From: an uncultured Acidimicrobiia bacterium
GTDB lineage: Bacteria; Actinomycetota; Acidimicrobiia; Acidimicrobiales; JACDCH01
Direction: 5' to 3'
Assembly: GCA_963840695.1 (NCBI GenBank)
Contig: CAWIZW010000009.1
Coordinates: 474,467-538,466, forward strand
Length of the DNA stretch: 64,000 nucleotides
Below are positions 1 through 64,000 of this stretch, piece by piece. The number at the start of each line of letters is the position of its first letter. Positions within the stretch are counted from its first letter, which is position 1. Under the pieces are notes generated by a model. The model was not told the DNA's origin and ran no database searches. It saw nothing but the letters and a program-made list of their open reading frames with translations. A program made the position numbers and the translations under genes.

Positions 1-426
1 GCGGGGCGGCGCCGTGCGGCGGTGCTCCTCCTTGAACATGTTCGGGTCGCGCTCACCGGCGCCGTACACGAGGGTCGAGGACTTCACCACGACGTCGCGC
101 ACCGTGGACCCGGGCGCCGACGCCGCCGCGAACAGGTTCATCGTCCCGATCACGTTGATCTCGTGGATCGTGCGCGACCGCGCGGTCGTGGAGTCGACGA
201 TGAGGAAGGTGTGGACGATCGTGTCGACCTTCGTCGCCTTCACGATGCGGTTCAGGATCGAGTAGCCCTCGTCGGAGCGGACGTACTCCGTGCGCTCCAA
301 CGGGACGGTCGGCTCGAAGCGGTCGAGGCCGACGATGACCTCGACGTCGGGGTCCTGCTCCAGGCGCTGTGCCACGCGCCCACCCCAGAACGTCCCGAGC
401 CCGGTGACGAGGACGCGGCGTCCCAT
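1..426 (-). CDS. NAD-dependent epimerase/dehydratase (SDR fold), N-terminal part; 3' end lies beyond the window start
   Basis: Reverse-strand translation from the ATG at 426-424 reads MGRRVLVTGLGTFWGGRVAQRLEQDPDVEVIVGLD...VVKSSTLVYGAG, with a Rossmann GxxGxxG motif. It is absent from the ORF track because there is no stop inside the window. It lies directly downstream of the acyltransferase gene on the same strand. Confidence 0.75.
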   Translation of the reverse strand, partial: MGRRVLVTGLGTFWGGRVAQRLEQDPDVEVIVGLDRFEPTVPLERTEYVRSDEGYSILNRIVKATKVDTIVHTFLIVDSTTARSRTIHEINVIGTMNLFAAASAPGSTVRDVVVKSSTLVYGAGERDPNMFKEEHRRTAPPR

Positions 427-436
427 CAGCGCGCCG

Positions 437-1270
437 CTACCCGAACCAGACCGACTGGCGGGTCCGCAGCATGTCGTAGAGCGCGGCCTGGATCCGTTCG
501 CGGATGTCCTCGGCGTGATCCATCACCTTGCTGCGGCTGTAGCGGGGCTGATCGGGCGCGACGTCGAAGTGGACGGGCTCGAGCACGCGGATCTTGAACT
601 TCGCCGGGAAGTAGGCGATGGCGCCGAGCGGGCCGAGCAGCGCCATGTTCGCCGTGACCGGGACGTACGGGACGCCGAGGACCTTGGCCAGCCGCGGGAT
701 GTTGAACAGGATCGGCATCGACTCCTCGGCGCCGACCACGGCGATCGGCACGACCGGCACGCCGGCCCGCATGGCGATCTCGACGAAGCCGCCGCGGCCG
801 AAGCGGCGCAGCTGGTAGCGCTCGGTGTAGGGCTTGGACGTGCCCTTCGTGCCCTCGGGGAAGACGAGGGCGAGCTGGCGCTGCTCGCGCAGCAGGCGAT
901 AGGCGTTGTGCGGGTTGGCGGTCACCCCACCGGCCCGGGCCCACCAGGTCCCGACGACGGGCAGCGTCCGGAACGCGTACTCGGCGAGGCCGTACACCGG
1001 CCGGTCCAGCTCGGTCTCGATCCCGTGCATGATCGCCGGCGCGTCGGACGGGATCGCCCCGGCGTGGTTGGCCACGAGGAGCGCGCCGCCGTCGGACGGG
1101 ATGTGCTCCATCCCCTCCCACTCGACCCGGAACCAGTTGCGGTACAGCGGCTCGTAGACGGCCCGGACGATCTCCCGCACCCGCTCCGACCGGCCCCACT
1201 CGTCGATGTCGGAGCGCCGGGGGTCGGCCAGGGCCTCCTCGAGCGCCTCGACCGGCACCGGCACCGGCAC
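437..1270 (-). CDS. 1-acyl-sn-glycerol-3-phosphate / lysophospholipid acyltransferase (PlsC family)
   Basis: Intact 277-aa track ORF. Acyltransferase blocks LLVANHAGAIPSD and ALVFPEGTKGTSKP are present. It ends about 10 nt upstream of the epimerase start. Confidence 0.85.
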   Translation of the reverse strand: MPVPVPVEALEEALADPRRSDIDEWGRSERVREIVRAVYEPLYRNWFRVEWEGMEHIPSDGGALLVANHAGAIPSDAPAIMHGIETELDRPVYGLAEYAFRTLPVVGTWWARAGGVTANPHNAYRLLREQRQLALVFPEGTKGTSKPYTERYQLRRFGRGGFVEIAMRAGVPVVPIAVVGAEESMPILFNIPRLAKVLGVPYVPVTANMALLGPLGAIAYFPAKFKIRVLEPVHFDVAPDQPRYSRSKVMDHAEDIRERIQAALYDMLRTRQSVWFG

Positions 1271-1419
1271 GAGCGAGCGCTCCGCGGTGCGAGCCGTCTC
1301 GGGTTCGGGGCGTCGGCGGCACGGGCGACGATCGTAGCCCTGCCCCTTCGGCCCCTCCCCCTTCCCACGGCCGCTCGCCGGCGCCGTTCCTGGTCACACC
1401 CCCTGGGGAGAATGGGGCC

Positions 1420-1731
1420 ATGAACGCGAACGACTTCGCCGACGCCGTCCGCACCCTCGCCGCCGCCGCGCGGGAGGCCGGGCACGTCGCCCCGTCGTTC
1501 CGGAGCCCACCGGGCATCCCCGGCGCGGCCCGGACGATGCGACGGCGGCCCGACGGCACCGTGCAGGTCTCGGTGGCGATGTCGGAGCGGCCATGGGCCG
1601 CGGTGCAGTCCGACCTCGTCGAGGGCATCGTCGTGGCCAACCGGCTGGCCGGCCCGGCGGCCGACGCCCTGCGGCGGGCGCTGTGGGCCGCGCTCCAGGG
1701 CGCGGGTCGTGCGGCAGGGGCGGCGGCGTAG
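1420..1731 (+). CDS. hypothetical protein
   Basis: 103-aa ORF with coding-like GC3 and non-repetitive sequence. I recognise no motif. Confidence 0.45.
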   Translation: MNANDFADAVRTLAAAAREAGHVAPSFRSPPGIPGAARTMRRRPDGTVQVSVAMSERPWAAVQSDLVEGIVVANRLAGPAADALRRALWAALQGAGRAAGAAA

Positions 1732-1740
1732 GTTGGCGTC

Positions 1741-1814
1741 GCCCCCGTGGTCCAACTGGCAGAGGCAGGCCGCTTAAACCGGCTGGTGTGCGGGTTCGAG
1801 TCCCGCCGGGGGCA
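1741..1814 (+). tRNA. tRNA with anticodon TAA (nominally Leu-UAA) but a short 5-nt variable loop; isotype uncertain
   Basis: Cloverleaf folded by hand. Acceptor GCCCCCG/CGGGGGC, T8, D-loop with GG, anticodon stem GGCCG/CGGCT, loop CTTAAAC. Variable loop GGTGT, T-arm GCGGG-TTCGAGT-CCCGC, discriminator A. Confidence 0.75.
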
Positions 1815-1817
1815 CCG

Positions 1818-3207
1818 ATGACAGGTAGCCCTCCGCCGCCCGAGTTCCCGACCTCGCCTCCGCTCGGCCCGCCGCCCTCGCCGGTGCCGCCCGGCGCGTC
1901 CCGCGGCACCCCGCAGTGGCCCGACGGCACCGACGACGCACCGCAGCCGTCGGGCCGCCCGGCCTGGGTCGTGGCCGTCGCCGTCGTCGCCGTGCTGGCG
2001 CTCGTCGCCGCCCTGTTCGCCGTGTTCCTCGGCGACGGCGACGGTGGTGAGGACGCTTCGGGTGAGCTCGAGGAGGTCGACGAGGGCCCTGGAGCGACGG
2101 CCGACGATCCCGGGGCAGCCTCGACGACGACCGAGGCACCGGCCACCGACCCCGAGCGACTTCGATGCCGTCATCGCCGACATCGAGGCCTTCGTCGAGC
2201 AGGAGCGAGGCCTGCCGTTCCTCAGCGACGTCCCGTCGAGCTCGCCGACGACGAGGAGTTCTCCGACCGCCTCCTGGCCGACTTCGACGAGGACACCGAC
2301 GACCTCGTCCTCGCCGACGAGCTCTACACGGCGCTCGGGCTCATCGGCCCCGACGTCGACGTCGTCGCCTCCTTCCGCGACCTGCTCGATGTGGGCGTCG
2401 TCGGCTTCTACGACCCGGAGACGAACGAGCTGGTCGTCCGCGGGACCTCGATGTCGCCGTACGTGCGCCAGACGATCGCCCACGAGCTCACCCACGCCCT
2501 GCAGGACCAGCACTTCGAGCTCGATCGCCCCGCCCTCGACGAGGCCGACGACGAGTCCTCCTTCGGCTTCACCGGGCTCGTCGAAGGCGACGCCGAGCAC
2601 GTCGCCGATGCCTACGCCGACACCTTCACCGTCGCCGAGCAGGCCGAGGCGGAGGCCGAGGAGGTTGCCCTCGGGCTCGGGTTCGACTTCGACGCCGTGC
2701 CCTTCGTGCTCCTCGAGCAGCTGACCCTGCCCTACGTCCTCGGCCCCGAGCTCATCGACGCCATCCTCGCCGCCGGCGGTCAGGAGTTCCTCGACGCGTC
2801 GTTCGTGGCGTCGCCGACGACCAGCGAGCACATCATCGACCCCGACACCTTCATCGTCGGTCGACCTGCCCAACCCGGTGGCCGAGCCGGAGGCCGACGG
2901 CGAGGTCACCGACCGTGGCGTCCTCGGGCTGCTCGGCCTCGCCGAGCTCGCCGGCGAGACGGCGATCTTCGGCGCCGACGCGCTGCCCGACGAGCTCGAC
3001 GGGTGGGGCGGCGACCACTACGTCGCCTGGCACGACGGCGAGCGCACGTGCGTGCGGGTCGCGGTCGTGGGCGAGACGATCCAGGACACCGACGAGTACG
3101 AGTCCCTCCTCACCGAGGTGGCCGAGGACCCGCCCGGCGACGTCGAGGCGTCGGTGACGCGAGGTCCAGGCGAGCTCGACCCCGTGCTCTACACCTCCTG
3201 CGGCTGA
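1818..3207 (+). CDS. membrane-anchored putative zinc metalloprotease (HExxH)
   Basis: Pro-rich N-terminus, one TM helix (AWVVAVAVVAVLALVAALFAVFLG), then IAHELTHALQD. The frame must be followed through track ORFs 1593..3668, 2044..2724 and 2878..3207, with shifts near 2155, 2235 and 2865. Confidence 0.65.
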
Positions 3208-3214
3208 AGCTTTC

Positions 3215-3240
3215 GTCGCCGAACCGGAGGTCGGCGCGAC
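3215..3240. repeat. REP-like hairpin, degenerate member of the GTCGCCGAACC...GGTTCGGCGAC family; possible bidirectional terminator
   Basis: GTCGCCGAACCGGAGGTCGGCGCGAC lies between convergent genes. Related copies are at 16234-16413 and 54472-54528. Confidence 0.5.
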
Positions 3241-4104
3241 TAGCACCTGGGAATCACGTTCTCGCCGTACTGGCCGAGGGCGTCGCCGACGGCGGCGGGG
3301 TCGAAGGTCGGCGGGGAGATGCACGCGGCCGACGCCCAAGGCGGCGAGGCGCTCGACCTCGGCGACGGCACCGTCGCCATGAGCGCCGGCGTGCCGGTCG
3401 TGAGCGCGATGCGGTCGGGGTCGCGACCCGCTTCGTCGGCGGCGCGCCGCATCGTGTCGCACAGCGCCGGAACGTCGCCCTTGGCGGGGAAGAACCCGTC
3501 GCCCAGGCGCCCGGCTCGCCGGGCGGCGACGGCGGTGTGACCGCCGATCACGATGGGGACGGGATCCTGGGCCGGTCGGGGCAGGCTCACGGCACGGTCG
3601 TAGCTGACGAATCGTTCTCGAGGTCGTCTCGCCCTCGGCCCAGAGGGCGCGCAGCGACCTCGATGTAGCCGTCGAGTCGCCGGCCGCGAGCGTCGAAGGG
3701 CACGCCGAGGGCGGCGAACTCCTCGGCCAGCCACCCGGCGCCGACCCCGAGCTCGACCCGGCGCCACGGCCGAACGAGGTCGTCGAGCGGTGGCGACCTC
3801 CTTGGCGAGGCCGGGGTTGCGCTGGGGGAGGATCAGGATCGCCGGTCGCCAGCCGGATCGTGCGCGTTGGTCGCCGCCACCCAGGTGAGCCACACGAGCG
3901 GGTCGGGGATCGGGAACCGGGCGCCGCCCGGCATCTCCCCGTCGGCGGCGTAGGGGTAGGTCGATTCGTAGCCGGCCGGCACGAGGACGTGCTCGACCGT
4001 CCAGAGCGACTCGAACCCGGCCGCCTCGGCCGCCTGCGCCGAACGCCGTCCGTGGCGTCGGGCCCGGCGAAGAAGGCGTTGGCGTACGCGAGGCCGAACT
4101 TCAT
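3240..4104 (-). CDS. LLM-class (luciferase-like) F420/flavin-dependent oxidoreductase, frameshifted as given
   Basis: N-terminus MKFGLAYANAFFAGPDATDG, internal ILILPQRNPGLAKEVAT, and C-terminal IVIGGHTAVAARRAGRLGDGFFP. The pieces lie in at least 3 frames (track ORFs 2851..4104 and 3240..3893). Confidence 0.65.
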
Positions 4105-4161
4105 CGAGCCGGACCGTAGACCTCCGCCGGCGTCGCCGGTCGGCCGGGGCCGGCCGCCCGA

Positions 4162-5037
4162 TCAGTTCTCCAGCGGCCGGACGGCGGCCGCGACCTCGGC
4201 CAGGTGGGCGTCCCAGCCCTCGGGTTCGACGACGGGGACGAGGACGAATTTCGACGCACCGGCGGCGACGAAGTCACCGATGAAGGCGACGACGGCCTCG
4301 AGGCCGGCGGGGACGATGCGGGCGGGGTCGACCTCCGGGCGCCGGGCGGCGACGGCGGCGACCAGGAGGTCGGGCAGCGGCCCGGCGGCGGGGAGGTAGG
4401 GGATGAGCGCACCCCAGTGCTCAGGGTCGAAGGTCCGGCCGTGCGCCGCCGCCTCGGCCTCGACGACCGGGCGGGCGGCCGCGACGTCCTCGGGGGTGCA
4501 GAACGACGGGAGCCAGCCGTCACCGAGGCGTCCCACCCGCCGGAGCTCCGACGGGGCGATGCCGCCGAGCCACACGTCGAGCGGCTCCTGCACCGGGCGG
4601 GGCGCGACGGTGGCGCCGTCGACCTCGTCGCCGGCCCACAGGCGGCGCACCTTCGGCAGCAGCTCGTCGAACCGGGCGGCCCGCTCCTTGCGCTCGACGC
4701 CGAAGGCGGCCTGCTCGCGGGGATCGGCCACGCCGAGGCCGAACGCGGGGAGGCACCGCCCGCCCGAGAGCCGGTCGAGGGTGGCCCACTGCTTGGCGAC
4801 GACGAAGGGGTTGCGCCCGGGCAGCACCTGGACGCTCGTGCCGAGCTTCAGGCGGCGCGACCGGGCGGCGGCGAAGGCGAGGCCGACCATCGGGTCGGGG
4901 CAGTCGCCGCCGAGGCGCTCGGAGAGCCAGAGCGAGTCGAAGCGCAGGTCCTCGAGGGCGTCGACGAGGTCGGCGAGACGGCCGCCGTCGACGGTCGGCG
5001 TGCGCACGCCGAGCCCGTAGCCGACCCTGACCTTCAT
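4162..5037 (-). CDS. LLM-class F420-dependent oxidoreductase
   Basis: Intact 291-aa product MKVRVGYGLG...FDSLWLSERL...LGTSVQVLPGRNPFVVAKQWATLDRLSGGR. The start ATG at 5037 overlaps the stop of the upstream hydrolase gene. Confidence 0.85.
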   Translation of the reverse strand: MKVRVGYGLGVRTPTVDGGRLADLVDALEDLRFDSLWLSERLGGDCPDPMVGLAFAAARSRRLKLGTSVQVLPGRNPFVVAKQWATLDRLSGGRCLPAFGLGVADPREQAAFGVERKERAARFDELLPKVRRLWAGDEVDGATVAPRPVQEPLDVWLGGIAPSELRRVGRLGDGWLPSFCTPEDVAAARPVVEAEAAAHGRTFDPEHWGALIPYLPAAGPLPDLLVAAVAARRPEVDPARIVPAGLEAVVAFIGDFVAAGASKFVLVPVVEPEGWDAHLAEVAAAVRPLEN

Positions 5038-5762
5038 GCCGGTGCCCCCTCGTCGGCGAGCCCGGCGACGCCGGCCAGGCCGGCCAGGAGCGCGGTCACG
5101 TCGCCGGGCCGCGACAGGAACGGCGAGTGCGAGGCGTCGGGCCACTCGACCAGGGCGACGTCGGGGATCCGCTCGGCCATGTGGCGCTGGAGCGACGGCG
5201 GGACGGCCCGATCGGCGCCGCACACGACGTAGGTGGTCGGCGTCGTTCGCCAGGCGGCGACCCCGGGCGGGGTCGTCAGGGTGGCGCCGTGCTGGGGCCG
5301 GAGCAGGGCGATCGCTCGGGCGACGTCGACGGCCGAGCAGTCGCCATAGAGGAGGTCGGGCACGAGCTTCGGGTCGAGGGCGCTCGTGCCGTCGTCGCCG
5401 AACTCGACGGCGGGACCGAGGTCGCCCGGATCGGCGTGGTCGCGGGCGACGCCGACGACCGTCTCGTCGGCGTCGGGGGCGAAGGCGCAGAGGTAGACGA
5501 GCCGCTCGACCGACCGGTGGGTGCCCGCGGCGGTGATGACGGCGCCGCCGTAGCTGTGGCCGGCGAGCACGACGCCGGTGCTGGCGCCGAGGTCGCCGAG
5601 GTCGTCGAGGGCAGCCCGCACGGCCTCGGCATCGGCCGCCAGGGTGGGCCCGCCGCAGTCGACGGCGAACGACGCAACGCCGAGCTCGTCGAGGCCGGCG
5701 AGCACCTGCGCCCAGCACCAGGGGCCGTGCCACGCCCCGTGCACCAACACGACGGTACGCAT
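5034..5762 (-). CDS. alpha/beta hydrolase
   Basis: Intact 242-aa product MRTVVLVHGAWHGPWCW... with nucleophile elbow GHSYGG and a C-terminal SHSPF His. It has a 4-nt overlap with the LLM gene. Confidence 0.85.
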   Translation of the reverse strand: MRTVVLVHGAWHGPWCWAQVLAGLDELGVASFAVDCGGPTLAADAEAVRAALDDLGDLGASTGVVLAGHSYGGAVITAAGTHRSVERLVYLCAFAPDADETVVGVARDHADPGDLGPAVEFGDDGTSALDPKLVPDLLYGDCSAVDVARAIALLRPQHGATLTTPPGVAAWRTTPTTYVVCGADRAVPPSLQRHMAERIPDVALVEWPDASHSPFLSRPGDVTALLAGLAGVAGLADEGAPA

Positions 5763-5792
5763 GGGGCAGATCTTGGGCCAGGATCTCCGACC

Positions 5793-6556
5793 GTGCCTGA
5801 TCTCTTCTCCCTCGACGGACGCGTTGCCATCGTGACCGGGGCCTCGTCCGGCCTCGGCGACCGCTTCGCCCGTACCCTCCACGCCGCCGGCGCCTCCGTC
5901 GCCGTCGCCGCCCGCCGCGTCGAGCGCCTCGACGACCTCGCCGACGAGCTGGGGCGCGACGCGTGTGCACGTCGTGCCGTGCGACGTCGCCGTCGACGCC
6001 GATTGCGAGCGGCTCGTCGCCGAGACGGTCGAGCGCTTCGGCCGGCTCGACGTGCTCGTCAACAACGCCGGCGTCGGTGGTCCGATGCCGGCCGAGGACG
6101 AGCCGCTCGAGGACTGGCGCCGCACCGTCGACGTGAACCTCACGGGGCTGTTCGTGCTGACCCAGCACGCCGCCCGGGTGATGCTCGCCGCCGGTTCGGG
6201 GAACGATCGTGAACGTGGCGTCGGTCCTCGGGCTGGTGGCGTCGGCGCCGATCAAGCAGGCGAGCTACTGCGCCACGAAGGGGGCGGTCGTGAGCCTCAC
6301 GCGGGAGCTCGGGTGCCAGTGGGCCCGCAAGGGGATCCGGGTGAACGCCCTCGCCCCGGGGTGGTTCCCGTCGGAGATGACGACGCTCATGTTCGAGGAC
6401 GAGTCGGCCAACGCGTTCATGAAGCGCAACTGCCCGATGGCCCGGGCCGGCGAGGTGCACGAGCTCGATGGTGCGCTGCTGTTCCTGGCCAGCGACGCCA
6501 GCAGCTACGTCACCGGCCAGACCCTGGTCGTCGACGGCGGCTGGACCGCCCGGTGA
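5793..6556 (+). CDS. SDR-family oxidoreductase, frameshifted as given
   Basis: Motifs TGASSGLG, NNAG, the Y-x3-K catalytic motif (YCATK) and C-terminal LVVDGGWTA. Assembled from track ORFs 5127..6212, 5965..6621 and 6209..6556. Confidence 0.8.
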
Positions 6557-6566
6557 TCCAACCAAC

Positions 6567-6623
6567 CCGAATGTGCGGGGGTCTTCGACGTGATCACGTC
6601 GAAGACCCCCGCCGGTTCTGACC
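6567..6623. repeat. 57-nt palindromic intergenic element, copy 1
   Basis: CCGAATGTGCGGGGG-TCTTCGACGTGATCACGTCGAAGA-CCCCCGCCGGTTCTGACC, with a perfect 34-nt palindrome at 6577-6610 centred on TGATCA. An inverted copy is at 7492-7548. Confidence 0.85.
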
Positions 6624-6659
6624 GCACCGCACCACGGCGGGCGCCGCGGCGCGCTCCTC

Positions 6660-7521
6660 GTGGTGACGGCCGCCGCGCTCTGGGGCACGACCGGGACGTC
6701 GCGCGAGCTCGGTCCCGACTCGTCGACCGCCACGTCGGTCGGCGCCGTCCGTCTGGTCGTGGGCGGAGCCGTGCTCGCGGTCGCGGCCGCTCGACGCGGC
6801 TTCCGCTTCCGTCGCCGCGACTGGCCCGTCGTTCCTCTGCTCGTCGCGGTCGCGGCCCAGGCCGCGTACCAACCGCTGCTCTTCGGCGGCGTCGAGCGGG
6901 CCGGCGTCGCCGTCGGCACCGTCGTCGGCATCGGGAGCGCGCCGATCGCCGGCGGCCTCCTCGGACGCATCGTCCGGCACGAGCGGCTCGGCGCGACCTG
7001 GTTCGCCGCCACGTTGCTCGGCATCTGCGGCGCCGCCCTGCTCGCCCTCTCGCGCCGACACGGACGCCGGCAGCGACGTCGCGGCCGGGCTTCTCCTCGC
7101 CGTCGGCGCCGGATCGGCCTACGCCGTCTACCTCGCCGCGTCGCGCGACCTGCTCGACCGGCACGCGGCCGACGACGTCGTCACCGTCGTCTTCGTCGGC
7201 GCCGGCCTCGTGCTCCTGCCCGTCGCCCTCAGCACCGACCTCGGCTGGTTGGCCGATCCGGGCGGCCCGCTGCTCGCCCTCTGGCTGGGCGTCGTGACCG
7301 TCGGGGTGGCGTACCCGCTCCTCACCCGCGGGCTCGCCGTCGTCGGTGTGGGCGCGACGGCCACGCTGACCCTCGCCGAGCCGGCGGTCGCCGCCACGCT
7401 CGGCATCGTCGTGCTCGACGAGCGGCTGACGGCCGCCGGGTGGGTCGGGCTCGCCCTCGTCTTCGTCGGGGTCGTCCTCGAGGCCACCGTCGGTCAGAAC
7501 CGGCGGGCACTTTCGACGTGA
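6660..7521 (+). CDS. EamA/DMT-family transporter, frameshifted as given
   Basis: Multi-TM hydrophobic product in two halves (WGTTGTSRELG...; LTLAEPAVAATLGIVVLDERLT). There is a frame change near 7050-7090 (track ORFs 6660..8360 then 7210..7521). The stop codon lies inside the second palindrome. Confidence 0.7.
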
Positions 7522-7548
7522 TCACGTCGAAAACCACCGCACATTCGG
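7492..7548. repeat. 57-nt palindromic intergenic element, copy 2 (inverted relative to copy 1)
   Basis: GGTCAGAACCGGCGGGCACTTTCGACGTGATCACGTCGAAAACCACCGCACATTCGG. This is roughly 85% identical to the reverse complement of copy 1. The core palindrome TTCGACGTGATCACGTCGAA is at 7512-7531. Confidence 0.85.
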
Positions 7549-7558
7549 TTCTGGTCGG

Positions 7559-9224
7559 ATGGGAAACCGATCGTTGGATCCCGGCGTGGGCCTGGCACCA
7601 TGGTCGGCCGTGTTGGCGGTCCGGAACCTCTCGGTCGAAGTCGGCGGCACCCTCGTCGTCGAGGGTGCCGGCTTCACCGTCCGTCCCGGCGACACCGTCG
7701 GCCTGGTCGGGCGCAACGGTGCCGGCAAGACATCGCTGCTCAAGGTCGTGGGCGGGATGGCGCAACCGAAGGCCGGCGCGGTGCACCGGCCCGCCGCCTT
7801 CGGCTACCTGCCCCAGGACCCGCGGCTCGACGGCGTGCCCGACGACGTCACGCCCGTCGCCCGGGTGCTCGGCGGCCGCGGGCTCGACGAGCTGCTCGCC
7901 CGCATGGAGAAGCTGCACGCCAGGATGGAGGAGGCGCCCGGGGACGAGGCGATCGTCGCCCGCTGGAGCCGGACCCACGACGCCTTCGAGCACGCCGGGG
8001 GCTACGCCGCGGAGTCCGAGGCCCGCCGCCTGCTCGCCGGGCTGGGCCTGCGCCGCGACCGGGGCGACCGGCCCCTCGGCGTCCTCTCCGGCGGCGAGCG
8101 CCGCCGCGTCGAGCTGGCCCGGATCCTCTTCGCCGGGACCGACCTCCTCATGCTCGACGAGCCGACGAACCACCTCGACAACGACGCCCGCGACTGGCTC
8201 CTCGAGTTCCTGCGCGGCTACCGGGGCGCGCTCGTCGTCGTGTCCCACGACATCGAGCTCCTCGACGAGTCGATCACCCGCGTGCTGCACCTCGACCGGC
8301 CGTCGGAGGCCGACGTGGGCACGATCGTCGAGTACAAGGGCACCTACACGCAGTACGTGACGGCACGGGCGGCCGACGAGGCCCGCCAGGCCAAGGTCGC
8401 CGCCCGCCAGGCGGCCGAGGTCGCCCGGCTGCAGACGCTCGTCGACAAGTGGGGGGCGAAGCAGTCCAAGGCCGCCTTCGCCAACGCCCTCGAGACCCGC
8501 ATCGCCCGCATCCAGTCCGAGGGCGTCGTCGCCCCGTCGGCCCGTCGCGGCCTGCGCCTGCGCCTGCCCGACCCGCCGCCGTCGGGCCGCACCGCCCTCG
8601 TGCGTCGACGGGCTGAAGAAGTCCTACGGCGGCGGCCCGCCCGTGTTCGAGGACGTCGCCTTCGACATCGGTCGCGGTGAGCGGCTCCTCGTGCTCGGGC
8701 TCAACGGCGCCGGCAAGACCTCGCTGCTCCGGATCCTCGCCGGCACGTCGGAGGCCGACTCCGGCACGGTCGAGTGGGGTCACCAGGTGTCGGTCGGCTA
8801 CTACGCGCAGGAGCACGAGGGCATCGAGGCGGGCCGCTCCCTGCTCCATCACATGGGCGAGGCCGCTCCCGGCTTGGCCACGGAGGAGCGGCGCCGGCTG
8901 CTCGGCATGTTCGGCCTCACCGGCGACAAGGTCCATCAGGACGCCGGCACGCTGTCGGGCGGGGAGAAGACCAAGCTCGCCCTCGCCCTGCTCGTCGCCG
9001 GGCGGCGCAACGTGCTGCTGCTCGACGAGCCGACGAACAACCTCGACCCGCCGTCGCGGGAGGCGGTCGCCGCCGCGCTCGCGTCGTGGGGCGGGACGAT
9101 GGTCATCGTGAGCCACGACCCCGGATTCGTCCGCGACCTCGCCCCCGACCGCGCCCTTCTGATGCCCGACGGCGACCTCGACTACTGGTCCGAGGACCTC
9201 CTCGACCTCGTCGAGCTCGCCTGA
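7559..9224 (+). CDS. ABC-F family ATPase (two ABC domains, no TM domain), one frameshift as given
   Basis: Walker A motifs GRNGAGKTS and GLNGAGKTS, signatures LSGGERRR and LSGGEKTK, Walker B motifs LLMLDEPTNHLD and LLLDEPTNNLD. Frame change near 8600-8640. The true start may be the GTG at 7610. Confidence 0.85.
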
Positions 9225-9290
9225 GCCTCTGGGTCGCTCCGGCCCACCCTGCGCCTCCGCTCCGGTGGTGGTTGGTTACCCTCGTCGTTC

Positions 9291-10617
9291 GTGCATGGAG
9301 CCCAGGCGAACCGACGGACCTTCATCGCGGGAGCGGGTGCCGTGGCCTTCGCGGCGGCGACGCTGCGCCTGGGGTGGGACGCCTCCCCGGCCGGCGCGAC
9401 GCCGACGGCGCTGCTGCGGCCGCCCCAGCTGAACGCCATCCAGCTGGCGAACTGGTTCAAGTCGAGCGCGACGCGGGTGGCGAACTACCGCGCCACGGTG
9501 CCGATCGAGAGCCTCACCGCCTACTACCAGGACGAGGGCATCCAGCAGGGCGTCGCCGGCGACATCGCCTTCTGCCAGGCGGTGCTCGAGACCGGGAGCT
9601 TCAGCTACCCGGCCGGCGGCCAGGTGCTGAACACCGACAACAACTTCGCCGGCATCGGGGCCTGCGACGGCTGCGGCGGCCTGAAGGTCATCATCAAGTC
9701 CCACGCCGTCTACGGCGTCCGCCGCCACATCCACCACCTCTGGGCCTACGCCCAGCCCGGTGCCACCCAGGCCACGACCGCCCTCCCCGGCGAGCTGCCC
9801 GGCCCGCCGTGTCGCGACGGCACGTTCGACCGGACGATCAACGTCATCCCCACGTCCATCAAGGGCAAGGTGCAGACCGTCCAGCAGCTCTCCGGCACCT
9901 GGGCATCCGACCCGAACTACGCCAGCAAGATCCTCGACCTCTACGCGCAGGCGGGCCGGTTCAGCGGCGTGAACCTCGGTCCCACCCTGCCCGAGCTGAA
10001 CAAGTTCGTCGACGCCGCCTACAAGGTCTTCCTCGGCCGCCCGGCCGACGCCTCGGGCAAGGACTACTGGTCCCGTCGCATCATCGAAGGCGTCATCACC
10101 ATCCCCGCCTTCTGCGACACGATGGCGCGCAGCGACGAGTGGCTCAGCGTGTCGATCCGCGAGCTGTACAGCAAGGCCCTCGGCCGTGTGGCCGACCCCG
10201 ACGGGCTCGCCTACTGGATCGGTCGGGTGCGCGGCGGCATGCGCCTCACCGACGTCGGCGCCCTGTTCTACGGCTCGCCCGAGTACGTCCAGCGCAGCGG
10301 CGGCACGTCGGAGTCCTTCGTCTCGGCGCTGTTCCGCGACCTCCTCGAGCGGGCCGCCGACCCCGGCCGGGCTGAGCTTCTGGGCGGGCGAGCACCGGCG
10401 CGGCGTCCCCGCCTCGTCGATCGCCGGCGGGTTCTACGCGTCGGTGGAGTCGCGGGGCCGGCGGGTCGACGGCCTCTACATCAAGGTGCCTCGGCCGGCT
10501 CCCCGACGGCGCCGGCCGGCAGTTCTGGGTCGGCGAGCTGCTCCGCCTCGACGACGTCGCCCTCGCCGCCAACCTGGCCTCGAGCGACGAGTTCTTCACG
10601 AAGGCCCTGCGGCCTAG
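9291..10617 (+). CDS. Tat-secreted glucosaminidase-domain protein with DUF4214-like repeats, frameshifted as given
   Basis: Twin-arginine signal [17 protein letters not shown] and a glucosaminidase-like block [11 protein letters not shown]...NNFAGIGA. It also has repeats of the [14 protein letters not shown] / [13 protein letters not shown] type. Frame changes near 10370 and 10490; the 3' end is approximate. Confidence 0.65.
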
Positions 10618-10646
10618 GTCGAGGGCGAACCGCCGCGCCCGTCTTG

Positions 10647-12324
<1,678 letters not shown>

Positions 12325-12336
12325 CGGGGCCCGACG

Positions 12337-12741
12337 CTATTCCGGGGCTGCCGCCGGGGCGAAGAAACCGGTGCCGCAGGCGGGCAGGCCCTCGGCGTCG
12401 AACTGGGCCGCCAGGGCGGCGAAGGGATTCTCGGTGACGAAGTCCTCCGGCCGGGCGCGGAGGTCGGCGAGCACGCTGCGGTAGCCGGCGATGATGTCCG
12501 CCACCGCGCCCGGGGGTTCGACGGCTGTGAGCTCGTCGAGCAGCTCGTCCATCGTGTCGGCGAAGGCGTGCGACGCGTACTCGGCGAAGGCGGCGTCGCT
12601 CGGGACCCCTTCGGGGAACGACAGCTGGAACTCGTCCTGGACCCGTGCGGCGAACTCCGTGCAGAGCGCGGTCGCGTCGTCGTCGAACCCGTCGTCGTCC
12701 CGGCTGTCGACGGCGATGAGACCGACCGCGATGACCAGCAC
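12337..12741 (-). CDS. hypothetical membrane-anchored/secreted protein
   Basis: The ORF begins in a hydrophobic segment (LVIAVGLIAV) preceded in frame by RRRRHGRF. It has conserved Cys near both ends. The start is unresolved. The architecture resembles the neighbouring lipoprotein. Confidence 0.4.
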   Translation of the reverse strand: MLVIAVGLIAVDSRDDDGFDDDATALCTEFAARVQDEFQLSFPEGVPSDAAFAEYASHAFADTMDELLDELTAVEPPGAVADIIAGYRSVLADLRARPEDFVTENPFAALAAQFDAEGLPACGTGFFAPAAAPE

Positions 12742-12885
12742 GGCGGCGGCGCCGATGGCGAAGCGACCGTGCCGGCGCCGCCGCGCGGCGGGCCGCCGAG
12801 GCGACGGGCGATGGCAGCGGAGGCGGGCACGGCCGGCCAGTGTGGTGGCCGGGCCCCGATCAGCGGAACTCGGCGCCTGCCGAGC

Positions 12886-13387
12886 TCAGGGCGAGGCGTC
12901 CTGCAGGCAGGGGACCTCGGCGATGGCGAGGCGCTCGTCGATGTAGGCGTTGGACGTCTCGAGGGTGCCCTCGTCGCTCGGGTCGCCGTCGGCGGCTCCG
13001 GTCGACGTAGCCGTACGGGTCGGAGTTCACGCTGGAGAGCTGGGCGTCGATCTCGTTGAAGGCCTGGACGATCTCGGCTGCGCGCGCCGGGGGCAGGCCG
13101 AAGTCGACGAGCCCCTGCATGATCGCCCGGGTCCGGGGGATGACCTCGACCTGGATGTAGGAGACGACGTCGGCGTCGGACTGGCCGTCGGCGACCATGT
13201 CGACCTCCTCGTCGGCGAGCTCGGCCGCGTGCTGCGCGCACAGCCGCTCGGCTTCGGCGGCGTACTCCTCCTCGGTGACCACGTCCTCCTCGGCCGCCTG
13301 GTCGTCGCTGTCGTCGCTGCAGGCGGCGACCCCGAGGGCGCCGAGCACCAGCACGCCGGCCCACGCCGCTCGCCATCCGTTCCCCAT
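12886..13387 (-). CDS. putative lipoprotein, frameshifted near the C-terminus
   Basis: Signal peptide with lipobox [23 protein letters not shown]. After a frame change near 12990 the sensible continuation is [33 protein letters not shown], with its stop at 12886. Confidence 0.55.
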
Positions 13388-13428
13388 GGACGGAGGAGGG
13401 TACCGGCCCTCATGGGTACCGTCGGGTC

Positions 13429-14811
13429 ATGGCACGGTTCCGCGTCGAGCGCGACACGATGGGCGAGGTCAGGGTCCCGGCCAAGGCCAAGTGGCAGGCC
13501 CAGACCCAGCGGGCGGTGGAGAACTTCCCGGTTTCGGGTCGAGGGGTCGCCCTGCCGGTCGTGCAGGCCCTGGCCCGCATCAAGGGGGCGGTCGCCGCCG
13601 AGAACGGGGCCCGGAAGCGGGTGCCGCGCCCGGTGGCCAGCGCCGTGCGGGCCGCCGCCGCCGAGGTCGTGGCGGGGCAGTGGGACGACCAGTTCCCCAT
13701 CGACACCTTCCAGACCGGCTCCGGCACCTCGACGAACATGAACGTCAACGAGGTGCTCGCCACCCTGGCGTCGGAGCGCACCGGTCGTGCCGTCCACCCG
13801 AACGACGACGTCAACGCACCGCTCTCGTCGAACGACCAGTTCCCGGCGGCGATCCACCTGGCGGCCGCCGAGCGGATCGACCGCCACCTGCTGCCCGCCC
13901 TCACGCAACTGGCACGCTCCCTGCGGGCCAAGCAGCGGGAGCTGCGCGACGTCGTCAAGGCCGGCCGGACCCATCTCATGGACGCCACGCCCGTGACCCT
14001 CGGCCAGGAGCTCGGCGGCTACGCGACGCAGGTCGAGCAGGCGGCCGAGCGGCTGCGGGCCGGCCTGCCCCGCATCGGGGAGCTGCCGCTCGGCGGCAGC
14101 GCCGTCGGGACCGGCATCAACGTGCCGGAGGGCTTCGCCGCCGCGGTGATCGCCCGGCTGGCGAAGGAGACCAAGCTCCCGCTGACGGAGGCCGCCGACC
14201 ACATGGCGCACAACGCGTCGCGTGACGCGCTGGTCGAGGCGTCCGGGCTCCTCCGGGTCGTCGCCGTCGCCCTCACCAAGGTGGCCGACGACATCCGCTG
14301 GATGGGCTCGGGCCCGGCGGCTGGTCTCGGGGAGCTGCGCCTCCCCGACCTCCAGCCGGGCAGCTCGATCATGCCCGGCAAGGTGAACCCCGTCCTGTGC
14401 GAGGCGGTGCTCCAGGTGGCGACCCAGGTGATCGGCAACGACGCCGCCGTGGCCTGGGCCGGCGCCCGCGGCAACTTCGAGCTCAACGTCCAGCTGCCCG
14501 TCCTCGCCCGCAACCTGCTCGAGTCCATCGAGCTCCTGGGCACGGTGGCGGTGTTGTTCGCCGAGCGGTGCGTCGACGGGATCGAGGCCGACGTCGAGCG
14601 GTGCCGGCGGTACGCCGAGTCGACCCCGCAGGTGGCGACGGCCCTGAACCCGATCCTCGGCTACGAGGTCGTTGCCGGCATCGTCAAGGAGGCGGTCGCG
14701 TCGGGCCGCTCGATCCGCGAGGTCGTCCTCGACAAGGGCCTCCTCGACGAGGCCACCCTCGACGCGACGCTCGACCCCCTCGCCCTCACGAAGGGTGGGG
14801 AGTCGAGGTAG
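13429..14811 (+). CDS. fumC: class II fumarate hydratase
   Basis: Intact 460-aa ORF with the fumarate lyase signature [11 protein letters not shown], plus [10 protein letters not shown] and SSNDQFP blocks. Confidence 0.95.
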
Positions 14812-14851
14812 CCGCGGGCGGAGACCGCCGGCGGTTGCCGCAGCTTCGGGG

Positions 14852-15340
14852 TCAGCCGACGGCGGGGGTGCCGGCGTAGGCGGCGGGGTCGCCGGGCACC
14901 GGCAGCACCGGTCGGCTCCACGACAGGATCCTCGACAGGTTCTCGAGGACCTCGCGCCACGCCGCCGGGTTCCAGCCCTCGGCGGCCGCCTCGGTGGCGA
15001 CGGACATGTTGAGGTGCACGACCGCCGGCAGCTCCTGCAGTCCGAGCGCCTTCACGACCGTCCGGTCGGGGTCGGTGAACGTCAGGAACTCCGTGGCCCA
15101 CGGTCCGAGGAACTGGCGCGCCTCGTCGTCGGTGGCAGTGACGAGCCAGCCGACCCGGACATCGGCGGCGGCGTACACCGACAGGATCCGCCCCGCCGTC
15201 TCGAGGATCCACGCGCTCTCGTTCGTGAACGGGTCGAGCACGACGAGGCACAGGTGGAAGTTGGTGAGCCACTCGGCGACGGTCCGGGGCTCACCCTGGA
15301 GGGGGTCGAGCAGGAGGTCGGCGGGGGGATCGGTCGCCAT
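14852..15340 (-). CDS. conserved hypothetical protein, possibly thioredoxin-like fold without CxxC
   Basis: 162-aa product from the ATG at 15340 (MATDPPADLLLDPLQGEP...) inside track ORF 14852..15709. The fold guess rests only on the beta-alpha pattern. Confidence 0.45.
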   Translation of the reverse strand: MATDPPADLLLDPLQGEPRTVAEWLTNFHLCLVVLDPFTNESAWILETAGRILSVYAAADVRVGWLVTATDDEARQFLGPWATEFLTFTDPDRTVVKALGLQELPAVVHLNMSVATEAAAEGWNPAAWREVLENLSRILSWSRPVLPVPGDPAAYAGTPAVG

Positions 15341-15413
15341 AGCGGGCCGGAACGTAGCGGACGTCCCGGCCACGAAGCAGATCCCGCCTGCTCCCCGTAG
15401 GGTCACCGGCTCG

Positions 15414-16232
15414 ATGCACCCGATCGAGCGGCTGCGGTACGTGGCCCGCTCGTCCGGCGCGCCCATGTCGATCCTGGTCCGGGAGACGGCGGGCGCGCTC
15501 GGCGGTCTCGGCTTCGACCCGGCGGGACTCGTGACCGCCTGCCGGCGCGTCCTCGACCGCCATCCGACGGCCGGACCGCTGTGGTGGCTCGCCGCCCGTG
15601 TCCTCACGACCGTCGGTGATCCCGACGAGGAGGGCTGGCGCTGCGCCGACGAGATGGAGGACGACCCGACGGTCGAGGAGCTGGTCCACGCCCTGCCGAC
15701 CGACGCCACGGTGTGCGTGCTGGGTTGGCCGGAGCTGGCCGGCGAGGCGCTCGCCCGCCGAGGCGACGCCGAGGTCCTCGCCGTCGACGCCCTCGACGAG
15801 GGCAGCGGGCTCGTCCGGCGCCTCCGCTACGAGGGGGTCGACGCCGTGGACGTACCCGTGACGGGGCTCGCCGCCGCCGTCGTCAGCGCCGACCTCGTGC
15901 TCCTCGAGGCGTCCGCCACCGGTCCCGACGCGCTCGGTGGCCGTCGCCGGCTCCCGCGCCGCCGCCGCCGTCGCCCGGCACGCCGGCGTCCCCGTCTGGG
16001 CGGTGGTCGGTCTCGGGCGCCGGCTGCCCGAGCCTCTGTTCGCCGCCCTGCTGCGGGCGTGTCGCGGCGGAGCAGCGAGGCGAACCGTGGGAGGGGCGTC
16101 GACGAGGTCGTGCCCGCCGATCTCGTCGACCGCGTCACCGGGCCCGTCGGCCCGATCGAGACCGCCCTCGCCCTCGCCAACCCCGACTGCCCCGTCGCCG
16201 CCGAGCTCCTTCGAGCCGTACCGCGGTTGTGA
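15414..16232 (+). CDS. eIF-2B alpha/beta/delta-like (IF-2B family) protein, frameshifted as given
   Basis: Starts MHPIERLRYVARSSG. The Rossmann-like C-terminal half has the IF-2B-type pattern VCVLGWPELAGEALARRG...VLAVDALDEG...VDVPVTGLAAAVVSADLVLLEA...AGSRAAAAVARHAGVPVWAVV. Frame changes near 15940 and 16080. Confidence 0.45.
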   Translation: MHPIERLRYVARSSGAPMSILVRETAGALGGLGFDPAGLVTACRRVLDRHPTAGPLWWLAARVLTTVGDPDEEGWRCADEMEDDPTVEELVHALPTDATVCVLGWPELAGEALARRGDAEVLAVDALDEGSGLVRRLRYEGVDAVDVPVTGLAAAVVSADLVLLEASATGPDALGGRRRLPRRRRRRPARRRPRLGGGRSRAPAARASVRRPAAGVSRRSSEANRGRGVDEVVPADLVDRVTGPVGPIETALALANPDCPVAAELLRAVPRL

Positions 16233-16233
16233 G

Positions 16234-16413
16234 CGTCGCCGAACCGGAGGCTCGGCGACGAGCCGAAGGCGGCGGCCTCAGCCGCCATGGGGCGTCTGGG
16301 GGCGGGACCCGCCAGGGATGCGCCGCAGGCGGGTCTCCCCGCCGAGGACGCCTGCAGTGGCGGCCGGAGGCCGCCGCCGTTCTGTGCGTCGCCGAACCTC
16401 CGGTTCGGCGACG
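16234..16413. repeat. composite REP-like element: two inverted copies of a two-hairpin unit (about 55 nt each)
   Basis: Left unit is CGTCGCCGAACCGGAGGCTCGGCGACG plus GGCGGCGGCCTCAGCCGCC (16234-16286). The right unit is its near reverse complement (16359-16413). The centre is also GC-hairpin rich. Confidence 0.8.
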
Positions 16414-16428
16414 AGCTAGAACCTCGTC

Positions 16429-16897
16429 ATGCCGAAGCGTCGTGACCTCATCCGGATGACCGAGGAGGAGGTCGACGCGTTCCTGGCGGGGCGGCGGCGT
16501 GATGAACATCGCGACCCACAACCACGACGGGACGATCCACCTCGTGGCCATGTGGTACGGCTTCACCGGCGACGGCCGGGTCGCCTTCGAGACCTTCGCC
16601 AAGAGCCAGAAGATCCAGAACCTGCGGCGCGACCCGAGCATCACGGCGCTCGTCGAGACCGGCGACCAGTACGAGAACCTCCGGGGCGTGGAGCTCGTCG
16701 GCACGGCCGAGGTCACCGAGGATCCCGACGTGCTCATGCCGATCGCTCGCAGCGTCGTCGAGCGCTACATCGACCTCACGAACCCGGCCGACGCCGAGCC
16801 GATCGCGGCGGCGATGGCGAGGAACCGGGCCGCCGTCATCCTGAACGTCGACCGCACCGTGAGCTGGGACCACACGAAGCTCGGCGGCACGTACTGA
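16429..16897 (+). CDS. PPOX-class (pyridoxamine 5'-phosphate oxidase-like) probable F420-dependent enzyme, one frameshift
   Basis: MPKRRDLIRMTEEEVDAFLAG continues after a shift near 16495 as MNIATHNHDGTIHLVAMWYGF...KSQKIQNLRRDPSITALVE (track ORF 16499..16897). Confidence 0.7.
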
Positions 16898-18108
16898 TGT
16901 CATCCCGGCGGGCGGCGGCGACGGCGGTGCTCGTCGCCGCCACCGCCGTGCTCCTCGGGTGCGACGGTGGGGAGTCGGTCGGCGACGTGCTCGAACGCAA
17001 CGAGGACACCGGCGACGAGGAGTCGGCGAGCGGGACGAGCACGACGAGCGGCACGAGCTTGGCGGCCGAGGACGTCGTCGTGCGGGTGCCGCCCAGCGGG
17101 CACCGGTTCGACCTCGGGGCGCCGCTCGCGACGGTGGGTGAGGTGGAGGATCCGGACCACTACCGCCAGACCACGACGATCGACTCCCTCGTGAGCGAGG
17201 TCATCGTCGTCGACGCCCTGGCGTTCATCCGCGAGGGAACGGCGGACACGATCGCGACCGAGCGTTACGACCAGCGGCCGCGCTCGGAGCTCACGGCCGA
17301 GGGCATGCTGGAGGAGCTCGACGGCATCGCCGACGCCGGACAGCAGGTCTTCGCCGACGAGGTCGTGAGCGCGGCCTTCCAAGCGTCGGTCGAGCTCGCC
17401 ACCGTCGACGTGGCCGGGTTCTACGAGACGATGTTCGCGGGCGACGTCGAGGCCGAGCAGGACGGCGACGACGTCGTCCTGCGCACCGACGCCTTCGTCC
17501 CCGCGCTCGCCGAGGAGCTGTACGCCGAGGTCGACGACGTCGAGCCGATCGGGGCGGAGCTGCGTGTCGATGCCGACGGCACCCCGGTGTCGGCGACCGT
17601 GAGCGTCGATCTCGGCGGCGCCGTCGAGGTCGAGGTCGCCTACGACTTCGACGGCGTCGAGCCGGTCGTCGCCCCGACCGCCGACCAGCTCGACCCGACG
17701 CCCGACATCGACGAAGAGGAGCTGGCCGCCTTCGCCGACACGCCGCTCGTGGCGCCGGCGGCCCCACCGGTCGGCACGCAGCTGCGCAGCGTGTTGGTGC
17801 TGCCGGCGGAGCGCACCCTCGAGGGCTGCCCCCAGGTCCAGCTCGTCTACGCCGACGACGCCGACGTGGACAACCTCGTCGTGTTCCTGCTTCCGCAGAC
17901 CTGCGCCCTGGCCTACGACGACACGCCGTACGACCAGACCTACGGCGGGTTGCCGTCGCGGTTCGACGGCTACGAGGTCCTGTTCGGGACGACCGTCGTC
18001 CAGCTCGACGGAACCCTGCGGGCGCCCGAGTTCGAGGTGGTTGCCGAGTCCCTCCAGCCGACGACGGCCGAGGCCCTCGTCGCCGCCGTCGTGCCGATGC
18101 CCGACTGA
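16897..18108 (+). CDS. acidic lipoprotein of unknown function
   Basis: Intact 403-aa product with lipobox MSSRRAAATAVLVAATAVLLGC. It is very Asp/Glu rich. The start overlaps the preceding stop (TGATG). Confidence 0.7.
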   Translation: MSSRRAAATAVLVAATAVLLGCDGGESVGDVLERNEDTGDEESASGTSTTSGTSLAAEDVVVRVPPSGHRFDLGAPLATVGEVEDPDHYRQTTTIDSLVSEVIVVDALAFIREGTADTIATERYDQRPRSELTAEGMLEELDGIADAGQQVFADEVVSAAFQASVELATVDVAGFYETMFAGDVEAEQDGDDVVLRTDAFVPALAEELYAEVDDVEPIGAELRVDADGTPVSATVSVDLGGAVEVEVAYDFDGVEPVVAPTADQLDPTPDIDEEELAAFADTPLVAPAAPPVGTQLRSVLVLPAERTLEGCPQVQLVYADDADVDNLVVFLLPQTCALAYDDTPYDQTYGGLPSRFDGYEVLFGTTVVQLDGTLRAPEFEVVAESLQPTTAEALVAAVVPMPD

Positions 18109-18133
18109 ACGAGGGCCGGTAGGGTCGCCGCCC

Positions 18134-18814
18134 ATGAGCGACATGGTGGAGTTCCCCAGCAACGGGGGCACGGCATCCGGCTACCTGGCGACACCCGAGG
18201 GTGGTGGCGGGCTCCCGCTGGTCGTCATCCAGGAGTGGTGGGGGCTGGTGCCCCACATCAAGGACGTCTGCGACCGCTTCGCCGCCGAGGGGTTCGCGGC
18301 CCTCGCGCCCGACCTCTACCGGGGCGAGGCCACGACCGAGCCCGACGAGGCCGGCAAGCTCATGATGGCGCTCAACATCGAGCAGGCCGCCAAGGACCTG
18401 TCGGGCGCGGTGGCCAAGCTCCAGGAGGTGACCGGACGCGATGCCGTCGGGGTCACCGGGTTCTGCATGGGTGGCGGGCTCGCCCTCGCCCTCGCCTGCC
18501 TGCGGCCCGACGCCGTCAAGGCGTGCGTGCCGTGGTACGGCGTCATCCCGTGGGAGGCGGCGCAGCCCGACTGGTCCAAGCTCGAAGCCGCCGTCCAGGG
18601 CCACTACGCCGAGCTCGACGGGTTCTTCGGCCCCGAGGCCGTGGCCAAGCTGCAGCAGACCCTGGACGACCTGGGCAAGGAGGCCGACCTCCACGTCCAC
18701 CCCGGCGTCGACCACGCCTTCTTCAACGACACCCGTCCCGAGGTGCACGACAAGGCGGAGTCCGACACGGCCTGGAACGAGACCGTCGCCTTCCTCCGCT
18801 CGAAGCTGGCGTGA
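18134..18814 (+). CDS. dienelactone hydrolase family protein
   Basis: Intact 226-aa product with a Cys nucleophile elbow GFCMGG, the LVVIQEWWG block and C-terminal GVDHAF. Confidence 0.85.
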   Translation: MSDMVEFPSNGGTASGYLATPEGGGGLPLVVIQEWWGLVPHIKDVCDRFAAEGFAALAPDLYRGEATTEPDEAGKLMMALNIEQAAKDLSGAVAKLQEVTGRDAVGVTGFCMGGGLALALACLRPDAVKACVPWYGVIPWEAAQPDWSKLEAAVQGHYAELDGFFGPEAVAKLQQTLDDLGKEADLHVHPGVDHAFFNDTRPEVHDKAESDTAWNETVAFLRSKLA

Positions 18815-20005
18815 ACCTCGTCGAGCGCTACCTCGAGCTCGGGTTGCGCCTCGGGCGCCACGTCGAGGGGCTCGTCGACGCGTACTACGGGCCCCCGGCC
18901 CTCGCCGACCGCGTCGCCGCCGAGCCGCCGCGCCCGCCCGAGGCCCTGGCCGACGACGCCCGGCGCCTCCTGGCCGATCTCGACGCCGGCGTCCCGGTCG
19001 ACGACGCCGCCGAGGACCCGCACCGGCGCCGCTGGATCCACGCCCAGGCCGCCGGGCTCCGCACGACGGCCGAGCGGCTGGCCGGCGTGCCGATCCCGTT
19101 CGTCGAGGAGATCGAGCGCTGCTACGGCGTCACCCCTCGCTTCGTCGACGAGGAGGCCTTCGCCGGCGCCCACCGCGCCCTCGACGAGGTCCTGCCCGGG
19201 AGCGGGCCGTTGCCGGAGCGCTACATCGCGTGGAAGGAGGCCCAAGCCGTCCCGGTCGACAAGCTGCGGCCCGGCCATCGCCTCCCTCGCCGAGGACTTC
19301 CGCGAGCGGACCGAACGCGCCTTCGGCCTCCCCGAGGGCGAGCACGTCGACTTCGACCTCGTGACCGACGAACCGTGGTCGGGCTTCAACTACTACCTGG
19401 GCGGGCTGCGCAGCCGGGTCGTGATCAACACCGACCTCCCGGTCCTGGCCACCTCGCTCGGGCACCTCGTCGCCCACGAGGCCTACCCCGGCCACCACAC
19501 CGAGCACAGCCGCAAGGAGGCCGGTCTCGTGCGCCAGCGCCGGCGCCTCGAGGAGACGATCTTCGTCGTCGGCGCCCCGCAGTGCCTCCTCGCCGAGGGC
19601 TTGGCCGACCTCGGGCTCGAGGTCATCTGCGGTGCGCGGCCCGAGCCCACGGTGGCCGATCACCTGCGCCCGCTCGGCATCCCGTACGACGCCGAGGTCG
19701 CGGCCCGCGTCTCCCAGGCCACGGAGGCGCTCGACGGGGTGCGCGGCAACGTGGCGTTCCTGCTGCACGACCGCGGCGCCGACCCCGACGACGCCGTCAC
19801 CTACGCCGAGCGCTGGGCGCTGCTGCCGACGGCCCGGGCCAAGAAGGTCGTCCAGTTCCAGACCGACCTCACGTGGCGGGCCTACATCTTCTGCTACCTC
19901 GACGGGCTGCGGCTCTGCCGCGCCTTCACCGCAGGAGACCCCACCCGCTTCGAGCGGCTGATCACCGAGCAGCTCCTCCCGAGCGACCTCGAGGCCGCCG
20001 CGTAG
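18811..20005 (+). CDS. DUF885-like putative metallopeptidase-fold protein, one frameshift
   Basis: The GTG start overlaps the upstream stop (GTGA). Motif HEAYPGHHTEH. Frame change near 19270 (track ORFs 18235..20064 then 19361..20005). Confidence 0.55.
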
Positions 20006-20045
20006 CTGGCTGGTTCGCTCTGCGCCGTCCCTGGCACCCGGCTCG

Positions 20046-20543
20046 TCAGGTGCTCGGCTTGTAGAAGGGGTTCCAGGCGTCGTTGCGCTTCGAGGCGGCG
20101 TCGCGAGCCGACGGGAGGCCGGCCCGGCCGATGATCGACGCGCCGCGGACTGCCTCGCGGTTGTTGGCGAACACGGCGGCGGCGTCGTCGGCCGTCGGAT
20201 CGACCCAGACCGCTGCGACCAGCACGAGCCCGTCGGCCTCGTCCTCGCTGAGGACCTCGGCGGCGACGGCATCGGCGACGCCGGCGGCGACCCCGGCGTG
20301 GGCCGGTCCCCAGGTGAGGCGGGCGTGCGCCGGCCCGGTGATCTGCGCCTTGTTGACGAAGAGGGTGAACGGCTTCACCGGCATGCCGGGATGCAGCACG
20401 GCGACGAACGGCGCGTGGCCGGCGGTCGGCGTGGCCAGCGCCGTCGCCCACGCCGCGCCCACCGGGCCGTCGCGCCGGCCGAGCACGGTGTTCACATGGG
20501 CGGCGTTGGCGCCGCTGCCGACGAAGGACTCCCCGATCTCCAT
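20046..20543 (-). CDS. fae: formaldehyde-activating enzyme (Fae) family protein
   Basis: Intact 165-aa product MEIGESFVGSGANAAHVNTVLGRRDGP...GHAPFVAVLHPGMPVKPFTLFVNK...WGPAHAGVAAGVADAVA...EADGLVL. Column by column it aligns with the Methylobacterium Fae sequence as I remember it. Confidence 0.8.
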   Translation of the reverse strand: MEIGESFVGSGANAAHVNTVLGRRDGPVGAAWATALATPTAGHAPFVAVLHPGMPVKPFTLFVNKAQITGPAHARLTWGPAHAGVAAGVADAVAAEVLSEDEADGLVLVAAVWVDPTADDAAAVFANNREAVRGASIIGRAGLPSARDAASKRNDAWNPFYKPST

Positions 20544-21376
20544 CACGACGCCCGCCCGTAGCGCACGAGCTTGAGCAGGTCGGAGGACATCGTGCCCGCC
20601 TTCGTGTCGTAGCCGAACAGCCCGACGTACCGCGGCGTCGGTCCCACGACGGGGGTGACCCGGTGCAGCGACCAGCGGCCCTCGAACAGCATCAAGGTCC
20701 CCGGGGTCATCGGCACCGTCGTGACCCGCTCGCCCGACGAGCCGGCCAGCACCGACGCCACGTCGTCGTAGCGCTCGTCGATGGCGCCGTCGACGTCCGT
20801 TTCGGCGGCGGCCCATCGCAGCCGTTGCACGTTCTCGAACTCGCCGCCGGCCTCGCTCGACTGGACGGCGAGGGAGACGACGAAGTCGGTCTGGTCGTAG
20901 TGCCAGCCGAGCTCGTCGCCCTCGACCATGACGGCCAGGTTCATGGCGCCGAGCGGGTCGGCGTAGCGGTGCAGCGGCGCGCGTCCGAGGATGCGGCCGA
21001 CGAAGGCGAGCAGCGGATCCCACTCGAACAGGGCTCGCAGCGCCGACGTGTCACCGTCGAACCGGTCGTAGGCGACGGTGTGCACCGACGATCGGCTCCA
21101 CGTCACCCGCGGGTGGCCGGCAGGCCAGGCTCCGGCGTCGGGGAGCTCGAGGTACGGGGTGCCCTGCACGTCCTGGTGGTATGCGCCCAGAGCGAGCGCG
21201 TCGCACTCGGTGACGAGCGCCGCCACCGCCTCGTCGCGGATGAAGCCGGGCAGGATCGACACGCCGGTCGATCGCAGCTCCGCGGCATGGTGGTCGGCGA
21301 CGCCGCCACCGCGGGCGTCGAGATCGAGCACCGGGTAGCGGTCGAGGTCGACCAGCGAGGCGGGATCGACGGGCAC
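20543..21376 (-). CDS. Fe(II)/2-oxoglutarate-dependent oxygenase family protein
   Basis: Intact 277-aa ORF with the H-x-D motif WHYDQTD and a distal His in WSLHRVTPV. Its stop overlaps the fae start by 1 nt. Confidence 0.6.
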   Translation of the reverse strand: MPVDPASLVDLDRYPVLDLDARGGGVADHHAAELRSTGVSILPGFIRDEAVAALVTECDALALGAYHQDVQGTPYLELPDAGAWPAGHPRVTWSRSSVHTVAYDRFDGDTSALRALFEWDPLLAFVGRILGRAPLHRYADPLGAMNLAVMVEGDELGWHYDQTDFVVSLAVQSSEAGGEFENVQRLRWAAAETDVDGAIDERYDDVASVLAGSSGERVTTVPMTPGTLMLFEGRWSLHRVTPVVGPTPRYVGLFGYDTKAGTMSSDLLKLVRYGRAS

Positions 21377-21456
21377 GCGGCGAGGCTAGGACGCGCTGGG
21401 CGGCGGGCGGCAGCCGACCTTGGCCGCCCGCGAAGCCCACCCCTACGCTGGCCCGC

Positions 21457-22404
21457 ATGTCCGAGCGCACCCGTGACCTGCCCCGCCGCTCCTGCCACGC
21501 CGTCCCGGGGTCGAACGCCCGCTTCGTCGAGAAGGCCCAGTCGCTGCCGGTCGACATGGTCTTCCTCGACCTCGAGGACTCGGTCGCACCCAAGGAGAAG
21601 GAGGGCGCCCGGGCCGTCATCGCCGACGCGATCAAGAACGGCGACTGGGGCGACAAGGTCGTCTGCGTCCGCATCAACGACTGGTCGACGAAGTGGACGG
21701 TGTTCGACCTCATCGAGATCGTCGACGACGCTCGGGCGAGCGGCTCGACGAGATCATGCTGCCCAAGGTCGAGAGCGCGGCCCAGGTCGTCGCGGCCGAC
21801 ATGGTGCTCCGTCAGTGCGAGATCCAGGCCGGGCTGCCCATCGGCCACATCGGCATCGAGGCCCAGATCGAGACGGCGCAGGGGCTCATCAACGTCGAGG
21901 AGATCTGCGCCGCGTCGCCACGGCTGGAGACGATCATCTTCGGTCCTGCCGACTTCGCCGCGTCGATGGAGATGCCGGTGCTCACCGGTGGCGTGCAGAT
22001 CCCGGAGTACCCCGGCGACCACTTCCACTACGTGTTCAACAAGATCCTCATGGCCGGCCGGGCCAACGGCCTCCAGGTCATCGACGGGCCGTACCTCAAG
22101 GTCCGCGACCAGGAGGGCCTGCGCGACTACTGCGATGCGCGCCCGCATCCTCGGCTTCGACGGCAAGTGGACGCTGCACCCCGACCAGGTGCCGGTGGTC
22201 AACGAGGTCTTCAGCCCGACCCAGGAGCAGTTCGACCGGGCCTGGGACATCCTCGAGGCGTACGAGCAGGCCACCGAGGGCGAGGGCAAGGGCGCGGTCA
22301 TGTTCGGCGACGAGATGATCGACGAGGCGTCCCGCAAGATGGCCACGAAGTTCGTCACGCGAGGCGAGCGCGCCGGCCGCGCCCGCTCGCCGGGCGACGA
22401 CTGA
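21457..22404 (+). CDS. malyl-CoA lyase-like HpcH/HpaI aldolase / CitE family enzyme, frameshifted as given
   Basis: Motifs PGSNARFVEKAQSLPVDMVFLDLEDSVAP, GERLDEIMLPKV, FGPADFAASM and GKWTLHPDQVPVVNEVF. Frames run from 21457..22404 to 21693..22544 and back (shifts near 21740 and 22130). Confidence 0.8.
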   Translation: MSERTRDLPRRSCHAVPGSNARFVEKAQSLPVDMVFLDLEDSVAPKEKEGARAVIADAIKNGDWGDKVVCVRINDWSTKWTVFDLIEIVDDARASGSTRSCCPRSRARPRSSRPTWCSVSARSRPGCPSATSASRPRSRRRRGSSTSRRSAPRRHGWRRSSSVLPTSPRRWRCRCSPVACRSRSTPATTSTTCSTRSSWPAGPTASRSSTGRTSRSATRRACATTAMRARILGFDGKWTLHPDQVPVVNEVFSPTQEQFDRAWDILEAYEQATEGEGKGAVMFGDEMIDEASRKMATKFVTRGERAGRARSPGDD

Positions 22405-24051
22405 GTCCGGTCAGGATCGACCGCGGCGACTCTAGGCCGAGGACGCTGTCGACCTGCTCGACCAGGCGGCGGGCGATGATCTTGAGGCAGAGCGTCTCGT
22501 CGGCGCCCTCGAAGATCGACAGGACCCTGGCGTCGACGAAGTAGCGGCTCACGTCGTACTCCTCGGCGTAGCCCATGCCGCCGTGGATCTGCTGGGCCTC
22601 GCGCGTGACCCACTCGGCCGCCTTGCACACGTACGCCTTGACCATCGCGGCCTCGAGGGTGCCTTCGCCCTTCGCCATCAGCCGGGCCACCACGTAGGCG
22701 AACTGGCGCGCGGCCTGGATCGTGACCGCCATGCGACCGAGCTTGGCCTGCGTCAGCTGGTAGTCGGCGATGGGCTTGCCGAAGACGACCCGGTCCTCGG
22801 CGTAGGCCCGTGCCGCCTCGTAGGCGGCCTGCATGACGCCGATGGCCCGTGCCGCGGTCTGCAGCCGGCCGTTCTCGAACCCGGCCATCTGGAGGTAGAA
22901 GCCCTGGCCGAGCCCCTCGTCGCCGCCGACGAGGTTCGCCGCCGGCACGAACCAGCCGTCGAAGGCGATCTCGTAGGAGTGCATGCCCCGGTAGCCGATG
23001 GTGTCGATCGGACGGCCCTCCATGCGACCGCCCCGCTCGCCGCTCGAGCACGAACCCGTCGCCCTCGGCCGCGCGGCTTCTCGACGACGAAGAGCGACAG
23101 CCCGCGATGCGTCTTGGACCGGTCGGGGTCGGTGCGGGCGAGCAGCATCAGGAGATCGGCGCGGGCGCCGAAGGTGCACCACGTCTTGACCCCGTTCACG
23201 AGCCAGCCGGACCGGCGCCATCCCCGCATCCGGCGTCGGCGTCGCCGTGACCTTGATGCCGGCGACGTCGGAGCCGTAGTCGGGCTCGGTGACGGCGACG
23301 GCGTTGAGCAGCTCGGCGGTCGCCATGCGGGGCAGCCACCGCTGCTTCTGCTCCTCGGTGCCGCCCTTGACCAGGGCCCGGGTCAGGATCTCGGGCCGGG
23401 TGATGAGCGAGCCGCCGGCGCCGAGCGAGCCGCGCGACAGCTCCTCGGTGGCGACGACCATGCCGATGTACTCGGACTCGCCGCCCGTGCCCCAGCCGCC
23501 GTACTCCTCCGGGATCGACAGGCCGAAGGCCCCCATCTCGCCGAGCCCGGCGATGATGTCCTCGGGGATGTCGGCGTTGTGCCGGTGGACGTGCTCGGCG
23601 ACCGGCCGCAGCTTGTCCTCGGCGAAGCGGCGGAAGGTGTCCTGCACGAGCTCGAAGTCGTCGTCGAGGTGGCGGGGACCGGTCGTCGCCCGCCAGCTCG
23701 GCGACGCACGGCCGGATCGCGCCAGGCGGCCACGAAGGCGCGGGCCGCGTCGAGGGCGTCCGGCGCTCGACGCCCCACAGCGGCTCGCGGCCCCACAGCC
23801 TCGCCCCGAGGTCGGCGACCGCGTCGGCGACGAAGGCGCACGTGATGGCGCCCTCGACGTCGCCCTTGGCGCCGTAGTCGAGCAGCGCCCGCGCCGTCTC
23901 GACCGCCGACGGCGGCGTGGGCGACGTCGTAGGCGAGGACCTGGGCCACGTCGGGTCCGCCGGCGGCGGCGAGGGCACGCACGCCCGCCCCCACGACGTC
24001 ACGGGCGATGTCGACGGCGGACGCCGCAGCGTTGAGATCCGGTGCCGGCAT
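22355..24051 (-). CDS. acyl-CoA dehydrogenase with an N-terminal extension of roughly 130 aa, frameshifted as given
   Basis: ACAD blocks FGLSIPEEYGG, AVTEPDYGSDVAGIKV, WCTFGARADLLMLLART and QIHGGMGYAEEYDVSRYFVDARVLSIFEGADE. Assembled from track ORFs 23383..24822, 23196..24002, 22355..23647 and 22753..23229. The 3' end is uncertain. Confidence 0.75.
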
Positions 24052-24074
24052 GGGCCCGGAAGCTAGCTGACGCG

Positions 24075-26268
24075 CTAGTCCGCCGGCCACATCGTCGCCC
24101 GTGTCCCCGACGAACCTCGACGCCAGCCCGGCGAGGCCGTCGGCCGCCACCGGGAAGCCGAGGAAGTAGCCCTGGGCCCGGTCGCAGCCGAGCCGGCGGA
24201 GCGTGTCGAGGTCGGCGTCGCTGGCGGCCCCTTCGGCGACGACCCGCAGGCCGAGCCGGTGGGCGAGGTCGACGATCGACCCGCAGATGGCGGCGTCGCG
24301 GCTGTTGGTGCCGATGCCGGCGACGAAGGCGCGGTCGATCTTCAGCTCGTCGATGGGGAGCGACTTGAGGTAGGCGAGCGCGGAGCGGCCCGTGCCGAAG
24401 TCGTCGATGGCGACACCGACCCCGAGGCCCCGCAGGTGGCGGAGGGCCTCGAGCGCGGCTCCGACGTCGCTCATGACCTCGGACTCGGTCACCTCGAGCA
24501 CGAGCCGCTCCGGCGGGAAGCCCTTGGCGGCGAGCAGCTCGGCGAGCCACCCGACGAGGTCGGACTCGACCAGGTTGCGGGCCGAGAGGTTCACGGAGAG
24601 CTGGAGGTCGGTCCCCGCCGCCTGCTGGCTGTCGACGGCGTGCTCGACGACCCACCGCGACAGGGGTTGGATCAGACCGGACACCTCGGCGAGGCGGATG
24701 AAGTCGGTGGGGCTCGACGCGCCCCTGGTCGGGATGTGTCCACCGGACGAGGGCCTCCACGGCCACGGCCCGGCCCGTCGCCAGGTCGAAGCAGGGCTGG
24801 AACTCCAGGTCGAGCTCGTCATCGGCGATGGCTCGTCGGAGCTGGCCGAGCATGGTGAGGCGCCGGACGCTCGTCTCGTCGAGGGCGGGCTCGTACACCG
24901 CCCAGGGGCGACCGCTCCGCTTGGCGAGGTACATGGCGATGTCGGCGCGAGCGATCAGCGTGGCGACGTCGTCGCCGTGACCGGGGTGCAGGGCGATGCC
25001 GATGCTGGCCCCGCAGTGGAGCTGGAGGCCACCGACCTCGAACGGACGCTCGAGGATGGCCTGGACGCGTGGCGGCGGCGACGGCCACGCCCTCGTCGGC
25101 GTCGGCGGTGAGGAGGACGGCGAACTCGTCTCCGCCGAGACGGGCCACGGTGTCGCAGTCGGCGAGCTCGTCGCGCAACCGGTCGCCGAGGGCCACCAGG
25201 AGGCTGTCACCGGCCTCGTGACCGAGGGTGTCGTTGACCTCCTTGAAGTCGTCGAGGTCGAGGAGCAGCAACGCCACGCCGCGGCGGCGGCCCTGGGGCT
25301 CGGCCAGGGCGGCCTCGAGCCGCTCCACGAGCAACCACCGGTTCGCCAGCCCGGTGAGCGAGTCGTGGGTGGCTTGCTCCCGGAGCTCGTCCTCGGCCCG
25401 CCGGCGGTCCGAGACGTCCATCATGACGCCGCGGATGTTCACCGACCGGCCCGCGGCGTCGTGCTCGATGGACCCCGCGTCCCGGAGGTAGACGGCCTGC
25501 CCGCCGGCGGCGACCATGCGGTACTCGAGCGTGTGGTCCACCCCCGCGGCGACGGCTTCGTCGACCTCGGCGCAGACCCTGGCGGCATCGACGGGGTGCA
25601 GGTGGTCCTCCCAGAACCCGCGCCGGTACCAGTGTGCGAGCGGGTACCCGAGCAGCGCCTCGGCCCGGGGGCTGACGTAGCTGAACTGCCCGGTGCCGGG
25701 GATCATCTCCCACACGACGACGTCGACGTCGTCCACGAGAGCGCGGTACCGCAACCGCAGCGACCGCTCCTCCTCGGCGATGGCACCGAGGATGAGGGCG
25801 AGGGCGAGGCCGGCGATGGCGATGGCGACGAACGTGTTCCACGGGTCGCGCGACATCGGCGGCGACGACGGCGCCGGCGAGCACGGCGAGTCCGACGGTC
25901 CCGCCGGCGATGGTCCGCCAGCGCCCGAGCATCACCGCCGACAGCGCCAGGTCGGTCACGATGAGGAGCGCGACCGCCGGGTAGATGCGCGGGTCGACGA
26001 GGACGGCGACGCCGCCGAGGACGCCGAAGGCGGCGGGCTGGACCGCAGGCCACCGCCCGTTCCGGCGGGTCGAGTAGGCCAGGAGGAGGTCGGCGGGCAG
26101 CACGACGAGCAGGACGTAGACCGCGAGCGCCCGAGGCTCGTCGAGGTCGGGCAGCAGCAGCGCGAGCGGCGCCATGGCCGCGATGAGGATGTGCCGCACC
26201 GGGAACACGAGGCGCGCCACGTCGATGGGGTCACGAACCTCACCGTCGCTCCTGGCGCCTGCGCCCAT
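24075..26268 (-). CDS. membrane-associated PAS-GGDEF-EAL protein (c-di-GMP turnover), frameshifted as given
   Basis: TM-rich N-terminus (track ORF 25207..26328), then a PAS-like segment and RLGGDEFAVLL (24819..25856). The EAL domain shows EALVRW, DDFGTG and KIDRAFV (23999..25210 and 23383..24822). The 3' end is approximate because the frame runs on into the ACAD start. Confidence 0.8.
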
Positions 26269-26443
26269 CCCACATCCCTGCCCGCCGTCACCAAGAGTAG
26301 CGAAGCGTGCTGCGGTCGAGTTCCGCACGGTATGCCGGGATACGTACCTTCGACCGGGGAGGCGGTCCGGGCTCCGAGAACTGCCCGACCGGGAAGTGCT
26401 CGAGGTCGTTGACGATCATCCGCCGCCGATCGACGATCCTCAC

Positions 26444-27100
26444 ATGGCAGGAGAACCGACGCTACGGCTGGGCGACACGGGCGAGTGGGTCACGTACCTG
26501 CAGCAGTGCCTGAACGCCTTCGACATGTACAGCCCGATCGAGGAGACCGGCACGTACGACGACAGCACCGAGGGCAAGGTCCGGTTCGTCCAGGGCACCG
26601 TCGGTGTCTCCGAGAGCGGGGTCATGGACGAGCAGACGTGGGCCGCCTTCCTCGCGTTCATGGAGACCCGTGCGGGCGGCGCCGACGACGGCACCGGGAC
26701 CGGCGGCGACGGGGAGGGCACCGGTGGCGATTACGACAAGGAGCTCCCGCTCGACGTGACGGTCGACCTGAGGCCGAACGGGACCGTCGCGGTCACCGCC
26801 GGCAACCCGTCGCAGCGGATCGCCGCGAAGTCGCAGGGCTTCAGCGCGTGGTCGGTGTTCGCGGACGGGTCCGAGCACAGCGGGTGGTTCGAGATGTTCC
26901 CGTCGCAGGCGATGGATCCGGGTGGCTCGGAGACGCTGGAGTTCGACTACGCCTACGCGACGGTCGAGCACGGCGACCAGACCGGCGCCAAGCTGTACGT
27001 GTACCAGACCTACATCGGGAAGACGGTCGTGCCGTACGACATCGTCGACGGCGAGTGCCGTCCCACCGGCGAGGTCTACTTCGAGGCCGAGTCGGGCTGA
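26444..27100 (+). CDS. peptidoglycan-binding-domain protein with an uncharacterised C-terminal domain
   Basis: Intact 218-aa product with an N-terminal PG_binding_1-like segment (LRLGDTGEWVTYLQQCLN...GTYDDSTEGKVRFVQ), a Gly-rich linker and a beta-rich C-terminus. I see no signal peptide. Confidence 0.65.
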   Translation: MAGEPTLRLGDTGEWVTYLQQCLNAFDMYSPIEETGTYDDSTEGKVRFVQGTVGVSESGVMDEQTWAAFLAFMETRAGGADDGTGTGGDGEGTGGDYDKELPLDVTVDLRPNGTVAVTAGNPSQRIAAKSQGFSAWSVFADGSEHSGWFEMFPSQAMDPGGSETLEFDYAYATVEHGDQTGAKLYVYQTYIGKTVVPYDIVDGECRPTGEVYFEAESG

Positions 27101-27162
27101 GCCGGACCCGTCGCGACCTGACGGGTTCTGGGGCGCAGGCCCGCGCTCCTAACGTTGGCCTG

Positions 27163-27680
27163 GTGACGATCCACGACCGACCCTTCGGCCGCTACTTCGA
27201 GGACTTCGAGGTCGGCGACATCTACAAGCACTGGCCGGGCAAGACGATCACCGAGTACGACGACCACCTGTTCTGCATGATCACGATGAACCACCACCCG
27301 CTGCACACCAACGCGTGGTTCGCCGAGCACGAGACGCCCGCACGGGCAAGAACGTCGTCGTCGGCAACCTCGTCTACTCGCTCGTGCTCGGGCATGAGCG
27401 TCCCCGACGTCAGCGGCGTCGTGCATCGCCAACCTCGAGGTCGAGACGCTCAAGCACGCCAAGCCGACCTTCCACGGCGACACCATCTACGCCGAGACGC
27501 GGGTGCTCGACAAGAAGCTCGACGTCGAAGGGCGACCGCGGCATCGTCACCGTCGAGACCAAGGGCATCAACCAGCGCGGCGAGGAGGTCTGCTACTTCC
27601 GCCGCAAGCTGATGGTGTGGACGCGGGAGACGGCGCCGCCCCGCGGCCGCCCCTACGACGAGCGACGATCTGGTCGACGT
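27163..27680 (+). CDS. MaoC-like (hot-dog fold) acyl-CoA hydratase/dehydratase, frameshifted as given
   Basis: Motifs GRYFEDFEVGDIYKHWPGKTITEYDDHLFCMITMNHHPLHTN and GDRGIVTVETKGINQRGEEVCYFRRKLMVW. There are at least 2 frame changes. The 3' end is approximate. Confidence 0.75.
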
Positions 27681-27691
27681 GAGTCCGCTGA

Positions 27692-28440
27692 GTGCATGAC
27701 ATCGCCGGCGCGGCGAACGGCTTCGGGCCGGCGGCCGGCGACTACGAGCGGGCACGACCGTCGTACCCGCCGGGCGCGGTCGACGTCGCTGCGCGTCGAG
27801 CTCGGCGTCGGCCCGGGGCGCGGGTCGTGCGACCTCGCCGCCGGCACCGGGAAGCTCACCCGGCTGCTCGTCGCCGACCGGCGCCGACGTCGTCGCCGTC
27901 GAGCCGGTCGCCGGCATGCGCGAGCGAGCTCGCAGGCGTCGGTGCCCGGCGTCGAGGTCCTCGACGGCACGGCCGAGGCGATCCCGCTCCGCGACGCGTC
28001 CGTCGACGCCGTGACGGTCGCCCAGGCGTTCCACTGGTTCCGCTTCGACGAGGCGCTGGCCGAGATCGCGCGCGTGCTGCGGCCCGGCGGCGGGCTGGCG
28101 ATGCTGTTCAACGAGCGCGACGAGCGGATGCCGTGGGTCAGCGCGGTGGAACGAGGTCATCGAGTGGCACACCCGGCCGCATCGCCTACGTACCAGGACA
28201 CCGACTGGGCCGGCGGTCGCTCGCCGGTCGGCCGGCTTCACCGACGGCGGCGACGCGCAGCGTCGAGTGCGACCCAGCCGATCGACCGCCGAGCTCGTCG
28301 CCGCCCGGGTCCGGTCGACGAGCTACGTCGCCGAGCAGCCGCCCGACGGTGCAGCAGGAGCTACGTCGACCGGGTCGCTCGCTCGTCGTCGACGGGCTTC
28401 GACGAGCACGTTCGACCTCCCCTACGTCACCGCACGCTGT
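27692..28440 (+). CDS. class I SAM-dependent methyltransferase, frameshifted as given
   Basis: Motif I DLAAGTGKLTRLL, ADVVAVEP, VDAVTVAQAFHWF and LRPGGGLAMLFNERD. The pieces are spread over 3 frames. Confidence 0.65.
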
Positions 28441-29334
28441 GGTGGGCATCGAAGCCGCGCGCTGCTCGACGTGGTGGGAGCGGCACGGTCGGCGCGACCT
28501 GCCGTGGCGGCGCACCCGCGACCCGTGGGCGGTGCTCGTGTCAGCGAGCTGATGCTCCAGCAGACCCAGGTGCCGCGGGTCGTGCCGCGCTACGAGGCGT
28601 TCCTCGAGCGGTTCCCGACGCCGGCCGCGTGCGCGGCGGCGCCGGCCGGCGACGTCGTCCGCGCCTGGGCCGGGCTCGGCTACAACCGCCGCGCCGTCAA
28701 CCTGCACCGGTGCGCGCGTGCGCGGTCGTCGAGCGCCACGGCGGGCGTGCTGCCCGACGACGCTCGACGCGCTGCTCGCCCTGCCCGGGCATCGGGCCGT
28801 ACACGGCGCGGGCCGTGCTCGTCTTCGCCTTCGAGCGCGACGTCGGCCTGGTCGACACGAACGCCGGCCGCTTCCTCGCCCGCGCCCGTCGCCGGCCGGG
28901 CCGTTGCGGCCACGCGAGGCGCAGGCGCTGGCCGACGCGCTCGTGCCCGCCCGGCGAGCGTGGGCGTGGGGCTCAGGCGGTGTTCGACCTCGGCGCGCTC
29001 GTCTGCACCAAGCGGGCGCCGCGCGTGCGACGCCTGCCCGCTCGCGCGCCGGCGTGCGCGTGGGCGGCCGCCGGGCTTCCCCGAGCCCGACCCGGTCGAC
29101 GGCTCGGCCGGGATCAGCGGCGCCGCAGTCGCCGGTTCGACGGCTCCGACCGCCAGGGCCGGGGCCGGCTGGTCGACGCGCTCCGGCGCGGCGCCGGTCG
29201 CCGCCGCCGACCTCGCCGCGGTGATGGGCTGGCCCGACGACCACACGCCGCGCCGCGCGCGTGGCCGCCACCGCTCGTCGCCGACGGCCTCGCCACGCAT
29301 CGACGACGAAGGCCGCTTCAGCCTCCCGGCCTGA
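28439..29334 (+). CDS. mutY: A/G-specific adenine DNA glycosylase (MutY-like), heavily frameshifted as given
   Basis: Motifs WWERHGRRDLPWRRTRDPWAVLVSELMLQQTQV, AWAGLGYNRRA and HhH LPGIGPYTARAV. A reconstructed C-x6-C-x2-C-x5-C cluster loop reads CTKRAPRCDACPLARRC. There are at least 5 frame changes. Confidence 0.75.
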
Positions 29335-29344
29335 CGAATGCTGT

Positions 29345-29875
29345 TCAGTCGGGCATGGCGACGAGGGCGTCGACGATGTCGTCGACGGCGGCGTCGGCGA
29401 GCGCCTGCATCTCGTCGTCGGTGCGGTCCTGGATCGGGTGGGCGACGAACACGCGCGCGACGTCGACGCCGAGCGCGCCGGCCTGGGCGTCGGCGGCGTC
29501 GACGAACTCGGTCGACGCGACGAACACCGCGGCACGCCCCGGGCCTCGAGATCGGCGATGTCGTGCACACTGCACGACGTGCACGAGCCTCAGTCGGCGA
29601 GGGCCTCGATCACGCACGTCGCACGCGCTGGCGATCTCGTGGCGCAGGTCGACCGGGGCGGGCTTGGTGAACGTCGGCTTGGCGAAGCGCCGCACCGTCG
29701 GCGCCCCGCGCTCGCAGCAGCTCCTCGAGGCGGTCGAGGAACACGTCGCCGCGCGGCTTGCTGATGTCGAGCAGCCCGATGGATCTTGCCGTCGAGTGCC
29801 GTCGAGCCGGGCGGCGAGCGGTGCGGCCGCGCCGGCGCTCGCTCGGCGGTCGGGATCGAGGAGCGTCACAGCCAT
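29345..29875 (-). CDS. candidate UGSC-family (seleno)protein; in-frame TGA at 29592-29590 read as Sec; frameshifted as given
   Basis: Reconstructed product: MAVTLLDP...SIGLLDISKPRGDVFLDRLEELL...VRRFAKPTFTKPAPVDLRHEIASACDV, then VIEALAD-U-GSCTSCSVHDIADLEARGVP, then VFVASTEF...AHPIQDRTDDEMQALADAAVDDIVDALVAMPD. An AGGAG sits 10 nt upstream of the ATG. About 4 frame changes. Confidence 0.6.
   Translation of the reverse strand: MAVTLLDPDRRASAGAAAPLAARLDGTRRQDPSGCSTSASRAATCSSTASRSCCERGAPTVRRFAKPTFTKPAPVDLRHEIASACDVRDRGPRRLRLVHVVQCARHRRSRGPGRAAVFVASTEFVDAADAQAGALGVDVARVFVAHPIQDRTDDEMQALADAAVDDIVDALVAMPD
29560..29578 (-). promoter_or_regulatory. SECIS-like hairpin downstream of the in-frame TGA
   Basis: On the minus strand, GTCGTGCA-gtg-TGCACGAC (perfect 8-bp stem) starts 11 nt after the TGA at 29592-29590. 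Confidence 0.5.
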
Positions 29876-31293
29876 GCGCTCTGATCTCCTTCGGTGACGG
29901 GCGTGGACTGCCGGTGGCGCCGTTGGCCCAGCCGCCGATGATCGAGCGAGAACAGGCCGGCCCCGCCGCCGGCGTGGACGAGCAGCAGGCCGCCGTCGCG
30001 GAACTTCGGGAGCGTCGCGTCGGCGAAGGCCTCGGGGAAGCCCTCGGCGATGCCGCCGGCGCCCCGCACGATCTCCGCGCCCGGGAGCTGGCAGCAGCTC
30101 GAGCAGCTCGGGCGAGCAGCCGTGCTCGCGTCCCAGCCGGCGTCGCGGAACACCCGCGCCGTGCTCGGGCGACACGACGAGCATGGCGTCGAAGACCATC
30201 GCCAGCTTCGGGTGCTGCACCGTCCGCAGGCAGGCGGCGAGCGTCCGGCGAGCGACTCCGGGTCGCGCGACAGCTGGTCGACGATGCCCCGCGGTCCCTC
30301 GCCGGCGAACAGCGTGACGGCGTCGACGCCGTGCGGCGAAGCCCGCGCGACACCGACAGCGGCTCGCACGGCGAGCCCTCCTCGTCCTCGGCGAAGCAGA
30401 ACGTGAACTTGCCGGGGTTGCCGTGCGTGGCCCGGTCGACCTCGCCGGGGCGGCCGCCGCCGACGTTGCGGATCACGAGCTGCAGCGCCCGCCCGATGGT
30501 GGCGTTGGCCCGGTTGCCCTGGCCGAGGGCGTTGCACGCCCGAGTTCATGCCGATGCGGTGGCGGATCGGCCCGTTCACGATCGAGCACCGGGCCGACCG
30601 GCATCGTGGTCGCCAGCAGGCCGTGGGCGTTGAACTCGTCGGTGCACGCGGCCTCGACCGCGGCGAGCACGACGGGCAGGTACTCGGGCTGGCAGCCGGC
30701 CAGCACCGCGTTGATGGCGACCTTCTCGACCGTGCACTCGACGAGGTCGGGCGGGACGACGGCGACGACCTCGTCGGCGCGCGTGCGTCGTGCCCTCGAG
30801 CATGCGCAGGACCCGGGCTTCGGTCGGGGGCACGACGGGCAGGCCGTCGGTCCAGCCCCGGTCGAACATGGCCTCGACCTCGTCCTCGAGCTCGGCCGAG
30901 GTCGACCCGCCGGCTGCGCAGCGCCGACCGCGCCGTGAGCGCACGGCCAGCTCCGTCGGCGACCGTCGGGTCGAGGGTCGCGGCTGCCGCAGCCCGGGCG
31001 GTGCTCGGGCAGGTCGTGCGCCGAGGCGGCTCGACGCCGGTGAGCGCCTTCCCAGCGCGTGACGCGATCCAGCCCTCGGTGCGCTCGACGATCTGCGCCG
31101 CCGCTCGACGCGCAGCAGCGTCGGCACCGTCTCGACGCCGAGCGGCGTAGGACGATGTCGAGGCCCGTCGTCGTCGTCCTCGCTGACGACGTGGGCGCGC
31201 GAGGCCGGCGAGCACCGGGCGCACGAGCGTGCACGTCGGGCAGTCGGCCTTGACGACGGCCACGAGCCCGTCCGGCAACACCGGTGCCCCCAC
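29866..31293 (-). CDS. thioredoxin-like (CPTC) N-terminal domain fused to a conserved domain of unknown function; heavily frameshifted as given
   Basis: Starts MGAPVLPDGLVAVVKADCPTCTLVRPVLAGLA. Later blocks are FDRGWTDGLPVVPPTEARVLRML, AINAVLAGCQPEYLPVVLAAVEA, LIVNGPIRHRIGMNSG, VIRNVGGGRPGEVDRATHGNPGKFTFCFAEDEE and GGLLLVHAGGGAGLFSL. The stop overlaps the UGSC gene start by 10 nt. Confidence 0.5.
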   Translation of the reverse strand: MGAPVLPDGLVAVVKADCPTCTLVRPVLAGLARPRRQRGRRRRASTSSYAARRRDGADAAARRAAAQIVERTEGWIASRAGKALTGVEPPRRTTCPSTARAAAAATLDPTVADGAGRALTARSALRSRRVDLGRARGRGRGHVRPGLDRRPARRAPDRSPGPAHARGHDARAPTRSSPSSRPTSSSARSRRSPSTRCWPAASPSTCPSCSPRSRPRAPTSSTPTACWRPRCRSARCSIVNGPIRHRIGMNSGVQRPRPGQPGQRHHRAGAAARDPQRRRRPPRRGRPGHARQPRQVHVLLRRGRGGLAVRAAVGVARASPHGVDAVTLFAGEGPRGIVDQLSRDPESLAGRSPPACGRCSTRSWRWSSTPCSSCRPSTARVFRDAGWDASTAARPSCSSCCQLPGAEIVRGAGGIAEGFPEAFADATLPKFRDGGLLLVHAGGGAGLFSLDHRRLGQRRHRQSTPVTEGDQSAWL

Positions 31294-31303
31294 GGCAGGG
31301 AGA

Positions 31304-32195
31304 CTACGGCGAGAAGAACTGCACGATCAGGCCGTTGACGACATCGGGCGCCTCGAGGTGCAGGAAGTGGCCGGTGCCGGGGACGAGCTCGACCCGGTCG
31401 TCGTCGCCGGCCAGGAGGGTCTCGGCCCGCTCGGCGATCTCGACGCCCATGCAGCCGTCGTCGATCGCCGTGCAGGTACAGGTGCGGTTGCGGCGGCAGC
31501 CCGCCGGTCGCCGCCTCCTCGGCGGCGAGCTCGGGCACCTGCAGGGCGGGTTGGAACGTGGCCCGGTAGTAGCCGAGGGCGGCGGCCAGGTTGGCGGGGT
31601 CGCGCAGCGACGTCCTTGACCGCCTCGCGGTCGTCGCCGCTGTCGGTGTACCCGGGCGACCAGTCCTCCCACAGGCGGTCGATGAACTCGAGGTCGTTCA
31701 TGCCGACGGCGATGTCGGCCAGCGGGTTCTGGAAGAAGAACATGTACCAGGAGCGCTTCAGCTGCCGGTAGGTGAGGAAGGCCTGGCCGACCGCCGGCGC
31801 CGGCGGGACGGCCATGGTCACGACCCGCGCGCCAGCGGTCGGGGCGCGAGGACGGCCGCTCCGGTGGCGGCGATGGCGCCCCAGTCGTGGCCGACGAGGA
31901 CGGCGTCGGCGTCGCCGCCGAGCGCGTCGTGCAGGCCGATGGCGTCGGCGACGAGGGCGCCGTTCTGGAGCCGGCCGTCGGCGGGGACGGCCGTCGGCGC
32001 GTAGCCGCGCATCCACGGCGCCACGGCCCGGAACCCCGCCGCTGCGAGCTCGGGCAGGAGGTGGCGCCACGTCCGCGCCGAGTCGGGGAAGCCGTGCAGG
32101 CACAGGGCGAGCGGGCCTTCGTCGCCACACGTGAGGTAGGCGATGTCGAGACCGCCGACCTCGACCGCGGCCTGGCGCAGCTCCGGGGCTCCCAT
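31304..32195 (-). CDS. alpha/beta hydrolase (epoxide hydrolase/dehalogenase-like), frameshifted as given
   Basis: Motifs LCLHGFPDSARTWRHL, nucleophile block VGHDWGA, YMFFFQNP and C-terminal GTGHFLHLEAPD. The pieces lie in at least 4 frame segments. Confidence 0.7.
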
Positions 32196-32253
32196 GGGCG
32201 CACGACCGTAGCCACGTGACTGCGGTCACAGCACGTGACCCCGCCAGTTCACC

Positions 32254-33175
32254 GTGTGGACAGAACGGGTACCGTTGGCCGCCGAGTCAGGGGGACCGAA
32301 GCTGCTCAACGTCACGTTCTACGGGGTGAGAGGTTCGACGCCGTGCCCGTGCGACGCGAACAAGCGCTACGGCGGCAACACGTCCTGCGTCGTGCTCGAG
32401 ACGCCGGGCTCCGACCCGATCGTGCTCGACCTCGGCACCGGGCTCCGCTTCTGGGGCGACACCCAGCCGCACGACGGCACCTTCCGCGCCCACGCCCTCG
32501 TCACCCACCTGCACTTCGACCACGTGCAGGGGCTGCCGTTCCTCGCCCCCGCCGATCGGCCCGGCGCGCAGCTCCACATCTACGCACCCGTCCAGGAGAG
32601 CGGCGAGACGCTCGAGCACGCCTTCGAGGGCTTCATCCGCCCGCCGTACTTCCCGATCACGTGGGGCGACCTCCGCGGCGACTACCGCTTCCACGACCGC
32701 CGACAGCGAGGTGGTCGTCGGCGACGCCAAGGTGATGGTCCGCTCGATCCGCCACGTCGGACGCACGAACGGCTACCGCGTCGAGCTCGGCGGCGCGACC
32801 GTCGCCTACGTCTCCGACCACCAGCAGCCGATGGACGGCAGCTACGCCGTCTCCGACCACGTGCTCGAGCTCGCCGAGGACGTCGACCTCCTGATCCACG
32901 ACGCCCAGTACATGCCCGAGGAGTTCGCCGAGAAGCGCCACTGGGGCCACTGCACCGTCGACTACGCCGTCGAGGTCGCGGTCCAGGCGGGGGCGCGGCG
33001 GCTGGCCCTGTTCCACCACGACCCCAGCCACGACGACGGCATGGTCGACCTGATGCTCGAGCGGGCGCTCGCCATTCGCCCCTCGGGGAGCGAGCTCGAG
33101 GTCCTTGCCGCGGCCGAGGGCATGACGGTCGTCCTCGCCGACCCGTTGCCCGACCCGTACGCCGCCGGCCGGTAG
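32254..33175 (+). CDS. MBL-fold metallo-hydrolase, one frameshift
   Basis: THLHFDHVQGLPF motif. The C-terminal half is track ORF 32711..33175, with LLIHDAQY and ALFHHDP. Shift near 32700. Confidence 0.75.
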
Positions 33176-33187
33176 GTTCCGCCGTCG

Positions 33188-33677
33188 ATGACGGCGATCG
33201 ACCCCCAGGACTACCGGCGGACCCTCGGCAACTACCCCACCGGTGTCGTGATCATCACGCGGGGCGGCCGAGGAGGGCCCGGTGGGTCTCGCCATCGGCT
33301 CGTTCGCATCGGTGTCCCTCGACCCGCCGCTCGTCGGGTTCCTGCCCGACAAGGGCTCGTCGTCGTGGCCGAAGATCGAGACGTCCGGCGCCTTCTGCGT
33401 CAACGTCCTCGCCGCCGACCAGCTCGACGTCTGCCGGGCGTTCGCGTCGAGGCGGCGACAAGTACCAGTCGGTCGGGTGGCGGGCCGGGGTCACCGGGTC
33501 GCCCGTCCTCGACGGCGTCGTGGCGTGGATCGACTGCTCCATCGAGCGGGTCGACGAAGCGGGCGACCACTGGTTCGTGCTCGGCCGGGTCCAGGAGATG
33601 GACGTGCCGAGCGCGACGACGTCGGGCCGCTGCTGTTCCTCCGCGGCACCTACGGCGAGTTCGTCAGCGCGACGTAG
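33188..33677 (+). CDS. flavin reductase family protein (FMN-binding split barrel), frameshifted as given
   Basis: Motifs DYRRTLGNYPTGVVIIT, GLAIGSFASVSLDPPLVGF, AFCVNVLAADQ and DHWFVLGRV. There are at least 2 frame changes. Confidence 0.7.
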
Positions 33678-33710
33678 CTGGTTCGCTCCGCGCCATCCAT
33701 GGCGCTCCGC

Positions 33711-34442
33711 TCACACGGATTCCTGTCGTGCCCGATCGCGTGCGGACTCGGGGGCGCCATCGTGGCGCGGACTCCTAGCGGTGTAGGTCGTAGCCGGGCC
33801 AGGCGTGCCGGCGGCGAGATCGGGGTCGGCGACGGGCTCGCCGGCCACGATCCGCAGCGGCACGTGGCCGGCCCACACGGGGAGCGACAGATCCTCCTCG
33901 TCGTCGATGGGGCCGCCGGTGCGGATCTTCGCCGAGGCCTCGTCGAGCGGCAGTCGCAGCACGAGCGTGCCGCGCAGCTCCTTCTCGTTCGGTTGGCGGG
34001 CGTCGGCGCCCCGCCCGGCGAGCACGTGCTCGACGAGCGCCTCGAGGGCGGCGGTCTTCTCGGCCGGGTCCTCGACCTTGGTCGCCGTCCCGTAGATCAC
34101 GACCGACCGGTAGTTCATCGAGTGGTGGAACGCGGAGCGGGCGAGCACGAGGCCGTCGACGATCGTGGCGGTGACGCAGCACTCGACGCCGTCGGACGCT
34201 GCGGTGCGCAGGGCCCGGTTGGCCGGCGAGCCGTGGAGGTAGACGGTGTCGTCGACGCGGGCGTGGATCGTCGGGATCACGAACGGCCGGCCCTCGGGGT
34301 CGACGAGGCCGAGGTGGCAGATCAGCGCCTCGTCGAGGATGGCGGCGATCGTGTCGCGATCGTGGTCGCCGCGGTCGGGCAGGCGGCGGAGGGTGGTTCG
34401 ACGTGGGTCGGGCGTCGGCACCTGCCTAGCGTGGCCGAACAT
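33711..34442 (-). CDS. pyridoxamine 5'-phosphate oxidase family (flavin-nucleotide-binding) protein
   Basis: From the ATG at 34442 inside track ORF 33711..34574: RDTIAAILDEALICHLGLVDPEGRPFVIPTIHARVDDTVYLHGS...SAFHHSMNYRSVVIYG. The 3' end may be over-extended. Confidence 0.7.
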   Translation of the reverse strand: MFGHARQVPTPDPRRTTLRRLPDRGDHDRDTIAAILDEALICHLGLVDPEGRPFVIPTIHARVDDTVYLHGSPANRALRTAASDGVECCVTATIVDGLVLARSAFHHSMNYRSVVIYGTATKVEDPAEKTAALEALVEHVLAGRGADARQPNEKELRGTLVLRLPLDEASAKIRTGGPIDDEEDLSLPVWAGHVPLRIVAGEPVADPDLAAGTPGPATTYTARSPRHDGAPESARDRARQESV

Positions 34443-34535
34443 GAGCGAGCAGAGCGAGCGAATCATGGGCACCGCCGATTCGGCGCCGCGGAGCAGCGAC
34501 GAGGGCATCGCGTCGCCGCCGAAGGCGGCCGGTTG

Positions 34536-35054
34536 ATGCCCATCTACGCGCTCGGGGATGATCGAGCCGAGCATCGATCCCTCCGCCTACGTGCACCCCG
34601 ACGCCGTGGTGATCGGCGACGTCACGATCGGGCCCGAGGCGTCGGTGTGGCCGAGCGCGGTGCTGCGCGGCGACGACGGTCGGATCGCCATCGGTGCCCG
34701 CACGTCGATCCAGGACGGGACCGTCGTGCACACCACCCCCGAGCTCCCCACGATCGTCGGCGACGACTGCGTCATCGGCCACCTCGTGCACCTCGAGGGG
34801 TGCACGATCGAGGACGGTGCCCTCGTCGGCAACGGGTCGATCGTGCTGCACCGCGCCGTCGTGCGCACCGGGGCGGTCGTCGGCTCCGGGGCCGTCGTGG
34901 CCCCCGGCCTGGACGTGCCCGCCGGTGCCCTCGCCCTCGGCATCCCGGCTCGCATCAAGGAAGGTGGCGCCGACCCGGCGATGATCGAACACGCCAGGTC
35001 GAGCTACGTCCGGCGTGCCCGCGCTACGAAGCCGACCTCCGCCGCCTGGCGTAG
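34536..35054 (+). CDS. gamma-carbonic-anhydrase-like left-handed beta-helix (hexapeptide repeat) protein, frameshifted as given
   Basis: Begins MPIYALGD, then PSIDPSAYVHPDAVVIGDVTIGPEASVWPSAVLRGD... with hexapeptide periodicity. Shifts near 34560 and 35010. Ends RYEADLRRLA. Confidence 0.8.
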   Translation: MPIYALGDDRAEHRSLRLRAPRRRGDRRRHDRARGVGVAERGAARRRRSDRHRCPHVDPGRDRRAHHPRAPHDRRRRLRHRPPRAPRGVHDRGRCPRRQRVDRAAPRRRAHRGGRRLRGRRGPRPGRARRCPRPRHPGSHQGRWRRPGDDRTRQVELRPACPRYEADLRRLA

Positions 35055-35062
35055 TCGTCGAC

Positions 35063-37429
35063 CTACTCGACCGGTTCGAGCAGGAGGAGCTGGTCGCGGT
35101 CGGCGCGCTGGCGGGCCCAGGCGCCGATGAACGCGTCGTCGGTCAGGTACACCAGCTGCGTCCTCTCGGCGAGGCGGCGGACCAGGTCCATCAGCTCCCA
35201 CTTGAGCTCGGCCGGGACCCCGACGAACGGCTCGTCGAAGAGCACCGGGAGCGGCTCGGCCCGCGGGCCGACACGCATCGCGTTGGTCAGGTGGGCGACG
35301 ACGCGCTGGTTGAGCTCGGCCAAGTCGGCGTCGACCTCGGCGCTGTCGGCCCCGGCCTCACGGACGAGGGTGGCGACCTGGCGCTCGGCCGCCGCGTGGA
35401 GCTCCACCAGCCGGTCGAGGTCGACGATCCCGACCTCGTCGGCGGCGAGCGCGCCGTGGATCCGGTGCCGCTCCGCGACCAACGCCTCGACGTCGGTCCC
35501 GTCGACGACGTCGGGGCCCCCGACGCCCAGTCCCGCTCGCTCCAGGCGCTGCACCTCGAGCCGTGAGCGTCGCCAGGTCGGCATGGATGTCGTCGCGAGG
35601 ACGGGCGGCGACGCGCGCCGACTCGCGGTCGGCTGCGCCCTTGGCGGCGAAGCGGAGCATCGCCAGTCGGTCGTCGAGCGGGCCGTTGTTGATCCCTGCG
35701 TCGGCGAGCAGGTCGTCGAGCCGGCCGGCGAGCTTCTCCTCCTCGGCCTCCGCGTCGACGACGGCCCGCTGACCGCGTGCGGCGTGTCCGAGCGCGATCC
35801 GGCTGCTGACGAGCTCGGTCATGGCGGCGGGCGTACGGCCGTCGATGTCCTCCAAACCGAGGCCGTAGGGCTGCAGCGCGCGCACGACGCGATCCTGGGC
35901 GGCGCGCAACGTCGGCTGGGCGACCTCGTCGAGCTCGCGGTGCAGCTCCGCGAGCTCCTCGACGGCCCCGCCCTTCTCCCGCAGCGCCGTCGCGTACGCC
36001 TGCACCTCCGGCTGCAGGGCCGTCGCCACCGAGACCTCGATGCCGCTGGAGACGCTGGCCCACGAGCGCCGGGCCAGTTCGGCCTCGGAGCGGGCGAGGT
36101 CGAGGCAGTTCTGGATCGACGGATCCAGGGTCGCGTCGACCCGTCGGAGGTGGAACGCCAGGTAGGAGGGCACGTGGATGCGGTCGAGCGCGGCCCGCTC
36201 GGCCTCAGCCGCCTCTGCTTGTTCGCGACGCAAGGGCACCAACGCACCCGCCGCCAATCCCGCGGCCGCCAGGACGAACGCGACCGCCAGGAACCCCGTA
36301 CCCCCGGCCACGAAGAAGGCGGCGAGCACGAGCACGATGACGGCGGCGAGCACGGCCGGGCGCCGGCGGTCGAGCTCGGCATCGGCGTCCTCGACGCGTT
36401 GGTGCGCCGCTTCGAGCTCGTCGATGGCACTCCCGCCGTCCGTGCCGAGGCCACCGAGGGCGAGCTGCTCGCGCTCGAGGGCCTCCTCGGCCCACACCAG
36501 CCGGCGGTGCACCTCCCAGAGCAGCCGCTGGTCGACCGTGGCGAGGGTGAGGACCCGCATGTCGTCGGGTGCGGGGAGCGTGGCCGTGGCCAGATCGCGC
36601 AGTCGCTTCTCCAGCCCCGCCACCGCTGCCTCGTCATCGGCGACCTCCGCGAGCAGCGCCCGGAGGTCCGATGGCGGTGCCGCCGGCACGTTCGACCACC
36701 GCCCGAGCTCGACGGGATCGAGGCCTTCGAGACCGTCGCCGCGAGCCAGCGCGGCCGACGCGGCGGCCTCCTGCCAGTGGCTGGCGACGTCCTCGATCTC
36801 GGCGGCCGCCTCGAGCAGCCGGCCGTCGGCCTGGGCCGAGGCCTCCCCGCCTTCGAGGACGCCGGCCTCGGTCCGCACCCGCTCGAGCGCGGCCACGGCC
36901 TTGGCGTGCTCCCGGCGAGCGGCGGCGTGCTGGGCGGAGCGGATGCGCTCGTCGAGCGCATCGAGCGTCTCTTTGGCTGCGGCGACTCGCTGCCGGGCCT
37001 CCTCGGCGGCGGCGACCCGTGCGGCCAGCTCGCGCAGGGCGGCTCGTGCGTCGGTGATCTCGGGGGTGTCCTCGGGGCGGTCCTGGGCACGAGGGCGAGC
37101 CCGACGCGGTCGGCGCCGAGCACGACGAGCGACCGCAACGTGTCGGCGTCGGGCGCGAACCAGCCGATCGGCGACGGCGCCGCCGTGTCGTCGTCGAGGA
37201 AGCGGACCTGCACCCGACCACCGAAGGCGATGACCTCCATGGGTCGGCCGGTGTGGTCCGTGCAGGTGAGCACGGTGTCGTCGGCCCCGCCGGTCAAGGC
37301 CCCCAGGATCGACTCGGTGAGGGCACGCCGTTCCTCCGGGCCGACCCCGGCGAGCACGGTGAGCTGCTCGTGGAACCGGATCCGGAACTCCTCCCCTGGG
37401 GACCGGAGGACGAACTCTTCGAGGCGCAA
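35063..37429 (-). CDS. SMC/SbcC/YhaN-like coiled-coil protein with a central TM hairpin and degenerate Walker A; two frame changes
   Basis: The N-terminal head LRLEEFVLRSPGEEFRIRFHEQLTVLAGVGPEERRAL has no GK[ST]. Long Ala/Glu/Arg coiled coils follow. Two TM helices read AVLAAVIVLVLAAFFVAGGTGFLAVAFVLAAAGLAAGALV. The C-terminus carries a Walker-B-like PLPVLFDEPFVG. The TTG start at 37429 is preceded by GGAG. Confidence 0.55.
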
Positions 37430-37575
37430 CGGGACTCCTGTGCGGTGGAGGGGTGCGAAGGTCTGGAGAGACCGCCGGGGTGGTCGTCGAGAGCATCGGC
37501 ATCGGGGCCGACCTCCTGTAGCCACCGCTTCGGGTGATCGGGGCCGCGAAGCGCCACGTCCCGTAGGTTGCGCCG

Positions 37576-38471
37576 ATGAGTGAGCGCCTCGGCCGCGTCG
37601 GGATCTGGACCTTCCACCTCGATCTGCAGCCTTCAGCGCTGGCCCAGGAGCGGTGGCCGAGCTCGAGGAGCTGGGCTACGGCGCGGTGTGGATTCCCGAG
37701 GCGGTGGGCCGCGAGCCCGCTCGTGCACGCCGCGCTGCTGCTCGCCGGGACCCGCAGGATCACCGTCGCCACCGGCATCGCCTCGATCTGGGCCCGCGAC
37801 GCCATGGCCATGTCGGCGGCGCACCGGACGATCGAGGAGGCGTTCCCGGAGCGGTTCCTGCTGGGGCTGGGTGTGAGCCACCAACCGATGGTCGAGGGGG
37901 TCCGCGGCCACGGCTACGAGCAAGCCGCTCTCGGCCATGCGGGCCTACCTCGACGCCATGGACGCAGCCCTCTACGTCGCGGCGCCTCCGGCGACGGCCG
38001 CCCCGCGGGCTCCTCGCCGCCCTCGGGCCGAAGATGCTCGCCTGGCGGCCGAGCGGGCGGCCGGCGCCCACCCGTACTTCGTGCCCGTCGAGCACACCGC
38101 CTTCGCCCGCGGCGACGCTCGGGACGGGCCCGCTGCTCGCCCCCGAGCAGGCCGTCGTGCTCGAGACCGACCCGGACGAGGCCCGGGCGGTCGCCCGCCA
38201 GCACATGGCGATCTACCTCGGGCTGCCGAACTACACGAACAACCTGCGCCGCCTCGGCTTCGGCGACGACGACCTCGCCGGCGGCGGCAGCGACCGGCTG
38301 GTCGACGCCATCGTCGCCTGGGGCGACGTCGACGACGTGGCCGCCCGGGTGCGGGCCCACCACGACGCCGGCGCCGACCACGTCTGCGTCCAGGTCCTCA
38401 CGGCCGACCCCCGGACCCTCCCTCTCACCCAATGGAGGGAGCTCGCCCCTGCGCTCCTCCGGGAACAATGA
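37576..38471 (+). CDS. LLM-class F420-dependent oxidoreductase, heavily frameshifted as given
   Basis: Motifs MSERLGRVGIWTFHLD, ELEELGYGAVWIPEAVGREP, RFLLGLGVSHQPMVE, HPYFVPVEHTA and DHVCVQVL. There are at least 5 frame changes. Confidence 0.7.
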
Positions 38472-38486
38472 CGTCCCTGGCGTTGT

Positions 38487-38502
38487 CACTACGCGCGTAG
38501 TG
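38487..38502. promoter_or_regulatory. perfect 16-nt palindrome CACTACGCGCGTAGTG 16 nt upstream of sufB; candidate operator
   Basis: A near-identical site, CACTATCGCCGTAGTG followed by the same GAAAT, is at 48023-48043 upstream of the second suf locus. Confidence 0.5.
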
Positions 38503-38518
38503 GAAATAGCCTGGGGCC

Positions 38519-39926
38519 ATGGCAACTGCCGACCTCGGCCTCGACCTCTCCCGGTACAAGCTCGGCTGGGCTGACGAGGAGGACTACGTCTTCAAGCCCA
38601 AGAAGGGCTTGAACGAGCCGACATCGTCCGGGAGATGTCCTGGATGAAGGGCGAGCCCGACTGGATGCTCGACTTCCGGCTGAAGTCGCTCCGGAACTTC
38701 GAGCGCCGCCCGATGCCCAACTGGGGCGCCGACCTCTCCGGCGTCCACTTCGACGACATCTACTACTACATCAAGCCCACGAACTCGCAGGTCGACGAGT
38801 GGGAGGAGCTGCCCGACGCCATCAAGCGACCTACGAGAAGCTGGGCATCCCCGAGGCCGAGCGCAAGTACCTCGCCGGCGTCACCGCCCAGTACGAGTCC
38901 GAGGTCGTCTTCCACCGCAACCGGGCCGACCTCGAGGCCAAGGGCGTCATCTTCTGCGACATGGACACCGCCCTCCGGGAGCACCCGGAGCTGGTCAAGC
39001 CGTACTTCGGCAAGATCATCCCGCAGAACGACAACAAGTTCGCCGCCCTCAACTCGAGCGGTCTGGTCGGGCGGGTCGTTCATCTACGTGCCGCCGGGCG
39101 TCGAGGTCGACATGCCGCTGCAGGCCTACTTCCGCATCAACGCCGAGAACATGGGCCAGTTCGAGCGGACGCTGATCATCGCCGACGAGGGCTGCCAGGT
39201 GCACTACATCGAGGGCTGCTCGGCGCCGGTGTACACGACCGACTCGCTGCACTCCGCGGTCGTCGAGATCGTCGTGAAGCCGAGCGGCCCGGGTCACCTA
39301 CACGACCATCCAGAACTGGTCGAACAACGTCTTCAACCTGGTCACCAAGCGGGCCCGGGTCGAGGCCGAGGGCCACATGGAGTGGATCGACGGCAACATC
39401 GGCAGCCAGGTCACGATGAAGTACCCGGCCGTCTGGCTCGTCGGGCCCGAAGGCCTCGGGCGAGGTGCTCTCGGTGGCCTACGCCGGCCCGGGCCAGCAC
39501 CAGGACACCGGCGCCAAGATGGTCCACGCCGCGCCCGAGACGACCTCGAAGATCGTGTCCAAGTCGATCTCCAAGGACGGCGGTCGCACCTCCTACCGCG
39601 GCCTCGTCCGGGTCGAGGACGACGCCTACGGCTGCAAGAGCCACGTCCAGTGCGACGCGCTGATCCTCGACGAGGACTCGGTCACCGACACCTACCCCTA
39701 CATGGAGGTCGGGTCGCGCGACGCCGTCATCGGCCACGAGGCGACGGTCTCGAAGGTCGCCGACGAGCAGCTCTTCTACCTGATGAGCCGGGGCCTCTCC
39801 GAGGAGCAGGCCATGGGCATGATCGTGAACGGCTTCATCGAGCCGGTCACCCGCACCCTCCCGATGGAGTACGCCGTCGAGTGGTCCCGCCTGATCGAGC
39901 TCCAGATGGAGGGCTCGGTGGGCTGA
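38519..39926 (+). CDS. sufB: Fe-S cluster assembly protein SufB, frameshifted as given
   Basis: Motifs [83 protein letters not shown] and [11 protein letters not shown]...[20 protein letters not shown]. At least 4 frame changes; one is a missing base at 38618-38619. Confidence 0.9.
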
Positions 39927-39927
39927 C

Positions 39928-40293
39928 ATGCCGATGCGCCAGGACTGCAAGTTCTTCGAGAGCCGGACCTACGCCAACGGCGAGACCGTGCGGAAGTGCG
40001 ACCTCGACCTCGCGCCCGAGGCGCCGTGGCGGTGCCCCGACCCCTGCCCGGCGTTCCGGCCCCGGCTGGCCGACGTGAACTGGAGCCACGCCTCGCTCGT
40101 CACCCCGCCGACGCCGGACGAGCCCGTCGGTGAGGGGATCGCCGAGCTGCTCGACGAGGCCGAGGACATCATCAACGCCGCCGGCCCCAAGATCCTCGCC
40201 GAGGTCGAGGCCGAGCAGCCAAGGCGGCGCGCCGTCGGGCGGCGTCACCGGCCGGTTCGGGCGCTTCTTCCGCCGCAACCGCCGCACCGCTGA
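39928..40293 (+). CDS. small four-Cys protein of unknown function inside the suf operon
   Basis: [43 protein letters not shown]... (C-x16-C-x11-C-x3-C). The ATG is 1 nt after the sufB stop. The C-terminal tail frame is uncertain. Confidence 0.5.
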
Positions 40294-40317
40294 CCTCACG
40301 AGGCTCGCCTTCCCGCC

Positions 40318-41550
40318 ATGCCCGACCTCGCCTCCTTCTCGCCCGCCGACCGCCCGCCGACCGCGACGCCGCCGAGGCGTTCGCCGCGGCCGTCGCTCCC
40401 GACCGCCGAGGAGGAGGTGTGGCGCTACAGCCCCATCGGCGACCTCGACCTCGAGCGGTTCGCGCCGGCGGTCGCGCCCCGGGCCGACGGCGGTGCCGGC
40501 CGGCGCCCAGGCCATCCTCGACCTCGCCGCCGGGATCGGGTCGCTCGGCGCCGTCACCGTCAACGGCCACCTCGTCGTGGAGCGGTGACCTCGGAGGGTG
40601 GCACGACGGGCGCCCTCGGCCTCGACGGGGGCGACGCTCCCGACGCCGCGCCGGCGGACGCCTTCGACCTCCTCGACGACGCCTTCGCCTCGCCCGATCG
40701 TCCTGCGCAGCGCGCCCGGCGCCGCGTCGAGCCGGTCGTGGTCGTCCACTGGATCGACGGCCAGCAGGTCGCCGCGCTTCCCGCGGCTGGTCGTCGAGGC
40801 CGGCGCCGACAGCGACGTCGCGGTCCTCGAGGTGCTCGCTGTCGACCCCCGACGCCGACGCCCTCGTCGTGCCGGACACCGACCTCGTCGTCGGCAAGGC
40901 GGCCCGGGTCGGCCACCTCGCCGTCCAGGACCTCGGCCTCGGCGTCTGGCAGCTCGGTCACCAGCGCTCCACCGTCGACGCCGATGCCACGCTGACCGCG
41001 GCCGCCGCCGCCTTCGGCGGGCGCTACGCCCGCCTGCGCACCGACTGCCGCCTCGCCGGCCGGGGCGCCACCGGCAACCTGCCGTGCCGTCTGGTTCGGC
41101 GAGGCCGACCAGCACCTCGACTTCCGCACCTTCCAGGACCACGCCGCGCCCGACACCACCAGCGACCTCGTCTACAAGGGCGCCGTCGGCGGGCGGAGCC
41201 GCAGCGTCTACACCGGGCTCATCAAGGTCCGGCCCGACGCCCGGGGCACCAACGCCTTCCAGACCAACCGCAACCTCAAGCTGTCCGACGACGCCTGGGC
41301 CGAGTCGGTGCCCAACCTCGAGATCGAGAACAACGACGTCCGCTGCTGCGCACGCCTCGGCCGTCGGGCCCGTCGACGAGGAGCAGCGCTGGTACCTCGA
41401 GAGCCGCGGCGTGCCGCCGACGGTCGCCGAGCGCCTCATCGTCGCCGGCTTCTTCGAGGAGGTCATCAGCCAGGTCCCCGTGCCCGCCGCGGCCGGGCCG
41501 CTCCGGGCGTCGGTCGCGGCAAGCTCGATCGGCGAGCGGGAGGCCAATGA
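40318..41550 (+). CDS. sufD: Fe-S cluster assembly protein SufD, heavily frameshifted as given
   Basis: Motifs [82 protein letters not shown] and [10 protein letters not shown]...[13 protein letters not shown]. At least 5 frame changes. Confidence 0.8.
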
Positions 41551-41882
41551 GCGTCAACCGGGATCCGCAGCTGCTCGACGTCGGCGCCCTCGACGACCTC
41601 GAGCCGGGCGCCGCCACGCGGTTCGACGTCGACGGCCGCCGCATCGCCCTCGTCCGCATCGACGACGACCGTCTACGCCATCGGCGACCGCTGCACCCAC
41701 GCCGACGTGTCGCTCGCCGAGGGCGAGGTCGACGCCGACGGAGCGCACCATCGAGTGCTGGAAGCACGGCAGCCAGTTCTCCCTCGAGACCGGCGAGCCG
41801 CTGTCGCTGCCGGCGACGAAGCCCACCCCCATCTACGACGTCGTCGTGCGCGACGGCCGGATCCTGCTGGACGTTGAGCTAG
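41547..41882 (+). CDS. Rieske (2Fe-2S) ferredoxin-like protein of the actinobacterial suf operon, frameshifted as given
   Basis: [41 protein letters not shown], then [11 protein letters not shown] and [16 protein letters not shown] (C-x-H ... C-x2-H). The ATG overlaps the sufD stop (ATGA). The 3' end is approximate. Confidence 0.75.
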
Positions 41883-42673
41883 TGCCGACCCACGAGCTCG
41901 TCATCGAAGGGCTGCGGGCCGGCGTCGGCGGCCGCGAGATCCTGCGGGGGATCGACCTGGTCGTGCGCAGCGGCGAGGTCCACGCCGTCATGGGCCCGAA
42001 CGGCTCGGGCAAGTCGACCCTCTCGCACGTGCTGGCGGGCAAGCCCGGCTACGAGGTCACTCGGCGGCACGCGTCACCCTCGACGGGGTCGACCTGCTCG
42101 GGCTCGAGCCGTGGCAGCGGGCCCAGGCCGGGCTGTTCCTCGCCTTGCAGTACCCGGTCGAGGTGCCCGGCGTGGCCCTCCGCGACCTGCTCCGCGAGGC
42201 CTTCGTCGCCGCCGGGCGCAGCACCGAGGGGCTCGACGAGCTCGTCACCGTGGAGGCCGAGGCCATCGGCTTCGACGAGCGGTTCCTCGACCGGCCGCTC
42301 AACGTCGACCTCTCCGGCGGCGAGAAGAAGCGCAACGAGACGCTCCAGCTCGGCGTCCTCGACCCGAAGATCGCCGTGCTCGACGAGCTCGACTCCGGTC
42401 TCGACGTCGACGCCCTGCGCGCCGTGAGCCGTCGCATCGAGGCGGTCACGAACACCGAGGGCATCGGCGTCCTCGCCATCACCCACTACAGCCGGCTGCT
42501 CACCGTGCTGCGGGCCGACACGGTGCACGTCCTCTCCGGGGGCCGCATCCAGGCATCCGGTGGACCCGAGCTGGCCGAGGAGCTCGAGCGGACCGGCTAC
42601 GCCGACTACGCGGAGCCGGCCGCCGTGTCCGCCATCGCCGCCGGCCGGCCTCTTCGACGATCCGTTCGCCTGA
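41882..42673 (+). CDS. sufC: Fe-S cluster assembly ATPase SufC (copy 1), frameshifted as given
   Basis: Motifs [56 protein letters not shown] and ITHYSRLL. The likely native C-terminus GLFDDPFA with its stop at 42671-42673 is reached after a late frame change. Confidence 0.85.
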
Positions 42674-42696
42674 CGCCGCACGTATCCTCGTCCTCC

Positions 42697-43490
42697 GTGC
42701 GGCGGCACATCCGAGCGCTCCTGTTGCTGGTCATGGCCTTCGCCGTCGTCGGCGCGGGCGCAGGGATCGCCGTCGCCGCCGCGTCGCACGACGAGCCCGA
42801 GCCGGTCCAGGTCGTCGCCAGCTCGTTCGCGCTCGCCGGCGATGGCGACGCCACGGCGATGCGCCCGATCCACGGCTTCCACGCCGCCGAGGCGCTCGTG
42901 GCCGAGCTCGAGGCGTTCGACTCGCCGGCGCCGGCGCCCGGCACGCCGCCGTCGTCGACGCTGCCCAACCCGACCCGAGACGGCGCCTGCTCGTCGTGCA
43001 GGTCCTCGACGCCGATCCCACGGGTCAGTGGCTGTACGCGCAGCTGCCGCAGCGACCGAACGGCTCGAAGGGGTGGATCCGGGCCGCCGACGTCCGCGTC
43101 TTCGACGTACCGAACCGCATCGAGGTCAACGTCACCACGAACCAGCTGCGCGTGTTCCGAGGCGACTCCGACGAGGTGCTGGTCGAGGCGACGGTGGCGA
43201 CCGGCGCGGCCGAGCACGCCGACGCCGCTCGGCGACTTCTTCATCGACATCTACAACCCGCTCGGCCACCACGCCGTCTACGGCTGGGGCCAGATGAGCA
43301 TCTCGGCGTTCAGCGACGTGCTGTACAGCTTCGGCGGCGGCATCGGTCAGGTCGCCATCCACGGGTGGAACGACGACTCGGTCATGGGTCAGCACGTGTC
43401 CAACGGCTGCATCCGGATGCGCAACGACGACATCGCCCTCGTCGCCGCAGTTGACGGGCCTCGGGCGCGCCGGTGAGGATCGTCGCATGA
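42697..43490 (+). CDS. L,D-transpeptidase (YkuD domain) with N-terminal membrane anchor, frameshifted as given
   Basis: TM segment [24 protein letters not shown], then a catalytic block [21 protein letters not shown]. Frame changes near 42985 and 43225. Ends GAPVRIVA, overlapping the next ATG. Confidence 0.75.
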
Positions 43491-43729
43491 GCGAGCCGGG
43501 CGGCTGGGCCGAGGTCGACGGGAAGCTGCGTCGGGAGTTCGCCTTCGCCGACTTCTCCGAGGCGTGGGCGTTCATGAGCCGGGTCGCCCTACTGGCGGAG
43601 AAGCGCAACCACCACCCCGACTGGTCGAACAGCTGGAACAAGGTCGTGATCGAACTGGTCAGTCACGACAAGGGCGAGATCACCGACCGCGACCGCGACC
43701 TGGCGGCCGCGATCGACGACCTCGTGTGA
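43487..43729 (+). CDS. pterin-4-alpha-carbinolamine dehydratase
   Basis: 80-aa product [53 protein letters not shown], with the HHPD motif. Confidence 0.85.
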
Positions 43730-43735
43730 CGCAGA

Positions 43736-44119
43736 TCAGCGCTCGAGGATCTGGTCGTTCTCGAAGTAGATCCAGGTCTCCACGGCCTGTCCGTCGACGA
43801 CGCGGTCGACGAGGATGTCGGTGGTCGTGCTCTCCTCGCCGTTGATCGTGGCCGTGCTGCGCTGGATGGCGGTGCCGTACTCGTCGTCGGCGAGCACGTG
43901 CACGAGGGTCGCCTTGAAGGTCCCGCCGGTCAGCTCCATGAGCTTGCCGAAGTAGCCGTAGACGGCGTCGCGTCCGGTGTAGTCACCGCTCAGCGCGCTG
44001 TTGCCCGTGACGTGCCACACGGCGTCTTCAGGGATGAACTCGTTGAGCTTCTCGAAGTCGCCGGAGCTGAACGCGTCGTAACCAGCGCGTAGGCGTGCGG
44101 CATTCTCATGTTCGGCCAC
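43736..44119 (-). CDS. SnoaL-like / NTF2-fold protein
   Basis: The GTG at 44119 is preceded by AGGAGG with a 6-nt spacer. The product reads VAEHENAARLRAGYDAFSSGDFEKLNEFIPEDAVWHV.... Confidence 0.7.
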   Translation of the reverse strand: MAEHENAARLRAGYDAFSSGDFEKLNEFIPEDAVWHVTGNSALSGDYTGRDAVYGYFGKLMELTGGTFKATLVHVLADDEYGTAIQRSTATINGEESTTTDILVDRVVDGQAVETWIYFENDQILER

Positions 44120-44197
44120 GAAGGGCCTCCTGACATCGCGCGCACCCGATTGGGCCCGCACCGAGGACCGTACACCTGTTCCTCGCGACGGCCCCTA

Positions 44198-44578
44198 TCA
44201 GCTGGGGGTGAGGTGCTCCACCGCGAAGGGGACGTGGGCGGAGTCGCTGATGCCCTGGTTGATGCCCTGGTTGACCTGGAACACCATCTCCCACTCACCG
44301 ACCCACGGGAGCTCGTCGAGCGGGAAGTGCACGGTGCCCTCGTACGAGCCGCCGTTGGGCTCGAGGGTCGGGCTGTCGAGGCGGTGGTCCCGGTCGTGGA
44401 TCACGGTGTTCGAGAAGCACACTGCGACGGACACGGAGTGCTCGTGGTCGGTCGGCGCCGTGCCGACGTTCACGACCTCGTACTTCGCCCACACGCCCTG
44501 GGTGGCGTCGTTCGCCACGGGCGTGACGACCTCGGTGCTCAGGAACTTCACGTAGCAGATGTCTTCGGGCTCGCTCAT
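44198..44578 (-). CDS. hypothetical protein
   Basis: Intact 126-aa ORF, by eye noticeably lower in GC than its neighbours. No signal peptide and no motif I recognise. Confidence 0.5.
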
Positions 44579-44654
44579 GGGGCCAGGATGCGGCGACGAC
44601 AGGGCACCGTCCTGAGTAGCCCGTACTCAAATCGCCGGGCGTCGCTCGAGGTCG

Positions 44655-45451
44655 TTACAGGTCCGGCAGGCCCAGCGGGAGGTTCGGGGCCTGGAGGCCG
44701 CCGTCGACCTCGATGACCTTGCCGGTCACGAACGACCCCGCCGGGCTCGCCAGCCACAGGCAGGCGGCGGCGATGTCCTCGACCTCGCCGAGGCGCTTCA
44801 CCGGGGTCGCCTCCTCCATCGCCGCGCGCATGTCGTCGTCGCCCGTGACGATCTCGAGTGCCGAGGTCGCCACGGATCCGACGGCGATGGCGTTCACCCG
44901 GATGCGGGGAGCCAGGTCGGCGGCCGCCAGGCGGGTGAGGTGGGCGAGACCGGCCTTGGCCGTGCCGTAGGCGAGCATGCCGCGGTCGGCCATGCGACCC
45001 ATGGCGGAGCTGATGTTCACGACCGCGCCGCTCGCCCCGTTCGAGCATCGCCGGCACCGCCGCCTTCGTGAGGACGAAGGCGGTGGTGACGTTGAAGTGG
45101 AAGGCGCGCTCGAGGTAGCCGGGCGACGTGTCGAGGAACGGCCGGGGCATCGTGCCGCCGGCGTTGTTCACGACGATGTCGACGCCGCCGAGCTCGCGTG
45201 ACGGCCCGCTCGACGAGTCCGATCGTCGCCGCGTCGTCGTTGACGTCGATCGGCGCCACCACGGCCCGCCGGCCGAACGCCTCGACCTCCTCGGCCACCG
45301 CCCGCAGCTGCTCCTCGGTGCGGGACGCGAGCACGACGTCGGCGCCCGCCTCGGCGAGGGCCAGCGCGCACCCGGCGCCGATCCCGCGACCGGCGCCGGT
45401 CACGATCGCCACCTTGCCATCGACGCGGAACCGCTCGAGCACGCCTGTCAT
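44655..45451 (-). CDS. SDR-family oxidoreductase (FabG-like), frameshifted as given
   Basis: Motifs [28 protein letters not shown] and [11 protein letters not shown]. Assembled from track ORFs 45017..45451, 44575..45171 and 44655..45020. Confidence 0.8.
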
Positions 45452-45482
45452 CCCGGCGACGCTAGCCAGACCTGACGGCGCG

Positions 45483-45970
45483 TCAGGTCTCGGTGATCTC
45501 GTCGAGGCCCTGGGTGAGCGTGATCCACGCCAGCGTGGCGCACTTGATCCGCGGCGGGAACTTCACGACGCCCTGGAGGGCGGCGAGGTCGCCGAGCGGC
45601 TTCTCGTCGACGGGCTCCGGCTCTGCGCCGTCGCCCGACTCGGTGCCGTCGCCGCCGATCGTCGTCTCGTGGATCGACATCATCGACTTGAACTCGCGGG
45701 CGATGTCGCGCACCTCGTCGAGGGGCTTGCCCTTGATCGCCACCGACATCATCGACGCCGACGACTGGCTGATCGAGCAGCCCTGGGCGGCGATGCGGAC
45801 GTCGTCGACGACGCCGTCGCGCACGTCGAGGAACAGGCTGATCTCGTCGCCGCACAGCGGGTTGAAGCCGTCGCTGCGGTGGGCGGGGGGACGGGGAGCT
45901 CGCCACGGTTCCGGGGGTTCCGGTAGTGGTCGAGGATGATCTCCCGATAGAGGTCTTCGAGACCGGGCAT
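45483..45970 (-). CDS. sufU: SUF-system NifU/IscU-like scaffold SufU, one frameshift
   Basis: Motifs LYREIILDHYRNPRNRGEL, NPLCGDEISL, AAQGCSISQSSASMM and PRIKCATLAW. Confidence 0.85.
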
Positions 45971-45982
45971 GGCTGGGCGAAC

Positions 45983-47216
45983 CTATCCGAAGAAGGTACT
46001 GGTGGCTTCCAGGGCATCGACGAGGGCGTCGATGTCGTCCTCGTCGTTGTAGACGTACAGGGAGGCGCGGGCGGTGGCGCCCACGCCGAGTCGCCGCATC
46101 AGCGGCTTGGCGCAGTGGTGCCCGGCCCGCACGCACACGCCGCGCTCGTCGAGGATCTGGGAGATGTCGTGGGGGTGGACGTCGCGGAAGCCGAAGGACA
46201 GCACGCCGCCGCGCATCGCCGGCTCCGAAGGACCGTGGATCGTGGATGTCGTCGCCGAAGCGCTCTTTGAGCGTGCGGAGGGCGTAGCCGGTGAGGGAGA
46301 CCTCGTGCTCGCGGATCGGCGTCCATGCCGAGACCGGTGAGCTCGTCGATGGCGGCGTGCAGGCCGATGGCCTCGACGATCGGCGGCGTGCCCGCCTCGA
46401 ACTTCCAGGGGATCTCGTTCGGCGTCCAACCGTCGAGGCGCACGTCGCGGATCATCTCGCCACCACCCATGAAGGCCGGCATGGCCTCGCAGCAGCTCCT
46501 CCTTGGCGACGAGGACGCCGATGCCGGTGGGCCCGAGCATCTTGTGGCCGGTGAACCCGACGAAGTCGGCGTCCCAGGCCTGCACGTCGGTGGGGAGGTG
46601 GGGCACCCACTGGGCGGCGTCGATGAGGACCCTGGCCCCGGCGGCGTGGGCGGCGGCGATGACCAGATCGAGGGGCGGGAGCGTGCCGAGCACGTTCGAC
46701 ATGGCCGTGAGGGCGACGAGCTTCACCCCGTCGACGAGCCGGTCGAGCTCGGACAGGTCGAGCGTGTGGTCGTCGGTGATCGGCAGGTAGCGCAGCTCGA
46801 TGCCGCGCTCCTCGGCCAGCATCAGCCACGGCACGAGGTTGGCGTGGTGCTCCATCTCGGTGAGCAGCACGGCGTCGCCGGCGACCGAGGTTCGCCCTGC
46901 CCCACGTGTAGGCGACGAGGTTGATCGCCTCGGTCACGTTCTTGGTGAAGACGATGCCGCGCTCCGACGGTGCGTTGACGAACCGGGCCACGGCCCGCCG
47001 CGCCCCCTCGTAGGCCTCGGTCGCCTCGGCGGCGATCTCGTAGACGCCCCGGTGGACGTTGGCGTAGGAGGTCTCCTGGAAGCTCGCCATGGCGTCGAGG
47101 ACCGACTGCGGCTTCTGCGAGGAGGACGCCGAGTCGAGGTAGACGAGACGGTGGCCCTTGATCCGGCGCCCGAGGATCGGGAACCGCTCCCGCACCGCCG
47201 GGACGGAGAGGCCCAT
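45983..47216 (-). CDS. sufS: cysteine desulfurase SufS, frameshifted as given
   Basis: Motifs [48 protein letters not shown] and [11 protein letters not shown]. Assembled from at least 4 frame segments. The ATG overlaps the sufC copy 2 stop. Confidence 0.85.
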
Positions 47217-47988
47217 CAGGACTCCTGCCGCGGCCGGAACGCCTCGTAGCCGTCGGTCTCGAGCTGGGCGGCGACCTCCATGCCTCCGGACGCGACGATC
47301 CGGCCGTCGACCAGCACGTGGATCACGTCGGGTCGGAGGTGATCGAGCAGGCGCTGGTAGTGCGTGATGGCGAGGACGCCGAGGTCGGGCCGCTGCTCCC
47401 GAACCTGGTGGACCCCGGCGGCGACGACCTTGAGGGCGTCGATGTCGAGGCCGGAGTCGGTCTCGTCGAGGACGGCCAGCTCCGGCTCGAGGATCGCCAT
47501 CTGGAGGATCTCGTTGCGCTTCTTCTCCCCGCCGGAGAAGCCGTCGTTCAGGTGGCGGTCGAGGAACACCGGGTCCATCCCGAGGCGGTCCATCCACTCC
47601 ATGATCGCCAGCCGCAGCTCGAGGATCGACAGGTCGATGCCCTTGCGGGCCGACAGCGCCTGGCGGAGGAAGTTGAGGACCGACACACCCGCGATCGTCT
47701 GCGGGTACTGGAAGGCGAGGAAGATCCCGGCCTTGCCGCGCACGTCGGTCGCCCAGCCGGTGATGTCGTCGCCCTTGAAGCGGATCCGCCCCGCGGCGAC
47801 CTCGTACTCGGGATTGCCGAGGAGCGTGTTCGCCAGGGTCGACTTGCCCGACCCGTTCGGGCCCATGAGGGCGTGCACCTCGCCGGCGCCCACGACCAGG
47901 TCGACACCGCGCAGGATCTCGGGCGCAGAGGGGTCGCCGGCGACGCGGACGTGCAGGTCCTCGAGCTCGAACAGCGGGGCGCGGTCAC
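47216..47988 (-). CDS. sufC: Fe-S cluster assembly ATPase SufC (copy 2)
   Basis: Essentially intact, with [55 protein letters not shown] and ITHYQRLL. The GTG at 47988 is out of frame by one base over the first 4-5 codons, probably an indel. Confidence 0.85.
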
Positions 47989-48022
47989 GCCGACCAGCGT
48001 AGGGGAGCAGCCCCGGTATTCG

Positions 48023-48038
48023 CACTATCGCCGTAGTG
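48023..48038. promoter_or_regulatory. imperfect palindrome CACTATCGCCGTAGTG, second copy of the candidate suf operator
   Basis: It sits 34 nt upstream of the sufC copy 2 start and 60 nt upstream of the divergent glucosidase gene. 17 of 21 nt are identical to 38487-38507, including the trailing GAAAT. Confidence 0.45.
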
Positions 48039-48098
48039 GAAATCCGGGCGCCCGACCCGCGCTTGTGCGTGAGCCACCCAGCGGTAGCGTCGCTGTCC

Positions 48099-50149
48099 GT
48101 GCGGGGGAGCACGGTGACCGTCTTCGAGGGCTCGACCTTCTGCACGTCGTGCGAGCAGGGAGACATCGAGCCCGGTACGACCCAGGGTCTCTTCGCGCTC
48201 GACGCCCGCGTGCTCAGCCGGCTCACGTTGCGCCTCAACGGCGACGCCCCCGACCCGCTCGCCACCGAGAAGCGTCGATCCCGCACCGCGCCACGTTCGT
48301 GGGTCGCTGCGGCGCCAACCTCGTCGTCGAGCGCCACCGCGACGTCGGCGACGGCCTGCGCGACGACGTCGTGGTGCGCAACGTCGGGTCCGAGGCCGCC
48401 TACGTGGAGCTCGAGGTCGCCGTCGCCGCCGACTTCGCGCTGCCGTCCGACGTCCGGCGCGGCACGGTGCTGCCGGTCGACGTCGCCATCGACGCCGAGC
48501 CGGCGGCGCTCGTGTCTGAACCAGCGGCGTGGTCGCGCTGGGCGTGCGCGTCGGGCTCGTCGCCGGCGACCGGGTCGCCGCGGCCGATCTCGCCGGCACC
48601 ATCCGCGCCGAGGCGATCCTCCCGATCGGTGGCGGGTGGCGGTTGTCGGTCGAGGTGGAGCCGCTCGTCGACGGCGCCGCCATCGAGCCGCGCCACCGCC
48701 TCGGCGGCGACGGCGACACCGCGGCGACCGAGCGCCTCGCCCGCTGGCGTCGCGGCCTGCCGCAGGTCCGGACCGATCACGCCGGCCTGGCGAAGGTGGT
48801 CGCCCGATCGGCCGACGACCTCGGCGCGCTGCGGGTGTTCGACCCGGAGATCCCCGAACAAGCCGTCGTCGCCGCCGGCGTGCCGTGGTCGATGGCGCTG
48901 CTTCGGGCGCGACTCGCTCCTCACGGCGTGGATGGCCCTGCTCGTCGATCCCGACCTCGCCATCGGCGTGCTCGAGACGCTCGCCCGGTACCAGGGCGAG
49001 GACGGTCGACCCCCGCACCGAGGAGGAGCCGGGTCGGATCCTGCACCACCTGTCCTTCGGCGGCGGCCCGGCGAGCTACGGCGCCGTCGACACGACCCCG
49101 CTGTTCGTGATGCTGCTCGGGGAGGTCCGCCGGTGGGGGCTGGCGCCCGAGCTCGTCGAGCGGTTGCTCCCCCACGCCGACGCCGCCCTCGCGTGGATGG
49201 ACGAGTACGGCGACCGCGACGGCGACGGCTGGATCGAGTACCAGCGGGCGACCGACCGCGGCCGCCGCCACCAGGGCTGGCGCGACACCGAAGGCGGCAT
49301 CCGGGGCGCCGACGGCCGCCTCGCCGACCCGCCGATCGCCCTCGCCGAGGTGCAGGCGTTGCGCTACGCGGCCCTCGTCGCCCGCAGCCACTTCGCCCGC
49401 GAGGCCGGCGACGACGCCGGGGCCGCCGACTGGCGGGCGCAGGCCGACGACCTGCGAGCCCGCTTCCGGGCCGACCTTCTGGCTCGAGGACCGCGGCTAC
49501 CCGGCGATCGCCCTCGATCACGAGAAGCGTCCCCTCGACGCCCTCGGCAGCCACCTCGGGTGGTGCCTGTGGACCGGCATCCTCGAGCCGGAGCGAGGCC
49601 GGGTCGGTGGCCAAGCTGCTCACGTCACCCGACCTGTTCACCGGCTGGGGGGTCAGGACGCTGGCGGCGTCGACGGTCGGGTCGAGCCCGCTCGGGTACC
49701 ACCACGGCGCGGTGTGGCCGCACGACACCGCCATCGCCGCCGCCGGGCTGATGCGCTACGGCTTCGTCGACGAGTCGCTCCGGCTGCTCGGCGGCCTGCT
49801 CGACGCCGCCGTCGCCTTCGACGGCCGGCTCCCGGAGCTCTTCGCCGGCTTCGATCGTTCCGACCTGCCGTTCCCCGTCGCCTTCCCGAACGCGTGCGCC
49901 CCGTCGGCGTGGGCGGCGGCGTCGGTGCTGCTCGGCCTGCGGACGGTGCTGCGGTTCGACCCGTGGGTGCCGGCCGGGGTCGTGCACGTCGCGCCGGTGC
50001 TGCCCGCCGGCGTCGGGCGCCTGCACATCGACGACATCCCGATGCTCGGCGGGCGGATCTCGATCGCCGTCGACGGCGACGACGTCGAGGTCAACGACAT
50101 CCCGCCCGGCATCGAGGTCGTGCGAGAGCCCCGCCGCCCCGTCCGCTAG
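48099..50149 (+). CDS. glycogen-debranching-enzyme-like protein (N-terminal GDE domain plus amylo-alpha-1,6-glucosidase domain), heavily frameshifted as given
   Basis: Motifs TVFEGSTFCTSCEQGDIEPGTTQGLFALDARVLS, FGRDSLLTAWMALLVDPDLA, YGAVDTTPLFVMLLGE, GWRDTEGGI and GYHHGAVWPHDTAIAAAGL. At least 6 frame changes. Confidence 0.75.
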
Positions 50150-50220
50150 CGCCAGCCGACGTCGGGGCAAGCCGGCGAAGAGCGCAGCGATGGCGCCCGC
50201 TGGCCGACGAGGAGTCGTCA

Positions 50221-50342
50221 GCCGACGAGTGTGCAGCGACCGCCGGTATCCGAGGGTCGCTGCACGATCGTTCTGACGCCCGCCGACGAGTGTGCAGCTG
50301 CCGCCGGTATCCGAGGGTCGCTGCACGATCGTTCTCGAGGCC
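50221..50342. repeat. two tandem 61-nt direct repeats, each containing an 11-bp hairpin
   Basis: The unit is GCCGACGAGTGTGCAGCGACCGCCGGTATCCGAGGGTCGCTGCACGATCGTTCT.... The copies at 50221-50281 and 50282-50342 are about 90% identical. A partial copy starts at 50203, and a third divergent GTGCAG...CTGCAC hairpin is at 50376-50409. Confidence 0.85.
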
Positions 50343-50502
50343 GCCCGCATCGCGTGTGCACGATCCCGTTGCGTGTGCAGTTTCCCGGCGTGGGCACGGG
50401 TTTCTGCACGACGGTTGGACCCGCCGTGAGACCCGAGTCCTCGGAGCTCGTCGCTTCAGTGCGCTCTTCAGTCCGGCAGTGCGAAGCGGGCAGCTCGACG
50501 CC

Positions 50503-51393
50503 TCAGCCGAGGGGAGCGGTGCGGGCGGCGTCGAGCTCGGCGGCGGCGATCTGGCCGGCGAGGACCCGAGCCGCCTCGACGTCACCGTCGCCGGCCTCGG
50601 CGGCGACGATCACCCGCCGCTCGCCGAGGGTGAACGACACGAACGCGGTCGTCGGGATGACGCCGGTGACGACGGTGCCGAACAGCTCGGGGCGGTCGGC
50701 CACCTGGAAGCGGTCGCCGTCGAAGTTGCACAGGCCGTTGCGGGCGAGGTCCTGGCTGTTGCGCTGGGCGACGTCGACCGATTCGAACACGAAGGCGCGC
50801 ATCCGCACCGGGATGTCGCCGCCGCCGAGGCTCCGTCCGAGGATCTGGACGGGCAGCGGGTTGCCGGCGGCGGTGGACATGGCGACGTCGGGGTCGGTAC
50901 CCGGGGTGATGTCGTCCTCGGAGGTGACCTCGTAGCCCTCGGGCAGGAAGGCGGGATCGGTGAGCAGCACCGGGTTGGCCGGCGCCTCCGGGATGCCGAA
51001 CTGGCCGCCGTTCTCCTCGAGGAGGTCGAGGAACTCGTCGCAGTCGGGCCCCGGCGGGGCCACCGGCGCGACGACGGGGCCGTTCACGAAGATCGTCGTG
51101 CCCGACACGCCTCCGATGCCGGAGCCGTCGCTCCCGCGCCCGCCGGCGACGACGGCAACGAGGCCGCCGAGGAGCAGGACCGCGGCGAGGGCAGAGAAGC
51201 CGGCGACGACCGCCGTGCGCGTCGACCGGCGGCGGCGAACCGGCACGGCGCCATCGACGGCTCGACGGATCGCCTCGGCGTCCCCGAGGGACGCCCGGTC
51301 GAGCAGCCGGAGGCGGGCCTCCAGCTCGTCGGCGCCCATGGCGCCGCCGTCGTAGCGGCGCCACAGCTCCGCCCTGGCCTCACCCCCGTCCAC
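50503..51393 (-). CDS. single-pass membrane protein with a DUF1707-like N-terminal motif
   Basis: Intact 296-aa ORF. It starts MDGGEARAELWRRYDGGAMGADELEARLRLLDRA, has a TM helix AVVAGFSALAAVLLLGGLVAVVAG, and an extracytoplasmic C-terminal domain. Confidence 0.55.
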   Translation of the reverse strand: MDGGEARAELWRRYDGGAMGADELEARLRLLDRASLGDAEAIRRAVDGAVPVRRRRSTRTAVVAGFSALAAVLLLGGLVAVVAGGRGSDGSGIGGVSGTTIFVNGPVVAPVAPPGPDCDEFLDLLEENGGQFGIPEAPANPVLLTDPAFLPEGYEVTSEDDITPGTDPDVAMSTAAGNPLPVQILGRSLGGGDIPVRMRAFVFESVDVAQRNSQDLARNGLCNFDGDRFQVADRPELFGTVVTGVIPTTAFVSFTLGERRVIVAAEAGDGDVEAARVLAGQIAAAELDAARTAPLG

Positions 51394-51466
51394 GATTGCG
51401 GACGGTAGTCAGGAGCACGGCCAGAAGGGCCGGCACCCCCGCCGGCGTCACGAGCCGCCGCGGGGA

Positions 51467-52072
51467 TCACCAGCCGCGGTCGACCCACTCCTGCAGATGC
51501 GGTCGCTCGTTCCCGATCGTCGTCTTGTCGCCGTGGCCGGGGAGGACGATCGTGTCGGCGGGCAAGGTGAGCAGGCGGTCCTCGATCGAGCGGATGATCG
51601 TCGGGAACGAGCCGCCCGCGAACCTGGTGGCGCCCGGTCCGCCGGGGAACAGCGTGTCGCCCGAGAACAGGACCGGGTGGCCTTCGAGGCGGAAGCACAT
51701 CGAGCCCGCGGTGTGACCCGGCGTGTGGATCGTGTGCAGCTTGAGCCGGCCGACCTCGATCACCGAGTCGTCCTCGAGCACCTCGTCGTAGCTCGGCAGC
51801 ATCGAGGCGTCCTCGGCGGTCACGCCGACCGAGTAGCCGGCGTCGCGGAGCTGGGGCACGGCCTGGATGTGGTCCCAGTGGCCGTGGGTCTCGAGCACCT
51901 TGCGGACGCCGAGCGTCGTGCACAGCTCGAGCAGCCGCTCGTGCTCGTTGGCGGCGTCGAGCAGCACGGCATCGCCGGTCTGCGTACAACGCAGGACGTA
52001 GACGTCGTTGTCCATGGGCCCCACCACCACCATGTGGATCTCGGCCCCGTCCGCGTCGTAGATCTTCGTCAC
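51467..52072 (-). CDS. MBL-fold metallo-hydrolase (glyoxalase II-like)
   Basis: Intact 201-aa ORF with THGHWDH, HTPGHTAGS, FSGDTLFPGG and LPGHGD. Confidence 0.85.
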   Translation of the reverse strand: MTKIYDADGAEIHMVVVGPMDNDVYVLRCTQTGDAVLLDAANEHERLLELCTTLGVRKVLETHGHWDHIQAVPQLRDAGYSVGVTAEDASMLPSYDEVLEDDSVIEVGRLKLHTIHTPGHTAGSMCFRLEGHPVLFSGDTLFPGGPGATRFAGGSFPTIIRSIEDRLLTLPADTIVLPGHGDKTTIGNERPHLQEWVDRGW

Positions 52073-52081
52073 GGAGACGTT

Positions 52082-52516
52082 CTACCGGCCCGTGGCGATG
52101 TATTCGTGCAACACCTGGGTTTCGTTCTCCAGCTCACCCAGCCGGTGCTTGACGACGTCGCCGATGCTGACGATGCCGGCGAGCTTGCCGTCGGCGACGA
52201 TCGGGATGTGGCGGATCCGCTGCTCGGTCATGAGGGCCATCAGCTCCTCCGCCGTGGCGTCGGGCCCGCACGTGAAGACCTCGACGGTCATCAGGTCGGC
52301 GACGCTCCGGCCGAGCACCTTGCTGCGTTCGGTGGCGAGGGCCCGCACGATGTCGCGTTCGGAGAGGATGCCGGCGACGGTCTCGCCGTCGTCGGACACG
52401 ACGAGGGCACCGATGCGGTGCTCGGCGAGCTGGGCCACGGCGTCGGCGACTTTCGTCGCCGCCGGGACCGTGAGCACCTCACCTCCCTTGGCCGACAAGA
52501 TGCGCTGGATCAGCAT
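52082..52516 (-). CDS. CBS-domain pair protein
   Basis: 144-aa product from the ATG at 52516 with two CBS repeats (HRIGALVVSDDGETVAGILSERDIV; IRHIPIVADGKLAGIVSIGDVV). Confidence 0.85.
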   Translation of the reverse strand: MLIQRILSAKGGEVLTVPAATKVADAVAQLAEHRIGALVVSDDGETVAGILSERDIVRALATERSKVLGRSVADLMTVEVFTCGPDATAEELMALMTEQRIRHIPIVADGKLAGIVSIGDVVKHRLGELENETQVLHEYIATGR

Positions 52517-52593
52517 GACGACAGACCTCCCCTCGGGTCCCTGCAGGTACCCAAAGGTTCGCACGGTTGACGCCGACCGCGCTCGGGAACCCC

Positions 52594-52998
52594 TCAGATC
52601 GACACGACACTGAAGCCCAGGCCGACGGCGACGGGGATCTGGCGGGGGTCGAAGGTGACGTAGGTGAGCGGTCGGGGGAGGCGGTCGGCGGCGGCGAGGT
52701 GCAGGGCGTCGACGGTGCGCAGGGGCTGGGTGCGGCCGAGCTCGGCGGCCCGGTCGAGGCAGCGACCGTCGACGGGGACGACGTGGATGCGCTCCCAGTC
52801 GTCGCGCAACGCCCGACGGAGCGCTTCGCGCTCGGTCGGGTCGGCGTCGAGCTGGTCGACCACCATCAGCGCCTCGGTCAGGGCCAGGGCGGAGGCGCAC
52901 CACACCGGGTCGGCGGCCATGGCCGCCCGGGCGACGTCGCCCGCCGGCCCCGACAGGTAGCGGGCCAGCAACCCCGACGCATCCAGCGCGACGGTCAT
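52594..52998 (-). CDS. vapC: PIN-domain toxin (VapC family)
   Basis: Intact 134-aa ORF MTVALDASGLL...TEAL...VDALHLAAA, with the conserved acidic residues of PIN domains. It lies 16 nt downstream of the antitoxin gene. Confidence 0.8.
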   Translation of the reverse strand: MTVALDASGLLARYLSGPAGDVARAAMAADPVWCASALALTEALMVVDQLDADPTEREALRRALRDDWERIHVVPVDGRCLDRAAELGRTQPLRTVDALHLAAADRLPRPLTYVTFDPRQIPVAVGLGFSVVSI

Positions 52999-53014
52999 CC
53001 CGCCGGTCTCGTGG

Positions 53015-53284
53015 TCATCCGCGGATCTCCCGGAGGAGGCGGTCGATCCTCGTGCCGGCCCACAGCGGGACCGTGAGCGCCGGCTCGGGCCGGTCGTCGC
53101 GGCGAGCCGGAAGGACGAGACCCCGCGCCACGAGATCCTCGATGGTGGGACCTCCGGCCGCGTCGGCCTCGACCGGCCCGAGCTGGGCCACCGGTCGACC
53201 GCCGACGGTCACCACGATCCGCTCGCCCGCCTCGGCTCGGCGCAGCGCCTGGGCCAGCTGGCCCCGCAAGGTCCGGACGTTCAT
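53015..53284 (-). CDS. Phd/YefM-type antitoxin
   Basis: 89-aa product from the ATG at 53284: MNVRTLRGQLAQALRRAEAGERIVVTVGGRPVAQLGPV.... Confidence 0.75.
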   Translation of the reverse strand: MNVRTLRGQLAQALRRAEAGERIVVTVGGRPVAQLGPVEADAAGGPTIEDLVARGLVLPARRDDRPEPALTVPLWAGTRIDRLLREIRG

Positions 53285-53348
53285 GCGTACACAGGTGTAC
53301 ACGCAGCGCCTTGCGGCGCGCAAGGACGGCTGGGCAGGATCCGTCCCC

Positions 53349-54468
53349 ATGAACTTCGCCTTCTCCGAGGAGCAGGAGGAGCTGCGGCGCATCGTCCGCC
53401 AGTTCCTCGAGTCCAAGTCGTCCGAGGCCGAGGTCCGCCGCCTCATGGAGACCACCGAGGGCTACGACCCCGCGGTCTGGTCGCAGATGGCCAACGAGCT
53501 CGGGCTCCAGAGCCTCGTCATCCCCGAGGAGTTCGGCGGCCAGGGCTTCAGCTACGTCGAGCTCGTCGTCGTGCTGGAGGAGATGGGCCGGCGCCTGCTG
53601 TGCGCCCCCTACTTCTCGACCGTCGCCCTCGCCACGAACCTGCTGCTCCACGCCGGCGACGACGCCGCCAAGAAGGAGCTCCTGCCGGGCATCGCCGCCG
53701 GCGACACCATCGCCACGGTCGCCTTCACCGAGGAGTCGGGTCGCTGGGACGAGGCCGGCATCACCATGGAGGCCACCGGCCTCGCTGGCTGACGGCTTCA
53801 AGCTCAACGGCACGAAGATGTTCGTGCTCGACGGTCACACCGCCAACGTGATCCTCGTCGCCGCCCGGACCGGCGCCGGCGTGTCGATCTTCCAGGTCGC
53901 CGGCGACGCCGCCGGGCTGACCCGCACGCCGCTGGCCACCATGGACCAGACCCGCAAGCAGGCCAAGCTCGAGTTCAACGACGTCGACGCCAAGCTGATC
54001 GGCACCGAAGGCGCCGGGTGGGCGGCCATCGAGCGGATGCTCGACCTCGCCGCCGTCGCCCTCGCCGCCGAGCAGGTCGGTGGCGGCCAGTTCGTGCTCG
54101 AGATGGCCGTGCAGTACGCCAAGGACCGCGTGCAGTTCGGCCGCCCGATCGGCTCGTTCCAGGCCATCAAGCACAAGTGCGCCGACATGCTGCTCGAGGT
54201 CGAGTCGGCCAAGTCCGCCGCCTACTACGCCGGCTGGTGCGCCGCCGAGCTCAACGACGAGCTGCCGTCGGTCGCGTCGCTGGCCAAGGCGTACTGCTCC
54301 GAGGCGTACTTCCACGCCGCCGCCGAGAACATCCAGATCCACGGCGGCATCGGCTTCACCTGGGAGCACCCCGCGCACCTGTACTTCAAGCGGGCCAAGT
54401 CCTCCGAGCTGCTGTTCGGCGACCCGACCTACCACCGCGAGCTCCTCGCCCAGCGCATCGGAATCTGA
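53349..54468 (+). CDS. acyl-CoA dehydrogenase, one frameshift
   Basis: Motifs MNFAFSEEQEELRRIVRQFLE, LVIPEEFGGQG, DRVQFGRPIGSFQAIKHKCADM and QIHGGIGFTWEHPAHLYFKRA. Frame change near 53790. Confidence 0.85.
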
Positions 54469-54471
54469 GGT

Positions 54472-54528
54472 GTCGGCGCCGAACCAGAGGTTCGGCGCCG
54501 AACCTGTCGGCGGCGGCCTCCGGCCGCC
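54472..54528. repeat. REP-like two-hairpin element (same family as 16234-16413)
   Basis: CGGCGCCGAACC-aga-GGTTCGGCGCCG (12-bp stem) is followed by GGCGGCGGCCTCCGGCCGCC, immediately after the ACAD stop. Confidence 0.8.
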
Positions 54529-54615
54529 ACTCAGCGGTCCTCGCCGGCGGAGCCGGCTGCGGCCGATCCCGGGGGCTGCGCACGCGCGCGTCGCGCCCCA
54601 CGCCTACGTCCTCCC

Positions 54616-55287
54616 ATGACGACTCCGTACGAGGCTTTGCGGGCGATCGCCACCCAGGAGGTGGCGATCGGGCCGCGTCTGCAGCACGTCGAGCTGTTCA
54701 CGCTCGGGGGGCTGCTCACGATGTTCTGGCACTGGCCGGACGGGCCCGATGGGGAGGACCCGGCCGGCGTCGTGATCTGCGGGGGCGGCGCCATGGGCGG
54801 CATGCTCGGGCCCGCCGACGGGCTCTACCACGACCTCGGCACGACCCTCGCCGCCGAGCACCGCATCGCCGTCGTCCGGGTCGGGTGGCGCAAGCCCAAC
54901 GACCTCGACGAGTGCACCCTCGACGCCCTCGCCGTGCTGCAGCTCGCGGCCCGGCGGGGCGCGCCGAAGGCGGTCATGGTCGGCCACAGCTTCGGCGGCG
55001 CCGTCGCCGTGCGCGCCGCGGTCGCCGCCGACGAGATCGTCGCCGGCGTCGTCACCCTCGCCACCCAGTCGGCCGGCTGCGAGATCGCCGACGGGCTCGT
55101 CGGCCGCCCCGTCCTCTGCCTGCACGGTGACGCCGACGAGCTCCTGCCGCCGATGTGCAGCGAGCTCGTCGCCGGCCTGGCCGACGGTGAGTACGTCCTC
55201 CTCCGGGGGGCCGGGCACCTCCTCACCCAGGCCGGGCCCGAGCTCCGCGAGCGCCTCCTCGAGTGGATCCCCGCGGTCCTGGCCTGA
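54616..55287 (+). CDS. alpha/beta hydrolase
   Basis: Intact 223-aa ORF with nucleophile elbow GHSFGG, LHGDADE and GAGHLL. Confidence 0.75.
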   Translation: MTTPYEALRAIATQEVAIGPRLQHVELFTLGGLLTMFWHWPDGPDGEDPAGVVICGGGAMGGMLGPADGLYHDLGTTLAAEHRIAVVRVGWRKPNDLDECTLDALAVLQLAARRGAPKAVMVGHSFGGAVAVRAAVAADEIVAGVVTLATQSAGCEIADGLVGRPVLCLHGDADELLPPMCSELVAGLADGEYVLLRGAGHLLTQAGPELRERLLEWIPAVLA

Positions 55288-55299
55288 GAGCCTGACCCC

Positions 55300-55788
55300 G
55301 TGGTCGTGGCCGCGGTCGTCATCGGGGTCGTCGTGGTCCTCGTGGTCGCCCTCGTCGCCGTCGGGAGGGAGGCGTTCACGCTCGGCGCCCAGCCCCGCCA
55401 GGCGCTCTTCGACGTCGACGAGGCCGTCGACTTCGTCGCCGACGAGCTCCCGCTCGAGGTCAGCGCCCGCATCAGTTACGACGACGTCCGTGCCCTCGTG
55501 CGCTTCCACCTCGAGCACCTCGCCTCGTCCGGCGCGCCCGCGGAGCGGTGGCGGGCCGGGACCGGCCCGCTCGTCATCGTCGACGACGAGGAGGGCGCCG
55601 AGGTCCTGATGACCCGAGCGATCCAGGCCGGGCTCGACCTGCGACCCGACGATGTCGCCGCCGTCCTCGCCGCCGAGCTGGCCTACTTCGAGGCGATCGG
55701 CGCGGTGGGCCCGGCCGTGCCCGAGCCCCTCGAGCTGCTGGAGGGCGACGCCCCGACCGGCGAGCTTCCCCCGGGCGAGCAGCCCTAA
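55300..55788 (+). CDS. hypothetical membrane-anchored protein
   Basis: 162-aa ORF with an N-terminal TM helix VVAAVVIGVVVVLVVALVAV and an acidic soluble domain. Confidence 0.45.
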   Translation: MVVAAVVIGVVVVLVVALVAVGREAFTLGAQPRQALFDVDEAVDFVADELPLEVSARISYDDVRALVRFHLEHLASSGAPAERWRAGTGPLVIVDDEEGAEVLMTRAIQAGLDLRPDDVAAVLAAELAYFEAIGAVGPAVPEPLELLEGDAPTGELPPGEQP

Positions 55789-56543
55789 TTGCGGCGTCGC
55801 AGGTAGGCGGCGCCGGCTTCGCGGGCGGCCGGGTCGCCAGCCGCCTCGCGGTAGCCGGCGATGTCGGCGTCGACGCCGCCGTCGGTCGACGGCACGGGCC
55901 GGGCAGCCTCCTCGACCTGCTGCTTGGTCACCCGGAGCAGGAGCGGCGCCTTGGCTCCCAGCTCGGCCGCGAGCGTGTCGACGGCCCCGGTGAGCTCGTC
56001 GTCGGGCACCACCCGGTTCACGAACCGCATGGCGAGCGCCTCGGCGGCGTCGAAGGTCCGTCCGGTGAGCACCAACTCCTTGGTGAGCGCCGGACCGAGC
56101 TCCCGGACCAGCCGGGGCACGCCGGTCCAGTACAGCGGCATGCCGAGGTCGACCTCCGGGATGCGGAAGGACGTGCCGGCAGCGGCGACGCGCAGGTCGC
56201 AGGCCGACGCCAGCACGACCGCGCCGCCGATGCAGTGCCCGTGGATGGCGGCGACGGTCACCGCCGCCATGCCGCCGATCGCTTCGGCCATGGCCCGCCC
56301 GAGCACGGCCGAGCTGTCGCCGTCGGTCCACGAACGGTCGGTGAGATCGAACCCCGAGGAGAACGCCCGGCCCTCGCCCGCCACGACGACGACGCCGACG
56401 TCGGGCTGGGCGTCGAACCACCGGGCGGCGGCACCGAGCTCCTCGAGTGCCGCCCGGTTCAAGGCGTTGAGCTTGTCCGGTCGGGCCAGGGTGATCCGGC
56501 CGACCGGCCCGTCCACCGCCAGGCGCAGTGCCGTCGTCTCCAC
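55785..56543 (-). CDS. enoyl-CoA hydratase/isomerase (crotonase) family protein
   Basis: Motifs GRITLARPDKLNAL, VVVVAGEGRAFSSGFDL and AAIHGHCIGGAVVLASACDLRV. The GTG at 56543 is preceded by GAGGA with a 7-nt spacer; an alternative ATG is at 56579. Confidence 0.85.
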   Translation of the reverse strand: METTALRLAVDGPVGRITLARPDKLNALNRAALEELGAAARWFDAQPDVGVVVVAGEGRAFSSGFDLTDRSWTDGDSSAVLGRAMAEAIGGMAAVTVAAIHGHCIGGAVVLASACDLRVAAAGTSFRIPEVDLGMPLYWTGVPRLVRELGPALTKELVLTGRTFDAAEALAMRFVNRVVPDDELTGAVDTLAAELGAKAPLLLRVTKQQVEEAARPVPSTDGGVDADIAGYREAAGDPAAREAGAAYLRRRN

Positions 56544-56557
56544 GCCCGGATCCTCGC

Positions 56558-56587
56558 GCCTAGGTATGCCATCGGTCATACCTAGGC
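56558..56587. promoter_or_regulatory. 11-bp perfect inverted repeat GCCTAGGTATG-N8-CATACCTAGGC; candidate operator
   Basis: It lies 15 nt upstream of the crotonase GTG start in the divergent intergenic region. By eye it is less GC-rich than its surroundings. Confidence 0.45.
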
Positions 56588-56695
56588 CGTTCTGACCTGC
56601 GGAAATACGCATCACGTCCGATGTGGCCGACCGGTTCACGGGCGCATGATGATCCTCGACCCGAACGACGACGACAGCACGAGGAGGACCGGGCC

Positions 56696-56881
56696 ATGAA
56701 CGACTACCTGTACCTGTCGACGATGGTCGCGGACCGCCGCAGCGCCCGCATGGCCACCGCCGAGCGCCACCGGCTCTTCGCCGGTCTGCGCGCCAGCCGC
56801 GCCTTGCGGCGCCCCACCCTGACACTGGCCGCTTCCGCCGTCCGGACCACGGCGGACGTGGCCACCCCGCGGGCCGCCTGA
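56696..56881 (+). CDS. small hypothetical protein (61 aa)
   Basis: The ATG is preceded by GAGGAGG. The product is MNDYLYLSTMVADRRSARMATAERHRLFAGL.... It sits upstream of the LuxR-family regulator. Confidence 0.4.
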   Translation: MNDYLYLSTMVADRRSARMATAERHRLFAGLRASRALRRPTLTLAASAVRTTADVATPRAA

Positions 56882-56960
56882 CCGACCCCACCGGTCGTCG
56901 TGCTCGCAGACACAGGAACCCCCGCCGTCCGCTCGGCGGGGGTTCCCGTACGCTTCGGAG

Positions 56961-59807
56961 GTGCTCGTCGGTCGCAGCGGCCTCAGCCCCGTCATGGTGG
57001 GGCGGGCGGCCGAGCTCGACCGGCTGACCCGGCTCCTCGCCGATCCCGGCGCCGCCACCGACTGCCACGTCGCCCTCGTCGCCGGGGAGGCCGGGGTGGG
57101 CAAGACCCGGCTCGTCCGGGAGCTCGTCGGGCGCGTGCCGAGCGGCGCGACCGTCCTCGCCGGTCAGGCCGACCCTGGCGCCCTCGGGCGGCCGTTCGAG
57201 CTCCTCCTCGACGCCCTCGACGGCCACGACACCGATCCCGGGGTCATCGAGGCGGTCACCGACCGCCGTCGGCCGATCGAGGACCGCATCGCCGGCGGCG
57301 TCGGTCTCGTCCGCCAGCTCGCCGGCGAGCGTCCCGCCCTCCTGGTCTTCGAGGACCTCCACTGGGCCGACTCCGAGAGCCTGTCGCTCTTCGAACGGCT
57401 CGCCGAGCCCGACTTCGGGCCCCTCGTCCTGGTCGGGACCTACCGCCCCGACGCCATCAGCCGCCGCCACCCCGTCGCCGAGCTCCTGCCCCGCCTCGAG
57501 CGGCGACACACCGTCACCCACGTCCGCCTCGGACGGCTCTCACCGCTCGACGTCGGCGCCTTCCTCACCGCCGTCTACGGCCGGTCGCCGTCGTTCCGGG
57601 TCGTCGAGGCGCTCCACACCCGCACCGGCGGGAACCCGTTCTTCCTCGAGGAGCTGCTCGGCAACGCCACCGAGGACCTCGACCACCTCGCCGACCAGCC
57701 GCTGCCGTGGAGCCTCGCCGAGGTGGTGCGGTCGCAGCTCGACGAGCTCGATCCGGACGAGCGCCGGATCCTCGAGGCCGCCGCCGTGCTCGGGCGCCGG
57801 GTCGCCTTCGACCTCCTCGCCGTCGTCACCCGCACCACCGAGGACGAGCTCATCGACGTGCTCCGCGACCTCGTCGGGCGCGGCCTGCTCATCGAGGACG
57901 AGCACGACGTCTTCCTGTTCCGCCACGCCCTCGCCCGCGAGACGATCGAGACCGAGCTGCTCGGCCGGGAGCGCCGCCGACTCCACCGCGCCGCCCTCGA
58001 CGCGCTCTGCGAGACCGGCGAGTGCGACCTCGCCGACATCGCCCACCACGCGGCCGGCGCCGGCGACGACGAGCGCCTGCTCGTCGCCGCTCGCGACGGC
58101 ACCCAGGAGTACCTCGATGCCGGGCTCGCCCTACCAGGCGCTGCAGCTCGCCGAGCTCGGCCTCACCGTCGCCGAGGACGACCCGACGCTGCTCGCCTGT
58201 GCCGCCCGCGCCGCCTGGCTGACCGGCCTGCTCGCCGACGCCCGCGCCCACAGCCGTCAACGCCTCGAGGTGGCCCGGCGCAGCGGCGACGCCGAGGCGG
58301 AGTCGGCCGCCCTGCGCCTCGAGGTGCGCCTGGCCTGGGAGGTGGGCGACACCGACGAGCTGGTCCGGTCGACCGAGGCGCTCGTGGAGCTGGTCGACCG
58401 GCTGCGGACCCGGCGAGGAGCGGGGCCGGGCCATGGCGGTCGTCGCGCAGTCGTACATGCTGCGCGACCTCATCCCGGAGGCGCTCGATTGGGCCGACCG
58501 CGCCCTCGCCGAGGCCGACCACCTCGGAGGCCAGCGAGGAGCGGCGGTGCGCGCGAACGCGCTCGTCGAGAAGGGCTCGGCCCTCGTGGTCGACGGATCG
58601 CGGTGCGACGAGGGCGACGAGCTCCTCGAGCTCGCCGCCGACATCGGCGAGGACCTGGGCGACGACGTCGTCGTGGCGCGGGCGCTGCACAACCTGGTCC
58701 GCACCGACACCCGCCCACGCGACGCCGCCGTGGCCCGGCGCCAGCTCGACCGGATGCGGGCGGCGGCCGAGCGCGTCGGGTTCGACTCGATGGCCGGCGC
58801 CGCCCATGCCCAGGGCCTCGCCGACCTCGCCCAGTGGGAGGGCGACCTCGGCGCCGCCCTCGACGCCCTGGCCGAGGGACGGCGCGCTCGACCGCGGGTA
58901 CCTCCTCACCAACCGGGGTGGGTGGTTCAGCGTCCACGAGGCCGGGCCTGCTGCTCGAGGCGGGGGAACCGCGAGCGGGCGGCCGGAGGTCGTGGAGCCC
59001 CTGGAGGCGGCAGCGACCAAGAAGCCGTACTGGTTCAACGGGCCTGGCCGCCCACGTCGCCGCCCGGCTCGGCGACGTCGACCGGGCTCGCGAGCACGTC
59101 GCCGCGCTGATCGACCAGGCTCGCCGAGCCTCGATCGGCTCGGGCGGTCACATGCTCGGCGCCAGCATGGTGCACGACATCGTCTCGGCCGCCCTCACCG
59201 CCGGCCTCGTCGCCGCCGGAGCTGCGACCGCCTGTCCGACCTGCTCGCCGACCAGGTCACGGCCACTCCTCGAAGGCATCCGGGCCGGCGACGAGGCGCT
59301 GCGCCGGTCGAGACGCTCGTCGCCGCCCAGCTGCTCGAGGCGGACGGCGACATCGAGGACGGCGCTCGGCCGCCTACGAGCGCGGCCGCCGAGCGCCGAG
59401 GAGTCGCTGTACCCGTCCGAGCGGGGCACCGCGCAGGTCGGCGCGGCGCGCTGCCTCATCGCCCTCGGCCGGCTCGACGAGGCCAAGGACGAGGCCATCG
59501 AGGCCGAACGCGCTCCTCGGCCGCTGGGGCGGCTGGCGGGTCGAGGAGCTCGAGGTCGGTCCGGCGCCGCCTCGGACGGGGCGGTCCGGTCGCCGGCCCG
59601 GAGGCCCTGACGCCCGCGGGAGCGGGAGGTCGTCGCCCTGCTCGCCGAGGGCCTCACCAACGCCGAGCTCGCCGGCCGGCTGTTCATCTCGCCGAAGACC
59701 GCGGCGGTCCACGTCTCCAACGTGCTGGCCAAGCTCGGCATGGCCAGCCGCACCGAAGTGGCGGCCTGGGCGATTCGCGAGGGACGTCGCCGGCTGAGCC
59801 TCGGTAA
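56961..59807 (+). CDS. large ATP-binding LuxR-family regulator (LAL/MalT-like: AAA + TPR-like + HTH), frameshifted as given
   Basis: Walker A GEAGVGKT, LLVFEDLHWADSES and TGGNPFFLEEL. The C-terminal HTH reads [44 protein letters not shown]. At least 5 frame changes. The 3' end lies between 59795 and 59842. Confidence 0.8.
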   Translation: MLVGRSGLSPVMVGRAAELDRLTRLLADPGAATDCHVALVAGEAGVGKTRLVRELVGRVPSGATVLAGQADPGALGRPFELLLDALDGHDTDPGVIEAVTDRRRPIEDRIAGGVGLVRQLAGERPALLVFEDLHWADSESLSLFERLAEPDFGPLVLVGTYRPDAISRRHPVAELLPRLERRHTVTHVRLGRLSPLDVGAFLTAVYGRSPSFRVVEALHTRTGGNPFFLEELLGNATEDLDHLADQPLPWSLAEVVRSQLDELDPDERRILEAAAVLGRRVAFDLLAVVTRTTEDELIDVLRDLVGRGLLIEDEHDVFLFRHALARETIETELLGRERRRLHRAALDALCETGECDLADIAHHAAGAGDDERLLVAARDGTQEYLDAGLALPGAAARRARPHRRRGRPDAARLCRPRRLADRPARRRPRPQPSTPRGGPAQRRRRGGVGRPAPRGAPGLGGGRHRRAGPVDRGARGAGRPAADPARSGAGPWRSSRSRTCCATSSRRRSIGPTAPSPRPTTSEASEERRCARTRSSRRARPSWSTDRGATRATSSSSSPPTSARTWATTSSWRGRCTTWSAPTPAHATPPWPGASSTGCGRRPSASGSTRWPAPPMPRASPTSPSGRATSAPPSTPWPRDGALDRGYLLTNRGGWFSVHEAGPAARGGGTASGRPEVVEPLEAAATKKPYWFNGPGRPRRRPARRRRPGSRARRRADRPGSPSLDRLGRSHARRQHGARHRLGRPHRRPRRRRSCDRLSDLLADQVTATPRRHPGRRRGAAPVETLVAAQLLEADGDIEDGARPPTSAAAERRGVAVPVRAGHRAGRRGALPHRPRPARRGQGRGHRGRTRSSAAGAAGGSRSSRSVRRRLGRGGPVAGPEALTPAGAGGRRPARRGPHQRRARRPAVHLAEDRGGPRLQRAGQARHGQPHRSGGLGDSRGTSPAEPR

Positions 59808-60060
59808 CCTCCTGCCTACCGAAGAAAGGAGGTGGTCCAGCTGAACGGTGAAATGTTCTGGGACTTCGGAGGTGGCCGGCCGCTAGGTCGGACGAGGCTG
59901 GGCCGCCTGGTGAATCCCAGCCGGTCACCGCCCGACCGGGGTGCACGCACCTCGTCCCGGCGTGCACAACGGCTCCGTCGGGTCCTACCAGTTCGAACGT
60001 CGTCTGAGGGGAGGCACGTGATGGCCTCCCCTGCAGTCGCGTTCTCGTACGGTTCTGGGC

Positions 60061-61063
60061 ATGGCCGAACGCCCGATCCGCTTCGAGCACTTCCAGCTGG
60101 CTCGGCGACAAGCGCACCCAGGTCGTCTACGACGTCGACGCCGCGCCCAGGACACCATCGACGACATCGTCGCCGCCGAGGCCGGGCTGGCCTTCGGGCC
60201 CGACACCCTGCCCGAGGCCCGCAACCGCTGCTACCGCCCGCACGCCCGGTCGACCTCGGGGCTCGCAGCCGCTGAGCGCGAGCTCGTGGAGCACACCTTC
60301 CCCTCGGGCGGGCTGAACGCTGCGGGCGCACCTCGCCCGGCCCGGCGACCCGGCGGGCGAACGCCGACCCCCGGCGCTCGTCGTCGTCCACGGCTTCCCC
60401 GGCGGGCGTCGGCGGGCGCCGACTCCGCGGCCGCGTCGTTCCCCGAGCTCGGCGACCGCATCGCCAGCGAGCTGGGCTGGTCTGGTGCTCGTCCCGGCGC
60501 TGCGGGGCGCCAGCGGACTCCGAGGGCCACTTCTCGCCTCGTCGGCTGGCTCGAGGACATCGTCGCCGCCATCGCCCACCTGCGGCGCCAGCGAGCGGCC
60601 GGGCGGCATCTGGCTGGCCGGCTTCGGCACCGGCGGCGCCCTGGCGGTCTGCGCCGCCGGCGCGCGAGCCCGGCGATCAAGGGCGTCGCCGCCCTCGGCG
60701 CGCCCGCCGACTTCGACGACTGGGCCAGCCAGCCCCGGCGGCTCCTCGAGCACGCCCGCAGCATCGGGCTCATCCGCGATCCCGGCCTTCCCGCCGGCGC
60801 TCGACCGGTGGTCGAAGGAGCTGCGCCAGGTGCGGGCCGACCAGTGCATGGGGATCGGTCGCGCCCCGGCCGGTGCTCGTCGTGCACGGGACCGACGACG
60901 AGTCGGTGCCCGCAGTTCGACGCCCGCGTGCTCGCCGACGCCCACGGCGACGCGGAGCTGCGGATGATCGCCGGCGCCGGCCACGCCCTGCGTCACGACC
61001 CCCGGGCCGTCGCCGTCCTCCTCGGGCTGGCTCGACCGCCAGCGCACCGCCCAGTACGTGTAG
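60061..61063 (+). CDS. alpha/beta hydrolase-fold protein, heavily frameshifted as given
   Basis: Motifs ALVVVHGFPGG, GIWLAGFGTGGALAV (Gly where the nucleophile Ser is expected), VLVVHGTDDESVP and IAGAGHALRHDP. The N-terminal 70 codons are uncertain. Confidence 0.6.
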
Positions 61064-61253
61064 CGTGCCTACGCGGCGCGTCGGTGCGGATCGTCTGCAC
61101 GTCGTCGAACGGCACCATCACGTCGTCCTCGCCGTCGTCGACCAGCCAGATGCTCCTGGACGTGCAGGACAGCAGCCTGCCGTGGAGCGCACCCTCGCCG
61201 GTCTCGACGGTGACCGACGACCCAACCATGTGGCGCACTTCCTGGTTGCTCAT
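60993..61253 (-). CDS. small hypothetical protein
   Basis: MSNQEVRHMVGSSVTVETGEGALHGRLLSCTSRSIWLVDDGEDDVMVPFDDVQTI.... The 3' end overlaps the convergent hydrolase gene and is probably over-extended. Confidence 0.35.
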   Translation of the reverse strand: MSNQEVRHMVGSSVTVETGEGALHGRLLSCTSRSIWLVDDGEDDVMVPFDDVQTIRTDAPRRHATRTGRCAGGRASPRRTATARGS

Positions 61254-61453
61254 GCTCCAGCGGTTTACCGCCCACCCACCACCGTTTCGTGGATGGTCGA
61301 CGGAAGTTCACACTTCTCCGCGGCGGACCGGTAGGCGAAGGCGAAGCCGTACCGCTCGGCGGTGGTTCGTCGCGCCCTTGACGATCGATCGGTACGTAGG
61401 GGCGCACCTACGGATCGTGTGTACGAACCGATGCTGGTGTGGACACCCGTAGG

Positions 61454-61831
61454 TCAGGACTTCACGGGCGAGTCGTGGTCCTTCACCATGCGCCGGTATT
61501 CGAGGCGAGAACGGAAGTCGCGCCACCGGGCCCTGACGCCGACAACGATGAGCCAGATGCCGACGACGGCGACGAGGCCGGCGACGGCGAGCTTGATGAT
61601 CCGGATGCCCTTGACGCTGTCCTCGGCGACCGCGCACTCGCTCTCCGATCGATCGTCACCGGCAAAGCGTCCGACAGCTGCGCCGTCGAGGCACTCGACC
61701 TTCACGATCTGGCCGGCTTCGTCGCCTGAGCCGGCGATCTCCGCCGTGTAGGTGCCGACCGGCTCTTGGAACACCAGCAGCCCGGCAATGCCGGCGGCCA
61801 GCAGCACTAACCCGACCACGATCCGTCCCAT
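61454..61831 (-). CDS. hypothetical two-TM membrane protein
   Basis: From the ATG at 61831 inside track ORF 61454..61939: MGRIVVGLVLLAAGIAGLLVF...IIKLAVAGLVAVVGIWLIVVGV. Confidence 0.5.
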   Translation of the reverse strand: MGRIVVGLVLLAAGIAGLLVFQEPVGTYTAEIAGSGDEAGQIVKVECLDGAAVGRFAGDDRSESECAVAEDSVKGIRIIKLAVAGLVAVVGIWLIVVGVRARWRDFRSRLEYRRMVKDHDSPVKS

Positions 61832-61935
61832 CAGGCCCAGATGAGACCGTGTCGGCTGGCTCGGCGCAAGCCCACCCAGCGGTGTTGCACTTGAACGGCG
61901 TTGCGGCACCCGCCGAACTGATGCGCCTCTTGGGG

Positions 61936-63027
61936 TCAAGCGGCGATCTCGGAGGTGGCGTCGGTTGGGTGGGCGGCGGTGATGGCTTGGATGTCGTGGT
62001 AGATCTCGCGGGCGATGTAGCGCTTGAGGCAGCGGATGGCGTCGCGTTTGCTGTGGCCGTCGGCGACGCGGCGTTCGAGGTAGGCGATGGTGGGCGCGTG
62101 GCGGCTGCGGATGCGGACCATGACGATGGTCCAGAGCGCGGAGTTGGCCTGTCGGTCACCGGCGCGGTTGAGGCGTCGCCGGTTCGAGTTGCCGGTTGAG
62201 ATCGGCACCGGCGCGGTGCCGCAGAGCGACGCGAAGCTCGCTTCGGTGGCGAGCCGTTCGGGGTTGTCGCCGGCGGTGCACAGCAGCGCGCCGGCGGTCT
62301 CGTAGCCGAGGCCGTGGCGGGCGAGCAGCGGCGCGGCGATGGTGTCGAGGATGGTCTTGATGGCCTGGTCGAGCTCGGCGATCTCGGCGTCGAGCGCGAG
62401 CCAGCGGCGGGCGATGGCAGGCCAGGGCCCGCTTGGCGGCGCCGGTCGGGGTGAGCAGATCGCCGGGCCGGTAGCGGGCTGCGACGCGTCGACCTGGCGG
62501 CGGGTGGTGAGCCCGCGGAGCTGTTGCGCGGATCGGCGTCGGGGGCGGTGTCACAGACGCTGTGGAGCTGGTTGGCCGCCGCGGTGCGGGCCTTCATCGC
62601 GCCTGCTCGGGCGACGCGGAGCTGGCGGAGCGCTTCGACGGGTCCGTCCCGGCCTTGGGGCTGGCGGTGGCGTCGCCGGCGAGCACGGCCCGGGCGGCCA
62701 TCTCGGCGTCGATGCGGTCGGACTTGCCCTTGCGTCGCCGCTTGTGCCGGTCGGGCTGGTTGACCTCGATCACGTTCAGACCCCGGGCCCGGAGATGCCG
62801 GCACAGCCCAGCACCCCAGGACCCGGTGCCTTCGACCCCGATGGCGAGGACCTCACCGAAGCCGGTCACCCAGCCGGTGAGATCCCGGTAGCCGCGCGGG
62901 GTGGCCGCGAACGCTGGCGGTGTCGAGCTTGCGGCCGAGCTCGTCGAGCACGACCGCGACATGGAACTCCTTGTGGGTGTCGACCCCGGCGATGACACGC
63001 CGGTCGTCGCTCTGCGATGGTGGTCAC
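61936..63027 (-). mobile_element. IS110-family transposase (DEDD recombinase), frameshifted as given
   Basis: N-terminal VIAGVDTHKEFHVAVVLDELG and IGVEGTGSWGAGLCRHLRARGLNVIEVNQ. The C-terminal block reads SGNSNRRRLNRAGDRQANSALWTIVMVRIR...YLERRVADGHSKRDAIRCLKRYIAREIY. At least 4 frame changes. The GTG start is at 63027. Confidence 0.85.
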
Positions 63028-63352
63028 TGCCGCCCTCTTTCGTATGGGTTGGGGGTGGCACGCACGGCCGGGAGGGTGGACAGGACAGGGAGCAGGCCTG
63101 GTAGCTCAGGCGCCTCTTAGGTCACGTTCACCCGACCGGTTGTGCCAACGACAGGACCCGGCTCGCTCGGCCGACAGGTCAGTTCAAGGACACCCGAAGG
63201 GTCGAGCCGATCAGTGGGTCAGACCGAGCGAGCGAGGTCCTGCCGCTTGCTAGCAGCCGCACCACACGACCGCTCCGACATCATCCCTGCCGATCGGGCG
63301 GCGGACAACGCGGCGCGTGGTGGATGGATCAGTAGGGGCCTGGAGTGCTGGG

Positions 63353-63745
63353 ATGGAGGGTGTGACTTGCTCCGTCATCCCTGTTCTGATCTACGAAGAC
63401 ATCGAGCGTGCACACGACTACCTCGTGCGGGTCTTCGGCTTCACCTCAGACGGCATCGATCGAGCACCCGACGGCTCCGTGATCCACGGCGAAGTACGTC
63501 TCGGTCAGGCACGCATCTGGTTGCACCGAGTCACCGACGACCTGGCCTCGCCCGCGATGCTCACCCGCCTGAACGGCGGGCTCGTCGTACATGTCGAGGA
63601 CGTCGACGTGTATTTCGCTCGTGCTCGCGACGCTGGCGCGTTCATCGATCGTGAGCCCGATGATCAGCCGTACGGGCAGCGAGAGTACGGAGCACGCGAC
63701 CTTGAAGGCCATCACTGGTGGTTCGCCACGCCAACGGCGTGCCGC
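63353..63745 (+). CDS. VOC-family (glyoxalase/bleomycin-resistance fold) protein
   Basis: MEGVTCSVIPVLIYEDIERAHDYLVRVFGF...HGEVRLGQARIWLH...PYGQREYGARDLEGHHWWFATP. Track ORF 63317..63994 runs on into non-coding-looking sequence, so the 3' end is approximate. Confidence 0.65.
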
Positions 63746-64000
63746 GCTGTCGGACCGGTAGCAGCGCCACCTTTAGGGCGGACACAGGACGCACCTATCT
63801 GCCGATCGATCGCCGCCGTGGCCGGCTCCGCAGCGGGCACTATGGCGCGGGTGGGCATGCGGTTCTGCCCCCCTCATCTTTCACAACCCGCCAGGGCGCA
63901 CCGACATCTGCCTGCCGAACTAGTTGCGCAAGGACCTGTACGGCACCGGACTCGACCACATGAGCATCCGGCGAAACGAAAGGAAGCATGGTGACGGCAC

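Follow-up and report, generated by a model that had tools for sequence, protein, structure and literature searches.

A probable UGSC-family selenoprotein gene concealed by an in-frame UGA and by assembly indels in an uncultured Acidimicrobiia bacterium

The question raised by the minus-strand locus at 29345..29875 of the stretch of DNA analysed here (64,000 nt, positions 1-64000; hereafter the window) is whether a TGA triplet lying inside a conserved coding frame is a stop codon, a selenocysteine (Sec) codon or the product of faulty sequence. Frame 2 of the minus strand reads VIEALAD-TGA-GSCTSCSVHDIADLEARGVP, with the TGA at 29590..29592; re-reading of the sequence bears out the frame VIEALAD-TGA-GSCTSC put forward in a preliminary description of this DNA, as well as the remark that the ORF 28186..29568 (minus) starts, at a GTG, just past the TGA. 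The gene extends from an ATG at 29875-29873, preceded by an AGGAG ribosome-binding site read from the sequence (29886..29890, minus strand, 10 nt 5′ of the ATG), to a stop TGA at 29347-29345, and the internal TGA, found at the same column in relatives, is predicted to specify Sec as residue 1 of the motif U-G-S-C-T-S-C. The interpretation defended in the following, and held with high confidence, is that the locus represents an ortholog within the known UGSC family, that TGA encodes Sec and is followed by a conserved SECIS element, and that the breaks in the frame are assembly errors.

As assembled, the UGSC gene is not translatable. A frameshift-aware dynamic programme, on which six homologs agree, finds one base too many near each of 29854, 29781, 29697 and 29614 and one too few near 29530, i.e. 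five single-base assembly errors that span 29529..29854 (minus) and fall at the same positions across the six homolog alignments; two further corrections are possible in the variable, poorly conserved N-terminus. At least five corrections are, therefore, needed where about four had been counted, and the product obtained by removing the four extra bases and restoring the missing one has 175 rather than the 176 residues first proposed, a length within the single-domain range of ~170-190 aa of the UGSC family. With U written as C, this frame-corrected product scores 161.7 bits (cut-off 125) against NF041046, the NCBIfam equivalog model whose name, ‘UGSC family (seleno)protein’, had been given correctly in the preliminary description, and 154.7 bits (cut-off 25) against PF24696 of Pfam. 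The (U/C)-G-S-C motif of the family is found at its conserved column, where the window has ALAD-TGA-GSCTSC, and alignment A1 shows no variation at G95, S96, C97, T98, S99 and C100. UGA thus stands at the Sec/Cys column of the homologs, with a conserved open frame beyond it (GSCTSCSVHD...HPIQDRTD). The selenoprotein reading initially advanced finds its support in the family HMM scores, in the alignment of the TGA with Sec or Cys in homologs and in the conservation of the downstream hairpin.

The family itself has been known since 2005-2008. Selenoproteome studies of the Sargasso Sea and GOS have described it, with 255 Sec as opposed to 21 Cys forms in GOS (~12 to 1), where it ranks among the leading families, most notably in non-marine waters (PMC2398784); it belongs to the most abundant aquatic selenoproteins (PMC2398784; PMC13188914), and a 2026 review lists it under NF041046, with its function uncharacterised (PMC13188914). 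The window copy shares with the family its length, the U-G-S-C motif and the column at which it stands, HMM scores above the curated cut-offs, the dominance of Sec over Cys forms and the provenance from actinobacteria of an uncultured lineage living mostly in water or soil. Nothing substantive sets it apart: it is at most 76% identical to the relatives retrieved and is garbled by assembly indels. It is one more ortholog of an already curated family, in poor-quality sequence.

What relatives carry at the TGA column was addressed at both the protein and the DNA level. A protein search returned 1,820 UGSC homologs, most of which are fragments of ~96 aa with a C-terminus that is exactly ...IEALAD; hundreds of such proteins are present in the database and, given where they end, their genes were predicted to terminate at this TGA. 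W or G occupies the column in a few homologs, which fits a TGA translated under another genetic code. At the DNA level, 568 relatives were found among GTDB species genomes by pattern retrieval and tblastn; the retrieval pattern, SCTSC[STC][VLT]HD, is independent of the Sec codon, and the tblastn query carried Cys, so that any bias would be toward Cys forms. In the best 80 of the 568, nearly all of them from Acidimicrobiia MAGs and 64-76% identical to the window copy, TGA followed by in-frame GSCTSCSVHD is present at 80 loci out of 80. The preliminary description had let its reading depend on Sec or Cys occupying this column in homologs; TGA does so in those best 80 loci, and Cys in a few full-length forms.

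The Cys forms differ in what they have kept of the downstream element. In one (L082) the stem is lost (TCC TGC GCA ATT CAT), and in a second (L084) the hairpin is partly kept, with 7 of 8 pairs present despite different residues. A third Cys-form UGSC gene, on contig L083 (947-1486), has TGT at the column, and its SECIS sequence matches the Sec consensus exactly, which suggests that Sec gave way to Cys very recently or that the contig carries a wrong base. The same suspicion may be directed at the window, where TGA could be a sequencing error for TGC or TGT in an organism possessing the Cys form, as the assembly is error-prone and Cys forms do exist, including the one with the intact SECIS sequence. 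This explanation is, nevertheless, very improbable in view of the TGA in all of the best 80 relatives, of the nature of the documentable errors of the window, which are indels and not substitutions, and of the ~12 to 1 prevalence of Sec forms in GOS (PMC2398784).

The hairpin GTCGTGCA-gtg-TGCACGAC (as RNA, GUCGUGCA-GUG-UGCACGAC), with a perfect 8-bp stem, occupies 29560..29578 of the minus strand and is separated from the TGA by a spacer of 11 nt (29589-29579), in agreement with the original report, the sequence having been read anew; its loop, G-U-G, falls at positions 23-25 from the U of UGA. As in the SECIS of the E. coli fdhF type, the element lies inside the coding sequence and its stem starts 11 nt past the UGA, and the G and U at loop positions 23-24 coincide with what we take to be the SelB contact positions of E. 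coli fdhF. It differs from that type in its perfect 8-bp helix, its 3-nt loop, the lack of a bulged U and an unrelated sequence, and Rfam gave no SECIS family match for it at the gathering or at a permissive threshold.

Conservation among relatives is the main ground for assigning it a function. Among 81 sequences, positions +13 to +34 downstream of the UGA (ACGUCGUGCAGUGUGCACGACA) hardly vary, even at third codon positions: ACG, AGT, GTG and GAC are each found in 81 out of 81, AGT being a codon that GC-rich genomes normally seldom use for Ser. The codons for Gly, Ser, Cys, Ile, Ala and Asp on the flanks show free variation. All 71 distinct sequences (100%) preserve pairing throughout the 8-bp helix, and pair 18:30 is GC in 64, GU in 4 and AU in 3, i.e. 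both sides change and pairing is kept. Codon entropy is 0.108 bits over the seven hairpin codons, as compared with 1.099 over 58 other columns with invariant residues (Mann-Whitney p = 1.5e-5), and the window's own hairpin is identical to the consensus throughout the element. The early proposal that the hairpin is a SECIS element is borne out by this complete pairing and strongly suppressed synonymous variation; judged from the comparison of sequences, it is an element under selection at the RNA level, with SelB as its predicted ligand.

Folding energies are in part consistent with this assignment. The isolated hairpin has a predicted stability of -12.4 kcal/mol (z = -3.2), and the 66-nt region around it folds no better than shuffled sequences (z = -0.37). 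A minimum-energy fold of 40 nt in an alternative register, which arises because TCGTGCA is duplicated in the window copy, was rejected, that register not being conserved and the first Ser being AGC or AGT in most relatives.

A TGA followed by a hairpin is not, in itself, exceptional here. The window contains 56 perfect 8-bp hairpins, and 3 of its 915 TGA triplets have one starting 9-13 nt downstream; besides the TGA of UGSC, these are a genuine stop codon with a terminator behind it and a triplet that is out of frame. The association is, therefore, not unusual within the window alone, and its significance rests on the comparison with relatives. The genuine stop, which closes an acyl-CoA dehydrogenase-like gene (54466-54510, plus strand) and is followed by a 12-bp hairpin (TCGGCGCCGAAC...GTTCGGCGCCGA) that looks like an ordinary terminator, provides a chance control. 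It could, accordingly, be argued that the TGA at 29590..29592 is also an ordinary stop and that the stem is a by-product of the codons for S-C-S-V-H-D, the more so as the amino-acid sequence partly constrains the stem, the Cys form in L084 keeps 7 of the 8 pairs with different residues, and a TGA near a hairpin is not rare in a window so rich in GC. The family HMMs, however, cover the sequence before and after the TGA, and the proteins of the Cys form are contiguous; furthermore, synonymous sites in the hairpin are roughly tenfold less variable than those of other invariant residues, with AGT fixed, and the covariation at pair 18:30 preserves the helix, so that an ordinary stop is exceedingly improbable.

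Translation of the TGA as Sec requires a dedicated machinery, of which the window gives no sign: ARAGORN found a single tRNA (Leu) and no tRNA-Sec in the 64 kb, signature motifs of SelA, SelB and SelD were absent from the same stretch, and a scan of it for other Sec-like in-frame TGAs was negative. The absence of sel genes from 64 kb says little about a genome of several Mb. In an Acidimicrobiaceae MAG (contig L009, 14031-18823), tRNA-Sec (ARAGORN), selD in its Cys form (321 bits, cut-off 125), selB (256 bits, cut-off 242) and selA (398 bits, cut-off 268) occur in a row, 3.5-8 kb downstream of the UGSC gene of that contig, and in a further relative (L030) tRNA-Sec is close to the UGSC locus. 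These two loci indicate that the clade decodes Sec, from which we infer that the organism of the window does so too. By analogy with what is established for Sec decoding in bacteria, SelB, loaded with GTP and Sec-tRNA(Sec), would bind the apical part of the hairpin while the ribosome is positioned on the UGA, and Sec would be inserted there in place of termination.

How much trust the corrected frame deserves depends on the origin of the frame breaks, and these are by no means peculiar to the UGSC gene. Single-base indels, insertions more often than deletions, occur throughout the window, with indel-dense patches also elsewhere (e.g. 40.2-41.7 kb and 59-61 kb), and a GC3-based frame-tracking HMM divides the 64 kb into 210 segments where ~60 genes are expected. 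By alignment, frame breaks number 7 in 1613 nt of the acyl-CoA dehydrogenase-like gene, 5 in 1411 nt of sufB (87% identity to a relative), 1 in 889 nt of an MBL-fold gene and 16 in 1408 nt of the gene upstream of UGSC, here called X; an HpcH-like aldolase/lyase gene needs several single-base corrections too. The need for frame correction, which the preliminary description had entered as a caveat, is in this way explained by indel noise that extends over the whole window and affects every gene checked. Across ~2,100 reconstructed codons there is neither an in-frame stop nor a larger deletion. Damage that consists of indels, with neither nonsense mutations nor larger deletions, and that affects essential and other genes alike points to sequencing or assembly error rather than to gene decay, as far as this can be read from the sequence.

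Decay has, nonetheless, to be considered for UGSC and X in particular, which could be real pseudogenes in an organism that has lost the selenoprotein module. With at least 5 indels in the 531 nt of UGSC and ~16 in the 1.4 kb of X, indel density in the pair is ~1.1%, roughly threefold the ~0.3% of the four other genes, and for this reason a small probability is kept for it. Unlike what decay would be expected to leave, however, the reconstructed codons are free of stops and of larger deletions, the SECIS is identical to the consensus, and single-base indels of the same kind are found in every gene examined, including the Fe-S assembly gene sufB, in a window broken into 210 frame segments; pseudogenes are thus an unlikely explanation, and assembly errors the preferred one.

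The errors have a direct consequence for annotation. One of +1 before VIEALAD and one of -1 after ARGVP bracket the TGA, and, by compensating each other, they create a false ORF of 291 aa (29345..30220, minus strand) that joins out-of-frame X sequence to UGSC sequence and passes through the Sec segment out of frame as ...RDRGPRRLRLVHVVQCARHRRSRGPG..., so that gene callers miss the TGA. Read-through of the Sec segment in the wrong frame is also seen in a database protein (P0007) encoded on contig L081, which comes from a long-read-style assembly with ‘contig_N’ names, and the likeness is put down to ascertainment, in that full-length calls come from copies with compensating indels. For the window, the value of the result is one of annotation: a selenoprotein gene has been hidden twice, by the UGA and by the indel-made false ORF, and ORF-based annotation of the window is bound to be fragmented or chimeric. 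The case also shows that a selenoprotein call can be verified from comparative data alone.

The kind of selenoprotein being already known, the question that follows concerns the family, and specifically the role of the pair formed by X and UGSC, rather than the window locus. X encodes ~475 aa at 29866..31293 (minus), as located by frameshift-aware alignment with 68% identity to an ortholog on contig L077, and is broken in the window by the ~16 single-base indels mentioned above. X ends with a TGA at 29868-29866, in overlap with the beginning of the UGSC gene, which makes translational coupling of the two probable, and X is found immediately upstream of UGSC at every one of the best 80 loci among the 568 relatives. 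The X family has at least 8,000 database homologs of ~478 aa; Pfam assigns no domain to it and NCBIfam a weak thioredoxin match only, and the sources that name it do so as ‘thioredoxin family protein’. The N-terminus is a thioredoxin-fold domain with a CPTC (CxxC) motif, behind which lies a large conserved core with the motifs PGCGS, GWTDGLPVVPPT, NRANxxIGRAxQLVxRNVGGGRPG and HAGGGAGLFS; the Cys residues in PGCGS, CTDEFN and FCFAEDE are invariant. In a mediocre AF2 model of X (pLDDT 68), the first ~100 residues, including the CxxC, match thioredoxins, and a fold search with the core of that model returned no match. Upstream of X, an alpha/beta-hydrolase gene (31304-32215, minus strand; stop TAG 31306-31304) is codirectional and ends 11 nt before the start of X; a hydrolase ortholog precedes X in L011 as well, so that the unit may consist of three genes.

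The association of UGSC with X extends to gene fusion. Among 1.8 billion cluster representatives, 2,545 UGSC clusters were found, some of which are fused to the X core, with the UGSC domain replacing the thioredoxin domain of X; two such fusions, P0316 and P0385, are 35% (E = 6e-61) and 27% (E = 1e-34) identical to X, respectively. Pfam named no second domain in ten long UGSC-containing proteins. One further protein, P0243, was considered as an X-UGSC fusion and rejected, its Arg-rich out-of-frame stretches looking like read-through in a noisy assembly. The fusions constitute a Rosetta-stone link between UGSC and the X core; in agreement with this, a UGSC/Unknown_1 fusion is reported for GOS reads (PMC2398784), in which Unknown_1 may be the X core. 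Strict pairing and occasional fusion with a Pfam-less family of at least 8,000 members make the two proteins a target for biochemistry.

The literature describes the fold of UGSC as ‘likely Trx-like’, and the AF2 model of a Cys homolog (P0003; pLDDT 88) appears to differ from this description. It has a five-stranded parallel alpha/beta architecture of order beta-alpha x5, with U/C-G-S-C at a strand end and helix start; its closest counterparts in the PDB are flavodoxin- or Rossmann-like domains of a generic kind (TM ≤0.5), and no thioredoxin is found among the PDB matches of this prediction. A sequence-profile search of solved structures gave noise only. The Trx-like, Prx-like and DsbA-like UxxC selenoproteins share with UGSC the UxxC redox motif at a helix N-terminus and differ from it in that the fold predicted for UGSC itself is not the thioredoxin fold; a CxxC thioredoxin-fold domain is present here in the partner, X.

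A different relationship is hinted at by selenoprotein B of the glycine, sarcosine, betaine and D-proline reductases (GrdB, GrdF and PrdB; PF07355, TIGR01917, TIGR01918), the UxxCxxC motif of which (PMC13188914, for GrdB) corresponds to U-GS-C-TS-C of the window, and several UGSC members give weak, recurrent profile matches to the Sec-bearing region of GrdB/GrdF (best E = 4.4e-4). UGSC scores, however, 14.8-15.7 bits against TIGR01917 (cut-off 602) and 12.8-14 against NF040794 (cut-off 800), and nothing was reported for PF07355 with the UGSC product at E ≤1. GrdB-type proteins are, moreover, ~430 aa long as compared with ~175 aa, and neither a pyruvoyl proprotein nor GrdA/GrdC partners are found near UGSC, the partner of which is X. 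The resemblance, at the level of sequence profiles, should be taken as a lead and not as membership.

If the model of the Cys homolog holds for the window copy, the 175-aa product would be a five-stranded alpha/beta domain displaying U-G-S-C-T-S-C at a strand end and helix start, the usual place for a redox-active selenol/thiol pair. With X always adjacent and its core sometimes fused to UGSC, the most likely role would be that of a selenol/thiol-disulfide relay serving the X core enzyme and linking UGSC, the thioredoxin domain of X and that core. A broader proposal, which is tentative and indeed rather doubtful, is that UGSC and X together make up a selenium-dependent oxidoreductase of two components, uncharacterised so far and widespread among aerobic Actinomycetota of water and soil. 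UGSC would then be a free-standing flavodoxin-like relative, without a thioredoxin fold, of the UxxCxxC domain found in protein B of glycine/proline reductase, and the X core a new catalytic domain taking electrons via its own thioredoxin domain and the selenol.

Other features of the window may be mentioned briefly. A suf cluster was recognized by eye at 38513-42900 (plus strand), with sufB, sufD, a Rieske-type protein and sufC, of which sufB was confirmed by alignment; a further sufC-like gene, with sufS and a sufU/nifU-like gene after it, also by eye, lies at 45200-47990 (minus strand) and converges on the plus-strand set. From ~61 kb onward the GC content drops to ~65-68% in several 500-bp bins, the last 1 kb (63000-64000) has no coding signal, and the translation of 61080-62400 (minus strand) resembles an IS110-family transposase (VIAGVDTHKEFH...GEVLAIGVEGTGSWG...); the region at ~61-64 kb may be a mobile element or the edge of an island. 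Finally, Rfam detects the actinobacterial sRNA Ms_IGR-5 at 59818-59989 (plus strand; 56.4 bits, gathering score 45), in a stretch called non-coding by the frame HMM.
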